This document shows positions 1-64,000 of a DNA stretch of 64,000 nucleotides, piece by piece (position 1 is the stretch's first letter; each line of letters starts with the position of its first letter). Where the stretch lies: contig CAYREQ010000004.1 of assembly GCA_964423445.1 (NCBI GenBank), forward strand, positions 2,700 to 66,699, written 5' to 3'. Both the position numbers and the translations under genes were made by a program. The DNA comes from an uncultured Candidatus Saccharibacteria bacterium. Its GTDB lineage: Bacteria > Patescibacteriota > Minisyncoccia > Phycocordibacterales > UBA9973. Below the pieces are notes generated by a model. It saw nothing but the letters and a program-made list of their open reading frames with translations, was not told the origin of the DNA and made no database searches.

Positions 1-1140
1 AGCTACGGTACAAGATGAAGGGCCACTGGTAAAGCTTCCAGACATTTGTCCACTTACTGTGACAGATGTGTTTCCGTTTCCTGTGCCTGCTACGTTGTTA
101 CAATATATAGTATATAGAGTAGTAGATTGAAGTGTTCCTGTACTAAATGAGCCACTTGGAGCGGATACTGGTGAACCATTGTAAGCACATGAAGTAGCTG
201 TGGGTGCTGACCAGCTAATAGTAGAACTTCCATTATATGCTACAGAAGATGGACTAGCAGATACGGTGACGACAGGCACAGATACACAAGTAGAACCATT
301 CCAGGCACTACCTGAAACACAATCAGCATTCAATGTTACACTATCAAGTTCTACTCCATTGTGATAAAGATAGAATGTAGTATCACCATAATTTATAGGT
401 ACACTTAAATTTGTAGTTCTCCTAGTGGCATTAGACACAAAAGTCCCATCTGGGTTGTTGTGGGTCACTTCCGTAGTAGCCCCTTCTATAAGATCACTTG
501 TGTTCCATTTTATTAAAGCATAAGAGGTAGATCCACCAGCTGGTATCTCAGTTGCAAGAGCAGATATAAACCAGCCTGTAGGTGGAGTGACCGGGGTACG
601 AGTAATTGTAAAATTACTTGAGTTGACAACTGGTGCAACAGGATTACCATCTCTGTCTTGTGGGTTTCCATAATAGTTATCAAATTCATCCATATATGGC
701 AATGGATTACTTGTAGTATTGTTTGCTGTTACAGTAATTGTATAGTTTCCAGCTGGCCAAGATGATGCATCCACGCTATTACTAATATTAATTAACGGGT
801 CAGGACTACCAAAAGGTGCGCTCCAACTTCCAGAAAACATCTGCGTGCCTACACTATTGGTAATAACATAATCTACACTAGTGCCTCTCTCCTCTACGCC
901 AAAACCACTATTTTTTTCCGGGTCAAAACCTGCACAAAAATAGCTTTTTGTACCTGATATAGAGATAGAAATACTCTCTGGGTCATTATATGTACCTGTC
1001 GGACTAACTGATGAAATTGTAGGGTTTTTTGCATAATCATAAGTTCCACAACTAGCAAAAACTGTGTCTACATTAGAGAAAAATCCCCCGACCACGACCA
1101 AAGACACTAAAACAAAAAAACTGAGAGTTTTAAATTTCAT
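1..1140 (-). CDS. Secreted protein, N-terminal part; the gene continues past the window start
   Basis: Reverse strand opens with ATG at 1140 and reads MKFKTLSFFVLVSLVVVGGFFSNVDTVFA (signal peptide). The frame stays open to position 1, and no competing ORF of 60 aa or more appears in the 1-1063 track. Downstream sequence is Ser/Thr/Asn/Gly-rich, suggesting a surface protein. Confidence 0.55.
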   Translation of the reverse strand, partial: MKFKTLSFFVLVSLVVVGGFFSNVDTVFASCGTYDYAKNPTISSVSPTGTYNDPESISISISGTKSYFCAGFDPEKNSGFGVEERGTSVDYVITNSVGTQMFSGSWSAPFGSPDPLINISNSVDASSWPAGNYTITVTANNTTSNPLPYMDEFDNYYGNPQDRDGNPVAPVVNSSNFTITRTPVTPPTGWFISALATEIPAGGSTSYALIKWNTSDLIEGATTEVTHNNPDGTFVSNATRRTTNLSVPINYGDTTFYLYHNGVELDSVTLNADCVSGSAWNGSTCVSVPVVTVSASPSSVAYNGSSTISWSAPTATSCAYNGSPVSAPSGSFSTGTLQSTTLYTIYCNNVAGTGNGNTSVTVSGQMSGSFTSGPSSCTVA

Positions 1141-1301
1141 AATATGCATTTTTTATAAAAGTATTAATTACTTTTTATTATACAATATATATAAAATACA
1201 GTGGCAGAATATAAACTTGATTGTGTGGATAACTATAAAAAAATCATATATTTTCTCACATTGCTTTTAAATAAAATTTATGATATATTTATATAGTATA
1301 A

Positions 1302-1330
1302 GTCCTGTGAGAGCAGGGCTTTTATTTTTA
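1302..1330 (+). terminator. Intrinsic-terminator-like hairpin followed by a U-run, 20 nt upstream of the nusA start (possible leader attenuator)
   Basis: GUCCUG-ugagag-CAGGGC forms a 6-bp stem including one G-U pair, followed by TTTTATTTTT. There is no upstream + strand gene for it to terminate. Confidence 0.4.
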
Positions 1331-1350
1331 AAAACTTAATAAAAAACACT

Positions 1351-2517
1351 ATGTTAGACTTAAAAACATTCAAATCAGCTCTAGAACAACTAGAACAAGA
1401 CAGAAAAATCCCAAAAGAAAAGATATTAGACGCTATAGAACAAGCTATGGCTGCTGCTTATAAAAAGGATTACGGTAAAAAAGGCCAAATAATAAGGGCT
1501 AAATTTGATCTTGATACAGGAAAAACCAATTTTTACCAAGTAAAAATCGTAGTAGATGATAGTATTGCCATACTAGATGAAGAAGTAGAAAAAGATGAAA
1601 ATGATGAAAGAGTATACTTTAATGCTGAGCATCATATTCTCTTAGAAGACGCAAAAAAGATAAAAAAGGGCGTAGAATTAAACGACGAAGTCGTCTTTCC
1701 TCTTGAAGCAAAGGATGATTACGGCCGAATCGCAGCCCAAACAGCAAAACAAGTCATAATCCAAAAGATTCGTGAGGCAGAAAGAGTGTCTATAATAGAC
1801 GAATATGGTACAAAAGAGGGTGAAATCATCTCTGGAATAGTCCAAAAAGTGGAAAGAGGCAATATTTATATAGATTTTAACCGTGCTACAGGTATTTTGC
1901 CAGTAGAAGAGCAAATTCCAGGTGAATTCTGGGAAAGAGGTCGCAGATTGCGAGCATATCTATATTCTGTAGAAGATACACAAAGAGGTATCAATCTTCG
2001 CTTGTCTCGTACACATCCTAAATTCTTAGAAAAGCTATTTATGATGGAGGCTCCAGAAATCCAAAATGGTATTGTAGAAATAAAGTCTATTGCTCGTGAA
2101 GCAGGGGCTCGCAGTAAAATAGCTGTACACTCAAACGATGAACACATAGATGCTGTAGGCTCATGTGTGGGTCAAAAAGGTACACGAGTAAACACTATTA
2201 CTCAAGAATTGGGAGGTGAAAAAATAGATATTATTCCTTGGTCTACTGATCCAAAAGTATTTGTGACCAATTCCCTGTCTCCAGCAAAGGTAATATCTAT
2301 AGATATAGACGAAGAAAACCATAAAGCTACTGTAGAAGTAGCCGATGATCAGCTTTCACTAGCTATTGGTAAAGGTGGGCAAAATGTACGCCTAGCTGCC
2401 AAGCTTACTGGATGGAAAATAGACATCAAGGGTGATGGAGCAATCGTTTCTGACGAAGATACAAATGAAGATATAGCTGAAAATGACGAAGATTTAGTTG
2501 AAAAGACTGAAGAATAA
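1351..2517 (+). CDS. nusA: Transcription termination/antitermination factor NusA
   Basis: N-terminal NusA domain, an S1 region and two KH-like regions (GQKGTRVNTITQELGGEKIDII... and AIGKGGQNVRLAAKLTGWKIDI), followed by an acidic tail. Confidence 0.9.
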   Translation: MLDLKTFKSALEQLEQDRKIPKEKILDAIEQAMAAAYKKDYGKKGQIIRAKFDLDTGKTNFYQVKIVVDDSIAILDEEVEKDENDERVYFNAEHHILLEDAKKIKKGVELNDEVVFPLEAKDDYGRIAAQTAKQVIIQKIREAERVSIIDEYGTKEGEIISGIVQKVERGNIYIDFNRATGILPVEEQIPGEFWERGRRLRAYLYSVEDTQRGINLRLSRTHPKFLEKLFMMEAPEIQNGIVEIKSIAREAGARSKIAVHSNDEHIDAVGSCVGQKGTRVNTITQELGGEKIDIIPWSTDPKVFVTNSLSPAKVISIDIDEENHKATVEVADDQLSLAIGKGGQNVRLAAKLTGWKIDIKGDGAIVSDEDTNEDIAENDEDLVEKTEE

Positions 2518-2532
2518 TAATACAATAATCTT

Positions 2533-3117
2533 ATGGCAAATATAAATCATAAACCCTCAAAATACATGCTAAATCTGTTGCATGTCCTTCCTGCCTTTGT
2601 GGAAGGAAAAACAGACGTATTAAATGTAATTGTAGAAAACAACTCAAGGTCATTGAATAAATATGAAATAATTACTGAATCTGGCCAACTAAAGCTCGAT
2701 CGTGTCGGCTATTCCCCTATCGTCTATCCATTTGCTTATGGAGCAATACCTATGACTTGGGATTATGACAATGACCCACTAGACATAGTGATAGCAAATG
2801 CTACAGAAGATTTTGTACCAGGCTCTCTAGTAGAGATAAGAATAATCGGGGTAATGAAATTTGAAGACGACGGAGAAATAGACGACAAAATCATAGGTGT
2901 AGTAAATGATGACAAGAGAAATAACCACATAAATACTATAGATGACCTAGGTGAGTACTTTAAGACTGAGACAAAATACTTCTGGGAAAAATATAAAGAA
3001 CTAAAAAAAGCTAATACTGGTATAACTAAAGGCTTTTTTGACAAAGAAGAAGCTATAAAGGTGGTACGTGAATGCGAACAAAGATACACAGATATCTATC
3101 TCAAAAAATTTGAATAG
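2533..3117 (+). CDS. ppa: Inorganic pyrophosphatase
   Basis: Family I PPase pattern: conserved DPLDIVI and IIGVMKFEDDGEIDDKIIGV blocks (PPase Asp cluster), about 190 aa. Confidence 0.85.
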   Translation: MANINHKPSKYMLNLLHVLPAFVEGKTDVLNVIVENNSRSLNKYEIITESGQLKLDRVGYSPIVYPFAYGAIPMTWDYDNDPLDIVIANATEDFVPGSLVEIRIIGVMKFEDDGEIDDKIIGVVNDDKRNNHINTIDDLGEYFKTETKYFWEKYKELKKANTGITKGFFDKEEAIKVVRECEQRYTDIYLKKFE

Positions 3118-3165
3118 TGTATAATAAAGATGGTTCTTATTATAAGTTTTAATTGATTAAAAAAT

Positions 3166-3870
3166 ATGAAAAAATATTTAGGTTTGTTATTTGTATTAGC
3201 ATTAATTTTTAGTGTAGGTAACATTGCAAAAGCAGAAGAATCTACTACAGGTTCTAATTCTGGTTCTAGCGGTACAGGAATAATTCCACCTAGAGATGCA
3301 AAACCAAAACCTCCACTAAAAATAAAACCAAAAATTGATGAAAGGAAACCAAAAGAAGGAGAAATAAAAGCAATAAAAGAAGACTTTAAATTAAAGAGAG
3401 AAGAAGCAAAGACAAAGATGAAAGGTTTGCGAGACCAATTAAAGGGTGAAAAGGACGCAGCAAAATTAAAAATAAAAGAAGCTAGAATTGCTGGAAGAGA
3501 AAAAGCTTTGGAAAAATTTGATGGAGCAATAAAGAGAATGACTGCTCTAAAAGATAAAATAAATGAGCACATAGCAAAATTGGAAGTAAAAGGAGTAAAC
3601 GTAGATGATGCAAAGAAATTTGTAGCTACAGCTCAAGAAAAAATAGATGCAGCAGATGCAAAAATTGCAGAAATGAATGCCTTACTTGCTACTTCAATAG
3701 ATCAACTAAATGCAGACAATAAAACAAAGTTTAGAACTCTAGCAAAAGAAACACAGGCTCTAATAAAAGAAGCTCATACTGCTCTTAAAGATGCTGTAAA
3801 GTCACTAAAGGGTCAAGTAAAAGTAAAAGTGGAAGAAGAAAAAACTATTGAAACTAACACAGTTCAATAA
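3166..3870 (+). CDS. Secreted Lys/Glu-rich coiled-coil protein
   Basis: Signal peptide MKKYLGLLFVLALIFSVGNIAKA, followed by a low-complexity Gly/Ser/Pro-Lys linker and a long KE-rich helical region. Confidence 0.5.
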   Translation: MKKYLGLLFVLALIFSVGNIAKAEESTTGSNSGSSGTGIIPPRDAKPKPPLKIKPKIDERKPKEGEIKAIKEDFKLKREEAKTKMKGLRDQLKGEKDAAKLKIKEARIAGREKALEKFDGAIKRMTALKDKINEHIAKLEVKGVNVDDAKKFVATAQEKIDAADAKIAEMNALLATSIDQLNADNKTKFRTLAKETQALIKEAHTALKDAVKSLKGQVKVKVEEEKTIETNTVQ

Positions 3871-3894
3871 AATTATTAACTTAAAATAAAAATT

Positions 3895-4140
3895 ATGGAA
3901 CCAGAAAAAAAATCAAATGGTGCAATGGTAGGATTAATAATCGTTGTAATCATACTTGTTATTGGAGGTATATATATGTGGCAAAAAAATAAAGGTGAAG
4001 TAGAAGCTCCTGCTGAAAATTTGGTAGAAGTATCCACTGAAGCTTTGAACAGCCAAGATGCTGCAGCTATAGATGCTCTAGATCAAGAGACAGAAGCTGT
4101 TGACGCAGAAGCTGGGGTAGATGTAGAAGCTGTAAACTAA
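3895..4140 (+). CDS. Small single-pass membrane protein with an acidic C-terminal tail
   Basis: One TM segment (GLIIVVIILVIGGIYMW) followed by a D/E/A-rich tail. It is followed by a strong terminator. Confidence 0.4.
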   Translation: MEPEKKSNGAMVGLIIVVIILVIGGIYMWQKNKGEVEAPAENLVEVSTEALNSQDAAAIDALDQETEAVDAEAGVDVEAVN

Positions 4141-4162
4141 ATTAAAAAAATATTTTGAAAAA

Positions 4163-4194
4163 GCACCGTAAACTTTAAAGTTTACGGTGCTTTT
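4163..4194 (+). terminator. Rho-independent terminator
   Basis: Perfect 14-bp inverted repeat GCACCGTAAACTTT/AAAGTTTACGGTGC, followed by TTTT. Confidence 0.6.
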
Positions 4195-4227
4195 GACAAA
4201 AGAACTTAATATATATAAGATAAATGC

Positions 4228-5301
4228 ATGTTAAAAACAAAAATCAACAAGTTACCAAAAAGTGAAATAGAGATAGAAGGAGAAATCCCTGAGGATATAT
4301 TTGAAGGCTATTTTAATAAAGCTTTAAAAATACTTGGTGAAAATATAAAAATAGATGGTTTTAGAAAAGGTAAAATACCAGAAGCAGTACTCTTACAAAA
4401 TATTCCTGAGATAAGTATCTTGGAAAAGATGGCAGAGCTTGCCCTAAATGAACACTATCCAAAAATAATCACTGATGAAAAAATAGACGTCATAGCTAGG
4501 CCAGAAATAACTATCACCAAACTGGCTCGTAAAAACCCACTTGGTTTTAAAATAAAAACTGCCGTATTACCAGAAATAAAACTTCCTGACTATAAAAAAA
4601 TTGCAAAGAAGATTTTAGGAGAAGTCACTGATGCTGAAAAAAATATAGTAGTAAGTGATGAAGATTTAGAAAACACTATAAAAGATATCTTGAAATCTCG
4701 TGCACCAAAAAAACATGTAGCCGACGTGCCCGCCGAAGCTTTAGCGAAGGAGGGAGGTGAAGTAGTAGAAGACATAAAAGAAGAACTTCCGGAATTCAAT
4801 GATGAATTTGTAAAAAATCTCGGACCATTCAAAGATGTAGCAGATTTTAAAGATAAACTAAAAATAAATATAAAATTAGAAAAAGAAAACGCACAAAAAG
4901 AAAAAACTAGAGTAAAAATTATTGAAAAAATAATAGAAGATAGTGAGCTCGAATTGCCTGAGATATTGGTTGAAATAGAAGTAAATAAAATTCTACAAAG
5001 AATGGAAGCTGATATTACCCAGATGGGATTGAAGTTTGAAGATTATCTAAAACACTTAAACAAAACAATAGAAGATTTGAGAAAAGATTTTAGAGGCGAT
5101 GGAGAGAAAAAAGCAAAATTAGGCCTACTTTTAAATGAAATTTCCAAAGTAGAGAAAATAACTGCTGACCCTGAACTCGTAGCAAAAGAAGTAGCTGCTA
5201 TATTAGAACACTACAAAGACGCAGACCCGGAAAGGGCTCAAATGCACGCAGAAAATGTGCTAACCAATGAAAAGATTTTCCAATTTTTGGAAAGCCAATA
5301 A
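4228..5301 (+). CDS. tig: Trigger factor (short form; no clear PPIase domain)
   Basis: The N-terminal ribosome-binding signature GFRKGKIP is present, and length and charge pattern fit the trigger-factor N-terminal and C-terminal domains. At 357 aa (E. coli Tig is 432 aa) the FKBP-type PPIase domain appears reduced or absent. Confidence 0.75.
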   Translation: MLKTKINKLPKSEIEIEGEIPEDIFEGYFNKALKILGENIKIDGFRKGKIPEAVLLQNIPEISILEKMAELALNEHYPKIITDEKIDVIARPEITITKLARKNPLGFKIKTAVLPEIKLPDYKKIAKKILGEVTDAEKNIVVSDEDLENTIKDILKSRAPKKHVADVPAEALAKEGGEVVEDIKEELPEFNDEFVKNLGPFKDVADFKDKLKINIKLEKENAQKEKTRVKIIEKIIEDSELELPEILVEIEVNKILQRMEADITQMGLKFEDYLKHLNKTIEDLRKDFRGDGEKKAKLGLLLNEISKVEKITADPELVAKEVAAILEHYKDADPERAQMHAENVLTNEKIFQFLESQ

Positions 5302-5302
5302 A

Positions 5303-6112
5303 CTACTCTACTTCCCGAGATGAACCCTCGGGAATTTTTGTTTCTGTTTCTCTATAAGCTTCGATGTCAATTAGATTGATATAATCTTTTCCACTTTCAT
5401 TACTTGTCATAAATTGTCTGGCTTGTAAATCATTTGGAGTTAACCCATTTAATAAAAACAATTGCTTTAATTCTTTTGCAAATTTTTCTATAACTAAATT
5501 ATCCTCATCTACAGAATGTCCTAAAATAGGTCTATACACTAAATATTTCCTGTGGGACTTTTTATCATTGATAGCAATAATGGGTTCTGAAAAATTAATT
5601 CCTTCAAAATTATACTTTTTTGCCAATTCTTGAGCTGCATTTGAGTTAATTAATTCTCTTACTTTTTTTGATAACACAATTTCATTTAAAATACCGAGCA
5701 TTGTGTAACGAGATCTTTTGTCATCATTTATAAAATCGCTTGAATCTATAAAATCTGATCCTTTACCCTCGCGCAAAAAATCTAAAGCTTCTTTTGTATA
5801 TTTTGCCATCCCTGAACCATATTTATATTTTAAATAAAATCTTTTAGTTTTATCTTTCAAGATAATAAATTGAGATTTTGAATTAGACATGAAACGAAAT
5901 GGGTATGATTTTATATCATTAAGAATGCTATCAATATCTTTTGAATTTGAATAATCTAAATTTACTACAATATCAAGATTACCTATGTGCTCAATTTTGT
6001 AAGTTTTTGGACTACTTTCTTTTATAGAAATACCAGACTCTGGAGTTTTCATAAACAAATCATAGCAAAACACCCAATCATAGTCTAATGATTGGGTATT
6101 TTTTGTAAACAT
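5303..6112 (-). CDS. Hypothetical protein
   Basis: Long ORF sitting tightly downstream of the AsnA-like gene on the same strand. No motif recognised. Confidence 0.4.
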   Translation of the reverse strand: MFTKNTQSLDYDWVFCYDLFMKTPESGISIKESSPKTYKIEHIGNLDIVVNLDYSNSKDIDSILNDIKSYPFRFMSNSKSQFIILKDKTKRFYLKYKYGSGMAKYTKEALDFLREGKGSDFIDSSDFINDDKRSRYTMLGILNEIVLSKKVRELINSNAAQELAKKYNFEGINFSEPIIAINDKKSHRKYLVYRPILGHSVDEDNLVIEKFAKELKQLFLLNGLTPNDLQARQFMTSNESGKDYINLIDIEAYRETETKIPEGSSREVE

Positions 6113-6124
6113 TATGTGAAAATC

Positions 6125-6973
6125 TTAGACTGGCTGGCCTTTTAATTTTTTATAAGCCATTATCATCCTAGTCATACCTATACCTCCACCGACTCTCGGA
6201 AAGAATTTTAATGATAAAAATTCATCAAGCTCTTTTTGCACTCTTTCTTTACCAAATAAATCATACAGAAGCTTAGCATATCCTCCACCTGAAATAGTAT
6301 TGAATTCTTCCCTCATTTCTTCTATGTTTGTACTTCTTTCTGCAGAGCCGATGGTCTCATGTCCATACATTATCACATCTATTTTTTCTGCATAATCTTT
6401 ACTCTTTCTTCGCATATTCCAAAATGGAGAAGTGAAAGATGGAAATTCTTTACAGAAAACTATTGGTCCAAAATCTTGCTCCATTTTATTTTCATTTTCA
6501 GTCTTTAGCTCTTCTACTCCATAAAAATTCTTTAATTCATCATAAGTTTTCATATGATATTTATCTCGTGGACCAAAGCCTAGATATTCCAAAAGCTCAA
6601 TCTCAAATTTTTCCAAATCAGAGAGTGTGCCAGGTAGTTCAAATTCAAACATTGGAAAAATTATTTTATGTCGTCCAGGGATTGGATTCTTTTCATTTCT
6701 ATAGCTAGTACTGACACAAAATACTCCAGGGAGTTCAGGGCGAGTCAATAATTCATATTCTAGCCACATCTGTCCTGTCTGTGGCAATGGCCAGACTTGT
6801 CCTGCGTAATTATATGTAGCTACAGTAGTAGGATCTTCACAGGCTGCTAATATAGAGAGTCTGTCTTGTGTATTTACTTCCACAAAACCTTTACTCAAAC
6901 AAAAACTTCTCATTTTATTTACGACCTCACTAAAAGCTACTACATCTCTCTCGCCCACATAATTGTCTATCAT
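6125..6973 (-). CDS. Class II aminoacyl-tRNA-synthetase-fold protein, AsnA (aspartate-ammonia ligase)/AsnRS-core-like
   Basis: Motif-2-like TSYRNEKNPIPGRHKIIFPMFEFE and a C-terminal motif-3 GGGIGMTRMIMAY (compare E. coli AsnA GGGIGQSRLTMLL). At 282 aa it is too short for a full aaRS. Confidence 0.55.
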   Translation of the reverse strand: MIDNYVGERDVVAFSEVVNKMRSFCLSKGFVEVNTQDRLSILAACEDPTTVATYNYAGQVWPLPQTGQMWLEYELLTRPELPGVFCVSTSYRNEKNPIPGRHKIIFPMFEFELPGTLSDLEKFEIELLEYLGFGPRDKYHMKTYDELKNFYGVEELKTENENKMEQDFGPIVFCKEFPSFTSPFWNMRRKSKDYAEKIDVIMYGHETIGSAERSTNIEEMREEFNTISGGGYAKLLYDLFGKERVQKELDEFLSLKFFPRVGGGIGMTRMIMAYKKLKGQPV

Positions 6974-6992
6974 ATTATTTTTATGTTAACTA

Positions 6993-7020
6993 ATAAAAAA
7001 ACAACCCCATCACTGGGGCT
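6993..7020 (-). terminator. Terminator-like hairpin plus U-run in the leader about 25 nt upstream of the AsnA-like start (possible attenuator)
   Basis: On the minus strand, CCCCA-gtga-TGGGG is followed by TTGTTTTTTT. No upstream minus-strand gene is present. Confidence 0.25.
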
Positions 7021-7199
7021 GTTTGGAAACAAAATATAAAAAGAGAAATAAATTTAGGGTTTTTCGAACACCCATATTTTTTTCTCTTGTTTGATACATT
7101 GTTTACAATGATATCACTTTAAAAAGTGTCTGCAATGTGGATAACTTATAAAAATTATCTAAAGTTGAGAAAAATTTAAAAAAGGTATATTGTATATGT

Positions 7200-7796
7200 A
7201 TGTTAATACCAACAGTTATAGAAAAATCACAATTTGGAGAGCGTGCTTATGATATTTATTCACGTTTACTGCGTGAACGTATCATATTCTTGAGTGGCCC
7301 GATAGATGACCATACAGCAAATATCATCATAGCTCAGCTTTTATTCCTTGAATCCGAAGATTCAAAAAAGGACATTTACTTATATATAAATTCACCAGGT
7401 GGCTCTGTCACTTCTACTCTCGCTATTGTAGACACCATGAATCATGTCCGCCCAGATATATCTACTTTTTGTGTAGGTTTGGCTGCGTCTGGTGCTGCTA
7501 TAGTATTGTCTGCAGGTAAAAAAGGAAAAAGATACATACTTCCAAATGCTGAAGTTATGATTCACCAACCTTTAGGTGGTGTAGAAGGACAAGCTACAGA
7601 TATAGCCATCACTGCAAAGCACATACTAAAGACTAGAGATAACCTAAACAAACTTCTAGCAAAAAATACTGGCAAGACTTTGGCTCAAATAGAAAAAGAT
7701 GTAGAGCGAGATTTCTTTATGGACTCAGACGAAGCCAAAAAATATGGAATAGTAGATGAAATAGTCACAAAATCTAAACTTCCTGAGAAAAAATAA
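7200..7796 (+). CDS. clpP: ATP-dependent Clp protease proteolytic subunit
   Basis: Canonical ClpP blocks, including [19 protein letters not shown] (Ser nucleophile), MIHQPLGG (His) and the D region. Confidence 0.9.
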
Positions 7797-7801
7797 AGTA
7801 T

Positions 7802-9697
7802 TTAAACAATTTTAATAGTTCCCTCATTGTTGCCGGCCATTATGTAGTCGGCAACTTTGTTTTCTACTATTTCTTCTATTGCTCTTTTTATAGGACGAGC
7901 TCCAAATTCTCTATCAAAACCAGCAGATGATACTTTTTCTATAAGCGCATCTGTGACCTCTAATCTTATTTTTTTATCTTCATATAGCCTCTCTGCAAAT
8001 TCTGTAAGTAATAATTTTGATATAGTCTTTGCTTGGCTAGCATCTAATGGTTTGAAAAGTATCACACTGTTAAATCTATTTAAAAATTCTGGAGCAAAAA
8101 TTCCACCTTGTATTAGTGTATTCATCAAAGTTTTCTTATCTATATTTGAATTTGCTACTATGTCAGCACTCCCCGCGTTTGAAGTAGCTATAATTATGGC
8201 ATCTCTAAAGCTCGCTTCCCTGCCAGATTTACGAGTGAGCCTTCCTTCGTCTAGTACTTGGAGGAGAAGATTGCGAATTAATACATTTGATTTCTCAAGC
8301 TCGTCTAAAAATACTAGTGATAGTGGAGCTTCTTCTATAGCACTAGCTAGTCTGTCAGTAAAAGCTTCTACAGATGTGGTGAGTGAAAATTCACTCATAT
8401 CAAAACGTATCATCGCATTTTTGCGTCCGAAATAACTCTCCGCCAAAATTTTTGCAGTATAAGTCTTTCCTACTCCAGTCGGACCCAAGAATAAAAAGCT
8501 TCCGGCTGGCTTGTTGTGATCGGCTATACCTGTACGTAGACGAATCAAAGCTTGAGTCACATCATTTACTGCTTCGTCTTGGCCTATGATTTTTCCTCGC
8601 ATTGATACTTCAAGGTTTTTTAACACTTCTCTTTCATCTTTACCTATAGCGCCTATTGGTATATTGGTCTTATCAGATATAATTTGTTGTACATCTTCTA
8701 TGGTTATAGTCTTGCCGAGGGTTTTTAATTCTTCCAATACCAATACAGATTTTGCTGGTTGTGCTTGATTGCCTACTAGTCTATCTGTAAGTCGGACAAT
8801 TTCTAAAATTGCGTCTTCGTTTATAGAAATATGTAGATGTCTAGCGTTTTCTTTTAATATAGCTATAGTGTCTTCGGTATTTGTTCCCAAGATATCTACT
8901 TTTTCAAATTTTGAAAGAAATTCTGGATGACCTTTTAATACGCTGTCATAATTTCCAAAATCAGTCGTAGCTATTATACCCAAATGTGGCATCTGTAAAT
9001 ACGGCATGAGTCTCTCATAGATAGCTTCATACGCATGAATATTTTCAATAATTAAAATAATATTCCCAGCTCGAGCAGCTTCATTTAAACATTTATCAAA
9101 ATCAGGTAAAGATAAGTTTTCAATAAAAAGTTCTACGACTCGGTGCTGACGAATACTAGAAAAAGATAGCCCAGATTGTCCTAAATTTCCTAAATATGAA
9201 ATCAGGGTAGACTTCCCTGTGCCTGTGTCTCCGACAAAAAGCATATTGTGATTTGAATCTTTTGAAAGTCCACGCTCTATCATGCGTAGAGCTTTGTCTT
9301 TTCCGTAAATTTTTTGATTTGAAAAACCTAAAACATCGCGACTGTGTTTATCTAGAGTATAAGTGTCACCATATGAGAGCGATGCTCCAAAACTTGGTAG
9401 ATTTAAAAAATATTCAGTAGAAATTGTGACCGGTATAAAGAAAAATATTGGAAAAGTGAGAATAGCCAAGAAAGTAAAAATAAGCCCCACCACTATGAGG
9501 ACTATTCTCGCCACAAAACCGATAATTCTAGATAAAAAATAAAAGACTACTTTTTCAAAAATAGTAAAATGGCTACCTTTGGCATCATCCATCTTCCATG
9601 GTGAAAAAAGGGTTTTAGTCAGAAGTGGTATAGAAAAAGCATTGTAGGCATATATTACAAGATTTTTCCATGATTTTAGCCCTGGGTGCATATCCAT
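7802..9697 (-). CDS. Clp/Hsp100-family double-AAA+ ATPase with an N-terminal transmembrane domain
   Basis: D1 Walker A GDTGTGKS with a degenerate Walker B (IILIIEN). D2 has GPTGVGKT, LVFLDELEKS and the sensor-2 GARPIKRAIE typical of ClpA/B/C D2. N-terminal 2-3 TM helices. Convergent with clpP. Confidence 0.7.
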   Translation of the reverse strand: MDMHPGLKSWKNLVIYAYNAFSIPLLTKTLFSPWKMDDAKGSHFTIFEKVVFYFLSRIIGFVARIVLIVVGLIFTFLAILTFPIFFFIPVTISTEYFLNLPSFGASLSYGDTYTLDKHSRDVLGFSNQKIYGKDKALRMIERGLSKDSNHNMLFVGDTGTGKSTLISYLGNLGQSGLSFSSIRQHRVVELFIENLSLPDFDKCLNEAARAGNIILIIENIHAYEAIYERLMPYLQMPHLGIIATTDFGNYDSVLKGHPEFLSKFEKVDILGTNTEDTIAILKENARHLHISINEDAILEIVRLTDRLVGNQAQPAKSVLVLEELKTLGKTITIEDVQQIISDKTNIPIGAIGKDEREVLKNLEVSMRGKIIGQDEAVNDVTQALIRLRTGIADHNKPAGSFLFLGPTGVGKTYTAKILAESYFGRKNAMIRFDMSEFSLTTSVEAFTDRLASAIEEAPLSLVFLDELEKSNVLIRNLLLQVLDEGRLTRKSGREASFRDAIIIATSNAGSADIVANSNIDKKTLMNTLIQGGIFAPEFLNRFNSVILFKPLDASQAKTISKLLLTEFAERLYEDKKIRLEVTDALIEKVSSAGFDREFGARPIKRAIEEIVENKVADYIMAGNNEGTIKIV

Positions 9698-9968
9698 ATT
9701 CTATCATATATATCTCATGCTGAAAGCTTTTTTTGAGGTTTTACCAAAGTAGACAATATTTAAATATTCTGTTATACTAAAAACGTCTTAATTTAAAAAT
9801 TTATTTTCTTAATTTATAGTCGAGTTCACAAGAATATCCATATAATTATGAAGCACACAGGCAAAAATCTAGAAACTTTTTATCAAGCTCCCGCACTTGG
9901 CCGAAACAACTTTGTCAAAAAATCCATAAATATATAGTGGTACCTTCTTGTAAGCTTGAACCAAGCTT

Positions 9969-11501
9969 ATGAGTTTCACATTAACAACAATTTTAATAAG
10001 CGCACTCGCGCTTCTTTTAGGTGTAGGGATAGGATACTACTTACGTTTTATAATCGCTCTCGGAAAGAGACGCTCTATCGAGATAGACATCAAGCAAATG
10101 ATGGTCGGTGCAAAAGAAGAAGCACAAAAAATCACAGACGAAGCAAAGAAGTACTCTGAGAAGAAACTAGCTGAGTTGAAAGAAGAGGAAAAGAAAAAAG
10201 AACAAGAGTTTAAAGAAACAGAAAAAAGACTTATCAAAAAAGATGAGTTTTTAGACTCTAGACAGACAGAAATAGATAAAGAAATAGAGCACATAAAAAC
10301 GAAAGTTGAAGAAATAAAACAAATCAAAGAAAAAGTCTCAAACATAGAAGCAGAAAAGAGAGCTGAGCTTGAAAAAGTAGCAAAGTTATCTCAAGAAGAA
10401 GCTAAAGAAGAACTCTTGAAAGAAGTAGAGGTAAAGTACGAAGAAGATTTGATGGTTCGTATTCAAAAACTTGAAAATGGTAACGAGGAAAAATTGGAAC
10501 GCCGAGCAAAAGATATCTTGGCTACAAGCATCCAAAGACTAGCAAAGAGTACTGCAGCCGAGCTCATGACTACTGTGGTCTCAATACCAAACAATGAGAT
10601 AAAGGGTAAAATCATCGGAAAAGAAGGCCGAAATATCAGAGCTTTTGAAAGAGCTTCTGGTGTAGAATTGATAGTAGATGATACCCCGGGTTCAATTATT
10701 ATATCTTCATTTGACCCTATCAGACGCCAAGTGGCTCGCCTTGCACTTGAAAATCTAATCCTAGACGGAAGAATCCAACCAGCAAAGATCGAAGAATTGG
10801 TAGAAAAGGCAAAAGAAGAAATAAATAAAATAATCAAAGAAAAGGGTGAACAAGCAGTATACGAATGTGGAATATTCAACCTAGATCCACGCATCGTGGC
10901 TATCGTCGGTAGACTATACTTCCGTACGAGCTTTGGTCAAAACGTTTTGCAACACTCTACTGAGATGGCACACATTGCAGGTATGATGGCAGAAGAGCTC
11001 GGTGCTGATGTAGCCATAGCTAAAGCTGGAGCACTCGTACACGATATCGGAAAAGCTCTAGACCACGAAGTCCAAGGTACACACGTAGATATCGGTATGC
11101 GTATATTGCAGAAATTTGGAGCAGATGAACGCATAGTCACAGCTATGAAGAGTCACCACGAGGCTTATCCTTATGAGACAGTAGAGTCTATCATCGTGCA
11201 GACAGCAGATGCTATCTCTGGTGGACGCCCAGGAGCTCGTAGAGACTCAGTAGAGAACTATCTAAAGAGATTACAAGAGCTAGAAACTCTAGTAAATGCT
11301 TTCCCAGGAATAGAAAAATCATATGCCCTCCAAGCTGGACGTGAAATCCGTATATTCGTGACTCCAGAAAAAGTAAGTGATGCAGAAGCAAAGCTTATGG
11401 CTCGTGAAATTGCTATAAAAATAGAACAAGAACTCAAATATCCAGGCGAAATTAAGGTGACCATGATACGAGAGACAAAAGTCATCGAGTACGCTCGCTA
11501 A
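9969..11501 (+). CDS. rny: Ribonuclease Y
   Basis: N-terminal TM helix, a long KE-rich coiled coil, a KH domain (IIGKEGRNIRAFERASGVELIVDD) and an HD domain (HSTEMAHIAGMMAEELG...LVHDIGKA). Confidence 0.9.
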   Translation: MSFTLTTILISALALLLGVGIGYYLRFIIALGKRRSIEIDIKQMMVGAKEEAQKITDEAKKYSEKKLAELKEEEKKKEQEFKETEKRLIKKDEFLDSRQTEIDKEIEHIKTKVEEIKQIKEKVSNIEAEKRAELEKVAKLSQEEAKEELLKEVEVKYEEDLMVRIQKLENGNEEKLERRAKDILATSIQRLAKSTAAELMTTVVSIPNNEIKGKIIGKEGRNIRAFERASGVELIVDDTPGSIIISSFDPIRRQVARLALENLILDGRIQPAKIEELVEKAKEEINKIIKEKGEQAVYECGIFNLDPRIVAIVGRLYFRTSFGQNVLQHSTEMAHIAGMMAEELGADVAIAKAGALVHDIGKALDHEVQGTHVDIGMRILQKFGADERIVTAMKSHHEAYPYETVESIIVQTADAISGGRPGARRDSVENYLKRLQELETLVNAFPGIEKSYALQAGREIRIFVTPEKVSDAEAKLMAREIAIKIEQELKYPGEIKVTMIRETKVIEYAR

Positions 11502-11614
11502 AAATACTTCATTTATAAAAGACTTGCGTCAAAAAACCCTTACTATATAATAAGTAGGTATAGATTATATAAGTAAATTGGTCGAAATATTACAAGTTTT
11601 GTCTTAAAATTCAT

Positions 11615-11887
11615 ATGAATAAACAAGCATTAGCTGACTTAGTACACGGAAAATTAGGTGGTACAAAAGTACAAGCTGAAGAAGTCGTAGACGGTTTGTT
11701 TGATGCTATCATCGGTACTTTGAAAAAAGGTGGTGAAGTATCAATCGCTGGCTTCGGAATCTTTTCTGTGAAGTCTCGTGCAGCTCGTATGGCTCGTAAT
11801 CCAAAGACTGGAGAACAAGTCAAAGTAGCAGCAAAGAAAGTTCCAAAATTCCGACCTGCAAAAGGTTTGAAGGACGCAGTTGCATAA
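11615..11887 (+). CDS. hup: DNA-binding protein HU
   Basis: 90-aa HU/IHF fold. The GFGIFSVKSRAARMARNPKTGE arm motif is present. Confidence 0.85.
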   Translation: MNKQALADLVHGKLGGTKVQAEEVVDGLFDAIIGTLKKGGEVSIAGFGIFSVKSRAARMARNPKTGEQVKVAAKKVPKFRPAKGLKDAVA

Positions 11888-11922
11888 ATTTTTTATCTCG
11901 CGAGAAAAAAAATAGCAAAACA

Positions 11923-11950
11923 AAAAATCCCCTACTCGGGGATTTTTTGT
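11923..11950. terminator. Bidirectional rho-independent terminator between hup and lexA
   Basis: AAATCCCC-tactc-GGGGATTT hairpin with an A-run on one side and a T-run on the other. Confidence 0.6.
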
Positions 11951-11951
11951 T

Positions 11952-12518
11952 TTAATACTTTCTTATTACTGCTTTTAGGACGGCGACTATGTTGAGTGAA
12001 TGTTCTGGGTATATCGGGCTGTAGTTTTTATTTGCTGGCTCGAGCCATCTCTTGCCTCCTTTGTCTCGGAAATATTTCATAGTGAATTCTCCATCTACTT
12101 CGGCTATCACAATTTGCTTATCTTTGGCACTGTTTGCTCGCTCTACGAGCACCATATCTCCACGCTCTATATGTGCATCTATCATAGAGTCTCCATCTAC
12201 TTCGAGCATATAGGTGAGAGATTTATTTTTTACTAACATGTCATCCAAGTTCACAGTGTCGGCTAACTCTTCTTCTACAGTAGCTGGCAATCCGGCTGTC
12301 ACGAAACCAGCCATCTGAATTTCTCCGAATGATTCTGAGGGTATCAATCTACCCAAGTGATCTTTAGATACAAATCCTTCTTCTATCAATTTACCTACTA
12401 CTTTAAATACTGCGTTCTTGGACTTGAAACCAAAGAGCTTCATCATCTCCGAATACGTAGGCATCCTCTTATTCTGTGAAAAGAAAGATTCGATTTTTGT
12501 TTGATAGATAGTGCGCAT
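11952..12518 (-). CDS. lexA: LexA repressor (S24 peptidase)
   Basis: N-terminal wHTH, an Ala-Gly cleavage site (QMAGFV) and the S24 catalytic region (GDSM...Lys). Confidence 0.85.
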   Translation of the reverse strand: MRTIYQTKIESFFSQNKRMPTYSEMMKLFGFKSKNAVFKVVGKLIEEGFVSKDHLGRLIPSESFGEIQMAGFVTAGLPATVEEELADTVNLDDMLVKNKSLTYMLEVDGDSMIDAHIERGDMVLVERANSAKDKQIVIAEVDGEFTMKYFRDKGGKRWLEPANKNYSPIYPEHSLNIVAVLKAVIRKY

Positions 12519-12524
12519 TCTGTT

Positions 12525-12725
12525 TTAAAATTGAAGGCTAGAAAAAGTCGGGAAAAAACGATTGAAAAAAGTCTTTCTAGAATGATAGCGTACCTTTTGC
12601 AATAGTAGCTTGTGGTCTCTCGCCTCTTTGATATAAGACTCGCCTTGTAAGATTTTTAAATCAATCTTTTTGTTAATGTTTTGTATTTCTCTCTCTAGCA
12701 TTTTTAAATATTGTGATTGTGACAT
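12525..12725 (-). CDS. Small protein encoded between the SOS promoter and lexA
   Basis: 66-aa ORF whose stop lies 7 nt before the lexA start. It sits downstream of the LexA-box promoter and could equally be untranslated leader. Confidence 0.35.
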   Translation of the reverse strand: MSQSQYLKMLEREIQNINKKIDLKILQGESYIKEARDHKLLLQKVRYHSRKTFFNRFFPTFSSLQF

Positions 12726-12775
12726 ATATTTTATTGTTATTTTTTTTACTAAAAGCCCGACGTGGCTATGTAATT

Positions 12776-12804
12776 ATTATAAGTGAACGAGCGTTCACTA
12801 TCAA
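12776..12804 (-). promoter_or_regulatory. Sigma70-type promoter (TTGATA-17-TATAAT) whose spacer is the LexA (SOS) box GTGAACGAGCGTTCAC
   Basis: On the minus strand, TTGATA-gtgaacgctcgttcact-TATAAT. The spacer holds a perfect GAAC-N4-GTTC palindrome (Gram-positive Cheo-box type) about 45 nt upstream of the small ORF and lexA. Confidence 0.55.
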
Positions 12805-12831
12805 CAATATATATGTGGAAAACTCTAAAAG

Positions 12832-13692
12832 CTATTTTAGCCTTGTAGGATCAGAGCGCATTCGGAGGTTTTCATTCAAGCCATCTAATACTTTCATGTC
12901 TTCTGGTGATAGTTCGAAATCAAAGATATTTATATTTTCTTCTATGCGTTCTTTTCTAGTAGATTTTGGTATCGTAATCCATCCATGCTGTAAATCCCAA
13001 CGCAATAAAACCTGCGCGGAGCTTTTACCATATTTCTGTGCAATTTCTACTATTGCTGGTGTATCGAGCCTCGCTCCGTGCACGAGAGGTGAGTGAGCTT
13101 CTACTGCTATTTTGTTTTGTTCACAATAATTTATAAGTTCTGGATTATATAAAAATGGGTGTAGCTCTATTTGGTTTACTGCCGGCATCATCTTGACATA
13201 ATCTTTCATCTCTTCCAAATGATTTATCATATAATTTGATACACCGATAGCTTTGGCTTTTCCAGATTTATAAATCTCTTCCATCGCCCTCCATGTATCT
13301 TCTCTTTTATTTATACTTTCAAAAAGTACTCTATCCCCGCTCGCAGTCGGCCAATGGACTAAATATAAATCTATATAATCCATGCCGAGTTTTGCCAGAG
13401 ATTCATCAAAGGCTTTTAATGTAGTCTCGTAGCCTTGGTCTGTATTCCAGAGTTTTGTCGTCACAAATATTTCTTCCCTAGGTACTCCACTCTCTCGTAT
13501 AGCCTTCCCCACTCCTTCTTCGTTCTCATAAACTTTTGCTGTGTCTATAGAGCGATACCCAGCACCGAGAGCCCACTTTACAGCATTGATGACTTCCGCC
13601 CCTTCTTTTTCTTTGAATACGCCAAAGCCAATCACCGGCATTTCTACACCATTGTTTAAAACTATCTTTGAATTTTTGTTTAAATTTTGCAT
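12832..13692 (-). CDS. Aldo/keto reductase (2,5-diketo-D-gluconate reductase-like)
   Basis: AKR signatures including LNNGVEMPVIGFGV, GYRSIDTAKVYENEEGVG and IPKSTRKERIEEN. Confidence 0.85.
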   Translation of the reverse strand: MQNLNKNSKIVLNNGVEMPVIGFGVFKEKEGAEVINAVKWALGAGYRSIDTAKVYENEEGVGKAIRESGVPREEIFVTTKLWNTDQGYETTLKAFDESLAKLGMDYIDLYLVHWPTASGDRVLFESINKREDTWRAMEEIYKSGKAKAIGVSNYMINHLEEMKDYVKMMPAVNQIELHPFLYNPELINYCEQNKIAVEAHSPLVHGARLDTPAIVEIAQKYGKSSAQVLLRWDLQHGWITIPKSTRKERIEENINIFDFELSPEDMKVLDGLNENLRMRSDPTRLK

Positions 13693-13693
13693 G

Positions 13694-14293
13694 TTAATTT
13701 TCTAGAGGTTTAAATAAATCTTCTAATTCTTTTTTCTTTTTGGGGTCCAGCTTAGCTTCAAGAAATTTTATGATAACTTCTTTTTCAGCAAAATACACTT
13801 TTTCGTCTGTTGCGGTATCTATAAGCTCATCTAAGGTCATTGGTAACAGTTTTATTTTCTCTCCGCCGTCCAAATCCATTTCGGCAACTTTCTTTAAACC
13901 TTTAGCAACAAATGTATATACTACCCAATCGACTTTACCGACAGGGTGTTGGGAATCCCACAATACATATTCTTCTGCCTCATAACCACTTTCTTCTAAT
14001 AATTCTCTTTTCGCTGCGGTAAGTATATCCTCCCCTTCATCTACCCTGCCACCAGTAGCTCCTATAAATGGCTCGCTTTTGCCAGGTTGTTCTTGCTCTG
14101 TTAAAATAATTTTCCCGTCAGGTAATACAGGAAAAACTACAACTGTATCTGGGCGTTTTACTTTTTCAAAAGTTCTTTTTGTGCCATCATACATGTCTTC
14201 TTCCCATTGATAAGTATCAAACAAAATACCCTTGAATACTCTCTTGGCATGATCTGGTATTTCTTGATTTGCTTTTGGTCTTTTTATTTCCAT
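13694..14293 (-). CDS. Nudix hydrolase (ADP-ribose pyrophosphatase-like)
   Basis: Nudix box GGRVDEGEDILTAAKRELLEESGY. Confidence 0.75.
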   Translation of the reverse strand: MEIKRPKANQEIPDHAKRVFKGILFDTYQWEEDMYDGTKRTFEKVKRPDTVVVFPVLPDGKIILTEQEQPGKSEPFIGATGGRVDEGEDILTAAKRELLEESGYEAEEYVLWDSQHPVGKVDWVVYTFVAKGLKKVAEMDLDGGEKIKLLPMTLDELIDTATDEKVYFAEKEVIIKFLEAKLDPKKKKELEDLFKPLEN

Positions 14294-14307
14294 CGCTGTA
14301 TTATAAC

Positions 14308-14877
14308 CTAGTTTTTGTTTGTAGATAAATAATCTAATAATTTCTTATATTCATCTATGTGTGGAGTCACTGTATTATCATCTCCTTTTGCCATTTTTTC
14401 GAGATCTGCTATTTTTATCCATTTTGTCTCTGACACTTCTTCTTTTGCCAACTTCAGGTCTTCAATAGAGACATCCAAATGTACTAAATAAATATCATTT
14501 AGTGCATTCTCTTTATGGATATATTCCCCATTATCAAAAACAGCATTCTCTCTTACGGTAAATAAATATTCAAAATTATCTAAAGGTAGATAAAGACCGA
14601 GCTCTTCCATCATCTCCATCTGTGCTGCTTCGAGGCTAGACTGCTCACTGTTTACATGACCCGTAGCAGACACGTCCCACTTCTCAGGAAAAACAGCTAC
14701 TTCTTTTGATCTTTTCTGTAAAAGAAATTCACCATTTTTATTCATGAGCCACACATGCACTGTCAGGTGCAGCAAGCCATTTTTATGTATTTCAGTATAC
14801 CCTTTTATCTCACCTGTTTTTTCTTTATTTTCATCTATGATATCTAAATCATCGTCTGTCTCTTTGTATTTTTCCAT
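14308..14877 (-). CDS. Nudix-family hydrolase (isopentenyl-diphosphate-isomerase-like variant)
   Basis: Degenerate Nudix box GHVNSEQSSLEAAQMEMMEELGL. Confidence 0.55.
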   Translation of the reverse strand: MEKYKETDDDLDIIDENKEKTGEIKGYTEIHKNGLLHLTVHVWLMNKNGEFLLQKRSKEVAVFPEKWDVSATGHVNSEQSSLEAAQMEMMEELGLYLPLDNFEYLFTVRENAVFDNGEYIHKENALNDIYLVHLDVSIEDLKLAKEEVSETKWIKIADLEKMAKGDDNTVTPHIDEYKKLLDYLSTNKN

Positions 14878-14898
14878 TTAGCAAGTATATCAAAAATT

Positions 14899-16464
14899 TT
14901 ATATATTTTCTTTTGGTCTATATTGTATAGCTTCTAGTATGTGTTTGCTCTCTATGTTTTCTGAGTTCTCCAAATCAGCTATCGTCCGAGCCAATTTTAT
15001 GACTCTGTGATAGGCACGTGCTGAAAGACCGAGTCTTTCAGCACTATCGTCTAGCATATCTCGCACTTCTTTTTTTAGTTTTACAATGTTACTCAAATCT
15101 TTTACATTCATTTCACTATTAGTCCTGATTTTTTTACCCATTTTTTCAAATCTATCTCTCTGAATTTCTCTTGCTCTTTTCACCCTATTCTTTATGACTT
15201 CACTTTTTTCTCCGCTACTTTCACCACCCAATTTTTTATAATCAATATTACCCACAGACACCCAGATATCAATACGATCCATTATCGGACCTGACAATTT
15301 TCTCTTGTATCTATCGAGATCTGAAGGTTTACAAATACAAGCTTTTTGTTTATTCCCAGTATTCCCACAAGGGCAAGGGTTCATGGCTGCGACTAGTATA
15401 AAGTTTGAAGGAAAAATAGCCGAACCTTTAGCTCGAGATATAGATACGATATTATCTTCGAGTGGCTGACGCAGAGACTCTATGACCCTCTTTTCAAATT
15501 CTGGAAATTCATCTAGAAACAATACTCCGCGATGCGCCAGAGTAACCTCACCTGGCTTTGGATAAGTACCTCCACCTATCAGTGAAACATATGATGCAGT
15601 GTGATGTGGAGCACGAAATGGTGGGTAACAGACTAACTCACCGAGTACATTTCCAGCGACAGAGTGAATACCTGTGATTTCTAGTACTTCTTCGGTGGAC
15701 AAGTCTGGGAGTAAGCCTGAAAACACACGAGCTAGCATGGTCTTTCCTGTGCCCGGTGGACCATACATAGCAATATTGTGCCCACCCGCAGCTGCTATTT
15801 CCAAACCACGTTTTGCAGTCTCTTGCCCACGAATATCCGAAAAGTCTCCACCTTTATTTTCACCACTTCTGTTGTAAACAATCTCAGTTTGTGGCTGTAA
15901 TGGAATCTTTTTATTTATTTTTTCTTTGTCTTGTAAATTCTTTGGTGTCGTATCTAGATGCTCTATCACTTCTTTTAGATTATTTGCTCCAAAAACTTTT
16001 ATTCCACTTATGAGTGCCGCTTCTACAGCATTTTCTTTTGGCAGATATATTTCCTCAAATCCTTGTCTTTGAGCCTCTTCAGCTAGTGGCAAAGCTCCGC
16101 GAATACCACGCAATGTGCCGTCGAGTCCGAGCTCTCCTAAAAATATTTTTTTATCAGAGTTAAATTTTATTTCTCCCGCAGAGAGTAGGTAAGCCACAGC
16201 GATAGCTAAATCAAAAAATGGTCCCTCTTTTTTGAGCCCTGCTGGCGAAAGAGAAACCACTATTTTTTGATTTTTAGCTTTTGGAGATTTAAAACCAGAG
16301 TTTTTTATAGCACCACTGACTCGGTCCTTGGATTCATCTACGGCTTTATCAGGCAGACCTACTACACTAAAAGTGTGTAAGCCTTTAGATAAATCTACTT
16401 CTATGGTAACGATAGAACCCTTTAATAAATTTACTTGTGCAGAATAGACTTTTGCAAAGCTCAT
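14899..16464 (-). CDS. comM: YifB/ComM-family Mg-chelatase-like AAA+ ATPase
   Basis: N-terminal Lon-like domain, Walker A GPPGTGKT and Walker B VLFLDEFPEF. The overall 520-aa architecture fits the family. Confidence 0.8.
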   Translation of the reverse strand: MSFAKVYSAQVNLLKGSIVTIEVDLSKGLHTFSVVGLPDKAVDESKDRVSGAIKNSGFKSPKAKNQKIVVSLSPAGLKKEGPFFDLAIAVAYLLSAGEIKFNSDKKIFLGELGLDGTLRGIRGALPLAEEAQRQGFEEIYLPKENAVEAALISGIKVFGANNLKEVIEHLDTTPKNLQDKEKINKKIPLQPQTEIVYNRSGENKGGDFSDIRGQETAKRGLEIAAAGGHNIAMYGPPGTGKTMLARVFSGLLPDLSTEEVLEITGIHSVAGNVLGELVCYPPFRAPHHTASYVSLIGGGTYPKPGEVTLAHRGVLFLDEFPEFEKRVIESLRQPLEDNIVSISRAKGSAIFPSNFILVAAMNPCPCGNTGNKQKACICKPSDLDRYKRKLSGPIMDRIDIWVSVGNIDYKKLGGESSGEKSEVIKNRVKRAREIQRDRFEKMGKKIRTNSEMNVKDLSNIVKLKKEVRDMLDDSAERLGLSARAYHRVIKLARTIADLENSENIESKHILEAIQYRPKENI

Positions 16465-16531
16465 ATATAAAGTTAAAAATTTATAAAGCTACAATGTTAA
16501 AAGTATACTTTAAAAATTCAACTTTATACTT

Positions 16532-16888
16532 TTAACTCTCAAGATGTTTTTTACAAGTCCGCGCAGCTGGATTTGCTTCCATGCGAGCCACCTCTATATC
16601 TTTTTTACATACTTCACACTTACCAAAAGAATCTCTGTTTAGTCCTTTGAGTGCTTTCAAAATTAAATTTAGTCTAGGCTCCAAAGTTTTAATCATAGAG
16701 CTTCGTGCTTCAAAATCTTCAAACCTGTCTGCTTTATCATTTTCATCAGCTTGTGGAGCACTTATTTCTTCTGGAGTTGCTTGCCACTCACCTGTCTCTG
16801 GATCAAGCTTGCCCATATCACCAAGCTCACTCAAGAGCATGTCTCGTTCTTTTTCTAATTTTTCTTTTATTTTTTTCTTGTCTAACAT
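16532..16888 (-). CDS. DksA/TraR-family C4 zinc-finger protein
   Basis: Coiled-coil N-terminus and a C-terminal CxxC-x17-CxxH-type finger (CEVCKKDIEVARMEANPAARTCKKH). Confidence 0.65.
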   Translation of the reverse strand: MLDKKKIKEKLEKERDMLLSELGDMGKLDPETGEWQATPEEISAPQADENDKADRFEDFEARSSMIKTLEPRLNLILKALKGLNRDSFGKCEVCKKDIEVARMEANPAARTCKKHLES

Positions 16889-16943
16889 GCACCAATCATA
16901 GCATTTTAATTTTGCATAGCAAGTGCTATACTCATGAATACTT

Positions 16944-18008
16944 ATGTTTTACAAACACAATGACAATTACACAGTAGAATCAGTGACTTCTGGCCACCCA
17001 GACAAAGTCTGTGACCAGATTTCAGATGCTATATTAGACGCTTATCTAGCTCTAGATCCAAAGAGTCGCGTAGCTGTAGAAGTGTTTGGTGGACATGGCA
17101 AACTCGTAATCGGTGGTGAAGTAACTTCATCAGGCAAAGTAGATTATGTAAAAATTGCACGTGACGTTTACAAAGAAATCGGTTATACAGATGAATTGGA
17201 AATCTCTGCGCACATAGTAGAGCAATCACCTGATATTGCGATGGGTGTAGACACTGGCGGAGCTGGAGACCAAGGCATCATGTATGGTTTTGCTACAAAT
17301 GAAACACCGGAATATTTACCCAAGGGTGTCGTGCTCGCTCACAAACTCGCAAAGAATTTAGAAGAGAAAAGAAGAAGTGGAGAAATGAGTTGGCTCGGCC
17401 CAGATGGCAAGACTCAAGTCACTTATTCAAATGGAAAATTAAATACTGTGCTAATCAGTACTCAGCACTCGGCTAAAATTTCTCTCGAAGAAGTCACCAA
17501 AGAAATTACTGAAAAAATAATTCATCCCCTATTGTCTGATGAAGAAAAAAATTCTATAAAAATATTAGTAAACCCTACAGGTAAATTTATTGCTGGAGGT
17601 TTTGAAGCAGATACAGGCCTCACCGGTAGAAAAATAATGGTGGATACTTATGGTGGACTCATTCCCCATGGTGGTGGATGTTTCTCTGGAAAAGATTCTA
17701 CAAAAGTAGATCGCTCTGGGGCATATATGGCACGCTTTGTAGCCAAAAATCTTGTAGCGAGTGGCTATGGCAAAGAAGTCCTCGTATCTGTAGCTTATGC
17801 TATCGGTATGGCTGAACCACTTATGATAGAAGCTATAAATGAAAAAGGCGAAGATTTGGCACCGATAGTACGAAAGAATTTTGACTTCAAACCACTGTCT
17901 ATCATAGAACGCCTAGGTTTAAGAAATCCCATATTTAAACAAACAGCAAAATACGGCCACTTTGGAAAAGATGGACTCCCTTGGGAAAAAATTGAAACTA
18001 TTAAATAA
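16944..18008 (+). CDS. metK: S-adenosylmethionine synthetase
   Basis: N-terminal SVTSGHPDKVCDQISDAILD plus GGAGDQGIMYGFATNETPE and the C-terminal domain. At 354 aa it is slightly short. Confidence 0.85.
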   Translation: MFYKHNDNYTVESVTSGHPDKVCDQISDAILDAYLALDPKSRVAVEVFGGHGKLVIGGEVTSSGKVDYVKIARDVYKEIGYTDELEISAHIVEQSPDIAMGVDTGGAGDQGIMYGFATNETPEYLPKGVVLAHKLAKNLEEKRRSGEMSWLGPDGKTQVTYSNGKLNTVLISTQHSAKISLEEVTKEITEKIIHPLLSDEEKNSIKILVNPTGKFIAGGFEADTGLTGRKIMVDTYGGLIPHGGGCFSGKDSTKVDRSGAYMARFVAKNLVASGYGKEVLVSVAYAIGMAEPLMIEAINEKGEDLAPIVRKNFDFKPLSIIERLGLRNPIFKQTAKYGHFGKDGLPWEKIETIK

Positions 18009-18011
18009 AAA

Positions 18012-18449
18012 ATGAAAGAAGGGATTACAAGAGAAGAAAAATCATTTGGAATAATTCCATTTATTCGTACCCAAGAAGCATACTTATTTTTAATAGTAAG
18101 AAGTGCAAAAAATAATCATTGGGGATTCCCAAAAGGACGCGAAGAAACAAATGAAACCCCACTGGATGTAGCAAAAAGAGAATTAAAAGAAGAAGTGGGA
18201 ATAGAAGAATATAAAATCATAGATTCCCCTGTTTTTTCTGAAGAATATTTTTTTGATGATAGAGAAACACCTTGTCATAAAGTTGTAAAATATTTTTTAG
18301 GAGAAATCCAAGAACAAAAAATCACACTGGATCCAAAAGAAATTTCTGAATACAAATTGGAAATATACGAAAAAACACTATCGACTTTGAGTCATCCTGA
18401 ATCTAAAAAAATCTTGCAAGAGGCATATAATTTTCTAAAAAGTAATTAA
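18012..18449 (+). CDS. Nudix hydrolase
   Basis: Nudix box GFPKGREETNETPLDVAKRELKEEVGI. Confidence 0.7.
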   Translation: MKEGITREEKSFGIIPFIRTQEAYLFLIVRSAKNNHWGFPKGREETNETPLDVAKRELKEEVGIEEYKIIDSPVFSEEYFFDDRETPCHKVVKYFLGEIQEQKITLDPKEISEYKLEIYEKTLSTLSHPESKKILQEAYNFLKSN

Positions 18450-18874
18450 TCTCTTTTGGGAAAGAAAAGCACTATATGCTTTTCTGCTTCATCCTTATTT
18501 ATTGGTCTGTGTATAATATTTTTATTATATTTTTCTTCTATGGGAACTATATTTTTAAAAGAAAATCTAATCGTATCTTTCTCACATAAAAAGCTTTTTG
18601 TATTTTCTCCACATAACTTATAAAGCTTATCTACGGCATCTTCTGTTTCAACCACCACAGCCAAGACCTCTTTACCTAATAAATAATCTTTTGTTTTTTC
18701 TAAGTTCTCTCCACTAATTCCTGGATACAATCCTTCTATGTGTTTTTTGGTAATTTTTGTTGTCCTCCATTCAATTATTGGAATTCCAGCATCTTCAACC
18801 ATGCTCATAATTCTTTCCTTGAAAGGTACTGCTTCTGGTTTTATTATAAACATTGATTTTTCTATAGGGCTCAT
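18446..18874 (-). CDS. Nucleoside diphosphate kinase-like protein
   Basis: NDK-like blocks FIIKPEAV, VLAVVVETEDAV and NIIHRP (His in the catalytic position). Several canonical NDK residues are diverged. Confidence 0.5.
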   Translation of the reverse strand: MSPIEKSMFIIKPEAVPFKERIMSMVEDAGIPIIEWRTTKITKKHIEGLYPGISGENLEKTKDYLLGKEVLAVVVETEDAVDKLYKLCGENTKSFLCEKDTIRFSFKNIVPIEEKYNKNIIHRPINKDEAEKHIVLFFPKRD

Positions 18875-19023
18875 GAGTGAATTATACTACTTTTTTATAG
18901 GTATTTGTAAAATAAGAAAAATTTAGAAGCTAAATAAATAAAATAAAGAATTGTCAAACAAAAAATACCTTAGCCACAGTAAAATATAAACTATGGAATG
19001 AATTAATGGTACAATAAATCTAT

Positions 19024-19944
19024 ATGAACTGGTTTTTTATTGCTTTAGGTGCGCCATTTTTATGGGCTTTGGTAAACATAGCCGATAAATATCTTGTAGG
19101 GAGATTCTCAAATAAAGAGAAGGAACATAGTTCTGGGGGACTTGTACTTTTTTCTAGCTTAATTGGTCTAATTATAGCTTTTTCTATTTGGATTTTTATT
19201 CCAAATGTTTTTCAAATACCAACAATAGATAAGATGCTTCTTTTTGTCTGTGGAGTGCTTACTATCGTTTGGATTATTTTATATTTATTTTCGTTAGAAA
19301 TAGAAGAAGCTTCGGCTATTGTTCCTTGGTTTCTTTCAGTACCAGTTTTTGGTTATATTTTGGGTTATTTTTTTCTAGGAGAGAAGCTGACCAACAACCA
19401 GCTCATAGGGGCGGGGATAATTTTTATTGGACTTATATTAATTTCCTTCAACTTTGAATCTGGCAAAAAAAGACTGAAGGGTAAGCATGTTTTTTATATG
19501 TTTTTTGCATGTATCGCTATCGCAGTTTCTGGAGTTGTTTTCAAGTATGTAACTATTGGAAATGACTTTTGGATTTCATCTTTTTGGGAATATTTAGGAC
19601 TTGGTTTTTCTGGGCTACTTATATTTTTATTTATTCCACATTATCGTGAAGCTTTTATTCATATGAATAAAATGGGTGGAAAAACTATTTTTATAGTAAA
19701 TATAATCAGCGAGTTTATGTCAGTTGCTGGAAATCTCTTAACAAATTTTGCTCTTCTACTTGCACCAGTCGCTATGGTATTTCTAGTAGGAAGCTTCCAG
19801 CCAGCTATGGTTCTCATCTTGGCAATATTTGCTACAAAGTTTTTCCCAAACATAGCCAAAGAAAACTTAAACAAATCCAGTTTACTACCTAAAATCCTAG
19901 CTATAATCATCATGACCATAGGTAGTGGAATACTATTTCTCTAA
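19024..19944 (+). CDS. Polytopic membrane protein, DMT/EamA-like permease
   Basis: About 10 predicted TM helices arranged as two similar halves. No specific motif recognised. Confidence 0.4.
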   Translation: MNWFFIALGAPFLWALVNIADKYLVGRFSNKEKEHSSGGLVLFSSLIGLIIAFSIWIFIPNVFQIPTIDKMLLFVCGVLTIVWIILYLFSLEIEEASAIVPWFLSVPVFGYILGYFFLGEKLTNNQLIGAGIIFIGLILISFNFESGKKRLKGKHVFYMFFACIAIAVSGVVFKYVTIGNDFWISSFWEYLGLGFSGLLIFLFIPHYREAFIHMNKMGGKTIFIVNIISEFMSVAGNLLTNFALLLAPVAMVFLVGSFQPAMVLILAIFATKFFPNIAKENLNKSSLLPKILAIIIMTIGSGILFL

Positions 19945-19966
19945 TACATATGTTAAAATACAATAC

Positions 19967-20371
19967 ATGGTTGAAGACATTAAAAAGGAAAACAATATAT
20001 TTCTATATCTATTGCTTGGTGGATGTCTCATAGCTATCGCTGTATCTTTCTATTTTTTCTATTTTAAAAAAGACTACGAATTTATCGTAGAGACTTCTTG
20101 CGACCCATCAAAAGAGACCTGTATTCAACGTGATTGTTCAAATCCTGATGATTGTCCTCCAAATGGATTTACTGATTTCAAGAGATACAGCCTAAATGCT
20201 GGAGATTTTGATATGTGTGAAAATGAAGATTGCACTAAAGCTTGCGAGACTAAAGCTATCCAATGTACACAAATAGAGTGCGTAGAAGACGAGATAGCTG
20301 GAGAATCTTGTAGTGTCGTAGAAGAAAAGGTAGACGGAGCAAAAACAGAAGAAAATATAATTCAAGAATAA
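19967..20371 (+). CDS. Small membrane-anchored Cys-rich protein
   Basis: One TM helix followed by a domain with about 12 Cys (CDPSKETCIQRDCSNPDDCPP...). The start is moved to an internal Met to avoid overlap with the upstream gene. Confidence 0.4.
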   Translation: MVEDIKKENNIFLYLLLGGCLIAIAVSFYFFYFKKDYEFIVETSCDPSKETCIQRDCSNPDDCPPNGFTDFKRYSLNAGDFDMCENEDCTKACETKAIQCTQIECVEDEIAGESCSVVEEKVDGAKTEENIIQE

Positions 20372-20373
20372 TA

Positions 20374-21183
20374 ATGACAAAAATCGGAGACTATGATGCA
20401 ATAATGAATGACCATAAACTTTTCAACCAAGTTGTTTATACTCCCCTATCTGAGGCGGTAAAAATTCTTGAAGAAAGACAAAAGGACAAAGAGCTTTTAA
20501 ATAAAGTTAAAAAATTATTAGATGGAGAAATACCAGAACCACTAAAAAAAATGGACAGATATGGAATTAGTGGCAAACAAATAGCTACACCAAACTTTGA
20601 CACGAGATGGTTTATAGAACTAACAAAGGTTTTTGGGTTAAAAACCTTTTTTTATGAATATCATTCAGATAAATTTACCTCAAATAACTATTTCAAACAC
20701 TCCTTAGGTCAGATATTAATACATAGTGGAATAAATAAAAAAGAAGACTATATAGAAGAAAAGATAACTATCGTTGATTTTAATAAATATAATGGCAAGC
20801 CCCTAAAAGATGTTTTGACATTGTGGGGAGAGCCATTGATAGATTTTCATAAAAATATTTTTAACGCTTACAATTTTGATACAGAAAAATTTATATTTTA
20901 TGATGGCTCTAATTGGTTAAAAAACAATGGAGGTGACGCAAAAGATTATTATGAAAAAGATCAATTATTATATATATGTCATGGTATTCTGTTTGAAAAT
21001 TTTTTACTGACAGGTGATGACCGTAAATTCACAAGAGACATTTTTCTGCCAGCGTTTGAAAAAGCTTATAATCTAACGGGTGTGAAACCCTTAATAGTCC
21101 CAATTCCACCAATGGACGTCGAAGAAGAGTCCCATTGGTTCTCATATGATAAAAAAATCAAACCTTATATAAAACTAAAATAA
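20374..21183 (+). CDS. Hypothetical protein
   Basis: 269-aa ORF tightly coupled to its neighbours (3-nt gaps). No motif recognised. Confidence 0.4.
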   Translation: MTKIGDYDAIMNDHKLFNQVVYTPLSEAVKILEERQKDKELLNKVKKLLDGEIPEPLKKMDRYGISGKQIATPNFDTRWFIELTKVFGLKTFFYEYHSDKFTSNNYFKHSLGQILIHSGINKKEDYIEEKITIVDFNKYNGKPLKDVLTLWGEPLIDFHKNIFNAYNFDTEKFIFYDGSNWLKNNGGDAKDYYEKDQLLYICHGILFENFLLTGDDRKFTRDIFLPAFEKAYNLTGVKPLIVPIPPMDVEEESHWFSYDKKIKPYIKLK

Positions 21184-21185
21184 TT

Positions 21186-22853
21186 ATGATCGACTCAAAC
21201 ACAATATTAAACGTATGCTACATTGCTCCAGATTTCACCAGCCTGGTATTTTATTCTCATATTGTCCCAATAATTTTATCTCTCGTACTAGGAATATTTG
21301 TATTTATAAAATCAAAATTTAATTTTTTCTCAAAAGTTTTCCTATCTTTCATTTTCGTTTTTGCTATTTGGCTAACTGGGGATTTAATTACATGGACTTC
21401 AACTAACTACAATCTAATCTATACCATATGGTCATTTTTGCTATATCTAGAAATTGTTTTTTACGCTCTTGGTCTTTATTTCGCAATAGTTTTTGTTAAA
21501 AAATCAGATATATCTTTTATATTTAAAGTACTTATATTTCTTTTGACTATTCCTGCTTTCTTACTCACTATAAATCAGCAATCAGTCGTAGGTTTTAATT
21601 ACCCAGTCTGTGAAGCACTGAACGATAATTTTTTAGATACATATAAACTAATCTTTGAAGCAATAATATTGTCTGTAATTCTTATTTATGCTCTAAATCC
21701 TTTCTTTAAAAAGCTATCTTGGAAAGAAGCCTTCCCAAAATTAGTGGTATTAGGTTCGATGTTTTTATTCTTAGCTATTTTTGGAATCACAGAATATCTA
21801 GCTTCAGTAACTGGAAATTATGAAATGAATCTATACAGCTTGTTTCTAATGCCTGTATTCCTGGTGGCTATCATCTACTCTGTATTTGAGCTAGATATAT
21901 TCAATGTAAAAGTACTTGGCTCTCACTATCTAGTCATCGGCCTTATCATATTGATGGGGGGGCAATTATTCTTTATCACAAACACTACAAACAGATTGCT
22001 CACCATCATAGCCATGATAATTGCTGGTATTTTGAGTTTTGTATTATTTAGAAATATTAAAAAAGAATCTGACCAAAGAACACAAATCTTGAAGCTAAAC
22101 ACGGACTTGCAAAACCTAGTGAATCAAAGAGAGTCTCTAGTTCACTTGGTTACTCACAAAGTGAAAGGTTCTTTTACTCACTCAAAATACATCTTTGCTG
22201 GCTTACTCGATGGAAGTTTTGGAGATATTTCTCCTGAATTAAAAAAGATAGCCAAAGATGGATTGGACTCAGACAACACAGGTATAAATACAGTGGACTT
22301 GGTATTAAACGCTGCAAACTTGGCGAGAGGTACAGTGAGATATGGTATGAAAAAAGTAGATTTTAAAGATATAGTATTAGATTCTATAAATGATAAAAAA
22401 ATGGGCATAGAAGCCAAGGGCTTGCAACTAATTACTGAAATAAAAGATGAGAAGACTCCAAACTTTTACAATATTATGGGTGATGCTTTCTGGCTCAAAG
22501 AAGCTGTAAACAATTTACTCGAAAACTCTCTAAAATATACAAAAGTAGGTACTATAAATATAACTCTTGAAAAGATTGGAGAGAAAATAAAACTCACAGT
22601 GAAAGATACAGGAATAGGTATCACTAAAGAAGATAGAAAAAATCTATTCACCGAAGGAGGCCGTGGTAAAGAATCTGTAAAAGTAAACGTAGACAGTACT
22701 GGCTATGGTTTGTACACTGTAAAGCTAATCATAGATGCCCATGGGGGTAAGGTTTGGGTAGAATCCGAAGGCGCAGGCAAAGGCTCTACTTTCTTTGTAG
22801 AATTACCTGCTCTACCTGAAAAAGAAAAAATATTAGAAGCTCCTACTGCTTAA
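21186..22853 (+). CDS. Sensor histidine kinase with a multi-TM N-terminal domain (orphan; no response regulator in the window)
   Basis: About 7-8 TM helices, an atypical H-box region (LVTHKVKGSFTHSKYIFAG) and a C-terminal HATPase_c domain with N, G1 and G2 boxes (NLLENSLKYT, KDTGIGI, GYGLYTVKLIIDAHGGKVWV). Confidence 0.7.
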   Translation: MIDSNTILNVCYIAPDFTSLVFYSHIVPIILSLVLGIFVFIKSKFNFFSKVFLSFIFVFAIWLTGDLITWTSTNYNLIYTIWSFLLYLEIVFYALGLYFAIVFVKKSDISFIFKVLIFLLTIPAFLLTINQQSVVGFNYPVCEALNDNFLDTYKLIFEAIILSVILIYALNPFFKKLSWKEAFPKLVVLGSMFLFLAIFGITEYLASVTGNYEMNLYSLFLMPVFLVAIIYSVFELDIFNVKVLGSHYLVIGLIILMGGQLFFITNTTNRLLTIIAMIIAGILSFVLFRNIKKESDQRTQILKLNTDLQNLVNQRESLVHLVTHKVKGSFTHSKYIFAGLLDGSFGDISPELKKIAKDGLDSDNTGINTVDLVLNAANLARGTVRYGMKKVDFKDIVLDSINDKKMGIEAKGLQLITEIKDEKTPNFYNIMGDAFWLKEAVNNLLENSLKYTKVGTINITLEKIGEKIKLTVKDTGIGITKEDRKNLFTEGGRGKESVKVNVDSTGYGLYTVKLIIDAHGGKVWVESEGAGKGSTFFVELPALPEKEKILEAPTA

Positions 22854-23422
22854 TTTTTTTCTACTATAAAATTAAACACGTGCCAATGTTTTGGTTTACC
22901 TGAAGCAGTATTCCCTTCTTTCTCTTCTTCAATAAATTCTAAAATCTTAAAATCAGACAGTAAACTCATTGCTTGTTTTCTAGTATGAAAAACAATCTCT
23001 TTTCTATCTATTTTCCAACTATCTTTATTACCAAAAAATTGACCGACGAAAATACCTTTTGATTTTAAGGATTTTGTAATATTTTTTATAAAAGAATTAA
23101 ACTCTTTTTTGCCATAAAAAGGAAGTGCGTACTGAGCATTTACTAAATCAAAAGTATTTTTGGGAAAATCATATTCCAGAAATGGAATATTTTTATAACT
23201 AAATTTTTTGTTTTTAAAATTCCTTGCAAATAATTTTGTCTCTGGAGCACTATCAATAGCTAAAACATTTTTAAATCCTTTCTTTATTAAATATTTTGAT
23301 TCAATTAGTGTACCTGCTCCCAAGTCTAAAGCATTTTCTTTATTTTTAGAAAAAGAAACAGCTTGAACTAAAAGCTCTCTGGTTTTTCTTTTTTTATGTT
23401 TTTTAAAGTATGATTTCCACAT
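22850..23422 (-). CDS. Class I SAM-dependent methyltransferase
   Basis: Motif I ALDLGAGTLIES and a post-I acidic residue (VLAIDSAPE). Confidence 0.65.
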   Translation of the reverse strand: MWKSYFKKHKKRKTRELLVQAVSFSKNKENALDLGAGTLIESKYLIKKGFKNVLAIDSAPETKLFARNFKNKKFSYKNIPFLEYDFPKNTFDLVNAQYALPFYGKKEFNSFIKNITKSLKSKGIFVGQFFGNKDSWKIDRKEIVFHTRKQAMSLLSDFKILEFIEEEKEGNTASGKPKHWHVFNFIVEKN

Positions 23423-23474
23423 AATATCTAATTATACAGAAATGGGGTAAATAAAAATAAAATACTTTTACTTC

Positions 23475-24359
23475 TTATTGTTTAACTTCACTAGCACCTA
23501 GTCTCAAGATTATTTCTCGGACAGCGTTTTCACTATTTGTGATAACGATAGAATTGTCATCGGCAAATACATATGCCATTACTATATTTTTATCTGTATC
23601 GTACAAAATACGAGCATTTTTATTTTCTATAATACCGTTTTCAAAGTTTTTAGTTAAAAGATATTTTGTCTCTGGCAACAAATCTACTCCGAAAAATCCA
23701 TGTAAGTCCAAAAACATTTTAGATTCCCAGGAACGCATAATCTCAAATACGTCTATAATAGAACGCATCTTCATCAACATGAAAAAGCTATTTGTAGAAT
23801 TATCATTTTTTATGATACCCATCAAAAAATTGTCATCCACAAAGTTTGCTTCACTAGGGTTAAAGCTCCCATCTATTGCCGACATAAATTTTCTCAAGCC
23901 GACAGGGCTCTTGTTTAAAGTAGGATAAATACCCTCAATCTGTCTAATTTTTATAGTACTAGTGTTCACACCATCAAAGACTTTTTTCTCTATTACAGTT
24001 TTTTTCAAATCAGCTATCTCGAGTAAGGCATTTTTATCTGTAAAAATAATCGGCACAAATTGTTTTGCCACAGGCACCGTCGGCACTGCCCTCTTTTGGA
24101 AAAAGAAAAACAGAGTTCCGATGGAAGCTAAAATCAAAATCAGACCGAAAAACATAAAGAATTTATTCTTTCTAGACTGTGGAGATTCATTTCTTTTTTC
24201 TATTTCATGCTGTTCTTCGCTATGGATTATTTTTTTTATTATTCCACCCCTACCATCTTCTAGTACATGAGTCATGTCTTCAGTAAAAGTTTTGATAACC
24301 TTACTCTTTCCTATAGGCAAGTCTCCTGTTTTATTAGTGGTTTTATTTTCTGGTTCCAT
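23475..24359 (-). CDS. Membrane-anchored hypothetical protein
   Basis: Single TM helix (FFMFFGLILILASIGTLFFFF) followed by a roughly 200-aa extracytoplasmic domain. Confidence 0.4.
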   Translation of the reverse strand: MEPENKTTNKTGDLPIGKSKVIKTFTEDMTHVLEDGRGGIIKKIIHSEEQHEIEKRNESPQSRKNKFFMFFGLILILASIGTLFFFFQKRAVPTVPVAKQFVPIIFTDKNALLEIADLKKTVIEKKVFDGVNTSTIKIRQIEGIYPTLNKSPVGLRKFMSAIDGSFNPSEANFVDDNFLMGIIKNDNSTNSFFMLMKMRSIIDVFEIMRSWESKMFLDLHGFFGVDLLPETKYLLTKNFENGIIENKNARILYDTDKNIVMAYVFADDNSIVITNSENAVREIILRLGASEVKQ

Positions 24360-24457
24360 AATATATTTATTCTAACATTTTTATAAATTTATTTGTATTA
24401 ATAAAAATGAAAACCGCCTTGTGGGACGACGGTCCTCATCAAAGCGGTGATGCAATA

Positions 24458-25321
24458 TTAGTTTATAGCAACCTCTCTTTTTTTAATCAAAGTTGCAACC
24501 CCGAATCCGGCGTATGTCATAGGTATTAGATAAATCGTTGCAGGTTGTGGAAAATCTGAATAGAAAAGCACAGCCAGAGTTATTATCATACCTAAAAGGT
24601 AGCCAGAGATTGACCCAGCGGCGCCCAATTTCCCGTAGGTGCGATAAGCAAGCATGATTATCAGCCCCGGAAATACTAAATCTCCTACTCCCGTAGCTAA
24701 GACACCCTGTGCTTCGGGGGAAATTCCTTCAGGTATTACAATCATAGCCCCTGAATTATTTCCGGATATTTGAGCAAGCTTTTGCATCTGCATCGAATAG
24801 AAAACGGCAAAAAAATCAAATGCCATGATTCCCACAGACAGAGCTGCACATTGCCGATAGTTAATGTTTCTAATACTGACAAGAAAGATTAAAGCGGCGG
24901 CAAATGCACAAAAGTTGTTGGTAATCCAATTGGGATAGCTCAACCAAACATAAGTAGCTACGCTCGCAAAAAGGATTCCTCCCAATAAAAATAATTTCCG
25001 GTCTTTTTCTCTCTTTGCAAACAGAGATGGAAAAACCATAAAAATCAAGAACGTTACTATTTTATTAAGATTAGTGAAAAGACCAGAAGAAAGGTCAAAT
25101 AGATTAATCATTAAAAAAATTAGGAGCGTCATGCCGACAGCCACGAGAACTATTGTCCCCAAGACTTGCTTCTTGTTTTTAGGTTTCACCTGAAGAATGG
25201 GATGGTCGATGTACTCATATTCATGGGCACGCCTGTATTCAAAGCTCAAATAGCAAGCGAACGCATAGAACAAAACAGTAGCAACAAACCACAACGATGT
25301 TATGGTGACTAGTTTATACAC
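24458..25321 (-). CDS. Presenilin/signal-peptide-peptidase (A22)-family intramembrane aspartyl protease homologue
   Basis: Polytopic protein carrying all three family signatures in the right order: FD in a TM helix (MAFDFFAVFYS, cf. SPP YDVFWVF), GVGDLVFPG (cf. GLGDIVIPG) and QPATIYLIP (cf. the QPALLYLVP PAL motif). Confidence 0.7.
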   Translation of the reverse strand: MYKLVTITSLWFVATVLFYAFACYLSFEYRRAHEYEYIDHPILQVKPKNKKQVLGTIVLVAVGMTLLIFLMINLFDLSSGLFTNLNKIVTFLIFMVFPSLFAKREKDRKLFLLGGILFASVATYVWLSYPNWITNNFCAFAAALIFLVSIRNINYRQCAALSVGIMAFDFFAVFYSMQMQKLAQISGNNSGAMIVIPEGISPEAQGVLATGVGDLVFPGLIIMLAYRTYGKLGAAGSISGYLLGMIITLAVLFYSDFPQPATIYLIPMTYAGFGVATLIKKREVAIN

Positions 25322-25418
25322 GGTTTTTTCTCCTTAAAGTACTGAATTTTCTGTAGTTACATTACAAGAAAATACCACTTCCGTCAATAAAACCGTTTAT
25401 ATTATAGATAAATTATAT

Positions 25419-27530
25419 TTAAATTTTCTTGAAGAAATCTTTGTCCGCTTCGCGAATAGATAGACTTATCTTACCTGCTACAGCATCCACTTTTATTATT
25501 TTGACAGGCACTATCATTCCTTCTTTTATTATGTCAGCCACACGCTCTACACGAAATGGTGCGATTTCAGAAATATGTACCATACCATCAGTGAAAGCAT
25601 TTAATCTTACAAAAGCTCCAAAGTCTGCGACTTTGACCACTTCCCCTTTTAGAATTTCTCCCACTTGATATTCGTGAGTCATCATCTCCACGATTTCTTT
25701 TGCTTTATTTGCAGAATCACCTATTCCTGTAAAGTAAACTGTTCCATCATCTTCTATAGTAATCTCGGCTCCAGATTTTTCTTTTATTTCTTTTATAGTT
25801 TTTCCTCCACCACCGATTACCATACCTATCTTGTCTGGATTAATTTTTATGATAAGTATTTTTGGTGCTCGGGCTGAAATCTCGGCTCGAGGTGCAGGTA
25901 TTTCTTTTTCAATTCTGTCTATGATAGCGACACGGGCAGACTTTGACTGACGCATAGCTTCACCAAGTATTTTTATTGGTACACCTTCTACTTTTACATC
26001 TAATTGAATTGCAGTCACTCCATCTCGTGTTCCAGCAATTTTGAAATCCATATCTCCATGGTGGTCTTCTGGTCCTTGAATATCAGTCAAAATTTTATAT
26101 TTATCATCAGACTCATACATGAGACCCATAGCAATACCTCCGACAGGAGCTTTGATAGGTACTCCGCCATCCATAAGTGCGAGAATAGATGCACAAATAG
26201 AAGCTTGTGATGTAGAACCATTTGAAGCCATAGATTCAGAAACTATTCTGATAGTATAAGGAAAATCTGCGACAGATGGTAATACCATTGCTAACGCTTT
26301 TTCAGCTAAAGCTCCGTGTCCTACCTCGCGACGATTTGTAAATCCTGCGCGTCCTACTTCTCCAGCAGAATATGGAGGGAAATTGTAGTGATGCATAAAT
26401 CTTTTCTCAAATTTTAACTGCATGCCATCGAGAAGCTGTCTATCTTCTGGTCCACCTAGAGTAAGTACAGACAATACATGTGTTCCTCCGCGATAAAAAA
26501 TTCCAGAACCATGTACTATGGATGATACTCCACCAGCTTGAGCATACAAATCACGAAGTTCATCCATCGCTCTACCATCAGCTCTTTTATTTTCATTTAT
26601 TGCTTCTTTGTGCAATATGTCATTTTCAGTATTATCAAACAGTGCGTCTTCCAGAGCAAAATCATCTCTATCAGGGTAATGTTCTTTTACCATTTTATTC
26701 CAAACACCATGCAATTCATCTATTTTTTCTTTTCCAGGTCCAGCAAAAATTGCTTCCATCATCTTTGGCAATATATTTTCGTTAAATAATTTTACTGATT
26801 CAGGATTTATCTCTTCTTTTGGTATTACTCTTTTTGTCTTTCCTATTTCAGCTACAATTTTCTTTTGGAAATCTTCTATCTTAGTGATTTCTAGGCTTGC
26901 GACTTTCAAAGCTTCTTCCAGCTCTGCTTCTGGTGTCTGATGGGCAGATGCTTCAATCATATTTATATTTCCAGCCTTACCACACACAGTCAGATCAAAT
27001 TTATACTGAGAATCATCTTCACGTAATTTTTGTGAAGGATTTATCTTTAATGTATCGTCATCATACTTTCCTATACGCACACATCCTACTGGTCCGGCCC
27101 AAGGAATATTTGATACAGCGAGAGCAAGTGATGCTGCATTTACTGCTAGTATTGTAGGATCTTCGTCATCTGCAGATATTACTGTCACGATTACTTGCAC
27201 GGCATGACGAATAGATTGATCAAATAGAGGGCGTAAAGTACGGTCTATTACTCGACTACCCAAGATGGCGTCTTCGGAAGGCTTGCCTTCTCTTTTCATA
27301 AAACGGCCACCCAAAATCTTTCCAGAAGCATAAAACTTCTCTACATAGTCCACTGTCAAATTAAACCAACCTAAGCCTTTTTGGCTATCTTTAGACATAC
27401 AAGCAGTAGCCAAAACCACAGTCTCCCCGTAGCGGAGCATGACTGAACCATGAGCTTGTTCTGCTAAGTCTGTAAATACGGCAGTCATTGTCTTACCGCC
27501 AATTTCTACTGAATATTCTTTTTTTTGCAT
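25419..27530 (-). CDS. pnp: Polyribonucleotide nucleotidyltransferase (PNPase)
   Basis: Two RNase PH-like domains followed by KH (IGMVIGGGGKTIKEIKEKSGAEI) and S1 (GEILKGEVVKVADFGAFVRL) domains; 703 aa. Confidence 0.9.
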   Translation of the reverse strand: MQKKEYSVEIGGKTMTAVFTDLAEQAHGSVMLRYGETVVLATACMSKDSQKGLGWFNLTVDYVEKFYASGKILGGRFMKREGKPSEDAILGSRVIDRTLRPLFDQSIRHAVQVIVTVISADDEDPTILAVNAASLALAVSNIPWAGPVGCVRIGKYDDDTLKINPSQKLREDDSQYKFDLTVCGKAGNINMIEASAHQTPEAELEEALKVASLEITKIEDFQKKIVAEIGKTKRVIPKEEINPESVKLFNENILPKMMEAIFAGPGKEKIDELHGVWNKMVKEHYPDRDDFALEDALFDNTENDILHKEAINENKRADGRAMDELRDLYAQAGGVSSIVHGSGIFYRGGTHVLSVLTLGGPEDRQLLDGMQLKFEKRFMHHYNFPPYSAGEVGRAGFTNRREVGHGALAEKALAMVLPSVADFPYTIRIVSESMASNGSTSQASICASILALMDGGVPIKAPVGGIAMGLMYESDDKYKILTDIQGPEDHHGDMDFKIAGTRDGVTAIQLDVKVEGVPIKILGEAMRQSKSARVAIIDRIEKEIPAPRAEISARAPKILIIKINPDKIGMVIGGGGKTIKEIKEKSGAEITIEDDGTVYFTGIGDSANKAKEIVEMMTHEYQVGEILKGEVVKVADFGAFVRLNAFTDGMVHISEIAPFRVERVADIIKEGMIVPVKIIKVDAVAGKISLSIREADKDFFKKI

Positions 27531-27962
27531 ATTTTACCCACTTTAGTGGGGTGAAGTTCGTGCCCAGACTGCAGTATTGTCCCTTTTTTCACCCAAGAAC
27601 ACTACTATATGTCTGAACGCGAACCAAATTAATTAATAAACTAATCATTATAATACCACTTTTTGTCAAAAATGCCAACTTTTTAACCCTCTTGAGTTAT
27701 CCCCAATTGGGTTGACTTGAAGCCAATATTGGGCTACCCTTTATATATACCCCTGAAGAGAAGCCTGACCGAAGACGACTGAAAGCTAGAAACGACAGTA
27801 ACCATCGTGAGAACCTTTTCCACTTAAATAACCTTATTTTAGTGGTCATAACACAACTTAATTGGTCGTTCTGTGATTTAACCCCTATTTGCTATGTCTT
27901 TTGGGGCTTAAAAAGGCAAAATCTCTCGATAAAAAGCTTGTTTTATAAAACACTTACCTAAA

Positions 27963-29042
27963 ATGTCTAAATATTCCCTTACTTACCCCTTATTAATCGG
28001 GGCAGTTTTTGTGTCTTTAGCGTCTCCAAGCAATGTTGAGGCTAGTTTTTTCTCTTCAATCTTAAACAACAACCAAGCCTTGGCAGACTCTGCTTTCCCT
28101 TCTAGTAATAATTCGCAGACCATGCCTCTCTTGCAAGCAAATGTATCTTCTTTCCAAGTTTTACAAAAAAAGGATGACAAGGTTCCACCAATAGACTCAA
28201 ATGCAAATATAAACATTGTTTCAAAAAATTCTTTAATGCCTACAGCTAGTCCTCAGAGTGCCCTAGGAGAAGGAGTGGGCGGTGTAGAATTTTCTGAAGA
28301 AAATGACATAGAAATCTATGTAGTAAAAGCTGGAGATACCCCGCAGATAGTGGCTGAGATGTTTGATATCTCTGTAGACACTATATATTCAGCTAATGAC
28401 ATGAAAAAAGGTGACAAATTAAGCGTAGGAGACGTACTCCTTATCTTACCTTTCTCTGGAGTTGAACACACAGTAGTCAAAGGAGACACTGTACAAAGCA
28501 TCGCAAATAAATACAAAGTGGATTTGAAAGATATCCTCAGTGCAAACGACTTAGATGCAGATTACAAGCTTTCAGTAGGAGAAAGATTGATGATTCCAGG
28601 AGCAGAACTATCAAGTGGCTCTACTACAACTACAAAACCAAAGACTACTACACCTACAAAAGGAGGAAAGACTATCAAACAATCTCTACCAAGTGTTTCA
28701 GGTTACTTCAAAAACCCAGTACCGGGAGCACGAAGAACAAGAGGCATAAAACCAGGACACAGAGGTGTAGACCTTGCAGCTCCAATTGGTACACCTATAT
28801 ATGCGGCGGCTGGTGGTAATGTCATAATCGCTAGAATGGGTTACAATGGTGGCTTTGGAAATTATGTAGTAATCCAACACGACAATGGTACAAAGACTCT
28901 ATATGCTCATCAATCTAGACTAGCTACAAAAGCTGGAGACAGAGTCTCTCAAGGTGAAGTCATAGGCTATGTAGGTTCTACTGGCCGTTCTACTGGACCT
29001 CACCTACACATAGAAGTTCTCGGAGGTAAAAATCCTTTCTAA
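27963..29042 (+). CDS. LysM-domain M23 family peptidoglycan endopeptidase
   Basis: Signal peptide, three LysM repeats (YVVKAGDTPQIVAEMF..., HTVVKGDTVQSIANKY..., LKDILSAND...) and an M23 domain with HRGVDLAAP and HLHIE. Confidence 0.85.
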   Translation: MSKYSLTYPLLIGAVFVSLASPSNVEASFFSSILNNNQALADSAFPSSNNSQTMPLLQANVSSFQVLQKKDDKVPPIDSNANINIVSKNSLMPTASPQSALGEGVGGVEFSEENDIEIYVVKAGDTPQIVAEMFDISVDTIYSANDMKKGDKLSVGDVLLILPFSGVEHTVVKGDTVQSIANKYKVDLKDILSANDLDADYKLSVGERLMIPGAELSSGSTTTTKPKTTTPTKGGKTIKQSLPSVSGYFKNPVPGARRTRGIKPGHRGVDLAAPIGTPIYAAAGGNVIIARMGYNGGFGNYVVIQHDNGTKTLYAHQSRLATKAGDRVSQGEVIGYVGSTGRSTGPHLHIEVLGGKNPF

Positions 29043-29051
29043 AAATAAACA

Positions 29052-29085
29052 AAAAAGCCCCGACACATGTCGGGGCTTTTTTTAT
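29052..29085. terminator. Bidirectional rho-independent terminator
   Basis: AGCCCCGAC-acat-GTCGGGGCT palindrome flanked by an A-run and a T-run. Confidence 0.6.
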
Positions 29086-29093
29086 ACAAAATT

Positions 29094-29843
29094 TTATTCT
29101 AAATAAGTGAGGGCCACCATAGCTAACACTCCTACTATCACTGCAATTATTTGCATAATAGAATGCTTTGTTTCTTTTGTTTTGTGAAGTTCAGGAATAA
29201 GATCTGCGACAGCTATATATATAAACCCTCCAGCAGCAATTGGTACAAACCAAAATTCAGTATACTCAGATATACCACCTATTATAAAGACTAAAGCTGT
29301 CCCGAGTAGAGCCGTAAGAGCTGAAAGAAAATTCAACCACAGAGCTCTTTTCTTTGTATATCCTGAGTGTAATAAAACTCCAAAGTCTCCTATCTCTTGA
29401 GGTATTTCATGTAAAATCACTGCAATAGTAGTAGCAATTCCGACAGGAATACTTACCAAAAAACTAGCTCCAATAATAATACCATCCATAAAATTATGTA
29501 CTCCGTCAGAGAAAAGTACCAGCTTCCCTACTGGATGTATATAATCATCATCCACGTCTTCTCCGTGATGATGCCAATGTAAGAACTTTTCTAATATGAA
29601 AAAGAAAAGTATCCCGGCTATGACGAGAACGCTGGTATTTGTAATATTAGGTGAATTTTCAAAAGCTTCTGGTATTAAGTGTATGAGTGCGTCACCGAGC
29701 AATGCTCCGACAGCGATACTAATAAATAAAAAGATATACTTACGAAGTAATTCTTCTTTGAGGGAAAGAGTCGCTACCCCGATAAACGATATCAGGCTCA
29801 CACCTATCACACTAGCAAATGCATAAAGATATATTGTTGTCAT
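29094..29843 (-). CDS. ZIP-family zinc/metal transporter (ZupT-like)
   Basis: His-rich loop HHHGEDVDD and the ZIP signature HNFMDGIIIGASF...HEIPQEIGDFGVL. The start is trimmed to Met (MTTIYLY) because the longer ORF overlaps tRNA-Trp. Confidence 0.8.
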   Translation of the reverse strand: MTTIYLYAFASVIGVSLISFIGVATLSLKEELLRKYIFLFISIAVGALLGDALIHLIPEAFENSPNITNTSVLVIAGILFFFILEKFLHWHHHGEDVDDDYIHPVGKLVLFSDGVHNFMDGIIIGASFLVSIPVGIATTIAVILHEIPQEIGDFGVLLHSGYTKKRALWLNFLSALTALLGTALVFIIGGISEYTEFWFVPIAAGGFIYIAVADLIPELHKTKETKHSIMQIIAVIVGVLAMVALTYLE

Positions 29844-29879
29844 ATAATTAATTTTATTAAGAGAGTAATAATAAATTTG

Positions 29880-29950
29880 TGCGGGGTAAGGGAATCGAAC
29901 CCTTGACATCAGTTTGGAAAACTGAAGTTATACCATTTAACTAACCCCGC
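29880..29950 (-). tRNA. tRNA-Trp (anticodon CCA)
   Basis: Hand-folded cloverleaf with acceptor GCGGGGT/ACCCCGC, anticodon stem-loop CAGTT-TTCCAAA-AACTG and T-arm GGTTCGATTCC. Confidence 0.75.
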
Positions 29951-30004
29951 ATGGGGACATATTTGATATTAGCAGAAAATACAATTTTATTCAATATTTT
30001 TATT

Positions 30005-30847
30005 TTAAACTTTTGGTTTAATTAATTTTGAATATGTTTCATTTTCTAAAATCATATCCTCCAAGGCTTTAGCTATGCCCATTATTTTTGTCGGATAATT
30101 TACAGATTCTTTTACTTTACAGTTTTTTACATATTCATTTATGTCTCCATTATATTTAAAAAAGTCTCCATTTTTTCCGCTAGGTCTTTCGAGCACATAG
30201 CCTTCTCCCCTATTGTAAGCCAGAAAAGCCCAGAGCCATGCATCACTATCATTTACCGAAACTCCGATTTCATTTCCACATTTTTTAGCTAAATTTTTTA
30301 ATAATTTTAAATATTTACAAGCTGCTTCTGTGGTCTCTCTTATGTCTTTGGTATTTTTTATGCCAAATCTTTTTGCGGTGTCTGGTATAAACTGCCAAAT
30401 TCCAGCAGCGCTTGATCCATGATTAAGTGCATTTTTATTCCAATAAGATTCAGTCATAGCTAAAAATATCAGTTCATTTGGTACACCCTCTCTTTTAAAA
30501 ATATCAGATACTATCTCAAGATCACTTTGATTTTTTTTACTTGAATCTAGTAACCTAGTCCACCCATCTTTTAGAGATTGGTAATTGTCCCCTCCTTTTA
30601 TGTGCCTTTTATACCAGTAATCTACTTTTTCTAAAAATTCTTTTCCTTGGTTTGGAATTACTTCTTTTTTAGTCAGTAAATCATTTATGATTTTTTCTCT
30701 AATTATATTCCCTGTTTCATTTGTATCAGGTATTACTTTATTAGTCTCGGCCGCTAAAGCAGAACTAGCAATAGCAGTACCAGCTAGAGCTCCTCCTAGT
30801 TTTTTTAGAAATTCCCTTCTTCCCATGTTTGAAGGTCCATTTTCCAT
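30005..30847 (-). CDS. Lytic transglycosylase (SLT/GH23 domain) with a Tat-type signal peptide
   Basis: RREFLKKLGGALAGTAIASSALA twin-arginine signal, and an SLT catalytic region ESYWNKNA...SAAGIWQFIPDTAKRFG. Confidence 0.8.
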   Translation of the reverse strand: MENGPSNMGRREFLKKLGGALAGTAIASSALAAETNKVIPDTNETGNIIREKIINDLLTKKEVIPNQGKEFLEKVDYWYKRHIKGGDNYQSLKDGWTRLLDSSKKNQSDLEIVSDIFKREGVPNELIFLAMTESYWNKNALNHGSSAAGIWQFIPDTAKRFGIKNTKDIRETTEAACKYLKLLKNLAKKCGNEIGVSVNDSDAWLWAFLAYNRGEGYVLERPSGKNGDFFKYNGDINEYVKNCKVKESVNYPTKIMGIAKALEDMILENETYSKLIKPKV

Positions 30848-30848
30848 G

Positions 30849-30919
30849 TCGGGCTGCTGGGAATCGAACCCAGTCTAAACGCTCCCAAAGCGCTTGTACT
30901 ACCGGTATACTACAGCCCG
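30849..30919 (-). tRNA. tRNA-Pro (anticodon UGG)
   Basis: Acceptor CGGGCTG/CAGCCCG, anticodon loop TTTGGGA and T-arm GGGTTCGATTCCC. Confidence 0.7.
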
Positions 30920-30982
30920 AATATTTAAAAACAATGTACTAAAGTTATATTATACTAGCGTTTAAACGCTCTCAAAATGAAG

Positions 30983-31013
30983 GCGCTTGTACTACCGGTA
31001 TACTACAGCCCGA
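30983..31013 (-). repeat. 31-nt exact copy of the 5' portion of tRNA-Pro (pseudo-tRNA fragment), 63 bp from the gene
   Basis: GCGCTTGTACTACCGGTATACTACAGCCCGA occurs at 30890-30920 (inside the tRNA) and again at 30983-31013. The second copy does not fold as a tRNA. Confidence 0.6.
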
Positions 31014-31027
31014 ATTCCCCCACTATA

Positions 31028-31432
31028 TCACAAAATAATGTCATTTACTACTTTTACTCTAGCTTTTTTATTTTTTAAGTCTAAATACACTACAAATAGG
31101 TCCACTTGCCACTCTACTTCATCCCCTACTTTTTTATCTAAAAGATAAGTCTGTATTGTCCTTGATAATCTTTTCAATTTCCAAGGATGCATGTTGTCTT
31201 CTGGTTTATATCGGTCAATTGTCTCCTTTGAGGGTAAAAAGTCAGTAGACACACTTTTGACTTCTATAAAGAAGATTTTATTGCCCTTTTGGGCTACAAT
31301 ATCAATTTCACCCCATTTTTTAGTGTAATTCCTGTCTAAAACAGAGAAATCGTGTTTCACAAGAAACCTTTCAGCTACCTTCTCTCCAATTTCACCTGTT
31401 TTTTGTTGTTTTGAAGTAAATACCTTTGGCAT
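31028..31432 (-). CDS. yraN: YraN/UPF0102-family putative endonuclease
   Basis: GEIDIVAQKGNKIFFIEVK core typical of UPF0102 (restriction-endonuclease-like fold). Confidence 0.6.
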   Translation of the reverse strand: MPKVFTSKQQKTGEIGEKVAERFLVKHDFSVLDRNYTKKWGEIDIVAQKGNKIFFIEVKSVSTDFLPSKETIDRYKPEDNMHPWKLKRLSRTIQTYLLDKKVGDEVEWQVDLFVVYLDLKNKKARVKVVNDIIL

Positions 31433-31439
31433 ATGGCCT

Positions 31440-31479
31440 GTTTCATGTAAAACACCTATTTTTATGTTTCACGTGAAAC
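31440..31479. promoter_or_regulatory. Pair of 14-bp palindromes (GTTTCATGTAAAAC and GTTTCACGTGAAAC) immediately upstream of yraN; candidate operator
   Basis: Two related dyads 12 bp apart, starting 8 nt upstream of the yraN start codon. The second is a perfect palindrome. Confidence 0.3.
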
Positions 31480-31678
31480 GTTTTTTACTATTTTATGTCT
31501 TTTACTAAAATAACCTTATTTGACAACGTATTTTGTTAAAAATTAACTTAAAAGACAGTTTTTTTACTTGTCCTTTATCAACATATTAACAGACTTATCC
31601 CCAATTATACACATAATCGTTATAATCAAAGCTTTTACAAAAGGACAGGTAATTTTTTAAATAACTTGTCTTTATTAT

Positions 31679-31750
31679 GTGCACCCGGAGGGATTCGAAC
31701 CCCCAACGACGGTTCCGAAGACCGGCGTGATATCCATTTCACTACGGGTG
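31679..31750 (-). tRNA. tRNA-Arg (anticodon UCG)
   Basis: Acceptor GCACCCG/CGGGTGC, D-arm GTGA..TCAC, anticodon loop CTTCGGA and T-arm GGGGGTTCGAATCCC. Confidence 0.7.
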
Positions 31751-31954
31751 CATTTAAAATAATTATACATTACTTTTATTAAATAACATAATATTATTAT
31801 ATAGTAATACTAAAATAGAAATTGCAATATATTCAATATAGTATTATAATTATTAAGTTAAAAATTTATTTGGTAACACTATATAGTGTTGGTTTGATGG
31901 TTTATCGTGTCATAAAGGCATATTAGTAAGTTAAAATTTAATAAATAACATAAT

Positions 31955-32025
31955 GCGGTGTTGGTTTAGTGGTAGAACACGTCCTTGCCAAGGATGAGAC
32001 AGGAGTTCGATTCTCCTACGCCGCA
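31955..32025 (+). tRNA. tRNA-Gly (anticodon GCC)
   Basis: Acceptor GCGGTGT/ACGCCGC, anticodon stem-loop CGTCC-TTGCCAA-GGATG and T-arm AGGAGTTCGATTCTCCT. Confidence 0.8.
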
Positions 32026-32036
32026 CAATTTCCAAA

Positions 32037-33596
32037 ATGGAAATAAATACTAAAAACTTAATAAAAAACATACCAGAGTATGTTTCATATGTAACACAAA
32101 CTCTTGAAAAGGGTGGTTTTGAGGCTCATCTAGTAGGTGGGTGTGTTCGTGACCTTTTAATGAATAGAACTCCAAAAGATTGGGATATTACCACAAATGC
32201 CACACCCGAAGAGATTATTGGGCTTTTTGAGAAAACTGTGTATGAAAACACTTTTGGTACAGTAGGGGTTTGTGTTCCATATGAAACACCAAATAGAGAT
32301 GTTATTCATGAAACATCCGAAGGTAATGTTGCACGTGAAACACCTGAATATCACATAATAGAGGTTACTCCTTTTAGATTAGAAGCTAAATATACGGATT
32401 TTAGACACCCAGATGAGATAAAATTTAGTAAAAATCTTGAAGATGACCTAAAAAGACGTGATTTTACTATAAATGCTATGTCTTATAGACTAAAAACCCC
32501 TGTCTCAGAAGAAAATAGTATAACGGACATATTTGGAGGAATAAAGGACATAGAGAATAAGCTCTTACGGACAGTGGGTGATGCTGATGCCAGGTTTGGC
32601 GAAGATGCACTTCGTATGCTCCGAGCTATACGTTTTGCTGTGGAACTTGATTTCACAATTTCACATGAAACGGGGGAGAGTATTTTAAAAAATTCAGATT
32701 TAATAAAAAATATTTCTGCTGAAAGAATTCATGATGAATTTGTAAAAATAATAAATTCAAAAAATGGAAGTGCAGGAATTGTAATGCTACAAAAATTTGG
32801 ATTACTAAAAAATATAATTCCTGAATTAGAAGAGGGTATTGGTTGCATGCAATCAGGGGAGCATGTGTATGACGTGTGGCAACACTTACTATATGCGATG
32901 CAACATGCGATAGACAAGGATTGGCCTATGCCTACGAGACTAGCTGCTTTGTTTCACGATATAGGTAAACCAAAGAGCAGGAGAGAAGAGAGCAGAATTG
33001 GTAAGAAAAAATATACCTTTTATGGCCATGAAGTGATCAGTGCCCGTATGGCAAAAAAGATAATGGAGAGGCTAAAATTCTCTAGAAAAGAGATTGATTT
33101 GGTATCCAAGCTTGTGCGTAATCATATGTTTTTTTCTGATACAGAGTTGATTACTTTGTCAGCTGTGCGCAGAATAATCACAAAAATAGGCAAAGAGCAT
33201 ATCTGGGATTTGATGAATTTGCGTGAATGCGACAGGGTAGGGACTAATAAAAAAGAGACTTCATATAGACTTCGCAAATACCATGCCATGATAGAAGAAG
33301 CACTGCGAGATCCGATATCTGTATCTCAGCTAAAAATAAACGGGGAGTACATGATGAATAATCTCGGAATAAAAGCTGGACCTAGGATGGGCTGGATATT
33401 AAATGCACTTTTAGAAGAAGTACTCGATGCTCCTGAAAAAAATTCTGTAGACCATTTATCTGATTTAGTGAAATCTCTAAACATGCTAGGAGATGGAGAG
33501 CTCAGGGCTCTCGGCGAAAGAGGTAAAGAAAAAAGGGAAGAAGTAGAAGAGCGTGAAGTAGCCAAGCTACACCAAAAACACGGTATTAAAAAATAA
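32037..33596 (+). CDS. cca: CCA-adding tRNA nucleotidyltransferase with a C-terminal HD domain
   Basis: Pol-beta NTase head GGCVRDLLMNRTPKDWDITT and RRDFTINAM, with an HD motif LAALFHDIGKP. Confidence 0.85.
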   Translation: MEINTKNLIKNIPEYVSYVTQTLEKGGFEAHLVGGCVRDLLMNRTPKDWDITTNATPEEIIGLFEKTVYENTFGTVGVCVPYETPNRDVIHETSEGNVARETPEYHIIEVTPFRLEAKYTDFRHPDEIKFSKNLEDDLKRRDFTINAMSYRLKTPVSEENSITDIFGGIKDIENKLLRTVGDADARFGEDALRMLRAIRFAVELDFTISHETGESILKNSDLIKNISAERIHDEFVKIINSKNGSAGIVMLQKFGLLKNIIPELEEGIGCMQSGEHVYDVWQHLLYAMQHAIDKDWPMPTRLAALFHDIGKPKSRREESRIGKKKYTFYGHEVISARMAKKIMERLKFSRKEIDLVSKLVRNHMFFSDTELITLSAVRRIITKIGKEHIWDLMNLRECDRVGTNKKETSYRLRKYHAMIEEALRDPISVSQLKINGEYMMNNLGIKAGPRMGWILNALLEEVLDAPEKNSVDHLSDLVKSLNMLGDGELRALGERGKEKREEVEEREVAKLHQKHGIKK

Positions 33597-33635
33597 TATT
33601 TGTGTACTTGGTGAATTAAAACTATAATAAAATAT

Positions 33636-35060
33636 ATGGCAATGAATTTTGAAAAACTACCTACACAGTCTAATGAAAAACTCATCCCTCCAGGCGAAAA
33701 AGCAGAAGTCTCAAAAAGAAAGTTTGGAATGATGGAAGACTTGAAAGAGGGGAAACTAGATAATATAAGTACAAAAGAGAGGCCAACGGTGATAGATTTT
33801 CAAGGTTTACCTGAAGGTTCTACTGAGCAAGATTTTTTGAAATGGATAGAGCGTGAGATTCAAATCAGCCCTGATATAATTTTAGGAAAAAACAAAGAAG
33901 AATCTGGCCCTACATATAGACTGCTCAACCATGCTTTTAAAGAAGCAAAAGTTTTTTTGAAAGATACTCTAAAATACTCTGATAGAGATCTATCCATAGG
34001 ACCAAAGTCTATTTCCTCCGAAAAAGATATTTTTGATCTTTTGAGAAATACGACTCTGGTAAAAGAAAATAGAAGAGGGCTCTCTAGAGCTCCACAATAC
34101 TGCCGATTGGTAAAAGCTACTATCGTGGCCTATGAAACTCTAAAACATGAAGCCGAGCTATTAAAGGAAACTACAGAAAACTTTGAAAACTCTCTAATCT
34201 CATCTGTTTCAAAAAATAAAACTGAACTTTCACCCCTTGTATTTTTAAGTGAAGACAATAAGAAAAAGAAAAAATTCTATGCGAGTGGAGATGGTACTAT
34301 AAATGGTGAAATAACTTTTCGTGGAAAAGACATAAATAAAGCAATGCTACGCTTTGTGACTAGGGCAGACTCTAGCGCTAAAGAAGCATTGAAAGATGGT
34401 ATCGCTTGTAGAATAACTATCGAAAAAGAAGATGCGAGAAAACTAATACCTATTTTATGTGAGTGGTTGAATAAAAAAATGAGTGTAGATTTTGTAAGAA
34501 TTTCAAACCAATCTTTTTTTACAAAAGAAGATATGGAGCAATTGGAAAAATCATTAAGAAAAGACCCCGAAAATAAAATGGATTTTAGATTAAAAGATTC
34601 TAGTTTGGATTCTACTTCCATGGGAGATTTTAAATCTGTAAAAATTCTAGGTATCTTGCAATCTTCTGAATCACAATCAAAGAAAAATTATTCTAAACAA
34701 TTTGAAATTCAATTTGTAACCCCAGGAAATAAAAACGAAAAAGGAAAAATGCATCACAGCGTGTATGATGTAGTGAAATTGGTAAATGCTCGCACTAGAC
34801 TAGATGGAGGTTGCCCTGAGCATGTATTTGAAGAGTTTGTAAAAGAAGCTAGTATCGAATCTGGAATAAGCGTAGCTACAATAATGAAATACTTATTGGA
34901 AGCAAAGAATGCTCCGATTGTAAAAATCTACAAAAAAAATAAGGCAGGGATCAAAAGTGGCAACCCTTCTTATGTGGCACATTCTGTATATACCCGCTGG
35001 GATGAATTTGGTTGGGTAGACGATTCTCTAATAAAAGACGTAGAGAACGCAAAGAAATAA
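33636..35060 (+). CDS. Hypothetical protein; the central region weakly resembles a RelA/SpoT-type nucleotidyltransferase fold
   Basis: Motifs KDGIACRITIE (cf. DxxGxRVI), ARKLIPILCEW (cf. YRALGxxHxLW) and FEIQFVT (cf. EIQIRT), separated by inserts. This is inference only. Confidence 0.4.
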   Translation: MAMNFEKLPTQSNEKLIPPGEKAEVSKRKFGMMEDLKEGKLDNISTKERPTVIDFQGLPEGSTEQDFLKWIEREIQISPDIILGKNKEESGPTYRLLNHAFKEAKVFLKDTLKYSDRDLSIGPKSISSEKDIFDLLRNTTLVKENRRGLSRAPQYCRLVKATIVAYETLKHEAELLKETTENFENSLISSVSKNKTELSPLVFLSEDNKKKKKFYASGDGTINGEITFRGKDINKAMLRFVTRADSSAKEALKDGIACRITIEKEDARKLIPILCEWLNKKMSVDFVRISNQSFFTKEDMEQLEKSLRKDPENKMDFRLKDSSLDSTSMGDFKSVKILGILQSSESQSKKNYSKQFEIQFVTPGNKNEKGKMHHSVYDVVKLVNARTRLDGGCPEHVFEEFVKEASIESGISVATIMKYLLEAKNAPIVKIYKKNKAGIKSGNPSYVAHSVYTRWDEFGWVDDSLIKDVENAKK

Positions 35061-35069
35061 TATAAATTT

Positions 35070-36836
35070 TTAAAACACTTCTTTTTGATAACAACTCTCG
35101 CAATAAACTATTTCTTTTCTATCAGGAGAATATGAAGTCTTAAATTCTTTTTCACACACAGAATCACCATGCTCGTGTTTGCTCGTATTTTTATAAACAC
35201 CATTGGAAGAAATTTGTCCCATGCACTGACATTTTCTATCACATAATTTTGCTGGATTTCTTTTTATAATCCTTTCACAATATCGGCAATTGTAGCAAAG
35301 TCTCGGAATAGCAATATTCATTTTTTTATAAAAATCAAATTCATTTTTTGTTATCTTAAATGCTTTGGTGCACTGGTGAATACAATTTCCTTCATGAGCA
35401 CAGCCAATTACTTTTTGAGTAATACTCTCATCATAAGTTACGTCCGGTAATTCATTTGTTTTTATATCAATTGTGTAATCTTTTGATATTTTTTCTCTCC
35501 ATAGATAACCTTTTTTCTCTGCTTCTTCTTTAGTGATAGGGAAAAGCTCTTGAGCTACTGTCTCATTGTAACCAAAAGGGGATAGATCGCTTGGGAAAAA
35601 ATCTCCATACTCATAAACAATGCCAACACTATTTTTATATGGCATGTCATTCATGTGTTTTATTAATTTTGGTATAAGGTTCATATATTCTTCTTTTGAA
35701 TATTGTTTATTGAATATACAATAATTTTTATTCCGAAGACCTATACAGCCAAAAAGGTTTGAGCTATTGTGACAATTATAAGAATAGAGAACATCGTGTG
35801 ATTCAAAAATAAATCTAGAGAAAAAAACTTTATTCCCTGGGTAAATAGTAGATGAGTGATAAGAATCTTGTGAATTCTTTCCAAAGTGATCACAATCATA
35901 ACAATCGCTGACTTCTGAGTATGCGAGCCATATATTTCCACAATCTTTTGCTCCACCAAAAACTTCAAAACAGTTTTGGCAATTCTTTGTCCCTTCCAAA
36001 TTATCTCCAGTGGAATTTATTGAGCGCAAAATTCTAGCATATTTATGTGGGTATTTTAATATTAATTCTTCAAATCTTTTTTTATACTCTTCAACCTGAG
36101 AAAAAGAAGTCATATCAATATTCTTCATTTTCTCTTCATAAGATTCTTTGTCTAATTGCTCATTAAAAAATACATAAGATGCATTTCTCAAATTAACTCC
36201 ACCAAAACAATTGGTACAATTTTTACAATTAAAAAGAAAAGCTGAGTCCAAACATGCTTCGGATTGCCTGCTATATAAAACCCTAGAGCAAGAAATACAG
36301 TCTACGCTCTCATAACTAAGCTCGCTCTTTGAAACCCAGTGGAGGTCTAAGCTGTCTTTTGTATTAAAAGTAAAGCTAGAATACATTACATTTTCATTAA
36401 AATCTCCACCGACGACAAGATAACAATTTTTATTTCCTTCTGTGATACTGCAATAATCACTATTTACCGGATTGATATTGAGTAAAGCTACGTCTGGCAC
36501 AGACCACCATAGATTTTTTAGTTGTTCAAAGAATGGTTTACCAAAATCTATATCTTCTCCATAAGACATTGCATCCCAAGAATCTCCCCACCAAGCCTTG
36601 TGGTCATAGACTTTCTGTTTTGAATCTGGAGAAAATATTGAAAAAATTTCTCCTTCAGCATTTGGAGCATCAGATTTTCTCTTATAAAGAGTTCTCTCAT
36701 TTCTAAAAACCATCCTGTGTTCTAATCTGCAACTAGGACATGACATAGGATAGGGGACTTTTATTTTTTCGTAAAAATTTATCTCTTGTGAACTTATTTC
36801 AAAATCTTTTTTACAACTTTTACAATTTTTCTTCAT
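35070..36836 (-). CDS. Cys-rich repeat protein with N- and C-terminal zinc-ribbon-like modules
   Basis: 588 aa with about 50 Cys. The N-terminus (CKSCKKDFEISSQEINFYEKIKVPYPMSCPSCR) and C-terminus (CTKAFKITKNEFDFYKKMNIAIPRLCYNCRYCER) share the pattern CxxFxIxxxExxFYxKxxxPxxCxxCR. Internal NCxNCFG/FGCIGLRN repeats are present. Confidence 0.45.
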   Translation of the reverse strand: MKKNCKSCKKDFEISSQEINFYEKIKVPYPMSCPSCRLEHRMVFRNERTLYKRKSDAPNAEGEIFSIFSPDSKQKVYDHKAWWGDSWDAMSYGEDIDFGKPFFEQLKNLWWSVPDVALLNINPVNSDYCSITEGNKNCYLVVGGDFNENVMYSSFTFNTKDSLDLHWVSKSELSYESVDCISCSRVLYSRQSEACLDSAFLFNCKNCTNCFGGVNLRNASYVFFNEQLDKESYEEKMKNIDMTSFSQVEEYKKRFEELILKYPHKYARILRSINSTGDNLEGTKNCQNCFEVFGGAKDCGNIWLAYSEVSDCYDCDHFGKNSQDSYHSSTIYPGNKVFFSRFIFESHDVLYSYNCHNSSNLFGCIGLRNKNYCIFNKQYSKEEYMNLIPKLIKHMNDMPYKNSVGIVYEYGDFFPSDLSPFGYNETVAQELFPITKEEAEKKGYLWREKISKDYTIDIKTNELPDVTYDESITQKVIGCAHEGNCIHQCTKAFKITKNEFDFYKKMNIAIPRLCYNCRYCERIIKRNPAKLCDRKCQCMGQISSNGVYKNTSKHEHGDSVCEKEFKTSYSPDRKEIVYCESCYQKEVF

Positions 36837-36843
36837 AAAAACA

Positions 36844-37506
36844 TTAGTCAGCGAAGTGGCCTTTTTTATCTGCGCCGAAGAAAATCTTGTGAGCTGTTTT
36901 TAATATACTTTCAAATAGACTAGTGCTGTAGGATGAGAAGTTAAAAATCACTATGAGTGTAAATATAGTCAGAGAAAGTTTTATACTAAAAAAAGAAAGC
37001 GGTATCGCGATGATGCCAAAAAATACAGGCACCAGTGTGCGGATAGTACTACCACGAATTTCTCTTTTTGTTATTTCTGGATTTTTAATATGCTCAGAGT
37101 AAAGTACGTATCGTCGCATCCAATATAAAGTGAGTCCTATCAAGACTATGTGTGTTCCGAATATTATTACAGAGAGTTCATTTTTACTATACTCTCCCAA
37201 GATGCTAGTAGAAAATGGAACCAAACTAATCAACATAAAAAATAAAGCATTTATATTTACGAGCATAGAATCTACTGTCTTTGCATAAATTGAAACAAAG
37301 AAATGGTGTGCTCGCCAATAAGTAAAGAGTAGAGAGAAACTCAAAATATAACTTAGGAAAAGAGGGAGTAGCTGTTTTATCTGAAGCCAAAGACCCATGT
37401 TGTCTACCGGTCCCCAAATAATTGGTAATTTAATTTCAAAAACTAAAATCGTCATAACGATAGCAAATATGCCATCGGACAATTGATCTAATCTTGAGTG
37501 GTTCAT
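36844..37506 (-). CDS. TMEM175/DUF1211-family membrane protein (putative K+ channel)
   Basis: N-terminal signature RLDQLSDGIFAIVMTILVFEI followed by about 6 TM helices. Confidence 0.65.
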   Translation of the reverse strand: MNHSRLDQLSDGIFAIVMTILVFEIKLPIIWGPVDNMGLWLQIKQLLPLFLSYILSFSLLFTYWRAHHFFVSIYAKTVDSMLVNINALFFMLISLVPFSTSILGEYSKNELSVIIFGTHIVLIGLTLYWMRRYVLYSEHIKNPEITKREIRGSTIRTLVPVFFGIIAIPLSFFSIKLSLTIFTLIVIFNFSSYSTSLFESILKTAHKIFFGADKKGHFAD

Positions 37507-37543
37507 ACTATAAATATAACATTATGCTAGAATAACAAGCAAT

Positions 37544-38338
37544 ATGAAAATTGGAATTTTTGATTCAGGTCTCGGTGGACTTATCATCATGAAAGCCATC
37601 CATAAATTGATGCCAGAATATGACTACGTATATCTAGGAGACACAAAGAGAGTGCCTTATGGAAATCGTAGTGAAGAGGCAATATTTGAATTTACAAAAG
37701 AAGGAATAGACTATCTCTTTCGTAAAGAAAATTGTGCAATCATCGTAATCGCTTGCAACACAGCTTCGGCAAAAGCTCTGCGAAAATTGCAAAGAGAATA
37801 TTTACCGAAAAATTTTAAAGACAGAAAAATACTCGGTGTGCTAATTCCAGCAGCGGAAGAAACTCTGAAATTTAAAAAAGTTGGAGTACTTGCCACCAGG
37901 GGCACAGTCAGTTCTGGAACATTTCAAAAAGAAATAAAGAAAGTAAATAAAGAAATAAAAGTATTTCAAAATTCTGCTCCCATGCTCGCATCTCTCGCTG
38001 AAGAAGGAAAGAATGATTTGGCCATACCATTTATCAAAAAATATTTAAAAGTTTTTGAAAATAAAAATTTAGATGCACTCGTCCTGGGGTGTACTCACTA
38101 CCCAATATTTAAAAAAGATGTTCGTAAAATTATGGGTAATAATATAAAGATAATTTCTCAAGATGAAATCGTGCCAAAAAAGTTTAAAAAATATCTAGAA
38201 AGACACCGCGAAATAAACAAGAAGCTCACATGTAATAGAGAAGTACGTATCCTAGTTACAGACAAGACGCCGATGGTAAAAAATCTAACATTAAAATGGT
38301 TTGGTAAGACACAGCCAAAATTGGTGAAATTGTCATAA
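37544..38338 (+). CDS. murI: Glutamate racemase
   Basis: IGIFDSGLGGL, VIACNTASA (Cys nucleophile 1) and LGCTHYP (Cys nucleophile 2). Confidence 0.85.
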   Translation: MKIGIFDSGLGGLIIMKAIHKLMPEYDYVYLGDTKRVPYGNRSEEAIFEFTKEGIDYLFRKENCAIIVIACNTASAKALRKLQREYLPKNFKDRKILGVLIPAAEETLKFKKVGVLATRGTVSSGTFQKEIKKVNKEIKVFQNSAPMLASLAEEGKNDLAIPFIKKYLKVFENKNLDALVLGCTHYPIFKKDVRKIMGNNIKIISQDEIVPKKFKKYLERHREINKKLTCNREVRILVTDKTPMVKNLTLKWFGKTQPKLVKLS

Positions 38339-38365
38339 ATTTTTTAGTAATGATATTATATTCAT

Positions 38366-38953
38366 ATGGAAGAATTCAAAAAAATTGAAAACACTGATAC
38401 AAAAAAACCAGAAACAGAGGCTGTTTTACAAAACTTAGAAACAAGAGAAAATCCTGCCGAGGACTCTCAACCTATTAATAAAAACGAGGGTGATATAGAA
38501 AAAACTAATGTTTTAGAAAATTTTAACACTGAAGATTTAATGGTGGCTGGTAGTAGGTTAATCAGTGCGTTGAAAGAAAGAGACGAAGAACGGTTAATCC
38601 CTATAATTGAACCAGAGGAAGTAGGAAAAATGATATCTGGTTTTAGAAACATAGAAGATGGTGTGAAATCTAAAAAAATTGAACAAGTAGAAAGTGGTTT
38701 TGAAAACATAGGCCGAGCACTAGAGACCATAGGCAACGCCGACAGAAGAGGAGCTATGCACGAAGATGAAGAAAGCCTACTCAAGGTTGGCTTTGCGATA
38801 AGAGACTTGCAAGGTATATTTTCATCAAAAATAAATCCTCTGGGAGAAAGTGATTCTCTGGTAATGAAAATACAGAGAATAAATAATGTTATTGATAACA
38901 AAAAATTGTATATATCTAGAAGGATAGAATTGCTTCGAGATTATAATAATTAA
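38366..38953 (+). CDS. Acidic hypothetical protein
   Basis: 195-aa E/D-rich ORF with no TM helix. Confidence 0.4.
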   Translation: MEEFKKIENTDTKKPETEAVLQNLETRENPAEDSQPINKNEGDIEKTNVLENFNTEDLMVAGSRLISALKERDEERLIPIIEPEEVGKMISGFRNIEDGVKSKKIEQVESGFENIGRALETIGNADRRGAMHEDEESLLKVGFAIRDLQGIFSSKINPLGESDSLVMKIQRINNVIDNKKLYISRRIELLRDYNN

Positions 38954-39735
38954 TCTTTAAATTCTATAAAAATAGGGCAGTGGTCTGAACCCATATAATT
39001 ACTGAGCATGTCTGCTTTTTTTATTTTTGGTATAAATTTTTTATCTGCAAAAAAATAATCTATCCGCCAGCCGACATTTCTATCTCTAGATCTAGTCTTT
39101 TGATCCCAGTATGTGTACACATCTTTTTTATTTGGATGCATACTTCTCCATACATCTATAAAGTCATTTTTTATCACTTTAGAAATCCACGCTCGCTCTA
39201 TCGGCAAGAAGCCAGTGTTCTCTTCGTTTGCTTTTGGTCGAGCCAAATCTATGGCTTCGTGGGCAGTATTTACATCGCCACAAAAAATTACATGCTCACC
39301 ATTTTTGCGAAGCTTGTTTATAAATTTTAAAAACTCTTCATAAAATTCTAGTTTGTATTCTAGGCGATGTGGACCTTGGCCACCGTTTGGAAAATAGCCA
39401 TTGATGATAGTAAAATTTTTAAACTTCGCACCTATCAATCTACCTTCTTCATCCAATCTTTTTTTGTCACCTTTCAACCCCATGCCATAAAAAACTTCTT
39501 TTGGTTTTTCTTTTGTATAAATTGCGACTCCACTATAACCCTTCTTTTCTTTCGGGTGAGAAAAATAAGAAAAGTATCCAGGTATATTTTTTACTTCATC
39601 GGGAAGCTGACTCGGCTCTACTTTTGTCTCCTGTAGACACAAGACGTCTGGTTTTTCTTTTTTAAAAATTGGTGATAAAAAACCCTGTTTAGCTGTAGCA
39701 CGTAATCCATTTGTATTCCAAGAAATTATTTTCAT
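38950..39735 (-). CDS. xth: Exodeoxyribonuclease III (AP endonuclease)
   Basis: MKIISWNTNGLRA, LCLQETKV and a C-terminal SDHCPI motif. Confidence 0.85.
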   Translation of the reverse strand: MKIISWNTNGLRATAKQGFLSPIFKKEKPDVLCLQETKVEPSQLPDEVKNIPGYFSYFSHPKEKKGYSGVAIYTKEKPKEVFYGMGLKGDKKRLDEEGRLIGAKFKNFTIINGYFPNGGQGPHRLEYKLEFYEEFLKFINKLRKNGEHVIFCGDVNTAHEAIDLARPKANEENTGFLPIERAWISKVIKNDFIDVWRSMHPNKKDVYTYWDQKTRSRDRNVGWRIDYFFADKKFIPKIKKADMLSNYMGSDHCPIFIEFKD

Positions 39736-39752
39736 TATTTTTATATTACTTT

Positions 39753-40703
39753 TTAATTTGTTTTATTATGAAATTTTTCATGTATGTCTCGCAAGTGTTT
39801 GTCTGTGACGTGTGTGTATATTTGTGTCGTACCTATATTTGCATGTCCGAGTATCGCTTGGACCGAGCGCAAGTCTGCACCATTGCCAAGTAAGTCAGTA
39901 GCAAACATATGACGCATGACGTGTGGAGTAACTTTTTTTGAAATACCAGCTTTGATAGCATGCATCTTTACGATGCGTTCTATAGACCTCTGAGTGAGAG
40001 CACCATTGGTTTTATTTTTTTTAATTTTATTTTCTACTTGCACAAAAAGTGCATCACTCATATCCTTGCGAGCGTTTAAATAATTTTTTACATATTTTTT
40101 TGCATCAGCTGACATGAAAACTACGCGCACCTTTCCTCCTTTTCCACGGATTGAAAGCTCTGAAGATGATAAGTCTATATCCGAAGTTAGTGAGCACAAT
40201 TCTGATACACGAAGACCTGTAGAAAATAAAAGTTCTAGTATCGCTTTATCACGTAAATCTTTTATATCTCCACCTTTTGGAGAGTTTAATAATCTATTTA
40301 ATTCTACGGGGGTGATGAGATCAAGTGAGCGCTCACTCACTTTTGCTAATTCTATACGTTCAGCAGGCAAGGTCTTTATTTCTTGTCTGGCTAAGTATTT
40401 CAAAAAAGCGCGAAGAGCTATCAAATAATAATTTTGAGTCTTTTTGGTGAGAGTTTCACCTTTTGCTTTAGCATTACCGGCACTTTGCCTGTTTAGCCAC
40501 ATACGAAATTCACGAATAGAGGCATCAGTGATGTCTTCTGGGTTGTCATTTTTTGAAAATTCTAAAAAACGAGTTAGATAATGGTCATAATTTCGTACAG
40601 TATGTAGAGAACGGCCCTTTTCTATCTCTACGTACTCCAAAAATTGAGTTTTTAGCTGTTTTAGCGATGCCATATATATAGTATAGCAAATATTTTGCGA
40701 CAT
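39753..40703 (-). CDS. xerC: Tyrosine recombinase, XerC/XerD-like
   Basis: N-terminal SAM-like core-binding domain and a catalytic domain with R, HxxR (HVMRHMFAT) and a tyrosine (GHANIGTTQIYTHV). Confidence 0.8.
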   Translation of the reverse strand: MSQNICYTIYMASLKQLKTQFLEYVEIEKGRSLHTVRNYDHYLTRFLEFSKNDNPEDITDASIREFRMWLNRQSAGNAKAKGETLTKKTQNYYLIALRAFLKYLARQEIKTLPAERIELAKVSERSLDLITPVELNRLLNSPKGGDIKDLRDKAILELLFSTGLRVSELCSLTSDIDLSSSELSIRGKGGKVRVVFMSADAKKYVKNYLNARKDMSDALFVQVENKIKKNKTNGALTQRSIERIVKMHAIKAGISKKVTPHVMRHMFATDLLGNGADLRSVQAILGHANIGTTQIYTHVTDKHLRDIHEKFHNKTN

Positions 40704-40760
40704 TATGGGCCTAATTAGCTATATATTGCAATTTTTTAGGTTTTGTGCTACTATAGGGAA

Positions 40761-41024
40761 ATGTTAGCAACAAAGAAAAAACAGACAATTATAAAGAAAC
40801 ATCAGGTACACGACAAAGATACTGGCTCTCCAGAGGTCCAAGTAGCTGTAATTTCTGCTGCAATCGACGAATTGGCAAAACACCTAAAGAAACACAAGAA
40901 AGATAATCACTCACGAAGAGGACTTATCAAGATGGTTGCCGACAGACGAACTCATTTAAAATACTTAGAACGAACAAATAAGACTCGCTATAACGCTTTA
41001 ATGAAGAAAATGGATCTAGCATAG
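40761..41024 (+). CDS. rpsO: 30S ribosomal protein S15
   Basis: GSPEVQVAVISAAIDELAKHLKKHKKDNHSRRGL matches the S15 signature. The start is moved to the internal Met (MLATKKK). Confidence 0.85.
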   Translation: MLATKKKQTIIKKHQVHDKDTGSPEVQVAVISAAIDELAKHLKKHKKDNHSRRGLIKMVADRRTHLKYLERTNKTRYNALMKKMDLA

Positions 41025-41034
41025 ATCCATTTCT

Positions 41035-41580
41035 TTGTTTTTACGAGCGTGTTACAATTTAAATATGACAGTAATAAAACATAAAGAACAAAGAGTCGGA
41101 GTTTTTATTGATACTCAAAATCTCTACCACTGTGCTCGAAACCTATACAAGGCTCGAGTAAATTTTGGTGCAGTATTAAAAGACGCAGTCGCAGGGCGAA
41201 AGCTGGTGCGCGCGGTAGCTTATGTGATCACTACTGAAGCAGGGGATGAAAAAAATTTCTTTGAAGCATTGGGTAAGCTCGGTATTGAAACTAAAACAAA
41301 AGATTTACAAATATTTGCAGGTGGTAGTAAAAAAGCTGATTGGGATGTGGGGCTCGCAGTGGACGCTATCAAAATGTCTCCAAGACTAGACTCAGTGGTA
41401 ATAGTATCTGGAGACGGAGACTTTGTGCCACTAGTAGAATACTTACAAACCATAGGTGTACAAGTAGAAGTGGTGTCTTTTGGAAAATCAACATCTGGCA
41501 AACTTCGTGAAGTGGTGGACGACTTTGTGGATCTTTCTGATAATCCTAAAAAATATTTAATCGGTGCTACAACTAGATAA
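41035..41580 (+). CDS. NYN/LabA-like (PIN-related) domain protein
   Basis: VGVFIDTQNLY, ADWDVGLAVDAI and VVIVSGDGDFVPLVEY (acidic catalytic cluster). The start may instead be the Met at 41065. Confidence 0.65.
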   Translation: MFLRACYNLNMTVIKHKEQRVGVFIDTQNLYHCARNLYKARVNFGAVLKDAVAGRKLVRAVAYVITTEAGDEKNFFEALGKLGIETKTKDLQIFAGGSKKADWDVGLAVDAIKMSPRLDSVVIVSGDGDFVPLVEYLQTIGVQVEVVSFGKSTSGKLREVVDDFVDLSDNPKKYLIGATTR

Positions 41581-41624
41581 ATCTAGTTAATACATAATTT
41601 TTTATAAGTTTAATTCTCATAAAA

Positions 41625-44600
41625 ATGCCAAAAGAAAAATTTATAATTTTAAAACCAATACAAGATAAACCCAAAGTTTCTAAAAAAAAGGAAGGTGGGA
41701 TAAATGATTATAAGGAAAAAGTACCTACATATAAAGAAAGAGTCATAGTAACTCGCTCAAATGGAGAAATAGAAGATGATTGGGAGCTTATGAGTGTAGG
41801 AGATGGTAAGGCTGTCGTAGAAAAAGAGGATATAAGCTCTGGAGAAAGGATACGAAAAGTTATACCAGAAAATGAACTTCGTTTTGTTAAAGATAAAAAT
41901 AAAAACCCAGAAGTATTGAAATATATAGAAGACGCAAAAAATACTGTAGCTTGCTCAAGTTGCGGAAGAATACAAGAAGCTACTGCTGTATTTTGTGGCT
42001 CTTGTGGAAAGCCTATGAATAAAACAGAAGAACCTGTAAAAAAAGAAACGGTATCTGTTTTTTGTCCTTTTTGTGGCAAAGAGCAAAATAATGAAGCTGT
42101 TTTTTGTGGTTTTTGTGGTGAAAAAATACCTGGTTTAGAAAATACAAATGAAGAAGTAGACTCACCAGACGCAGGAGAATTGATGGATAAAGCTTTAAAA
42201 AATATAAATAGAGTAACTTCTAAAGAAAAAGAGGTAAAGCTGACAGACGTGGAATTTAATCAAATGCTCGAAGAAGATGCAGAAAAATGGAGAGACGATA
42301 TAAAAACATTTAAATTAGATTTAGAAAAATTGCTTCCACCAGAATTTAACAACTTAACCCCTATACAAAAACAAAAAGTTTTACAAGATTCAAAAAAGAG
42401 AATCGTGGACATCGTAAAGGCTGATGCTCAAACTCAATACTCTGAAGAATTGAAGAAGCGAATGCAAGAAAACATAGGTGCAAAGTGGAAATATCAGGGC
42501 AAAATAATGACTGGTATAAGAAATATAAAAACTTCTATAAAATCTTCTTTCACAAAAGAGCGCGACATAAAAAATACAGAAAATGAAACTTACTTAAAAA
42601 TCATAAATAGCGAGGAAGGCAAAAAACTAATCACTGAAGACTTACAAAGATTGGTTGAAATAGTGGGTAAACAAAAAGTACATTTAAACTATAAGGGAGA
42701 AATGTATGTAAATTATTTAAATGTATATAGTGAAATACCAGACAATGAACGTACAGAGGAGCAAGAAAAAATTTATAGTGATTTTAATATCAGAGCTGGA
42801 AAATTTTCAAATATGCCTTATGAGTGGGGGCAGGAAAAAGAAAAAAAATATTGGGGAAACAGGAAAAAATATGAGGAAGCAAAAGCCGAATACGAACATG
42901 CGAGAAATGAAGTTCTAAAAATAAAATCTGAATTAAAAGGCAACGAAATTGCATTGATTGAAATGCTAAAAGCAGACAACTCTATAAAACTAGAGCAACT
43001 TTTAAATACACACCCAGAATTTGAAAAAGCTCTAGATGATTTTACAAAAACTGCTGGATGGAGAGAAAAACTTAAATCTATTGGTAGTGCCGCAAACACA
43101 TTGTCTGGAAAAAATATGATAAATAGGGGATTAGTATTAGGTGGTGCGGGAATAAGAGCGGGAGCAAAAATTTTGCCGTGGATTGCTGGTGCTAGTGCAG
43201 GCGTGGCTACTTTGAGTACAGCCATAGCCACACCTATAGCTGGAGGAGTAATCGGTTTTTATAGAGGTAAATTTAAAGCAAAAGAAACACTACAAGAAAG
43301 ACAAAAAGGAGCGAGATATGGACAAAAAGATGAGAGTGCTGAAAAAGTAGCCACAGCCGACGCTACTAGACTAGCGGCTCGTTTACAAGATTTAGTAAAT
43401 GAAATAGCTTTATTAGACGGAGAACAAAAAGCAAAAAAACTAGCAAACCTAGCTGTGAGAATAGAACACTCTATTGGTAAAATAGAGAAGGGGCAAGTAA
43501 ATTTTGGAAACGCAAAATCATCTTTGGTAAATCAATTTAATTTAGTAAATGCTTTAAACCAAGCTGTGGCTTTAAAAGAATTGAATTCTAGTGATACACA
43601 TATAGAAGTAAAAAATAGAATTGAAAGTCTGTTAAAAAATGTCGGTGAAAATATAGCAGAAAATACATCAAAAGCACAAAAATCTTTCGTGAGAAAACAA
43701 GCTTGGAAGGGTGCACTTATCGGTGGCGGGCTTGCTGGAGTTGGTTATGGAGTTAGATATCTTACAGAAAATTTAATTTTTTCAACAGAGACACCTTCAG
43801 TAAAAGAGGATGTTCTGTCAAAAAACACAAACACAGGAGTAAAGACTCCAATAAAAACACCTAGTGGTTCACCTACAGAAACACCTGCAGTTAAGTCTTC
43901 ACCTACAAGTACTCCGACCCCAGAAAACACAGAAACTCCTAAACCTTCACCAACAAAAACTCCAGGTGTAGTAGATGATAGTACTGTAAAAGATGCAGAC
44001 AAAGCTCCAGCTAAAGTTGAAAACTTTGTTAATAAAGGAATAACTATAGAGCGAGGTGGTTCAATCAAAGCAATTTCAAACTTACAAAAACAACTAAAGG
44101 CTGAGTACCCAGACATATCAAAAGCTCCAAAAAATATTCAAGATTTCGTAAACGCAGACCCTACAAAAAAAGCTATCGAACTCGGTTTTTATGACCCTAC
44201 AAAGAAAGCAGAGAGCGCTCTCGTTCAAAAAGGTTCTGTCTTAAAATTTGATTCAACTGGAAAACTTTTATTTGGTAAGCCAGATGTTGATGGAAATATA
44301 GCTGAACTCGGTGATAAATACACTGGCAAAATGCTAGATTCTGATAGACCAAAAATAATAGAGGAGCGCCCTAGGGTTAGGAGAATTAGACAAAATGTAA
44401 TACCAAAAAACATAGAAAATGTAAAAATGCCGAAAAGTACAGACACTATAGATCTTCCTCAATCAAAGCCTTCAGATAACATTACCCTTCGACCAGAAAA
44501 TAAAATACCAGAAAAACCAAAAGACATAGATGTAAACACAATAGTAAAGGAACAAGCCCCAGCAGTAGCAGCAGATGCTCCGGTAACAGATGCAAAACCT

Positions 44601-45035
44601 ACACCTGCTCCAAAAATTTCACCTACACCTGAAGAACAAAAGATAAAAATAGAAACACAAATGGATTTAATAGAAGAATATCCAGAACTTAAAGGTAGTC
44701 CCTTTATAAAAAATCCTCCATCTGGTATGTCGGGGGCAAAAATAGTTGAAATTACTAAACTATACAATGAAAATGTTGCAAAACTATCAGGAAATGACCC
44801 TGAAAACTGGTCTTATGTAAAAGATGTCCCGACTAAAAACTTTTTAGGACAAAAAGTTGTTCAAGGAGATAAAATGGTTCCATATCTTAATAAACTCAAA
44901 GAAATAAGTGGTCTAAATCCTGAATATAATGTTATAGATGGCGATGAATCCATAGAAAAATATATGGTAAGAGTGCATGAATGGGCAGTAAAAAATAATA
45001 AATTGGGTGAAGTAAAGAATATAAAGATAGAATAA
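41625..45035 (+). CDS. Large (1136 aa) multi-domain protein with zinc ribbons, a coiled coil, Gly-zipper membrane segments, a Pro/Thr-rich linker and a C-terminal globular domain
   Basis: Three CxxC-x-CxxC ribbons (CSSCGRIQEATAVFCGSCGKPM and FCPFCGKEQNNEAVFCGFCGEKIP), Gly-rich hydrophobic segments (GLVLGGAGIRAGAKILPWIAGASAGVATL) and a TP-rich linker (TPIKTPSGSPTETPAVKSSPTSTPTPENTETPKPSPTKTP). Confidence 0.5.
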   Translation: MPKEKFIILKPIQDKPKVSKKKEGGINDYKEKVPTYKERVIVTRSNGEIEDDWELMSVGDGKAVVEKEDISSGERIRKVIPENELRFVKDKNKNPEVLKYIEDAKNTVACSSCGRIQEATAVFCGSCGKPMNKTEEPVKKETVSVFCPFCGKEQNNEAVFCGFCGEKIPGLENTNEEVDSPDAGELMDKALKNINRVTSKEKEVKLTDVEFNQMLEEDAEKWRDDIKTFKLDLEKLLPPEFNNLTPIQKQKVLQDSKKRIVDIVKADAQTQYSEELKKRMQENIGAKWKYQGKIMTGIRNIKTSIKSSFTKERDIKNTENETYLKIINSEEGKKLITEDLQRLVEIVGKQKVHLNYKGEMYVNYLNVYSEIPDNERTEEQEKIYSDFNIRAGKFSNMPYEWGQEKEKKYWGNRKKYEEAKAEYEHARNEVLKIKSELKGNEIALIEMLKADNSIKLEQLLNTHPEFEKALDDFTKTAGWREKLKSIGSAANTLSGKNMINRGLVLGGAGIRAGAKILPWIAGASAGVATLSTAIATPIAGGVIGFYRGKFKAKETLQERQKGARYGQKDESAEKVATADATRLAARLQDLVNEIALLDGEQKAKKLANLAVRIEHSIGKIEKGQVNFGNAKSSLVNQFNLVNALNQAVALKELNSSDTHIEVKNRIESLLKNVGENIAENTSKAQKSFVRKQAWKGALIGGGLAGVGYGVRYLTENLIFSTETPSVKEDVLSKNTNTGVKTPIKTPSGSPTETPAVKSSPTSTPTPENTETPKPSPTKTPGVVDDSTVKDADKAPAKVENFVNKGITIERGGSIKAISNLQKQLKAEYPDISKAPKNIQDFVNADPTKKAIELGFYDPTKKAESALVQKGSVLKFDSTGKLLFGKPDVDGNIAELGDKYTGKMLDSDRPKIIEERPRVRRIRQNVIPKNIENVKMPKSTDTIDLPQSKPSDNITLRPENKIPEKPKDIDVNTIVKEQAPAVAADAPVTDAKPTPAPKISPTPEEQKIKIETQMDLIEEYPELKGSPFIKNPPSGMSGAKIVEITKLYNENVAKLSGNDPENWSYVKDVPTKNFLGQKVVQGDKMVPYLNKLKEISGLNPEYNVIDGDESIEKYMVRVHEWAVKNNKLGEVKNIKIE

Positions 45036-45071
45036 TAAAACTAACATCACTCTATGCTATAATGCTACGAC

Positions 45072-47117
45072 ATGAAGCATTTGGAAGGTTTAAATGACAA
45101 GCAGAGAGAAGCGGCCATTCATATGGATGGTCCGCTTTTGATTGTGGCTGGAGCAGGAGCCGGTAAGACAAAGACTATTACTCATAGAATAGTGAATCTA
45201 ATAAAAGAAGGCATATATCCAAATAAAATATTAGCAGTTACTTTTACCAATAAAGCTGCAAAAGAAATGCGGGAAAGGGTTATAGCTGAAATAAATAAAA
45301 ATTCCAATGGTGTAGAAGAGCAGAATAGTCTACCTTTTGTCAGCACCTTTCACTCACTCGGAGTATATATCATAAAAGAAAATGCTAGAATCCTTGGGCT
45401 CACAAAATACTTCACAATCCTAGATGATGGAGATACAAATAGCATGATAAAAGATATCCTAAAAGAACTAGGGATAGATCCAAAACAATACGAACCGAGG
45501 AAAATAAAGAATATAATCTCTCGAGAGAAGGGAAAATTTGTGCACTTAGAGGATTATGCTGAATCTTCAGCAAATACTTTATCAAAAATAGTAGCTCAAG
45601 TCTGGAATTTATATGAAAAGAGAAAAATGAAAGAAAATGCCTTAGATTTTGATGATTTATTACTAAAAGCCACAAATTTATTGAAACAAAACAAAGAAAT
45701 TAGAGAATACTATCAAGATAAATGGGAGTATATACACATAGATGAGTATCAAGACACAAATGAAGTGCAATATCTTATGTCTAAATTATTGTCAGAAAAA
45801 AGTAAAAATATCGTAGTGGTGGGGGATGCAGATCAAAATATATATTCTTGGCGTGGAGCAAATTTAAAAAATATTTTGAATTTTGAGAAAGACTATCCTA
45901 ATGCAAAAATAATAATGCTTGAGCAAAATTATAGATCTACTCAAAATATTCTAGAAGCTGCCAATGAGATAATTAAAAAAAATAAATACAGACCTGATAA
46001 AAATTTATTTACAAAAAATGAAACAGGGGAGAAGATAGGTCTATACGAAGCACTCGATGAGACAGACGAAGCAGATTTTGTGACGACAAAAATTCTAGAA
46101 ATCCTAGATAGTGGAGAAAATGTTTTTGAACAGGGTCTCTCGCAGGGCGACGGCCCGAGAGGGAGCGCTGTGCGAACACGCACAGACAGCGACCCTGAGC
46201 AAAAAGCATTTTCTCCACTATCTAAAGTCGCAATACTATATAGAGCAAATTTTCAATCACGAGCATTAGAAGAAGCCATGCTTCGCTACAATATTCCATA
46301 CCAAGTACTCGGTGTAAAATTTTTTGAAAGACGAGAAATAAAAGATACGCTAGCTTATCTCCGAGCCGCATTAAATCCGCAAAGCCTATCTGATGTAAAA
46401 AGAATAATAAATTTTCCTACTCGTGGAATAGGAAAGGTGACTTTGTTAAAAATTTTTTCTGGAGAAACAGAAAACTTACCAATAAAAATGAGAGTGAAAA
46501 TAAATAATTTTTATCAAACACTGGAAGAGATAAAAGAAAAAATTCAAAGTGATAAAGCAAGCCAGGTAATAAAATTTGTAGTAACAAAATCAGGCATAGA
46601 ACATGAATTGCAAAATGGCACAGAAGAAGATGTGGAGAGATTAGAAAACATAAAAGAATTGGCTACTCTCGCATTAAAATATGATAATTTGACTGAAGGT
46701 AAAGGCATAGAAAAACTTTTGGAGGATGCGTCTTTGGCGTCAGACCAAGACAGCATAATGCTAAATCAGGAAAAGAGTGAAAAGAAAAAAGAAATAAATG
46801 CTGTAAAATTGATGACAGTGCATGCGGCAAAAGGGCTCGAATTCAACCAAGTTTTTATCACCGGATTAGAAGATGGTCTCTTCCCACACCAAAGAAATGG
46901 TGACGGAGACGACAGCAGTGACCACGAAGAAGAGCGTAGACTTTTTTATGTAGCACTCACCAGAGCTCGTAATAAATTATTTTTATCTTTCGCAAATTTT
47001 CGTACTATATTTGGATCAAGACAAATAAATTCTCCATCAGAATTTATTTCTGACATACCACCAGATATTTTAGAAAAAGAAGGAGAAAATGATAGAATTA
47101 AAACAATTTATATATAA
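45072..47117 (+). CDS. pcrA: ATP-dependent DNA helicase, UvrD/PcrA/Rep family
   Basis: Helicase motifs I (AGAGAGKTKTITHR), II (IHIDEYQDTN), III (VGDADQNIYSWRGA) and the later SF1 motifs. Confidence 0.85.
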   Translation: MKHLEGLNDKQREAAIHMDGPLLIVAGAGAGKTKTITHRIVNLIKEGIYPNKILAVTFTNKAAKEMRERVIAEINKNSNGVEEQNSLPFVSTFHSLGVYIIKENARILGLTKYFTILDDGDTNSMIKDILKELGIDPKQYEPRKIKNIISREKGKFVHLEDYAESSANTLSKIVAQVWNLYEKRKMKENALDFDDLLLKATNLLKQNKEIREYYQDKWEYIHIDEYQDTNEVQYLMSKLLSEKSKNIVVVGDADQNIYSWRGANLKNILNFEKDYPNAKIIMLEQNYRSTQNILEAANEIIKKNKYRPDKNLFTKNETGEKIGLYEALDETDEADFVTTKILEILDSGENVFEQGLSQGDGPRGSAVRTRTDSDPEQKAFSPLSKVAILYRANFQSRALEEAMLRYNIPYQVLGVKFFERREIKDTLAYLRAALNPQSLSDVKRIINFPTRGIGKVTLLKIFSGETENLPIKMRVKINNFYQTLEEIKEKIQSDKASQVIKFVVTKSGIEHELQNGTEEDVERLENIKELATLALKYDNLTEGKGIEKLLEDASLASDQDSIMLNQEKSEKKKEINAVKLMTVHAAKGLEFNQVFITGLEDGLFPHQRNGDGDDSSDHEEERRLFYVALTRARNKLFLSFANFRTIFGSRQINSPSEFISDIPPDILEKEGENDRIKTIYI

Positions 47118-47167
47118 ACAATATCTACGCCATGACGTAGATATTGTAATTAGAAAAATATAAAATT

Positions 47168-47923
47168 ATGAAAGCAAAAAAATCACTAGGTCAAAACTTT
47201 TTAAAATCAAACTTGGCACTCAAAAAAATAATTGAGGTAGGAGATATAATACCTACTGATATAATTTTAGAAATAGGACCAGGAAAGGGGGCACTCACAG
47301 AGAAGCTCTTGGAAAAAGCAAAGACTGTAATTGCGGTGGAAAAAGACAATAAACTTTTTACTTTTTTAAAAAATAAATTTGAAAAAGAAATTAAAGAAAA
47401 AAAATTAATTTTATTAAACGAAGATATTTTAGAATATAAAATTAAAAATAATGAATACAAGATAATTGCAAACATCCCTTACAATATCACTGGTGCAATT
47501 CTAAAAAAATTTCTGACAGAAAAAAATCAGCCAGATATGATGATACTCATGGTCCAACACGAGGTAGCTAAAAGAATCGTAGCAAATGACAAGAAGGAGA
47601 GTCTACTCTCTATCTCAGTAAAAGCATACGGTGAGCCAAAAATGGTGATGAAGGTTCCTGCCAGATATTTCTCTCCAGCACCAAAAGTAGACTCCGCGGT
47701 GATAGCTATAAAAAATATTTCTCGCAAAATATTCAAGGAAAACAAGATTTCTGAAGAAAAATTTTGGGAAATCGTAAAATTAGGCTTTGCTCATAAAAGA
47801 AAAAAGCTCTCTGGGAACCTAAAAAGTGTTAATTTTAATAGAAAAGAAGATTTTGCAATCTTAAAAGACAAAAGACCTGAAAATCTTTCTATTTTAGACT
47901 GGATTTCTATAACAAAATACTAG
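47168..47923 (+). CDS. rsmA: 16S rRNA (adenine1518/1519-N6)-dimethyltransferase
   Basis: LGQNFL start, the SAM motif ILEIGPGKGALT and the NIPYNIT catalytic motif. Confidence 0.85.
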   Translation: MKAKKSLGQNFLKSNLALKKIIEVGDIIPTDIILEIGPGKGALTEKLLEKAKTVIAVEKDNKLFTFLKNKFEKEIKEKKLILLNEDILEYKIKNNEYKIIANIPYNITGAILKKFLTEKNQPDMMILMVQHEVAKRIVANDKKESLLSISVKAYGEPKMVMKVPARYFSPAPKVDSAVIAIKNISRKIFKENKISEEKFWEIVKLGFAHKRKKLSGNLKSVNFNRKEDFAILKDKRPENLSILDWISITKY

Positions 47924-48261
47924 AGAGAAGTACCTATTGTATTTATAACACCTGTAACAGGAATAGAAACTGGGCCTAAATTACACACTCCTCCTGGAGT
48001 ATACGAGCCTAAAACCCAAGATCCTTGTTTTATACTGTAATATGAATATATCATAGAAGGAGGTGTTAGACTCAGTAAGTAGGTGCCAGGCCTAGGCAGT
48101 GGACCCACGGTTAACATGAGACCATTGGTACAAGGTGTGATTAACAAAATAGGCGCACCAAACCCTACTAGTGCGTAACTTTTTTGATAAAAAAGCAAGT
48201 TTGCATACACAACTAAAATCAAAATAATTAGTATGTAAAAGATGTGGTTAATCGTTTTCAT
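47920..48261 (-). CDS. Small membrane-anchored Gly/Pro-rich protein
   Basis: N-terminal TM helix (IFYILIILILVVYANLLF) and a second hydrophobic stretch. Divergent from the T4SS-like cluster. Confidence 0.35.
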   Translation of the reverse strand: MKTINHIFYILIILILVVYANLLFYQKSYALVGFGAPILLITPCTNGLMLTVGPLPRPGTYLLSLTPPSMIYSYYSIKQGSWVLGSYTPGGVCNLGPVSIPVTGVINTIGTSL

Positions 48262-48405
48262 AGACTAATTCTACATTAAAAAAATTCTTATGCTAATACA
48301 CTTATCAACAGGTGTATTTTTATAGTTTGCTTTTTAAAAAAGTGTTACAATATAAGCATAATTAAATTAAATTGGTTAAAACAAAAAAAGGTAATTTTTA
48401 TAGCC

Positions 48406-49275
48406 TTGGGGGTGGTTTTTATCTTTGTACTTTTTCTAACAAAAAATGAAACTGTATTTAAAAATCAAATAGAAAACAATGGACTTGTTTTTAATAGCAA
48501 TGACAAAGTAGGGGATTTGGTAAATAGAGATACAGATTTAGATGGAGTTCCAGATTGGCAAGAAAGTCTCTATGGTACTGACCCTACCAAAAGAGATACA
48601 GATGATGACGGAGTGAGTGACGATATAGAAATTGCTAGATTAAGTAAACAAAATCCAGTAAATGGAGAACTTGATCTAAGTATAGAAAACAAAGAAGATA
48701 AGACTATGACGGGACAATTGTCAAAAGAATTATTTTCTACCATTGCTACACTAAACCAGACAGGGGCAGTAGACCAAGACACAGTAGATACATTAAGCGC
48801 AAAACTGGCTGAAAAAATACAAAACCCTTTAAATATAAGGACATACACAATGTCTGATATAAAAATTTCTACTAGCGATGATAAACAATCAGTAAAAGCT
48901 TACAATGATGCTTTGAATAAAATTTATGCAAAATACCCTGTAAAAACTACGTTTTTTGATGTACTAGATAAATTTATAATTGATGAAGATACAGTAGATG
49001 AGAGTGCACTCAAGGATCTTGATTTCTTAATCAAACAAACTACTAATATAAAAAATGAAACCATAAAAATTCCTGTACCAGCAAGCTTGGCTATATTGCA
49101 TTTAAATGTATTAAACGCTATGGAAAAAGTAATCGATAATATGAGCTCCGTAAAATTTTATGATACTGACATTGTGGTAGCTATGGGTGGCATAGTCCAA
49201 TACAGTGAAAATGCAAGTGCACTGGAATCAGCTGTAGGTGAATTGGATTTAAAAATAAATCAAAGATTAAAGTAA
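48406..49275 (+). CDS. Membrane-anchored protein with thrombospondin-type-3-like Ca-binding Asp repeats (first gene of the T4SS-like cluster)
   Basis: N-terminal TM helix followed by DTDLDGVPDWQESLYGTDPTKRDTDDDGVSDDIE (DxDxDG repeats). Confidence 0.5.
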   Translation: MGVVFIFVLFLTKNETVFKNQIENNGLVFNSNDKVGDLVNRDTDLDGVPDWQESLYGTDPTKRDTDDDGVSDDIEIARLSKQNPVNGELDLSIENKEDKTMTGQLSKELFSTIATLNQTGAVDQDTVDTLSAKLAEKIQNPLNIRTYTMSDIKISTSDDKQSVKAYNDALNKIYAKYPVKTTFFDVLDKFIIDEDTVDESALKDLDFLIKQTTNIKNETIKIPVPASLAILHLNVLNAMEKVIDNMSSVKFYDTDIVVAMGGIVQYSENASALESAVGELDLKINQRLK

Positions 49276-49320
49276 AAAAACACTTCACCATAGAATAAAT
49301 AAAGGTTATAATATATAAAA

Positions 49321-50802
49321 ATGATTTCTAGTAATACAACAAGTAAAAAAATAATATCTACTCTTCTGGTAATTTTTATTTTATTACCAAATGTATTATT
49401 TATACTTCCACAAAAAGCAATTGCTCAAGAAGAAGCTGTTACAGTGCCTGTCAGCGACATCGGTAAACCTGCAGTAGTCACTGCAAAATCGAGCTTTTGG
49501 AGTAGAATTTTAAATGGCACCACAGCAGCAAAGACCAGTGTTTCAGCTGGAACAGATCTAAAGCAATGGGCATTGAAAATAGCCGAGGAAGCTCTGCGTA
49601 ACCTGGCGAAAAAGTTTTTACAAAAACTGACTGAAAGTACTGTAAATTGGATAAACGAGGGTTTCCATGGAGCCCCACTTTTTGTGGAAAATCCTAAATC
49701 TTTTTTCAAAGATATCGCAAAATATGAAATTAAAACTTTGGTAAGTAGAATCGGCTATGATAATAGAAATTTCCCATTTGGAAAAGGTTTTATTATGAGT
49801 GCGATCCAAGGATATAAAAATACTTTTGAGAGAAATGCTCAATACTCTCTGAGTAAAGTCATAAGTGACCAACAATTTTTAAATAATTATAGAAATGATT
49901 TTAATGTCGGTGGCTGGGATGGTTTTCTACTAAACACTCAGTTCCCGCAAAATAACCCGATAGGTTCACAGCTTATGTATTCTGATTACTTGGCGAGCAA
50001 GCTTCCAGAAGTTGATACAGCAAAAAATAAAATACAAAAAACCTTAGAACAAGGACAGGGTTTTCTCTCTCCTCAGACATGTCCATCAAATCCTAAATAC
50101 AATAATGCTGTAAATGAATTCAAAAGACCTACTTTTAAACCTACGACCCCCCCACCTGTATATCAAGATTGTTCTCAATATGAAGAAGAAGGGAACACTG
50201 CAGACCTTGCAATATGTGAAAGGGCTAACGCAGCACTAGAAGAAGCATATAATTTAGATGTCGGCAGTGAAAGATTATTGTGGAATGAAAAAAACTTTTG
50301 TCCAGGTGGACTAGTGGCTACTACTCCTGGCTCAGTGGTGGCAAATCAAATAATGACTGCTACTTCATCTGCTTTTAGGCAAGGGGAGCTCGGTATGGCC
50401 ATGGGAAATAGCTTGTCTGCAATCTTTGATGCATTACTCAATCAATTTATGTCTAAAGGTTTGACTGCAATAAAAAGTAAAATTTATGATAAACCAAAAG
50501 AGGGTGATAGAGACGACTTTAGTTATTATGGAAACACTTTTGGTGATGTACAGACGACAAATAGTGGTACTAAATTTATTTGGAGTCAGATAAAAGATCC
50601 AGTAAATGATATAGACAAGCTAGAATATGACGGAACAAAGTTTATAGATAAAGAAGGATTAAAAGAACCTGCTGATCCTTTATCCTGCCCGGCAGGACAG
50701 ACAGGCACACCTCCGAATTGTATAAAAGTATTACCGACTAGCTGTGACTTAGGCGATGGTACTCTTCGTCCAATCCCAGAATGCAACCCAACAATAAATT
50801 AA
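49321..50802 (+). CDS. Secreted/cell-surface protein
   Basis: Signal anchor IISTLLVIFILLPNVLFILP, then a 460-aa domain with conserved Cys pairs and no TM helices. Confidence 0.5.
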   Translation: MISSNTTSKKIISTLLVIFILLPNVLFILPQKAIAQEEAVTVPVSDIGKPAVVTAKSSFWSRILNGTTAAKTSVSAGTDLKQWALKIAEEALRNLAKKFLQKLTESTVNWINEGFHGAPLFVENPKSFFKDIAKYEIKTLVSRIGYDNRNFPFGKGFIMSAIQGYKNTFERNAQYSLSKVISDQQFLNNYRNDFNVGGWDGFLLNTQFPQNNPIGSQLMYSDYLASKLPEVDTAKNKIQKTLEQGQGFLSPQTCPSNPKYNNAVNEFKRPTFKPTTPPPVYQDCSQYEEEGNTADLAICERANAALEEAYNLDVGSERLLWNEKNFCPGGLVATTPGSVVANQIMTATSSAFRQGELGMAMGNSLSAIFDALLNQFMSKGLTAIKSKIYDKPKEGDRDDFSYYGNTFGDVQTTNSGTKFIWSQIKDPVNDIDKLEYDGTKFIDKEGLKEPADPLSCPAGQTGTPPNCIKVLPTSCDLGDGTLRPIPECNPTIN

Positions 50803-50803
50803 A

Positions 50804-53674
50804 ATGAAGAAATTTTTTACATACATATTAATATTTGTCACAGTATTACAGCTAGTTATTCCACCTAGTCCTGCGCAAGCAGAAAGCCCTACGGATAAAG
50901 GTGATTGTGCTATTCCTGGAGCCACAATGACAAACGTCACTAGGGAATTTTGTAAAAATAGTGGAGGTACATTTAAAGCCTTTGGATCTACTACTACACC
51001 AGTCTCTACAGAAAGCCCTACTGATAAAGGTGATTGTGCTATTCCTGGAGCCACAATGACAAACGTCACTAGGGAATTTTGTAAAAATAGTGGAGGTACA
51101 TTTAAAGCCTTTGGATCTACTACTACAGGTGGACCGGGCGGGACCCTTGGAGATACAGGCTCAGCTGCGGCTCCTGGAGACGCTCCAAAAGATCCAAATG
51201 CTGATATTTTTGGAAGCTGTAGTGGATGGAATCTTGTTGTAGCTTGGAACGTCACTGGTTGTGTGGTAAGAGCATTTCATCTTGTATTTATGGTATTACC
51301 ATCTATGGTTTTATACCTTACAGCATATATATTCAATGCTATGCTCGCCCTAACTCTCGGTACTGTTTTATATAAAAATGGTTTTTTACCAGAAGCTTGG
51401 AGAATAGTGCGAGACTTTTCAAACATCTTCTTTATACTGGTTTTATTATATATATCTATAAAAATGATTTTAGGCTTGGGTGGAGCTGAAGTAAAAAAGA
51501 TGATAGCCCAAGTCATAGTGGCTGCTCTACTCATAAATTTTTCTATGTTTATGACTCAGGTAGTCATAGACGCTTCAAACATGCTTGCTTTAATTTTTTA
51601 TAATAAAATCCAAGTCACTTCTCAAACATACACCCCTTTTATAAGTACAAAAAATGGTGTACAAGATAAAGATATCGCTGGAGCCATCGCTTCTGGTTTT
51701 AACCCAGCTAAATTTATCAACCCTGCTGATGTGGCAGAAATTAATAATAAAGCAGTAACTAGTGGAGGTTTATTTTATGACCTAAAAAATATAGCTAAGG
51801 ACCCAAGTACAACAATAAACCCACTCAGACCTCTCGACAACACTACAACTAATTTAAAAATAGGTTGGGCTGTAGCAAAAAGTGCTCTAACTGGTGGTGG
51901 AGATGAAAAAACTTTTCCACCATCTATCGCACTGGCAATAATTTTTACAGCCTGTGCGGTCTATCTCTTTGCATCATATGCATTTTTTATTGCTGGATTA
52001 GCATTTATTGGTAGATTGATAGAGCTCTGGATGCTGATTATATTTTCACCTTTTGCTTTTATGTCTTTATCTGTACCAAAATTGAAAGGCATAGAATATC
52101 TGGGATGGGATGCATGGCTAAAACGGCTACTTGCAGTGGCTTTTATGGCTCCTGTTTTCATGTTCTTCCTACTATTAATATCAAAACTTGTACAAATAAA
52201 TATATTCAAAGGAATGGAAAATATTCCAGGGCAAACTCCAATTACAATTCCTCATGTACTTGTAATGCTTATAATTCCAGCAATTATATATATCAGTCTT
52301 CTTTGGAAAGCTGTGGACTATGCAAAAAAGGGAGCAGGAGAATTCGGCTCTGCCATAATTAAATACGGACAAATGGCAGCTGTGGCAGTGGGTGGACTAG
52401 CTGTGGGTGCAGCTACGGGTGGAGTAGGATTGGCTGCTAGTTCCACCCTTGGAAGCCTTGCTGCAAAGACAGCAAGCAGCAGCTCTCTACTTAAGGCATC
52501 AACTCAAAAAGGAATAGGTGGATGGGCAGCAAGAATGACTCTAAAGGGTGCAGAGTATGGAGCAAATGCATCCTTTGATGCTAGAAAACTTCCTGGTGTT
52601 GGTGGAATGATGAAAAAAATGGGTATGAAGACAGAATCTTCTACTATTACAAAAGCTTTGGGTCTAAGTAGTGCTGGTGGATATGAAGGCAGAAAGAAGA
52701 GAATGGAGGAAGAAAGAGAGAAGAGAGAAAAACAATTAAAAGTAAGAGGTAGTGACCCACTAATGCATGAACTACACAAAGAACAAGAAAATCTACAAAG
52801 TGCAGAAAATAAAGTGGCTGAATGTTTTAGACAAATAGATGACGAGATTGAAACATGGGAATCAAAGAAACGTCAAGCTGTAAATGGTAGTGCTGATGAT
52901 GTAAAAGCTGCAGAAAAATTAAAAGAATTAAATGAACTAAAAGGGTCTATAAAAGCTGGTGTTATGCCTATGGTGCTTAAATACACCGAGGGGGCATTTA
53001 AGGGTGAATTTAAAGACGCAAATGGCAACTATAACACAATGAAGGAAAAAGATCAGACTGGTAAAATGATTGATATTTATGCTACAAGCAATGGCAAGAT
53101 AGCTGAAAAGGCTGTTGAAGAATATGAAAACAAAGTAAAAGATGGTGAAAAGACTGAGACAGAAGCAGAAAATGCATTAACGGAGGCTCAGCTAGCTATA
53201 AAGGCAATAAAAGAATCTGAAGTGAAAGCTAAAGAAGCAGCAGATGCAAGAAAAAAAGCAGAAGAAGAACAATTGGCAAGACCTACAAGTACTGATGCAA
53301 ACAATGCCCTAAAAACTGCAATTGAAAATGAGACAAAAGCTCTTAAAGAATTAGAAGATAACAAGGAAAAAGCACCAAAATTAGATATAAAAGAACTAAT
53401 AAAAAACCATGAATCAGCAAAAACTAAACTTTCTGAACTTCGTTCTAAGCTAGAAATAACAAAAGAAATAACAAAAGGTGGAACTGGAGCATCTATAAAA
53501 GAAATGAAAAATATAATAATACCTGGAATTAAAACAAAAATAAGAGATATTGAAAACAGCTGGAAATGGGCGGAAGCTGATAGGATTGAGGGTAAAATGC
53601 TATTTAAAAATATTAACCATGAATTAGCACACAAAATGAGAATGGCCGCAGATGTAACAGAAGTAAAACATTAA
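50804..53674 (+). CDS. VirB6/TrbL-like polytopic membrane protein with N-terminal tandem Cys-loop repeats and a C-terminal coiled-coil extension
   Basis: Signal peptide, two 43-aa repeats (ESPTDKGDCAIPGATMTNVTREFCKNSGGTFKAFGSTTT), then about 8 TM helices in a roughly 400-aa core, then a roughly 400-aa K/E-rich coiled coil. This is the architecture of TrbL/VirB6-family proteins. Confidence 0.5.
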   Translation: MKKFFTYILIFVTVLQLVIPPSPAQAESPTDKGDCAIPGATMTNVTREFCKNSGGTFKAFGSTTTPVSTESPTDKGDCAIPGATMTNVTREFCKNSGGTFKAFGSTTTGGPGGTLGDTGSAAAPGDAPKDPNADIFGSCSGWNLVVAWNVTGCVVRAFHLVFMVLPSMVLYLTAYIFNAMLALTLGTVLYKNGFLPEAWRIVRDFSNIFFILVLLYISIKMILGLGGAEVKKMIAQVIVAALLINFSMFMTQVVIDASNMLALIFYNKIQVTSQTYTPFISTKNGVQDKDIAGAIASGFNPAKFINPADVAEINNKAVTSGGLFYDLKNIAKDPSTTINPLRPLDNTTTNLKIGWAVAKSALTGGGDEKTFPPSIALAIIFTACAVYLFASYAFFIAGLAFIGRLIELWMLIIFSPFAFMSLSVPKLKGIEYLGWDAWLKRLLAVAFMAPVFMFFLLLISKLVQINIFKGMENIPGQTPITIPHVLVMLIIPAIIYISLLWKAVDYAKKGAGEFGSAIIKYGQMAAVAVGGLAVGAATGGVGLAASSTLGSLAAKTASSSSLLKASTQKGIGGWAARMTLKGAEYGANASFDARKLPGVGGMMKKMGMKTESSTITKALGLSSAGGYEGRKKRMEEEREKREKQLKVRGSDPLMHELHKEQENLQSAENKVAECFRQIDDEIETWESKKRQAVNGSADDVKAAEKLKELNELKGSIKAGVMPMVLKYTEGAFKGEFKDANGNYNTMKEKDQTGKMIDIYATSNGKIAEKAVEEYENKVKDGEKTETEAENALTEAQLAIKAIKESEVKAKEAADARKKAEEEQLARPTSTDANNALKTAIENETKALKELEDNKEKAPKLDIKELIKNHESAKTKLSELRSKLEITKEITKGGTGASIKEMKNIIIPGIKTKIRDIENSWKWAEADRIEGKMLFKNINHELAHKMRMAADVTEVKH
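50882..51127 (+). repeat. Intragenic tandem duplication; 129-bp unit, two copies, one mismatch
   Basis: Direct comparison: 50882-51010 and 51011-51127 differ at a single base (acggat versus actgat) and encode two 43-aa Cys-loop modules. Confidence 0.85.
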
Positions 53675-53684
53675 AATTTATTTT

Positions 53685-54182
53685 ATGACTGAAGAACTAA
53701 AAAAAACAACAGAAGAAGAAATAGCGAGACTTCCTAAAGAAATAGGGGAGGCTGTAAATAATTCTAATTGGGTAAAAATCACGGAAGAAATAGGCAAAAA
53801 ATATTCTTTTTCAGAAAAAGAGATTACAAATCTACAAGCAGAAACTGCAATAATTTTAGTAGGAGCTGAGGATTCAGATTTATTTGCAGAAAATATTGAA
53901 AATAATGTAAGAACAACAAAAGAAAAAGCTGAAAAAATTTCAGCTGAAATATTTGAAAAAATATTTATTCCTATAAATGGTATTATTGAGGGAAAAATTA
54001 AAAATAATATGCAAGGAAAAGAAATGAACTGGCAACAATCTATAAACTTTATACTTTCTGGTGGAAATTATTCTGTTCTACTAGAAAACCCAACTCATAA
54101 AGTTTCCACAGAACCACAAAAAGTAAGTAGTGTTTTGGGTGCAAAAAGTATGCAGGATATAAAAGACAAATTGGTGAATTAA
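53685..54182 (+). CDS. Hypothetical protein (T4SS-like cluster)
   Basis: 165-aa ORF co-directional with the cluster and separated by 10 nt. No TM helix. Confidence 0.4.
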   Translation: MTEELKKTTEEEIARLPKEIGEAVNNSNWVKITEEIGKKYSFSEKEITNLQAETAIILVGAEDSDLFAENIENNVRTTKEKAEKISAEIFEKIFIPINGIIEGKIKNNMQGKEMNWQQSINFILSGGNYSVLLENPTHKVSTEPQKVSSVLGAKSMQDIKDKLVN

Positions 54183-54194
54183 TAAAAAAATAAT

Positions 54195-54971
54195 ATGAAC
54201 AACGATAATACAGTAGATTTACTACAAATAAAAATAGAGAGAGCAAAAGAACAGCTACCAGCTGAGACATTAAATGCTATCGCTGCAGTAGATTGGCGAG
54301 CAGCTATTATGTCTATTCGAGAGAAAAAAGGCTACAACTTTGAGCAATTGGGTGCCTTAGAGCTAGAAACAGAATTACTTTTATGCGGTTTAGTCAGCTC
54401 AAATGACTATCCCAAAGAAATCCAAAGGAGGATGGATATCTCTAGAGCCGAAACAGATGAAATAGTGAATGAGATGAATATGCTGGTTTTTAAAAAAATA
54501 AAAGAAGAGATAATAAAAAACGCTGAAAGAAAAAAAATCTTTAGAGAAAATAAAATGGAACAGAAATCTCTAGAAGTAGAAAAAATTCCTCCCGCTCCAG
54601 CAAAAACAATTGAACCAAAAGATACTGCTATATTAAACCGAGCAGGGATAGATGTGGTAAAATCTGAAATGATACCTACAGAAAAGATCGTAGAAGACAG
54701 AAATACTATTTTAAACAAAATAGAAAACCCAAACAGGGCGGGAAGTAGTGTAGTCGAACCAATGCGAGGCGAAGCGGGTACGCCAGTCATGAGTAATATA
54801 AGCTCAATGTTGCAACAAAAAATCATCAGTTCTGTCCAAGTGCCTATAATAAAGACAGAGCACACACTAGAAAACATAAAAAAGGAAAGTCTTCCAGTGG
54901 TAGAAACTCCAGAAATTACAAGTGGCTATGCATCCAAAAAAGACCCGTATAGATTATCACCGGATGAATAA
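54195..54971 (+). CDS. Hypothetical protein (T4SS-like cluster)
   Basis: 258-aa ORF tightly packed in the cluster. No motif recognised. Confidence 0.4.
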   Translation: MNNDNTVDLLQIKIERAKEQLPAETLNAIAAVDWRAAIMSIREKKGYNFEQLGALELETELLLCGLVSSNDYPKEIQRRMDISRAETDEIVNEMNMLVFKKIKEEIIKNAERKKIFRENKMEQKSLEVEKIPPAPAKTIEPKDTAILNRAGIDVVKSEMIPTEKIVEDRNTILNKIENPNRAGSSVVEPMRGEAGTPVMSNISSMLQQKIISSVQVPIIKTEHTLENIKKESLPVVETPEITSGYASKKDPYRLSPDE

Positions 54972-54979
54972 AATTAATT

Positions 54980-55408
54980 ATGCAATTTAAAGTTCCACAA
55001 TTTTTAGAAATAGAAGACAAAATTTTTGGCCCATTTACTTTTAAAGAGTTTATCTATTTGGTAGGAGGTGGGGGCATGTGTTTTGTTATTTATAAGTTAT
55101 TGGGTTTATTTTGGGGAGCAATACCTATACTATTAGTAGGTGGTTTTGCTTGTATGCTTACTTTTTACAGGCCAAACAATAAACCCTTTTTAAATATGAT
55201 AGAAGCTGGTTTTAATTTTACCTTGCAGAGCAAACTATATATCTGGAAGAAACGAAAGATAAAAAATGATACTAAATCAACTTCAAATATAGTGAGTGAG
55301 GATAAAAATTCAGCTATGGCGGAAAGTGGTATGCGGTTGAGCGGAAACAAACTTCGAGATTTGGCATGGAGTTTGGATGTTTTAGATTTGAAAAAAGAGG
55401 GGAATTAG
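54980..55408 (+). CDS. Small two-TM membrane protein, PrgI/VirB3-like candidate
   Basis: N-terminal FGPFTFKEFIYLVGGGG followed by two adjacent TM helices, located upstream of VirB4 as VirB3/PrgI usually is. Confidence 0.4.
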   Translation: MQFKVPQFLEIEDKIFGPFTFKEFIYLVGGGGMCFVIYKLLGLFWGAIPILLVGGFACMLTFYRPNNKPFLNMIEAGFNFTLQSKLYIWKKRKIKNDTKSTSNIVSEDKNSAMAESGMRLSGNKLRDLAWSLDVLDLKKEGN

Positions 55409-55475
55409 ACTTTAGATTTTAGTATTATACTAGAACCTAAAGTCTAGCGCCTAAGGCCTAGAAAAAAATAAATAC

Positions 55476-56114
55476 ATGGCATTGAACGCAAAAGCAACTC
55501 AAGAGTTTGTACCTATTAAAGAGGTACGTGATGGCATAATCGTCTTAAAAGACGGGGGTCTTCGTGCTATCATCTTGGCAAATTCTGTAAACCTTTCCCT
55601 AAAATCAAGCGATGAACAAAGAGCTACTATACTCCAATTTCAAAACTTCTTAAACACTTTAGATTTTTCTATACAAATATCTGTACAGTCTAGAAGATTA
55701 GACATCCGACCTTACCTTTTGCTTTTAGAGAATAGAATAAAAGTTCAAAATGAACCACTCTTAAAACTACAAACAAAAGAATATATGAATTTTATAATGA
55801 GTTTTACTGAATCAGTAAACATAATGACAAAAAGTTTCTTTATTGTAGTACCTTATAGTCACACTGTCTTAAAATCTGATTCTGGTTTTTTGGGAAAAAT
55901 CTTTAAAAGAAAAAGTAAAGAAGATAAGCAAGCCGAAAAAGAAGAAGACTTTGAAGAAAAAAAATCACAGCTCGAGCAGAGAGTAGGAGTAATACAGCAA
56001 GGACTTTCTCGTTGTGGTATAAAATCAGCAAAACTAGGCACAGAGGAAGTGGTAGAAGTATTCTATAAAGTTTTCAACCCTGGAGAAGTAGAAGGTAAAA
56101 TAAAATTAGAATAA
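55476..56114 (+). CDS. Hypothetical protein with VirB4-N-terminal-domain-like motifs
   Basis: IKEVRDGIIVLKDGGLRAIILANSVNLSL...LDFSIQISVQSRRLDIRPYL resembles the conserved CagE/TrbE/VirB4 N-terminal region. Its stop lies 5 nt before the VirB4 start. Confidence 0.35.
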   Translation: MALNAKATQEFVPIKEVRDGIIVLKDGGLRAIILANSVNLSLKSSDEQRATILQFQNFLNTLDFSIQISVQSRRLDIRPYLLLLENRIKVQNEPLLKLQTKEYMNFIMSFTESVNIMTKSFFIVVPYSHTVLKSDSGFLGKIFKRKSKEDKQAEKEEDFEEKKSQLEQRVGVIQQGLSRCGIKSAKLGTEEVVEVFYKVFNPGEVEGKIKLE

Positions 56115-56118
56115 ATAT

Positions 56119-57981
56119 ATGATGGATTTTTTTAAAAACTTATTTGGTAGAAAAAATAAACTCGGTGGAGGTGCTATTTCTGCTGGAACACAAGCTTCTA
56201 TCATGCCAGTATTGCCAGGGGAGATATATGAATCAGCAAATATTGAACTCCAAGACATCATCGCTCCTTCTGCGTTAAAAATTGAATCAAAATCCATAAA
56301 CCTAGGTGAAAAAATTGCTCGTACTTTTTTTATAATTTCTTACCCGAGATTTTTAACTGACAATTGGTTTTCTCCAATCATAAATTTGGATAAAGTTTTT
56401 GATATTTCTATATTTGTCCACCCGATTGATACCTCATTGGCACTCCGACAATTTCAGAAAAAGGTGGCGGAAGTTCAAAGTCAGATAAATGTAAGGGAGA
56501 AAAAAGGTATGGTAAGGGATCCTATGCTAGATACTGCATATCAAGATTTGGAAGGTTTGCGTGATAACCTGATTCAAGCCCAAGAAAAAATGTTTGATAT
56601 GGGTATATATATCACAATATATGCCGACACAGAACTCGAGCTCTTTAAAGTTGAAAATGAAATAAAATCTATGCTCGAATCTAGATTAATCTATATAAAG
56701 CCTGCTTTATTCCAACAAGAAGAAGGCTTTAAAAGCATAATCCCTTTAAATACAGACCTTTTAAATATTCACCAAAAATTAAACTCCGAGCCTTTGTCTA
56801 GTATTTTTCCTTTTGTATCTTTTGACCTGACTTCTGATAACGGAATTTTATATGGAATAAACAGGCACAATTCTAGTTTGGTAATATTTGATAGATTTTC
56901 TCTTGAAAACTACAACTCTGTGACCTTTGCAAAATCTGGTTCTGGAAAATCTTATTGTACAAAATTGGAAATATTGAGATCTCTCATGTTTGATATTGAT
57001 GTGATGGTAATAGACCCTGAGAGGGAATATGAATTTTTATCTGAGGCTGTCGGTGGAAGATATTTCAACATTTCTCTTTCCTCTGATCACCACATGAACC
57101 CTTTTGATCTACCTATGCCGCGTGAAGATGAAACTGCAGAAGACGTACTTCGTTCAAATATCATAAACCTAGTAGGTCTATTCCGATTGATGCTAGGTGG
57201 TCTTACTCCAGAAGAAGATTCGATAGTAGATCGAGCTATCTCTGAGACATATGCAATGAAAGACATCACTCCTGATTCTGATTTTTCCAATATTGAACCA
57301 CCATTATTATCTGACTTTGAAATGGTACTTTCAGGCATGGAAGGATCTGATGCGATAATCTCGCGATTGGCAAAATACACAAAAGGTTCTTGGTCTACAT
57401 TTTTAAACAGACCTAGTAACGTAGACATAAATAAAAAATTCGTAGTATTTTCTATACGAGATATGGAAGACGAGCTAAAACCTGTAGCTATGTATATCAT
57501 CATGCACTATATCTGGAATGCTATTAGAAAAAACCTAAAAAAGCGCTTACTTGTAGTGGACGAAGCTTGGTGGATGATGAAATCCGAAGATACTGCTTCT
57601 TTCCTTTATTCAATGGCAAAAAGAGGAAGAAAATATTATCTAGGTCTAGCTACTATTACTCAAGACGCTGCAGATTTCATGAAATCTCCTTATGGTATTC
57701 CTATTGTCACAAACTCTTCAATACAAATTCTCCTAAAACAATCACCGACTACAATAGATGTATTGCAAAAAACCTTTAGCCTGACTGACGAAGAAAAATA
57801 TTTACTTCTAGAGTCTGGAGTAGGGGAAGGCATCTTTTTTGCTGGATTAAAACACGTAGCTATTAAGATAGTAGCTTCATACACAGAAGACCAAATCATA
57901 ACTTCTGATCCATCCCAAATACTTTCAAATAGAAAAGCAAAGGAAGATTATGAGACCACTGTGAGTGAGGGAAGATTGTAA
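56119..57981 (+). CDS. virB4: VirB4/TrbE/CagE-family type IV secretion ATPase (Gram-positive PrgJ/TcpF-like)
   Basis: The N-terminal IAPSALKIESKSINLGEKIARTFFIISYPRF...SPIINLD pattern, Walker A FAKSGSGKSY and Walker B LLVVDEAWWMM. Confidence 0.8.
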   Translation: MMDFFKNLFGRKNKLGGGAISAGTQASIMPVLPGEIYESANIELQDIIAPSALKIESKSINLGEKIARTFFIISYPRFLTDNWFSPIINLDKVFDISIFVHPIDTSLALRQFQKKVAEVQSQINVREKKGMVRDPMLDTAYQDLEGLRDNLIQAQEKMFDMGIYITIYADTELELFKVENEIKSMLESRLIYIKPALFQQEEGFKSIIPLNTDLLNIHQKLNSEPLSSIFPFVSFDLTSDNGILYGINRHNSSLVIFDRFSLENYNSVTFAKSGSGKSYCTKLEILRSLMFDIDVMVIDPEREYEFLSEAVGGRYFNISLSSDHHMNPFDLPMPREDETAEDVLRSNIINLVGLFRLMLGGLTPEEDSIVDRAISETYAMKDITPDSDFSNIEPPLLSDFEMVLSGMEGSDAIISRLAKYTKGSWSTFLNRPSNVDINKKFVVFSIRDMEDELKPVAMYIIMHYIWNAIRKNLKKRLLVVDEAWWMMKSEDTASFLYSMAKRGRKYYLGLATITQDAADFMKSPYGIPIVTNSSIQILLKQSPTTIDVLQKTFSLTDEEKYLLLESGVGEGIFFAGLKHVAIKIVASYTEDQIITSDPSQILSNRKAKEDYETTVSEGRL

Positions 57982-58008
57982 AAATTGTTTTGGGTCTATT
58001 GATTAAAC

Positions 58009-59019
58009 ATGTATAATTATATTATGAACAAAGGGTATATGAAATTTAAATTATTAACGTTGTCACTAATGATAATTTCATTGTTTTCTTTACCTTTTAC
58101 AGCAAGTGCTGTGTCTCCAAGTAGCATTAATGTAGATATAGTGCCACCAACCCCAACACCAGGAGAATCTACCACAATAACCTTGAGTAGTTATGGAAAC
58201 AATCTAGATAGTGCTTTAATATCATGGTTTGTCGCTGGTAAAAAAGTAACTTCTAGTGTTGGTATGAAATCATTTTCAATAAATGCTCCAAATATGGGAT
58301 CAGAAACAAGTGTAAAAGCTGTAATAGATTTACCTGATGGCCCAATAACAAAAACAATTTTAATAAGACCAAATATTATGGTGTTGCTCTGGCAGGCTAG
58401 TGATTCTTATGTACCACCATTTTATCGTGGTAAAGCATTGCCTACAGAAGAAAGCACTATAAAAGTAGTGGCTATGCCTGAAGTAAAAACCAAATTAGGT
58501 CCAGTTAATCCAAAAAATATGATTTATTCTTGGCAATTAAATTATGCAAGCGATGGAGAAAGTACTGGTTATGGGAAAAATACTTTTACCTATACAAATG
58601 ACTACTTGGAAGACTTTGAAAATATTTCTGCTACAGCTACGACCATAGATGGACAGTACTCATCACAAGCAAATATAAATATAAAGCCTCGAGACCCAAA
58701 AATAGTATTTTATAAAAATGATGCAAGTATGGGTATCTTATGGGAACAGGCTCTAAAAGATGGGCATAAGATAGTGGGTGATGAAGTTATCGTAGCTTCA
58801 CCATATTTCCTTTCACCAAAAGAAACTTGGAGTCCAAATCTAACCTGGAATTGGTTTTTAAATGATTCTCTCACAAATAATACATTGAAGTATAGAAAAA
58901 ATTGGATACCTTTAAAGGTGTCTGGTACTGATACCGGTTCAGCTACTTTAAAATTACAAATAGAAAATAAATATCAACTATTTGGAAACATAAGTAAAGA
59001 AATAAGTTTGGAATTTTAA
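58009..59019 (+). CDS. Secreted hypothetical protein (T4SS-like cluster)
   Basis: Signal peptide FKLLTLSLMIISLFSLPFTASA and a domain with beta-rich composition. Confidence 0.45.
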   Translation: MYNYIMNKGYMKFKLLTLSLMIISLFSLPFTASAVSPSSINVDIVPPTPTPGESTTITLSSYGNNLDSALISWFVAGKKVTSSVGMKSFSINAPNMGSETSVKAVIDLPDGPITKTILIRPNIMVLLWQASDSYVPPFYRGKALPTEESTIKVVAMPEVKTKLGPVNPKNMIYSWQLNYASDGESTGYGKNTFTYTNDYLEDFENISATATTIDGQYSSQANINIKPRDPKIVFYKNDASMGILWEQALKDGHKIVGDEVIVASPYFLSPKETWSPNLTWNWFLNDSLTNNTLKYRKNWIPLKVSGTDTGSATLKLQIENKYQLFGNISKEISLEF

Positions 59020-60263
59020 TGATGAAAAAATTTTTACCTTTTATCTTAATACTGGTGATAATCTCTGGTTTTTTTAGTATTACTTCAAAAGTAAGTGCTG
59101 AAGATAAAGGTACTTGTTATAAAAATGCAGGAGAAGTAGTCGGCAATGATGTAACAGAAAAAAAATGTAAAGACGCCCCACCTCTTGGTCTTGGTGGGGA
59201 AGCATGGGGTCCAAATACCACCACTCCACCAGGAGGTGGAGGCAAGCAAACCAATGAAGAGAAATATAGGGCTTGTATAGCAGATGGTGGCTCAGAAGAT
59301 GATTGTAGAAGTTATGTGTTAGCGAGCGATGGTAGCTACCATCTTCTCCAACCATTACCCTGCAAAGCTGATGAACCTAGTTGTGAAGATGGGAAACTTA
59401 CAACTTTTGATCCAGATGGTACAGGAAAACTAGGAGAATACTTGAACTTAATGATAAATCTATTTATAGGTTTATGTGCTGTGACAGCTGTAGTAATGAT
59501 AGTAATGGGAGGTATAGAATATAGTACTAGTGATTTAGTGTCTGGTAAGGCTGCAGCTAAAGATAGAATACAAAATGCTATCTTGGGATTACTATTAGCT
59601 TTATGTTCTTGGCTTATACTTAATACTATCAATCCTGATTTACTTAATACTGAGATTGATATTGGTGGGGCTAGTATTACTTCATACGGAGAAATAACAT
59701 TGGAAGCATTGCCTGATGGTACTTATAGTAGTACTGGAGGAGCTGGAGCCGGGGTGATAGGAAGTGGACAATGTAAAGTACAAACAAACCCAAACAATGC
59801 TTGTAGTCCACAAAAATTGTCTAGTTGTTTTAGAGATAGAGTAAACGAAGCCTCTAGGGTGTGTAGTGTAGAAAGTGCGGGAGGGCAAACAGGAGTAGAA
59901 AGTGGTAGTGATAAATTAGCAGACGGTCGTTCATATTCTGTGGGTCTTTGGCAAATTAATTTAACAGTTCATCAAGTTAGAGACCCAAATACTGGGCAAA
60001 TGCTAGATTGCCCTGCAGCATTTACTGGCAATCGTCGTGGATGTGGTAGGGGAACAGTAGTACCAAGTGGCCCAAATGTTGGACATTGCTCATTTTCAGT
60101 TAGAGATATAAATCTATATAATAGATGTGTGGCGGCTGCAAAAAACCCTACAAGCAATACTGAGGCTGCTTGTAAAATTTACAATCAAACAGGCCATAGT
60201 TTCCAGCCTTGGGGCTGGACAGCTAAAAAAGCTTGCAAGCCTCCAATTCCTTATAAATTATAA
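59019..60263 (+). CDS. Secreted Cys-rich protein with a two-TM hairpin and a C-terminal lysozyme-like (GH23/SLT-type) domain; VirB1/PrgK-like candidate
   Basis: Signal peptide, a Cys-rich N-terminal region, the hairpin LNLMINLFIGLCAVTAVVMIVMGG...AILGLLLALCSWLILNTI, then ESAGGQTGVESGSD...SYSVGLWQINL (the ES...GLxQ pattern of lytic transglycosylases). Confidence 0.5.
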   Translation: MMKKFLPFILILVIISGFFSITSKVSAEDKGTCYKNAGEVVGNDVTEKKCKDAPPLGLGGEAWGPNTTTPPGGGGKQTNEEKYRACIADGGSEDDCRSYVLASDGSYHLLQPLPCKADEPSCEDGKLTTFDPDGTGKLGEYLNLMINLFIGLCAVTAVVMIVMGGIEYSTSDLVSGKAAAKDRIQNAILGLLLALCSWLILNTINPDLLNTEIDIGGASITSYGEITLEALPDGTYSSTGGAGAGVIGSGQCKVQTNPNNACSPQKLSSCFRDRVNEASRVCSVESAGGQTGVESGSDKLADGRSYSVGLWQINLTVHQVRDPNTGQMLDCPAAFTGNRRGCGRGTVVPSGPNVGHCSFSVRDINLYNRCVAAAKNPTSNTEAACKIYNQTGHSFQPWGWTAKKACKPPIPYKL

Positions 60264-60272
60264 ATTTTTAAT

Positions 60273-60788
60273 ATGAAAAAATATATTTTACCCATATTTA
60301 TCTTAATAGTTTTAGTTGGAATTGTATTTTTTCTTTATATAATAAAGAAGGATTCAAATTTAACCGAACAAAAAAAAGACGACATAAAAACACTTGTAAA
60401 AAATGATGTACCTAAAAATAATCTGTTACTAAATGATGGTAGCACTATTCAACTTCCAGAATTTATCACTCAAAATGAAAAAACCACGAAGCTTACCCCT
60501 GAGACTTTTAGAGAAATAGCTGGAGGAAATAATTTAAATTTTTCTATATCATATCTACCTTATAATAAAGAAAATTCACAAATACAATTTACTGTAATAT
60601 TGAATAAGTTGCCCCTATCAAAATCTAGGGTGGAAGCAGAAAATGCCCTTAGGACAAAGCTGGGTTTGAGTAATGAAGAATTATGTAAGTTGGATTTATC
60701 TGTATACGTATTTGGTTGGATAAATAAAGACCTTGCTGGCCAAAACTTAGGTCTATCTTTTTGTGATGGTGCTATGGATTTACCTTAG
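60273..60788 (+). CDS. Membrane-anchored hypothetical protein (possible VirB8-like position)
   Basis: N-terminal TM helix (YILPIFILIVLVGIVFFLYII) and a roughly 140-aa ectodomain. Confidence 0.3.
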   Translation: MKKYILPIFILIVLVGIVFFLYIIKKDSNLTEQKKDDIKTLVKNDVPKNNLLLNDGSTIQLPEFITQNEKTTKLTPETFREIAGGNNLNFSISYLPYNKENSQIQFTVILNKLPLSKSRVEAENALRTKLGLSNEELCKLDLSVYVFGWINKDLAGQNLGLSFCDGAMDLP

Positions 60789-60821
60789 GTATTTATACTA
60801 AACATGTTAAAATAAACATAA

Positions 60822-62189
60822 ATGTCAAAAAGAAACTTTATACTTTTAATACTCATCTTGCTCTTAGCTGTCGCTGGTGTTTTTGGATTTTTATATCTAC
60901 GCTCAGGTACTACTCCTGTAGATGTAGTCAGTGATGGTACAAATTTTCTTTCACAATTCAATCCTTTTTCCAGTAATAGGACAAATGAATCTAATAATAG
61001 TGGTGATTATGTAGTAGACATAAATGGAGATGGAGTAATAAGCACAGAAGAAAAAGCTTTAGTGAAATTAAAAAAAGTTTCTAGTGTTCCTGTGGCTGGT
61101 TTTACTGTATTTAGTAAAGAAAGATTAAAATATGTACCTACTCCTGTTCCTCCTCAAGCTACAGAGCCTATTCAGACAGAAGGGGATGTGGTAGCTCCTA
61201 AAACAGTAAAAAAACCGGCTGTGAAGCCTGTAGCTCCTTTGACTGAGTTTGCCCAAGCGCTCCGATATGTAGAAAAATCTACAGGAAATATTTATCAGAC
61301 GTTTGCTGACAAAATAGAAGAGCGAAGATTTTCAGAAACTATAATACCAAAAATTTATGATGCTTACTTTGGGAACAATGGTCAGTCTGTAGTAATGCGT
61401 CATCTAAAATCAGACGATATAACCATAGAAACTTTTAGTGGTACTATGCCGAAAGAAAAAGTAGGTGAAGACTTAGTAGACCCAAATGTAAAAGGTTATT
61501 TTTTAGTAGATAATATAAAAGATATTAGTGTATCGCCAGACAACTCAAAAATATTTTACTTATCCAGTTTTGGAGAATCAATAATAGGTACAATAATGGG
61601 ATTTACCGACGGCAAAAAAACACAAGTATTTGATTCTGCATTTACAGAATGGAATTCTTTTTGGCCAAATAATAATATAATTACTCTCACTACAAAACCT
61701 TCTCAAGAAGTAGCCGGACATATGTATATGATAGATGTAGCAAAAAAAACCTTTACTAGAATTTTGGGTAATATAAATGGACTCACTACGCTTATGAGTC
61801 CAAATGGAAAACTAGTTTTAGTAGGGAATAAAGACTTGTCTCTATATGTATATAATACAGATACAAAAGTTTATGTAACTCTCGGTGTTAAAACTCTCCC
61901 AGAAAAATGTGTTTGGAATAAAAATAGTGACTTTATTTATTGCGCTGTACCAGCATATATCGATGAATCTTTATATCCTGATGATTGGTATCGTGGTGAA
62001 ATATCATTCTCTGATCAGATTTGGAAAATAAACACAATAGATGGTAGCACTAATATGCTAATAGACCCGCTACTTATCCCGGGTGGGGAAGATGTGGATG
62101 GTGTAAAGCTCGCACTAGATGCAAATGAAGACTATTTATTTTTTATAAATAAAAAAGATTCTTTCCTTTGGGAATTAGGACTTAGATAG
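60822..62189 (+). CDS. Membrane-anchored protein with PD40/TolB-like beta-propeller repeats (last gene of the cluster)
   Basis: N-terminal TM helix, then repeats such as ISVSPDNSKIFYLS and LMSPNGKLVLVGNKDLSLYVYNTDT. Confidence 0.4.
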   Translation: MSKRNFILLILILLLAVAGVFGFLYLRSGTTPVDVVSDGTNFLSQFNPFSSNRTNESNNSGDYVVDINGDGVISTEEKALVKLKKVSSVPVAGFTVFSKERLKYVPTPVPPQATEPIQTEGDVVAPKTVKKPAVKPVAPLTEFAQALRYVEKSTGNIYQTFADKIEERRFSETIIPKIYDAYFGNNGQSVVMRHLKSDDITIETFSGTMPKEKVGEDLVDPNVKGYFLVDNIKDISVSPDNSKIFYLSSFGESIIGTIMGFTDGKKTQVFDSAFTEWNSFWPNNNIITLTTKPSQEVAGHMYMIDVAKKTFTRILGNINGLTTLMSPNGKLVLVGNKDLSLYVYNTDTKVYVTLGVKTLPEKCVWNKNSDFIYCAVPAYIDESLYPDDWYRGEISFSDQIWKINTIDGSTNMLIDPLLIPGGEDVDGVKLALDANEDYLFFINKKDSFLWELGLR

Positions 62190-62673
62190 TTCCTATATAT
62201 TTTATAACCACTCTACGGCTAGGGCCAAAACCAATTGATTCGGTTTTTAAATCAGTAGTATCAGATAAAAATTCATGAACAATTCTTCTTTCAAAAGAAG
62301 ACATTGGGTCCACTTCTATGTTTGATTTAAAATATCTAGCTCTCTCACCCATCATATGGGCCACAGCACGCACTGCATCTACTTTACGTTTTTGAAAATC
62401 ATTTATATCTACCGAAAAAGAAAGTTCTTTTCTTTTTTCAATTGGATCCATGCCGGTTTGTGTAGAATTTTTTGCTTCAATTATCCTGCGAACTAAGTGA
62501 TTTAAAGCTTGTAATGCTTCACCTTCGCGCGCAGTGAAATGATGTGGCTCGTTTACAACCACACTAAACCATAAATTATTTCCTTTTTCTTCGTTTACTG
62601 TAATTTTTGGGGTATCTAGTGTTATCTTTTCAACCAAATCTTTTATTAAGTTTTGAATTTGTTCTTTATTCAT
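62182..62673 (-). CDS. jag: Jag/KhpB-like R3H-domain RNA-binding protein
   Basis: KH-like and R3H regions (ERRIVHEFLS). Conserved position downstream of yidC. Start trimmed to MNKEQ. Confidence 0.65.
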   Translation of the reverse strand: MNKEQIQNLIKDLVEKITLDTPKITVNEEKGNNLWFSVVVNEPHHFTAREGEALQALNHLVRRIIEAKNSTQTGMDPIEKRKELSFSVDINDFQKRKVDAVRAVAHMMGERARYFKSNIEVDPMSSFERRIVHEFLSDTTDLKTESIGFGPSRRVVIKYIGTI

Positions 62674-62684
62674 AATATTTTTTA

Positions 62685-63416
62685 TTATTCTACTGCCTCT
62701 TTTACTAAAGGATCGTTGCGTTTTGCATATATTTGCTGACCTACAGCAAAAAGATTGCTGGTGATCCAATATAAAGCCACAGCTCCTGAAATACTATAAG
62801 CAATAAAAGCTACGACAAAAGGAAAGACGTATTTCATCTGCACACTCATGCTTTTACTGAAACTTTCTGCAAAGGTGCCCTTGCCACCAGAGGTATTTGG
62901 TTTTGGTTGAGGCATGTAATATGCTTGTAAATACTGAGAAATACCAGCTAGAACAGCCAAAATTATGCTTTTACCACCTATATCTAATATTCCCAAAAAC
63001 ATCATATTTGTGGTAGCTGGAACATGAATAAAAGAATATAAAACACTACTATCAAAATTGATTCCTTTGTAAAAAACATAATATAAAGCAAAAATTATGG
63101 GAATTTGAATTATAAGCAATAAACAACCAGAAAATGGGTTTGTTTTATGTTTTTTATATAGTTCAAAAGTAAGACGAGCTTGTTCTTCTTTACTGACACC
63201 AGATTCCTTTATTTTATTGAGTTCTGGAGTAAGAATATTCATTTGAGCCTGACTTTCTATGGCTTTTTGAGAAAGAGGGAAGAGAATAATCTTTACTAAA
63301 ATCGTAAGAATAATAACAGCGAGGCCTACATCTCCCCCTGGGATGACTGACACTAAGAAGGCTAGTGCATTTATTAGTGGATGATATAAAACTGTATTCC
63401 AAATATTACTAATCAT
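62685..63416 (-). CDS. yidC: Membrane protein insertase YidC/Oxa1 (short form)
   Basis: Five-TM core with ILVKIILFPLSQKAIESQ and an amphipathic helix. The rnpA-yidD-yidC-jag gene order supports the call. Confidence 0.8.
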   Translation of the reverse strand: MISNIWNTVLYHPLINALAFLVSVIPGGDVGLAVIILTILVKIILFPLSQKAIESQAQMNILTPELNKIKESGVSKEEQARLTFELYKKHKTNPFSGCLLLIIQIPIIFALYYVFYKGINFDSSVLYSFIHVPATTNMMFLGILDIGGKSIILAVLAGISQYLQAYYMPQPKPNTSGGKGTFAESFSKSMSVQMKYVFPFVVAFIAYSISGAVALYWITSNLFAVGQQIYAKRNDPLVKEAVE

Positions 63417-63460
63417 TAGCCTATTCTATATGAAAAATGCAAAAAATGCTAGAAATTTTC

Positions 63461-63676
63461 CTATGGCACTTTATCTATATGGTTTTTTTGCCATGGATGA
63501 CATCGTAAAATTCGAAAAAAACCTAAGTAAATACCTTTAAAAATTCCATACTTTTCTATGGCTTGCTTAGTGTATTCGGAACATGAGGGATAAAAAACAC
63601 AACTTTTTTTCAAAAAAATAGATATATATTTTTGATAAAAGTTAATTAATTTTATTAAGTATGTTTTTAATCTCAT
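63461..63676 (-). CDS. yidD: Membrane protein insertion efficiency factor YidD
   Basis: Conserved Cys/Pro motif (FYPSCSEY...RCHPW). Confidence 0.8.
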   Translation of the reverse strand: MRLKTYLIKLINFYQKYISIFLKKSCVFYPSCSEYTKQAIEKYGIFKGIYLGFFRILRCHPWQKNHIDKVP

Positions 63677-63968
63677 TTTCTAGTATTAAGACGTCTTCTT
63701 CTTGTTTTTTAAAGACAAAAGCCCCCAGTAAACCAAAAGGAAATTCATTAATGAATTTCCTTAAAGCAGTATAGCCACGTCTTCTTAATTTATTCCTTTT
63801 AGTCGCTAATTTAGCGATATTTTTTGGTGCGATAAATGATATTCTCGGAGGATTTTGATTGGAAGTAAGTACAAATTTAAAGGTTAAACTAGGTGATATA
63901 AGGAATTTACCCTCTTTGAAAATCAAATCTATGTTTTTCTTATCTACTCTGTTCTTTTTTAGAATCAT
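63642..63968 (-). CDS. rnpA: Ribonuclease P protein component
   Basis: Basic 108-aa protein with the RNR motif region (KLATKRNKLRRRG). Confidence 0.8.
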   Translation of the reverse strand: MILKKNRVDKKNIDLIFKEGKFLISPSLTFKFVLTSNQNPPRISFIAPKNIAKLATKRNKLRRRGYTALRKFINEFPFGLLGAFVFKKQEEDVLILENEIKNILNKIN

Positions 63969-63985
63969 GGTTTACAAACAAAAAC

Positions 63986-64000
63986 TTAAACTGAAAGCTT
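63986..64000 (-). CDS. rpmH: Probable 3' end of the ribosomal protein L34 gene (truncated by the window edge)
   Basis: The reverse strand reads ...KLSV-stop directly upstream of rnpA, matching both L34's ...RLTV ending and the conserved rpmH-rnpA linkage. Only 4 codons are visible. Confidence 0.35.
   Translation of the reverse strand, partial: KLSV

Follow-up and report, generated by a model that had tools for sequence, protein, structure and literature searches.

An apparently recent in-frame duplication of a presumably extracellular cysteine-loop module in the hypervariable cassette of a VirB6-position protein of Patescibacteria

The window (i.e., the entire 64,000-nt stretch of DNA analysed) carries on its forward strand a T4SS gene cluster in which the VirB6 position is occupied by a gene encoding a 956-aa polytopic membrane protein (50804..53674). 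This gene is preceded by that of a secreted 493-aa protein (49321..50802) and is two small genes away from those encoding a PrgI/VirB3-like protein (54980..55408; Pfam PF12666, E 1.7e-7, above the gathering score), a TrsD-like protein resembling the N-terminal part of VirB4 (55476..56114; NCBIfam VirB4_plasma E 7.4e-11 and TrsD E 7.8e-6, both scores being under the curated cut-offs) and a VirB4-like ATPase (56119..57981; Pfam TraG P-loop E 1.9e-25, AAA_10 E 1.1e-10), beyond which lies the gene of a T4SS pilin-like and lysozyme-like protein (59019..60263; Pfam T4SS_pilin E 1.4e-7, SLT_3 E 4.3e-5). Housekeeping genes, among them ksgA (RrnaAD) and that of a UvrD helicase, are found near the cluster, whose gene order is identical in the relatives L001, L081 and L082. 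VirB4, TrsD, PrgI/VirB3 and a VirB2-like pilin are thus present together on the chromosome, which is how a Patescibacteria T4SS has been defined (PMC12102498).

The 956-aa protein has 334 homologues, all from Patescibacteria where named (Paceibacterota, Nomurabacteria or Patescibacteria), and its AF2 model (mean pLDDT 76.9) is a helical TM bundle. Sequence and hydropathy delimit an N-terminal signal peptide (aa 1–26, MKKFFTYILIFVTVLQLVIPPSPAQA, 50804..50881) with cleavage after AQA, 24 of its 26 residues being shared with the relative P0002. Beyond the repeated region described below come a Gly/Pro/Ala/Thr-rich linker, predicted from pLDDT and composition to be disordered (aa 109–138, 51128..51217), and a pre-membrane cysteine pair (C139 to C153, 51218..51262) whose two residues are each conserved to 90% or more in alignments A1 and A4, the commonest spacing of this pair in the family being 10 residues. 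The conserved TM core (about aa 150–545, 51251..52438) comprises 7–8 hydrophobic helices according to AF2 and hydropathy, the latter leaving the count of TM segments ambiguous between 7 and 8; the long helices of the model span residues 150–185, 194–223, 227–268, 373–413, 435–464, 482–510 and 512–537, and RDxSNxFF and INFSxF are among the motifs of this core that are invariant in the homologue alignment. The C-terminal tail of 413 aa (52439..53674) is rich in Lys and Glu (77 K+R, 70 D+E), is probably cytoplasmic and, judging from its identity to relatives, constitutes a second fast-evolving region.

What, then, speaks for regarding this protein as a VirB6? Its gene belongs to a T4SS cluster and lies near virB3 and virB4, and the protein is polytopic with at least 5 TM helices, two properties that characterize VirB6-type proteins. 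The designation "VirB6/TrbL-like" given by the sequence-only reading (an earlier inspection of this DNA without database searches) derives from gene position and architecture and not from sequence, since neither profile nor plasmid nor hhalign searches revealed a VirB6, TrbL or PrgH signature. Pfam TrbL (PF04610) was matched by none of the 54 homologues tested even at E≤1, the comparison of the family profile with pCF10 PrgH by hhalign gave a probability of 0.3%, and tblastn of the 956-aa protein against 72,556 plasmids yielded no match. Likewise, Pfam as a whole gave no match at E≤0.1, the repeated module included, and a sequence profile search of the PDB returned no T4SS protein but only coiled-coil noise on the tail. 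The one hint from sequence is a match to the NCBIfam conjugal-transfer family MMCAP2_0566 at E 0.006, whose 15.8 bits fall short of the cut-off (90), and the fold matches to DotA and TrwI/VirB6 are weak.

The boundary of the signal peptide nearly coincides with the beginning of a tandem repeat which TRF places at 50880–51127 (period 129, 1.9 copies, 99% matches, score 489). Register check and repeat search resolve it into two copies of 119 nt, at 50880..50998 and 51009..51127, which match at 118 of 119 positions and are kept apart by a 10-nt junction (CCAGTCTCTA, 50999..51008), the whole amounting to 1.92 in-frame units arranged as module, 4-codon linker, module. The near-perfect 129-bp duplication perceived in the sequence-only reading is thus real, with copies one base apart, but does not consist of complete 129-bp units. 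An identity of 118/119 cannot be due to chance, and no other long direct repeat was detected by the repeat search across the 64 kb of the window. The sole mismatch, between G at 50893 and T at 51022, is synonymous because ACG and ACT both encode Thr. The in-frame and recent character attributed to the duplication is borne out. Both copies open with CAGAAAGC, which directly follows the GCGCAAG of the signal-peptide sequence in copy 1 and the junction in copy 2, and both close with ACTACTACA, after which copy 1 runs into the junction and copy 2 into GGTGGACC. The junction is part of the codons of the PVST linker (50999–51010), occurs only once in the window and interrupts the period-129 register; the 10 nt past copy 2 (51128–51137) are unlike it. 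A simple duplication at a CAG microhomology was considered as the source of the junction and discarded, the predicted period being 117 and the observed one 129, and simple one-step slippage does not account for these 10 nt.

The same 39-aa module, ESPTDKGDCAIPGATMTNVTREFCKNSGGTFKAFGSTTT, is encoded in both copies with a 43-aa period and without any difference in protein sequence. Module 1 (aa 27–65, 50882–50998) contains Cys35 and Cys50 and module 2 (aa 70–108, 51011–51127) Cys78 and Cys93, i.e., the two C-x14-C Cys-loops initially recognized in the translation. Ordinary topology rules place the modules outside the cytoplasm because they lie directly behind a Sec signal peptide whose cleavage site is AQA|E; furthermore, the number of Cys in the ectodomain region is even in 109 of 112 homologues (0 in 2 of them, 2 in 11, 4 in 48, 6 in 39, 8 in 8 and 10 in 1), and the secreted location proposed at the outset is supported on both counts. 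Near-identical in-frame units, extracellular by this reasoning, are one mark of a variable-number tandem-repeat surface protein, the other being a copy number of one unit that varies from isolate to isolate or inside a population.

Structure prediction of the 39-aa module, suggested by the sequence-only reading, yielded a confident fold: each module is modelled by AF2 as a hairpin-helix-strand mini-domain (pLDDT 81–92) with disordered linkers on either side, pLDDT falling below 50 at aa 62–71 (the junction linker) and at aa 106–128. Two AF2 runs agree on this fold, the block-mean pLDDT being 81–89 within a 600-aa model, and the module modelled alone having a mean of 83.7 with core blocks at 92; in module 1 (block-mean 81–83) the strands span residues 32–37 and 40–46, the helix 47–52 and the last strand 56–59. 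A Foldseek comparison of the module model with the PDB gave nothing below E 6 and hence no meaningful fold match; with no solved structure matching the fold, a function in host contact is putative. Pfam searches of the module-rich proteins P0124, P0126, P0127 and P0129 also gave no match, apart from weak sub-threshold hits to CFSR and DUF333. Of 154 modules, 25 have an N-x-S/T sequon before the second Cys, roughly three times the background frequency; present in just this fraction, it was dropped as a module-defining motif.

On the reverse strand, a 168-aa ORF (50749..51255) mirrors the repeat and overlaps the sense gene with its 334 homologues; it is most likely non-coding. Thr/Gly/Pro/Ala-rich sense codons cannot yield antisense stop codons, and a comparable antisense ORF is present in L001 over an unrelated cassette. 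The earlier view of this ORF as an artefact of the repeat is therefore tenable as far as its probable non-coding nature is concerned, but the repeat alone does not account for the ORF.

The repeat lies within a sharply delimited hypervariable island. Blastn and MAFFT alignments with the closest relative, L001, define the island as 50881..51181: nucleotide identity is about 93% up to base 50880, where the blastn alignment halts, to restart at 51182. The repeat occupies 247 of these 301 nt (82%). Around the island the flanking DNA is 84–87% and the neighbouring proteins are 72–98% identical to those of the L001 locus. At the protein level, identity is 10–37% in the island; to P0002 it is 77–100% in the TM core up to about aa 510 and 10–53% in the C-terminal tail, and blastn against L001 over 52294–53766 gave no alignment.

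The number of modules varies throughout the family. Since the modules are too divergent, a phmmer search of the module against the N-termini of the homologues proved too insensitive, and modules were counted instead by cysteine-pair parsing combined with a 62-module profile. So counted, they range from 0 to 4 in 112 homologues, 39 of which have two, the closest relative having at least three, the first of them weakly homologous to the window module. Among close relatives with diverged ectodomains, module number is unequal in six pairs out of six; L081 and L082, for instance, have cassettes that cannot be aligned and contain 2 and 1 modules, respectively, although their core and downstream genes are 98.3% identical at the nucleotide level. 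Close relatives thus differ chiefly by replacement of the whole cassette with unalignable sequence, and not by gain or loss of one unit; the proposal that the exposed end varies between strains holds across the family but not chiefly as single-unit changes.

Tandem duplications of about 1.9 copies are also found in the homologous regions of L083 (period 138, 98% identity), L127 (period 120, 94%) and L146 (period 111, 89%). These module-sized duplications are independent. In the three youngest cases the copies differ at 1/0, 3/0 and 4/2 codons (synonymous/non-synonymous), and this synonymous excess suggests that both copies are kept under constraint at the protein level. No recent repeat of this kind was seen in 80 species-representative genomes, so such duplications are occasional rather than constant events. 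The two-copy state is known from one assembled contig, and searches for a second copy of the gene or cassette by exact protein, by 32-mer scans of genome and metagenome contigs, by 90% cluster and by cassette only returned none.

Modules of the same type are present on other proteins of the cluster. The pilin/lysozyme-like protein, which the module profile recovers from the window ORFs at E 0.0018, has a single Cys-loop module after its signal peptide (about 59100–59216, EDKGTCYKNAGEVVGNDVTEKKCKDAPPLGLGGEAW). Homologues of the upstream 493-aa protein have 3–5 such modules at the C-terminus; P0129, P0137, P0138, P0142 and P0146, which are 41–46% identical to it over about 400 aa, all end in module arrays.

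In our opinion these data probably (at a probability of roughly 0.7) reflect a very recent in-frame duplication of one extracellular domain within the hypervariable cassette of a VirB6-position protein belonging to a chromosomal Patescibacteria T4SS. The modules would be exported and oxidised, with flexible Thr/Ser/Gly/Pro linkers holding them outside the membrane, and the array would grow when one module with its linker is duplicated by illegitimate or homologous recombination. The copies might subsequently diverge, or else the whole cassette could be swapped by recombination, for which the conserved signal-peptide and pre-membrane sequences would serve as anchors. The likely outcome is an apparatus whose exposed end, probably the one touching the host cell or the cell envelope, varies in length and surface. 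Unequal recombination can also act on the two 119-bp copies, so that variants with one and three copies are expected in the population; the collections searched yielded none.

Could the two copies be old and only recently made alike? Intragenic gene conversion (concerted evolution) acting on an old two-module layout would agree with the frequency of two modules in the family (39/112), with the closest relative having at least three modules, the first weakly homologous to that of the window, with the mostly synonymous nature of the differences between young copies, and with the position of the 10-nt junction outside the repeat, as if the module bodies alone had been converted. It is nevertheless unlikely, in that complete identity drops to random within one base at either end of the 119-nt copies, the flanking homology that diverged modules would need is absent, and the modules of most two-module homologues are about 32% identical, too low for conversion to initiate; moreover, the graded series of pairs (99, 98, 94 and 89% at the nucleotide and 59% at the amino acid level) fits duplication followed by divergence. 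A further alternative concerns the rate at which the array changes. Unequal recombination classically acts on near-identical direct repeats of this size (119 bp) with a short spacer (10 nt), and the present pair has precisely this layout, encodes an extracellular product and belongs to a family whose members differ in module number, as would suit a dedicated high-frequency switching locus with size variation programmed by slipped-strand mispairing or RecA-dependent unequal crossing-over. We find this quite unlikely, considering that there are just two copies and no long homogeneous array, that the 80 species-representative loci lack such a repeat, that close relatives differ by unrelated cassettes and not by multiples of one unit, and that slipped-strand switching typically operates on units of 1–10 nt.

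The possibility that the duplication was created or mis-counted during short-read assembly must also be considered, insofar as repeats of about read length are easily collapsed or expanded by assemblers and the protein is recorded on a single metagenome-assembled contig of 67,911 bp, with no independent copy in the collections searched. Such an artefact is very improbable, given that the repeat is in frame and in the interior of the window, that the unique 10-nt junction and the synonymous SNP tell the copies apart, that module-linker-module arrangements recur in homologous genes of three independent assemblies from other samples and that a two-module ectodomain with 6 Cys is usual in the family; that a longer array collapsed in the assembly is still conceivable. 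Finally, diversity-generating retroelements (DGRs) are frequent in Patescibacteria and target surface proteins, and the hypervariability of the region might evoke a template and variable repeat pair. This idea has next to no likelihood and was set aside on the mismatch pattern, as the sole difference is a synonymous G versus T with no adenine-specific signature; furthermore, both copies are in frame inside one ORF, the 17 ORFs scanned around the locus contain no reverse-transcriptase domain, and what varies in the island from one relative to another is its length and its number of modules, not adenine-templated positions.

If a very recent duplication is accepted as the origin of the repeat, the event is in itself an ordinary mutation, and its value is that of a dated example of array growth. 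More generally, the fast-evolving part of the T4SS machinery is narrowed to a short, sharply bounded, exported cassette built of a small disulfide module that belongs to no curated domain family, and which is not the same even in strains whose flanking DNA is about 98% identical; the cassette represents a concrete experimental target as well as a marker for strain-level typing of uncultivated Patescibacteria. Since ectodomain sequence and module number differ between near-identical relatives, the cassette may be a site of host contact. Tentatively, and with considerable reserve, one could go as far as to regard the Cys-loop modules as interchangeable elements for host recognition or for spanning the envelope, carried by at least three exposed T4SS components (the VirB6-position, pilin/lysozyme-like and upstream secreted proteins) and diversified by duplication and cassette exchange. 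If this were true, the module cassette would help to determine the host cell surfaces accessible to an epibiont, and the window would capture one step of diversification, a duplication less than 1% diverged.

The T4SS of Patescibacteria (CPR) is related to the conjugation machinery of monoderms (PMC12102498), and Southlakia epibionticum, the only Patescibacterium amenable to genetics, cannot grow epibiotically without it (PMC10633639). The cluster in the window shares with the described systems PrgI/VirB3, TrsD, VirB4, a VirB2-like pilin fused with a lysozyme-like domain and, upstream of virB3, a polytopic protein, as well as its chromosomal location beside housekeeping genes in the same order as in relatives. 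It differs from them in that its 956-aa protein falls outside the VirB6, TrbL and PrgH profiles; the patchy detection of VirB6 in Patescibacteria has been attributed to extreme divergence (PMC12102498). An N-terminal Cys-loop cassette, its hypervariability or its duplication are not mentioned in the Patescibacteria T4SS papers searched for these terms. A clade-specific VirB6 has been described at the gene-cluster level in pangenomes of oral Saccharibacteria (TM7) (PMC7739484), and a like contrast is seen here between TrsD/PrgI, 92–98% identical, and the 956-aa protein, 51% identical. Unlike the gene-cluster result, the variation is localised here: the N-terminal module cassette forms one island and the C-terminal tail another, the TM core being 77–100% identical.

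Variable repeats in exposed T4SS proteins are, as a general kind, already known. In Anaplasma phagocytophilum the extended VirB6 paralogues VirB6-3 and VirB6-4 contain strain-variable tandem repeats, which the authors suggested to be exposed at the surface and connected with differences between strains (PMC3556328). The likeness consists in in-frame tandem repeats on a T4SS membrane protein, variable there between strains in both number and sequence; those repeats are C-terminal, much larger, acidic and devoid of cysteine loops, form 41-aa units in up to kilobase arrays and belong to a diderm intracellular pathogen, whereas here two copies of a 39-aa disulfide module are N-terminal and belong to a monoderm epibiont lineage. 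Variable-number tandem-repeat surface proteins of Gram-positive bacteria, such as the alpha C and M proteins of streptococci, are adhesins anchored to the wall that have numerous copies, with copy-number polymorphism on record, and undergo recombinational gain and loss of in-frame, near-identical extracellular repeats that results in size and antigenic variation. The locus described here resembles them in that near-identical in-frame repeats encode extracellular modules and offer a substrate for recombination, and differs in having two copies placed on the membrane protein of a secretion channel.

The 956-aa polytopic membrane protein encoded at 50804-53674 (plus strand) has at its start a typical signal peptide of the Sec type, MKKFF...PPSPAQA|ESP, and the first residue of the mature protein is at the same time the start of the first of two 39-aa Cys-loop modules. 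The DNA encoding these modules is a tandem repeat (50880-51127) for which TRF gives a period of 129, 1.9 copies and 99% matches; a base-by-base check of the register finds that w[i]=w[i+129] holds across i=50880-50998 with the sole exception of 50893, and a separate repeat search of the whole 64-kb window also recovers two 119-nt copies, and no long repeat besides these. The three approaches thus agree with the sequence-only reading on the existence and place of the repeat, and the one-base difference that it reported is likewise borne out: G at 50893 vs T at 51022 corresponds to ACG vs ACT, both Thr, so that both copies encode ESPTDKGDCAIPGATMTNVTREFCKNSGGTFKAFGSTTT. The period of 129 also stands, but not the description of two head-to-tail 129-bp units, since the copies are 119 nt long and separated by an unrepeated 10-nt joint, CCAGTCTCTA (50999-51008), that is found once in the window and is not repeated downstream of copy 2. 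Two modules are thus joined by a 4-codon linker (PVST). A one-step duplication via the CAG microhomologies at the copy ends was considered and rejected, because it predicts a period of 117 and leaves the four linker codons unaccounted for.

Structure prediction of the module, which had been proposed together with the repeat, yielded a hairpin-helix-strand fold on which two predictions agree. In an AF2 model of residues 1-600 (mean pLDDT 76.9), made with an alignment of 67 sequences, repeat unit 1 forms a beta-hairpin (32-37/40-46) followed by a short helix (47-52) and then by a third strand (56-59), a pattern repeated by unit 2 at 75-102. The block-mean pLDDT is 81-89 in the modules and <50 in the linkers (residues 62-71 and 106-128); a single module predicted separately from an alignment of 62 homologue modules adopts the same fold (mean pLDDT 83.7). 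The only invariant residues of this alignment are the two cysteines, its consensus being G-x-C-x(12-22)-T-x3-C-x3-G-x-W. No Pfam model covers the module and a Foldseek search with it found no similar solved structure. In the mature region ahead of the first TM helix of 112 homologues with a signal peptide, the number of cysteines is even in 109 (0, n=2; 2, n=11; 4, n=48; 6, n=39; 8, n=8; 10, n=1), a distribution consistent with 0-4 disulfide modules in addition to a pre-membrane cysteine pair that is conserved (C139 and C153 in the window). The even counts, together with the signal peptide, argue that the N-terminal region is exported and oxidised, in keeping with the earlier suggestion that the modules are secreted. 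Of 154 family modules, 25 have an N-x-S/T sequon 1-5 residues ahead of their second cysteine, ~3x the background density, and in the window NVT occurs at aa 43-45 and 86-88, within the modules, and at aa 148-150, before C153; the sequon could serve for glycosylation or for capping a helix.

Beyond the original repeat finding, the main result is that the repeat lies in a hypervariable N-terminal cassette. In the locus of the closest relative (L001) the neighbouring proteins are 98% (TrsD), 92% (PrgI), 84%, 81% and 72% identical to those of the window, and the 956-aa protein compared with its L001 counterpart, P0002, is a mosaic, with identities of 83% at residues 1-30, 10-37% at 31-121, 77-100% at 151-510 and 10-53% in the tail. 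The blastn match to L001, for which a MAFFT alignment was also made, stops at 50880, where the repeat begins, and restarts at 51182, and of the 301 nt of the island thus bounded the repeat fills 247; the L001 island holds three modules, the first being weakly similar to the window module and the remaining two constituting a pair of their own, 59% identical. Of the homologue pairs whose TM cores are at least 85% identical, two show near-identity over their full length. In the other six the ectodomains have diverged (to 19-25% identity in five pairs and to 55% in one), and each of these six differs in module number (2/1, 1/2, 2/3, 2/3, 4/1 and 2/1). Furthermore, the contigs of P0045 and P0047 (L081 and L082) are 98.3% identical across the core and the downstream genes, whereas no alignment can be made of their 350-nt cassette and the upstream gene of the secreted protein reaches only 76% identity; so abrupt a divergence next to almost unchanged DNA suggests either that recombination has replaced the cassette or that diversifying selection has been very strong.

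A second fast-evolving island is the Lys/Glu-rich C-terminal tail (52294-53766; aa ~500-956), which gives no blastn alignment to L001 and of which a segment is replaced also between the 98% identical L081 and L082 (L081 3839-4227).

The two window modules are 100% identical in protein, the next within-protein values being 59%, 53% and 50% and the medians 32% within and 24% between proteins. TRF found no other long-period repeat in 80 species-representative loci; when 1.84 billion representatives were searched with the module profile and 80 metagenome loci were scanned, three more independent duplications came to light in the same region of homologous genes, all module-linker-module like that of the window: L083 (period 138, 1.9 copies, 98%), L127 (period 120, 94%) and L146 (period 111, 89%). 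The synonymous/non-synonymous codon differences between copies are 1/0 (window), 3/0, 4/2 and 0/7; small as these numbers are, they suggest protein-level constraint in the youngest pairs and show protein divergence in the oldest. The recurrence of independent cases indicates that the array grows repeatedly by duplication of one module plus linker, an event that is occasional, with roughly four recent cases, one of them from a search biased toward multi-copy proteins, in about 165 loci. In L137/L138 the gene upstream of the VirB6-position gene contains, at 1060-1755, short repeats rich in Pro, Thr and Tyr as well as a tandem duplication of 264 bp (78% identical), which encodes a different, larger four-cysteine domain.

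The best-supported reading of these data is that the duplication is real and recent and concerns an exported mini-domain within a fast-evolving cassette. The same identity could in principle be produced by gene conversion between two old modules, an explanation that fits poorly with the abruptness of the identity boundaries and with the low similarity of the modules of other two-module homologues, and misassembly is unlikely, given that the junction is unique, that a SNP tells the copies apart and that independent parallels exist; a longer array may, on the other hand, have collapsed. A DGR was also considered and discarded, the mismatch pattern being one that does not fit. A real, recent duplication would alter the exposed end of the protein in length and valency, and, two near-identical copies being a substrate for unequal recombination, other copy numbers may be expected in the population. 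The antisense ORF (50749-51255), previously regarded as an artefact of the repeat, is better explained by composition, because Thr/Gly/Pro/Ala codons cannot give antisense stops; indeed, L001 has a similar antisense ORF across an unrelated cassette.

The module profile gave 28 matches at E<=0.001. These include homologues of the upstream 493-aa secreted protein (P0129, P0137, P0138, P0142 and P0146), with 3-5 modules at their end, the fragment P0124, placed in this group by eye only, and two homologues of the pilin/lysozyme-like protein (P0133 and P0144). The pilin/lysozyme-like protein of the window (59019-60263) has one module, EDKGTCYKNAGEVVGNDVTEKKCKDAPPLGLGGEAW (59100-59216), straight after its signal peptide. 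Outside the family, P0123 has 8 module copies and a sub-threshold PGF-CTERM match, P0125, a fusion with a ClpP-type protease, has 2, and P0128, which has a signal peptide, contains four perfect repeats of 58 aa. As profile matches, P0123 and P0125 among them, also fall outside this phylum, the mini-domain looks widespread and devoid of a curated model. The signal peptide of the VirB6-position family is unusually conserved (consensus MKKxxPYILILIILVGLF). By eye, that of the pilin/lysozyme-like protein (MMKKFLPFILILVIISGFF...) is closely similar to it; the 493-aa protein of the window (49321-50802) ends with only two short cysteine loops, C-x10-C and C-x12-C.

Farther upstream of the 956-aa gene are ksgA and a UvrD helicase gene, and downstream of it come the genes of a PrgI/VirB3-like protein (Pfam E 1.7e-7), a TrsD-like protein (NCBIfam VirB4_plasma 7.4e-11 and TrsD 7.8e-6, both under curated cut-offs), a VirB4-like ATPase (TraG P-loop 1.9e-25) and the T4SS-pilin plus lysozyme-like protein, an order found also in L001, L081 and L082. 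The cluster, in a window of 34.5% G+C, matches the chromosomal T4SS of Patescibacteria (PMC12102498), a system needed for epibiotic growth of Southlakia epibionticum (PMC10633639; PMC12857230). Another fast-evolving member is the 165-aa protein just downstream (53685-54182), 54% identical to its L001 orthologue vs 84-98% for its neighbours. Between the prgI-like and trsD-like genes lies a strong hairpin (55405-55447; 19-bp stem, -24.7 kcal/mol, z = -4.6, none of 200 shuffles equally stable), whose palindrome is kept in L001 (blastn reverse-strand match, 95%) and which, having no U-run after it, is not a canonical terminator. Elsewhere in the window a 36-nt direct repeat (30887-30922 and 30980-31015; 97% identical) overlaps the 5' half of tRNA-Pro (30848-30919, minus strand) and may be a tRNA fragment or the remnant of an integration/duplication event.

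As to the designation "VirB6/TrbL-like" given to the 956-aa protein, position and architecture support it and sequence does not. Hydropathy indicates 7 or 8 TM segments, a count that alone does not set the topology of the rest of the protein, and the 600-aa model is a helical membrane bundle whose best two Foldseek PDB matches are the Legionella DotA protochannel (E 0.08) and R388 TrwI/VirB6 (E 0.54), with low TM-scores; a sub-threshold NCBIfam match (E 0.006) is to a Mycoplasma ICE conjugal-transfer membrane family. Pfam gave no match with the protein itself and none, even at E<=1, with 54 homologues, the family profile found no T4SS protein among PDB sequences and aligned with pCF10 PrgH at a probability of 0.3% (hhalign), and tblastn against 72,556 plasmids gave no match. 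The source-named among its 334 homologues all belong to Patescibacteria (Paceibacterota, Nomurabacteria, Parcubacteria). The protein is likely a functional analogue of VirB6 and only possibly a homologue, hence the name VirB6-position protein; patchy VirB6 detection in this phylum has been put down to extreme divergence (PMC12102498).

The duplication by itself is ordinary; the cassette, on the other hand, offers a testable handle on how the essential T4SS of these epibionts meets the outside world. Searched by term, the cited literature makes no mention of the N-terminal Cys-loop cassette and its sharp boundaries, of its presence on three T4SS components or of the duplication dynamics. Variability of VirB6 in Saccharibacteria has been noted at the gene-cluster level (PMC7739484), and the VirB6 paralogues of Anaplasma contain strain-variable tandem repeats (PMC3556328); these, however, are C-terminal, far larger and without cysteine loops, unlike the N-terminal, Cys-loop repeat of the window.

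Follow-up and report, generated by a model that had tools for sequence, protein, structure and literature searches.

Here, we present an analysis of a type IV secretion system (T4SS) operon and of a fusion gene within it, in a window of 64 kb (the whole stretch of DNA that was analysed). Upon translation, the region 59019..60263 (+) is a 414-aa ORF without internal stops. The gene order is VirB6-like, PrgI/VirB3, TrsD, VirB4, 336-aa protein, and fusion gene, as follows:

50804..53674, + strand: VirB6-like candidate, a 956-aa polytopic membrane protein (weak MMCAP2_0566 match)
54980..55408, + strand: PrgI family protein (VirB3-like; 32.1 bits, cut-off 27)
55476..56114, + strand: TrsD/TraC-like protein, resembling the VirB4 N-terminal domain as a separate gene
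56119..57981, + strand: VirB4-type ATPase (NCBIfam CD1110 family; 365.5 bits, cut-off 325)
58009..59019, + strand: partner protein of 336 aa, secreted or anchored, in translational coupling with the next gene (overlap of 1 nt)
59019..60263, + strand: whole fusion gene, modular T4SS pilin plus lysozyme-like domain (414 aa plus stop)

The start ATG of the fusion gene shares 1 nt with the TAA of the upstream 336-aa ORF (TAATG), and the 336-aa protein is kept at the same position in the related loci L001, L002, L003, and L007. Pfam and PDB sequence searches both returned no match for this protein; for a 455-aa neighbour, the PDB sequence search gave no match and Pfam only sub-threshold ones. Synteny through jag, yidC, and rnpA is common to the window and to loci L001-L003, whose copies continue to dnaA, past the equivalent of the window's end; the L007 contig stops just after the fusion gene. 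We conclude that the fusion gene belongs to a chromosomal, oriC-proximal T4SS operon of the Patescibacteria (Paceibacteria/Parcubacteria type). In 58 of 80 metagenomic loci, VirB4 is followed at a distance of about 1.0-1.2 kb by the start of an ORF with the pilin core described below; the next gene after the fusion in relatives encodes a conserved 450-aa protein or, for a second paralogue, is ruvB. Scanning the operon for promoters and terminators gave nothing above shuffled expectation. The downstream 171-aa ORF (60273-60788) was considered as an immunity gene and rejected because it has no homologue in related loci, i.e., L001-L003, L006, L007, or 80 species-genome loci with the same C-domain.

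Within the fusion protein, the following parts can be told apart:

59019..59099, + strand: signal peptide, residues 1-27 (MMKK, hydrophobic core, VSA/ED; sequence, hydropathy)
59100..59333, + strand: variable Cys-rich N-terminal region, residues 28-105 (Cys 33, 50, 86, and 96)
59334..59684, + strand: conserved pilin core, residues 106-222 (Pfam T4SS_pilin, relatives, AlphaFold2 helices)
59436..59513, + strand: hydrophobic helix 1, residues about 140-165 (hydropathy, AlphaFold2)
59514..59570, + strand: inter-helix loop, residues 166-184 (IEYSTSDLVSGKAAAKDRI), with 3 K/R
59571..59636, + strand: hydrophobic helix 2, residues about 185-206 (hydropathy, AlphaFold2)
59685..59768, + strand: cassette junction with a flexible, acidic linker rich in G/S/T, residues 223-250 (pLDDT below 50)
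59769..60260, + strand: lysozyme-like C-terminal domain of the Pfam SLT_3 type, residues 251-414 (10 Cys)
59871..59876, + strand: codons E285-S286, with a putative catalytic Glu ending a long helix (invariant in 56 sequences; model)
59943..59960, + strand: codons G309-L-W-Q-I-N314, a lysozyme/SLT-type motif (alignment of 56)

The layout read by the first-pass annotation, namely a signal peptide, a Cys-rich region, a two-helix hairpin, and a lysozyme-like C-domain, is thus real, and hydropathy together with a charge count recovers the same topology, with a signal peptide and two hydrophobic helices separated by a short basic loop. The AXA-type motif places the probable signal-peptide cleavage site at VSA/ED. 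The mature N-region (residues 28-136) contains six Cys, and its first Cys loop resembles the N-terminal module of the 956-aa VirB6-like protein, in which this Cys-loop module is duplicated. The pilin core consists, in order, of a beta-hairpin with the C115-C122 pair, helix 1, the basic loop, helix 2, and a NPDLLNTEIDIGGA end; residues 207-250 form an acidic Gly/Ser/Thr-rich linker of roughly 44 residues. Directly after helix 2 stands a strongly conserved INPDLLNT motif, which the disordered linker then follows. Given the signal peptide and an even number of Cys on either side of the hairpin (6 and 10), we infer that the inter-helix loop would be cytoplasmic when the hairpin is membrane-inserted.

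As judged by profile matches, the hairpin core is a homologue of VirB2-type T4SS pilins. Residues 137-204 match Pfam T4SS_pilin (PF18895) (E=1.4e-7; 31.9 bits, cut-off 26.6). In an alignment of the target with 55 relatives that have this C-domain, 55 of the 56 proteins match T4SS_pilin and 32 match TrbC/VirB2 (PF04956; best E 9.4e-5), and the target itself has no PF04956 match at E<=1 in the Pfam search. NCBIfam provided a weak pilin-like match for the fusion protein. In the AlphaFold2 model, the hairpin consists of two long helices (137-170 and 174-204; pLDDT about 85-90); a Foldseek search of the full model against the PDB returned only non-significant generic helical-hairpin matches and no solved pilin. 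With the gene lying two downstream of VirB4, the resemblance of the hairpin to VirB2/TrbC pilins noted from the sequence alone is borne out. The pilin fold makes up only part of the 414-aa protein, with about 110 aa before the core and about 190 after it. A homologue search with the fusion protein retrieved 254 proteins, and the pilin core is present in 112 of 120 relatives; a stand-alone pilin was found in none of the 121 closest relatives. Likewise, no second pilin gene was detected in the 64-kb window, either by a subfamily HMM run on all six-frame ORFs or by a hydropathy screen of the small ORFs. The first-pass annotation expected a combination of pilin-like and VirB1-like parts in one polypeptide to be unusual; the pilin-enzyme fusion is no isolated case but the usual arrangement throughout a large family of Patescibacteria proteins.

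The C-terminal domain belongs, by family membership, to the lysozyme-like Pfam SLT_3 domains and carries a putative catalytic Glu. The target itself is borderline against SLT_3 (PF18896), reaching 24.3 bits at full length and 27.9 bits as an isolated domain (cut-off 27); relatives found with the C-domain as query score 32.8-36.5 bits, and 41 of the 56 aligned proteins match SLT_3 at E<=0.1. Used alone as query, the C-domain retrieved 540 representative clusters. In the 56-protein alignment, E285, S286, G309, Q312, and N314 as well as six Cys are invariant, and L310 and I313 are conserved at 90% or more. AlphaFold2 predicts the isolated domain with a pLDDT of 92.6 and a pTM of 0.88, and E285 is the C-terminal end of a helix spanning residues 264-285. 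Both an SLT-type profile match and an invariant Glu at the putative catalytic position are therefore present, and the lysozyme/SLT-like nature of the C-terminus holds; in other genomes, this slot is occupied by canonical SLT, the family that the first-pass annotation linked to VirB1. The more specific assignment as GH23-type is not established. Pfam SLT matches the C-domain only at E 0.02-0.19, a PDB profile search gave only insect C-type lysozymes at E 0.15, and hhalign against HEWL, human lysozyme, alpha-lactalbumin, GEWL, and VirB1, using approximate reference sequences, aligned only GLxQIN (probabilities 27%, 0.8%, and 14%). Foldseek of the domain-only model (pLDDT 92.6) against the PDB gave no significant match, to lysozymes and transglycosylases or otherwise; against BFVD, there were only weak matches (E>=0.14), of which 7 of 20 are named SLT, LT_GEWL, or lytic transglycosylase. 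Phage SLT/LT_GEWL models are among these BFVD matches. As regards GH22 versus GH23, the domain thus appears to resemble C-type lysozymes and SLT/VirB1 at the motif level only, and its proposed catalytic activity is deduced from motifs and family membership.

The new point in our analysis is modularity: a conserved pilin core of ~117 aa is combined with interchangeable peptidoglycan-enzyme cassettes at one slot. We found SLT_3, SLT, SLT_2, NlpC/P60, VanY/M15, M15_4, and YkuD at this slot, and all recognisable cassettes are peptidoglycan enzymes; canonical SLT (PF01464) scores 59.6 bits there in other genomes. Among 51 loci with VirB4 proteins 73-89% identical, there are at least nine tail types, seven of which are Pfam families. 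The core is 74-94% identical beside unrelated flanking domains; for instance, it is 94% identical in P0012, which has a VanY C-domain, and 87% in P0013, which has NlpC/P60. The N-region varies as well, with 80% identity to the target in L007, 61% in L001, and replacement in P0012 and P0013. The comparison with L007 is the closest: VirB4 is 98.9% identical, PrgI/VirB3 92%, and the pilin core 89.7%, and L007 carries an NlpC/P60 domain that is non-homologous to the C-domain of the target; the VirB6-like protein (53%) and a 165-aa ORF (54%) are more divergent. At the DNA level, identity to the L007 orthologue drops from 0.71-0.93 to 0.30-0.48 from about 59700. The more similar the core, the less similar the C-domain tends to be (rho -0.40, p 0.0025, n 54), and the histories of core and cassette appear to be incongruent. 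The cassette has a GC3 of 0.208, the same as its neighbours (0.195-0.21), and hence bears no compositional sign of distant acquisition. Paralogues and tandem arrays are present elsewhere in these genomes. The literature searched, in the portions available to us, contains no description of pilin-hydrolase fusions; such descriptions may exist elsewhere.

These data bear on the possibility, raised already by the first-pass annotation, that the hairpin is simply a membrane anchor. In this scenario, the protein is a VirB1 analogue whose hairpin stays in the membrane as a two-helix anchor or docking element and holds the hydrolase at the base of the T4SS, where it opens the cell's own wall for the channel, like PrgK, TraG(pIP501), and TcpG. 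Consistent with this, the gene for the enzyme lies in the T4SS operon, and we found no separate VirB1-like gene in the locus; the linker of roughly 44 residues would let the domain reach the own wall, and the cassettes are not accompanied by an immunity-like gene. Monoderm T4SS hydrolases are also described (PMC12102498) as membrane-anchored and modular with varied hydrolase domains. However, the anchor matches a pilin at the profile level, and it is about as conserved relative to L007 as PrgI/VirB3 (90% versus 92%, against 53% for the VirB6-like protein). Because the hairpin core is conserved far beyond what an anchor requires, with 74-94% identity beside unrelated domains, this alternative is weakened. 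Moreover, the conserved extracellular beta-hairpin and the variable N-module suggest a packed core with exposed surfaces, and the window holds no other pilin candidate, though pilins are a hallmark of these systems. We regard a membrane-anchored VirB1 analogue as rather unlikely, while retaining it as a rival.

The turnover of cassettes could alternatively reflect a polymorphic anti-host effector platform, in which the core is a delivery module and the C-terminal enzymes, either displayed on a pilus or cleaved near the conserved NPDLL junction, break down host-cell peptidoglycan and thereby open a passage for nutrients or DNA; changes of cassette would in that case follow the chemistry of the host wall. 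Cassette replacement at the orthologous slot between genomes with 98.9%-identical VirB4, the nine or more tail types among 51 loci, the incongruent histories of core and cassette, and the paralogues and tandem arrays elsewhere in these genomes are all in line with this idea, as is the fast divergence of exposed T4SS parts (53% for the VirB6-like protein and 54% for the 165-aa ORF, with VirB4 at 98.9%). The Patescibacteria T4SS is, in addition, essential for epibiotic growth (PMC10633639, PMC11665869). However, no cognate immunity gene was found, the 171-aa ORF being absent from all related loci examined, and housekeeping VirB1 analogues normally vary in hydrolase type too. Some Patescibacteria associate with archaea, which lack peptidoglycan (PMC10936435). 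On balance, we consider such a platform unlikely.

We are highly confident in identifying the protein as a pilin homologue that carries a peptidoglycan enzyme and is a T4SS component; the full mechanism that we favour, polymerisation included, we hold with slightly less than even confidence. According to this model, Sec export and signal-peptide cleavage would lead to insertion of the hairpin in the membrane with the loop inward, leaving the N-region and the enzyme domain extracellular, where their even Cys numbers could form disulfides. The VirB4/VirB3/VirB6 machine encoded upstream would then extract the core and stack it into a pilus-like filament or stalk, and the appended modules would come to lie on its outside, where known conjugative pili expose their termini. 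There, the tethered enzyme would cut peptidoglycan around or ahead of the filament, and the wall being cut could be the cell's own, that of the host, or both. VirB1-type function would thereby be supplied in cis; in Saccharibacteria, it is encoded by genes of its own adjacent to virB4. The T4SS locus of S. epibionticum ML1 contains six short PF18895 pilins together with separate lysozyme-like/cysteine-peptidase and M15B genes beside virB4, and the pilins are termed essential (PMC10633639); peptidase and lysozyme homologues adjoining virB4 are cited as essential for epibiotic growth (PMC12102498). Several points speak against the favoured reading. A domain of ~165 aa and an N-region of ~110 aa on each subunit could hinder packing, the structure searches gave no significant match to a solved pilin, lysozyme, or transglycosylase, the target is borderline against SLT_3, and VirB4 lies within 6 kb in only 18 of 80 species-genome loci, many family members lying elsewhere.

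The steric problem of a decorated filament would vanish if the protein were a pro-pilin, with the C-terminal domain cut off during maturation and freed as a local wall hydrolase, so that the short core alone polymerises. The conserved INPDLLNT after helix 2 and the disordered linker that follows would suit such processing, and TrbC of RP4 loses C-terminal residues in its maturation. However, a protease gene was not recognised in the operon, and we find a pro-pilin very unlikely. Starting again from the intact, polymerising pilin-enzyme protein that we favour, we speculate on a bolder version, which we deem quite doubtful: an enzyme-studded, self-drilling T4SS pilus, built by Patescibacteria of the Paceibacteria type, each subunit of which would show an exchangeable cassette and a variable Cys-loop module on the filament surface, clearing the cell's own wall and then breaching that of the host bacterium. 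Rapid cassette swaps at the fixed slot would in that case be host-range adaptation, and the whole would amount to a polymorphic effector system with a conjugative-type pilin as its base.

Patescibacteria depend on their T4SS for epibiotic growth, and reviews call its role completely unknown (PMC10633639 and PMC11665869); pilins distinguish it from all other monoderm T4SSs (PMC12857230). Our findings suggest that, in Paceibacteria-type loci, the wall-cutting enzyme is carried by the pilin itself. The swapping of the enzyme module between near-identical machines provides handles for experiments and offers a testable connection of the T4SS with the breaching of cell walls, be it the producer's or the host's.

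Among known systems, the closest are the VirB2/TrbC/TraA pilins (PF04956) and the short VirB2-like pilins of Patescibacteria (PF18895; Wang et al. 2023, Quinonero-Coronel et al. 2025), with which the target shares a signal peptide, two long hydrophobic helices, and a short basic loop. With the short pilins it also shares the oriC-proximal type of T4SS locus with VirB4, VirB3, and VirB6 homologues. In contrast to these proteins of about 130 aa, the target has 414 aa, with a Cys-rich N-extension of ~110 aa and a C-terminal enzyme domain of ~165 aa; in their relevant passages, the two papers make no mention of fused hydrolase domains. Moreover, in the target family the core is conserved and the modules vary, whereas in the pilin arrays of Saccharibacteria the pilin itself varies, with an average identity of 25%. 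VirB1-type hydrolases (VirB1 and the monoderm PrgK (pCF10), TraG (pIP501), TcpG, and CD419) likewise place a peptidoglycan-cleaving domain in a T4SS operon, and the monoderm ones are membrane-tethered and modular with varied hydrolase families, as in the target family. However, their tether is a plain transmembrane helix while that of the target is a pilin homologue, and the target family has a single enzyme domain per protein, which in the target copy is SLT_3 rather than canonical SLT.

'Evolved' T6SS spikes and polymorphic toxins, e.g., VgrG-3 with its lysozyme-like C-terminal domain, also combine a conserved delivery module with exchangeable ends. The target family has in common with them exchangeable peptidoglycan-degrading C-domains that turn over between close relatives; it differs in the secretion machine, and the target has no adjacent immunity gene. 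Bimodular type IV pilins such as PilB and PilC of Streptococcus sanguinis consist of a conserved pilin module and a C-terminal globular functional module, whose function is thereby displayed on the filament; these belong to another filament system, and their grafted modules are adhesive while that of the target is enzymatic. The fusion family extends to T4SSs the wider theme of filament subunits in which functional modules are grafted onto a conserved core. As to the enzyme itself, the lysozyme-like families (SLT_3, GH23 SLT/goose-type, and GH22 C-type) share with the target a Glu-Ser at a helix end followed by a beta region with G-L-x-Q-I-N; the target differs by its ten Cys and by the absence of a PDB structural match despite a pLDDT of 92.6. 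Finally, the consecutive accessions PF18895 and PF18896 suggest that the Pfam curators met both domains together.

The gene at 59019-60263 on the forward strand comprises 414 codons with no internal stop, and its ATG shares one base with the TAA stop codon of the upstream 336-aa ORF (TAATG). Translation of the ORF gave the following layout:

Residues 1-27: signal peptide (MMKK, hydrophobic core, VSA/ED boundary)
Residues 28 to ~136: mature N-region with six Cys
Residues ~140-165: hydrophobic helix 1
Residues 166-184: inter-helix loop, IEYSTSDLVSGKAAAKDRI, with three K/R
Residues ~185-206: hydrophobic helix 2
Residues 207-250: acidic Gly/Ser/Thr linker
Residues 251-414: C-domain with ten Cys, E285-S286 and G309-LWQIN314

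This arrangement of a signal peptide, a Cys-rich domain, a two-helix hairpin and a lysozyme-like C-terminus, proposed in the first-pass annotation, was borne out by the translation together with profile matches. From the even Cys counts on both flanks, together with the signal peptide and the basic character of the loop, we infer that both termini lie outside and that the loop is cytoplasmic.

The core of the protein is homologous to pilins of type IV secretion systems (T4SS). The Pfam profile T4SS_pilin (PF18895) matched residues 137-204 with 31.9 bits (E 1.4e-7; cut-off, 26.6 bits); among 56 aligned proteins, i.e., the target and 55 relatives sharing its C-domain, 55 matched this profile and 32 matched TrbC/VirB2 (PF04956) as well, in line with the pilin-like character suggested earlier for the hairpin. 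In NCBIfam, the target matches the Mbov_0395 pilin-like conjugal transfer family below threshold. AlphaFold2 modeled the hairpin as two long helices (pLDDT about 85-90) and placed a beta-hairpin at residues 107-130.

The C-domain is lysozyme-like, with conserved catalytic-type residues. SLT_3 (PF18896, "lysozyme like domain"; cut-off, 27 bits) narrowly missed its cut-off when the whole protein was searched (24.3 bits) but reached 27.9 bits in the isolated C-domain; it was found at E<=0.1 in 41 of the 56 aligned proteins, and distant homologues from a search with the C-domain alone scored 32.8-36.5 bits over almost the full profile. E285, S286, G289, S295, D298, S307, G309, Q312, N314, F335, W398 and six Cys of the C-domain are invariant in all 56 sequences. 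The isolated C-domain was modeled with a pLDDT of 92.6 and a pTM of 0.88; in this model, E285 terminates helix 264-285 and is followed by a beta region. The prediction of a lysozyme-like C-terminus thus holds, while its assignment to the GH23 class could not be confirmed: this confident model had no Foldseek match in the PDB, and other similarities are weak or confined to motifs. Against viral models, Foldseek matches were weak (E 0.14 or worse, TM 0.3-0.4); of the 20, seven carry the name SLT, LT_GEWL or lytic transglycosylase. Searching PDB sequences with a profile returned insect C-type lysozymes only, also weakly (E about 0.15), in an alignment covering CxxES...GLxQIN and the C-terminal C...W...C stretch; in hhalign comparisons with reference sequences, the GLxQIN motif alone aligned. 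Based on these profiles, we classify the C-domain as a divergent, Cys-rich member of the SLT_3 family of lysozyme-like domains; its chemistry may be that of either a lysozyme or a lytic transglycosylase.

The fusion gene belongs to a T4SS operon, with the following neighbors:

Upstream, same strand: 493-aa secreted protein
50804-53674, same strand: 956-aa polytopic VirB6-like protein
Upstream, same strand: two small proteins
Upstream, same strand: PrgI/VirB3 (32.1 bits)
55476-57981 region, same strand: TrsD/TraC-like protein (212 aa) and VirB4 (620 aa; CD1110 family, 365.5 bits, cut-off 325)
58009-59019 (+): 336-aa protein, coupled to the fusion gene
60273-60788 (+): 171-aa ORF
Downstream: 455-aa protein
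Thereafter, opposite strand: jag, yidC, yidD, rnpA

In three related contigs (L001-L003), the same gene order runs on into dnaA and dnaN, and the operon corresponds to the oriC-proximal T4SS arrangement that Quinonero-Coronel et al. 2025 (PMC12102498) describe for Patescibacteria. The TrsD/TraC-like gene lies 4 nt upstream of virB4 and its product matches VirB4 N-terminal regions; the two separate genes agree with the published Patescibacteria pattern. The 336-aa protein, kept at the same position in all related loci, has an N-terminal signal or anchor sequence; neither Pfam nor PDB yielded a match, and the protein could be a partner resembling VirB8 or VirB5. The 171-aa ORF is membrane-anchored and lies before the conserved 455-aa gene; no homologue was found in any related locus examined, which marks it as a lineage-specific insertion. 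At the start of the VirB6-like gene, a 129-bp tandem duplication (50880-51127; 1.9 copies, 99% identical) specifies a Cys-loop module (DKGDC...VTREFCK...) similar to the first Cys loop in the fusion N-region (BLASTP E 2e-5); a small disulfide-loop module seems common to exposed T4SS parts.

The combination of pilin and hydrolase had been expected to be unusual; rather, it is the rule among its relatives. We divided the target into three modules and looked for each of them in the 120 best homologues. Of these, 112 contain the pilin core (residues 100-215), and a family HMM detected it in 121 of 121 relatives, none of which was a stand-alone pilin; the C-domain was found in just 60 of the 120. 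Cassettes are exchanged on this conserved core: P0012 and P0013 have cores 94% and 87% identical to the target followed by a VanY/M15 and an NlpC/P60 domain, respectively, and, in reverse, cores of only 22-33% identity can bear C-domains that share 45-51% identity with that of the target. Core identity tended to fall as C-domain identity rose (Spearman -0.40, p 0.0025, n 54). A search with the C-domain alone retrieved 137 new representative proteins, of which 113 have the core; many of the remainder resemble N-terminally truncated fragments, and several are proteins of 456-1077 aa. The same SLT_3-type domain also ends some core-less proteins of 493-1077 aa that have no other Pfam domain (P0169; P0201, 965 aa; P0230, 1077 aa; P0252, 721 aa; P0212, 636 aa; P0164, 493 aa). 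The 80 species genomes bearing the C-domain are recorded as Nomurabacteria, Paceibacteria/Paceibacterota, Parcubacteria, Kaiserbacteria, Moranbacteria and similar groups.

Table. Tail types among 121 clustered relatives and among 51 complete ORFs of VirB4-anchored metagenomic loci.
Tail type; relatives; metagenomic ORFs
SLT_3 type; 60; 8
Mixed group (among the relatives, partly weak SLT_3); 15; 2
NlpC/P60; 14; 4
VanY; 13; 15
Unnamed HxH-motif type; 10; 6
SLT_2; 6; –
YkuD; 2; 3
Unclassified; 1 (singleton P0050); 13

The exchange is visible at the orthologous slot. Contig L007 (GCA_964472335.1), which stops just past the fusion gene, carries the same operon, with amino acid identities to the window of 98.9% for VirB4, 98.1% for TrsD, 92.3% for PrgI, 89.7% for the pilin core, 82.1% for the 336-aa protein and 80% for the fusion N-region, whereas the C-domain is non-homologous (NlpC/P60 in L007). 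From virB4 to about 59566, DNA identity ranges over 0.61-0.94 and is mostly at least 0.8; it is 0.71 in the 59566-59715 bin, and 0.30-0.48 from 59716, straight after the codons for ...NPDLLNTEIDIGGA. Two further loci carry an SLT_2-like domain (L001; VirB4 94%) and an SLT_3-type domain as in the target, with 48% identity (L002; VirB4 92%), in this slot. Using VirB4 as the query, a metagenome scan yielded 80 loci (73-89% identity), in 58 of which a pilin-core ORF begins about 1.0-1.2 kb past VirB4. Of the 51 ORFs that are complete at this position (Table), 13 have unclassified tails; among them are Peptidase_M15_4 (57-66 bits) and a canonical SLT domain (PF01464, 59.6 bits), besides a "QRESGG" type and two types that are unknown. 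By family assignment, all nameable cassettes would act on peptidoglycan. GC3 of the target cassette equals that of neighboring genes, and the exchange is therefore probably within the lineage.

In S. epibionticum ML1, the one experimentally studied Patescibacteria system used for comparison, the Wang et al. 2023 supplement (PMC10633639) lists, within the T4SS locus, VirB4 (0008), PrgI (0010), VirB6-like proteins and six short PF18895 pilins (SEML1_0014-0019), and, beside virB4, a separate protein (0006) that combines two lysozyme-like domains with a cysteine peptidase, as well as an M15B-like peptidase (0007). The short pilins are reported as essential (PMC10633639), and epibiotic growth is cited as requiring the peptidase and lysozyme homologues (PMC12102498). 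Pilin and wall-enzyme functions are separate neighbors in ML1 but fused in the target gene, a pattern classically taken to indicate that functions are linked; in Paceibacteria-type loci, the predicted pilin itself carries the enzyme.

We tentatively favor, at somewhat short of even odds, that the fusion protein is a polymerizing, decorated pilin, because a highly constrained core with variable exposed N- and C-modules is the pattern of a filament subunit and because the 64-kb window holds no other pilin-like gene. Between the window and L007, conservation of the core is close to that of PrgI, whereas identity of the VirB6-like protein is down to 53%. The VirB4/VirB3/VirB6 machine would extract and polymerize the core, the appended modules would sit on the filament surface, and peptidoglycan would be cut around or ahead of the filament. 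That the protein is instead a non-polymerizing, anchored VirB1 analogue, which would not need so constrained a core, we consider rather unlikely. Slightly less probable still is a host-directed polymorphic effector platform, which overlaps with the decorated-pilin reading; no conserved immunity-like gene lies downstream of the cassette at the related loci examined, which speaks against a toxin/immunity system of the classical kind. Release of the enzyme by cleavage from a pro-pilin seems improbable.

T4SS pilins, VirB1-type hydrolases and Patescibacteria T4SS with pilins are all known; in the searchable literature, we found no description of a pilin-hydrolase fusion or of its cassette polymorphism. 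The adjacent accessions PF18895/PF18896 suggest that Pfam curators met both domains together, and part of the fusion picture is already implicit in databases. For a secretion system of poorly understood function, the gene offers a feature that is concrete and can be tested.

Divergence between L007 and the window is very uneven over 50804-54182, with 52.7% identity for the VirB6-like protein and 53.9% for a 165-aa ORF versus the values for VirB4 and TrsD, suggesting that some components have undergone diversifying change or recombination. In L099 (5096-7765), two pilin-fusion genes, VanY then SLT_3, lie in tandem at the T4SS slot. At L020, L021, L031, L033, L035, L044, L061, L063 and L066, the query match spans about 1.8 kb or core and C-domain matches lie about 1 kb apart, suggesting tandem copies there also. 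Such tandems recall the arrays of short pilins in Saccharibacteria. On the far side of dnaA in L005 (1777-4522) and L006 (8296-11119), a second pilin-fusion paralogue directly follows a 565-aa T2SSE/PilB-like ATPase gene, overlapping it in L005 (P0021, unknown tail) and 7 nt from it in L006 (P0024, NlpC/P60). Finally, another protein of the window, encoded between tRNA genes at 30005-30847 (-), has a canonical SLT domain (PF01464, 55.4 bits); RREFLKK in its N-terminus looks like a twin-arginine signal, and our guess is that this protein may serve as a lytic transglycosylase with a housekeeping role.
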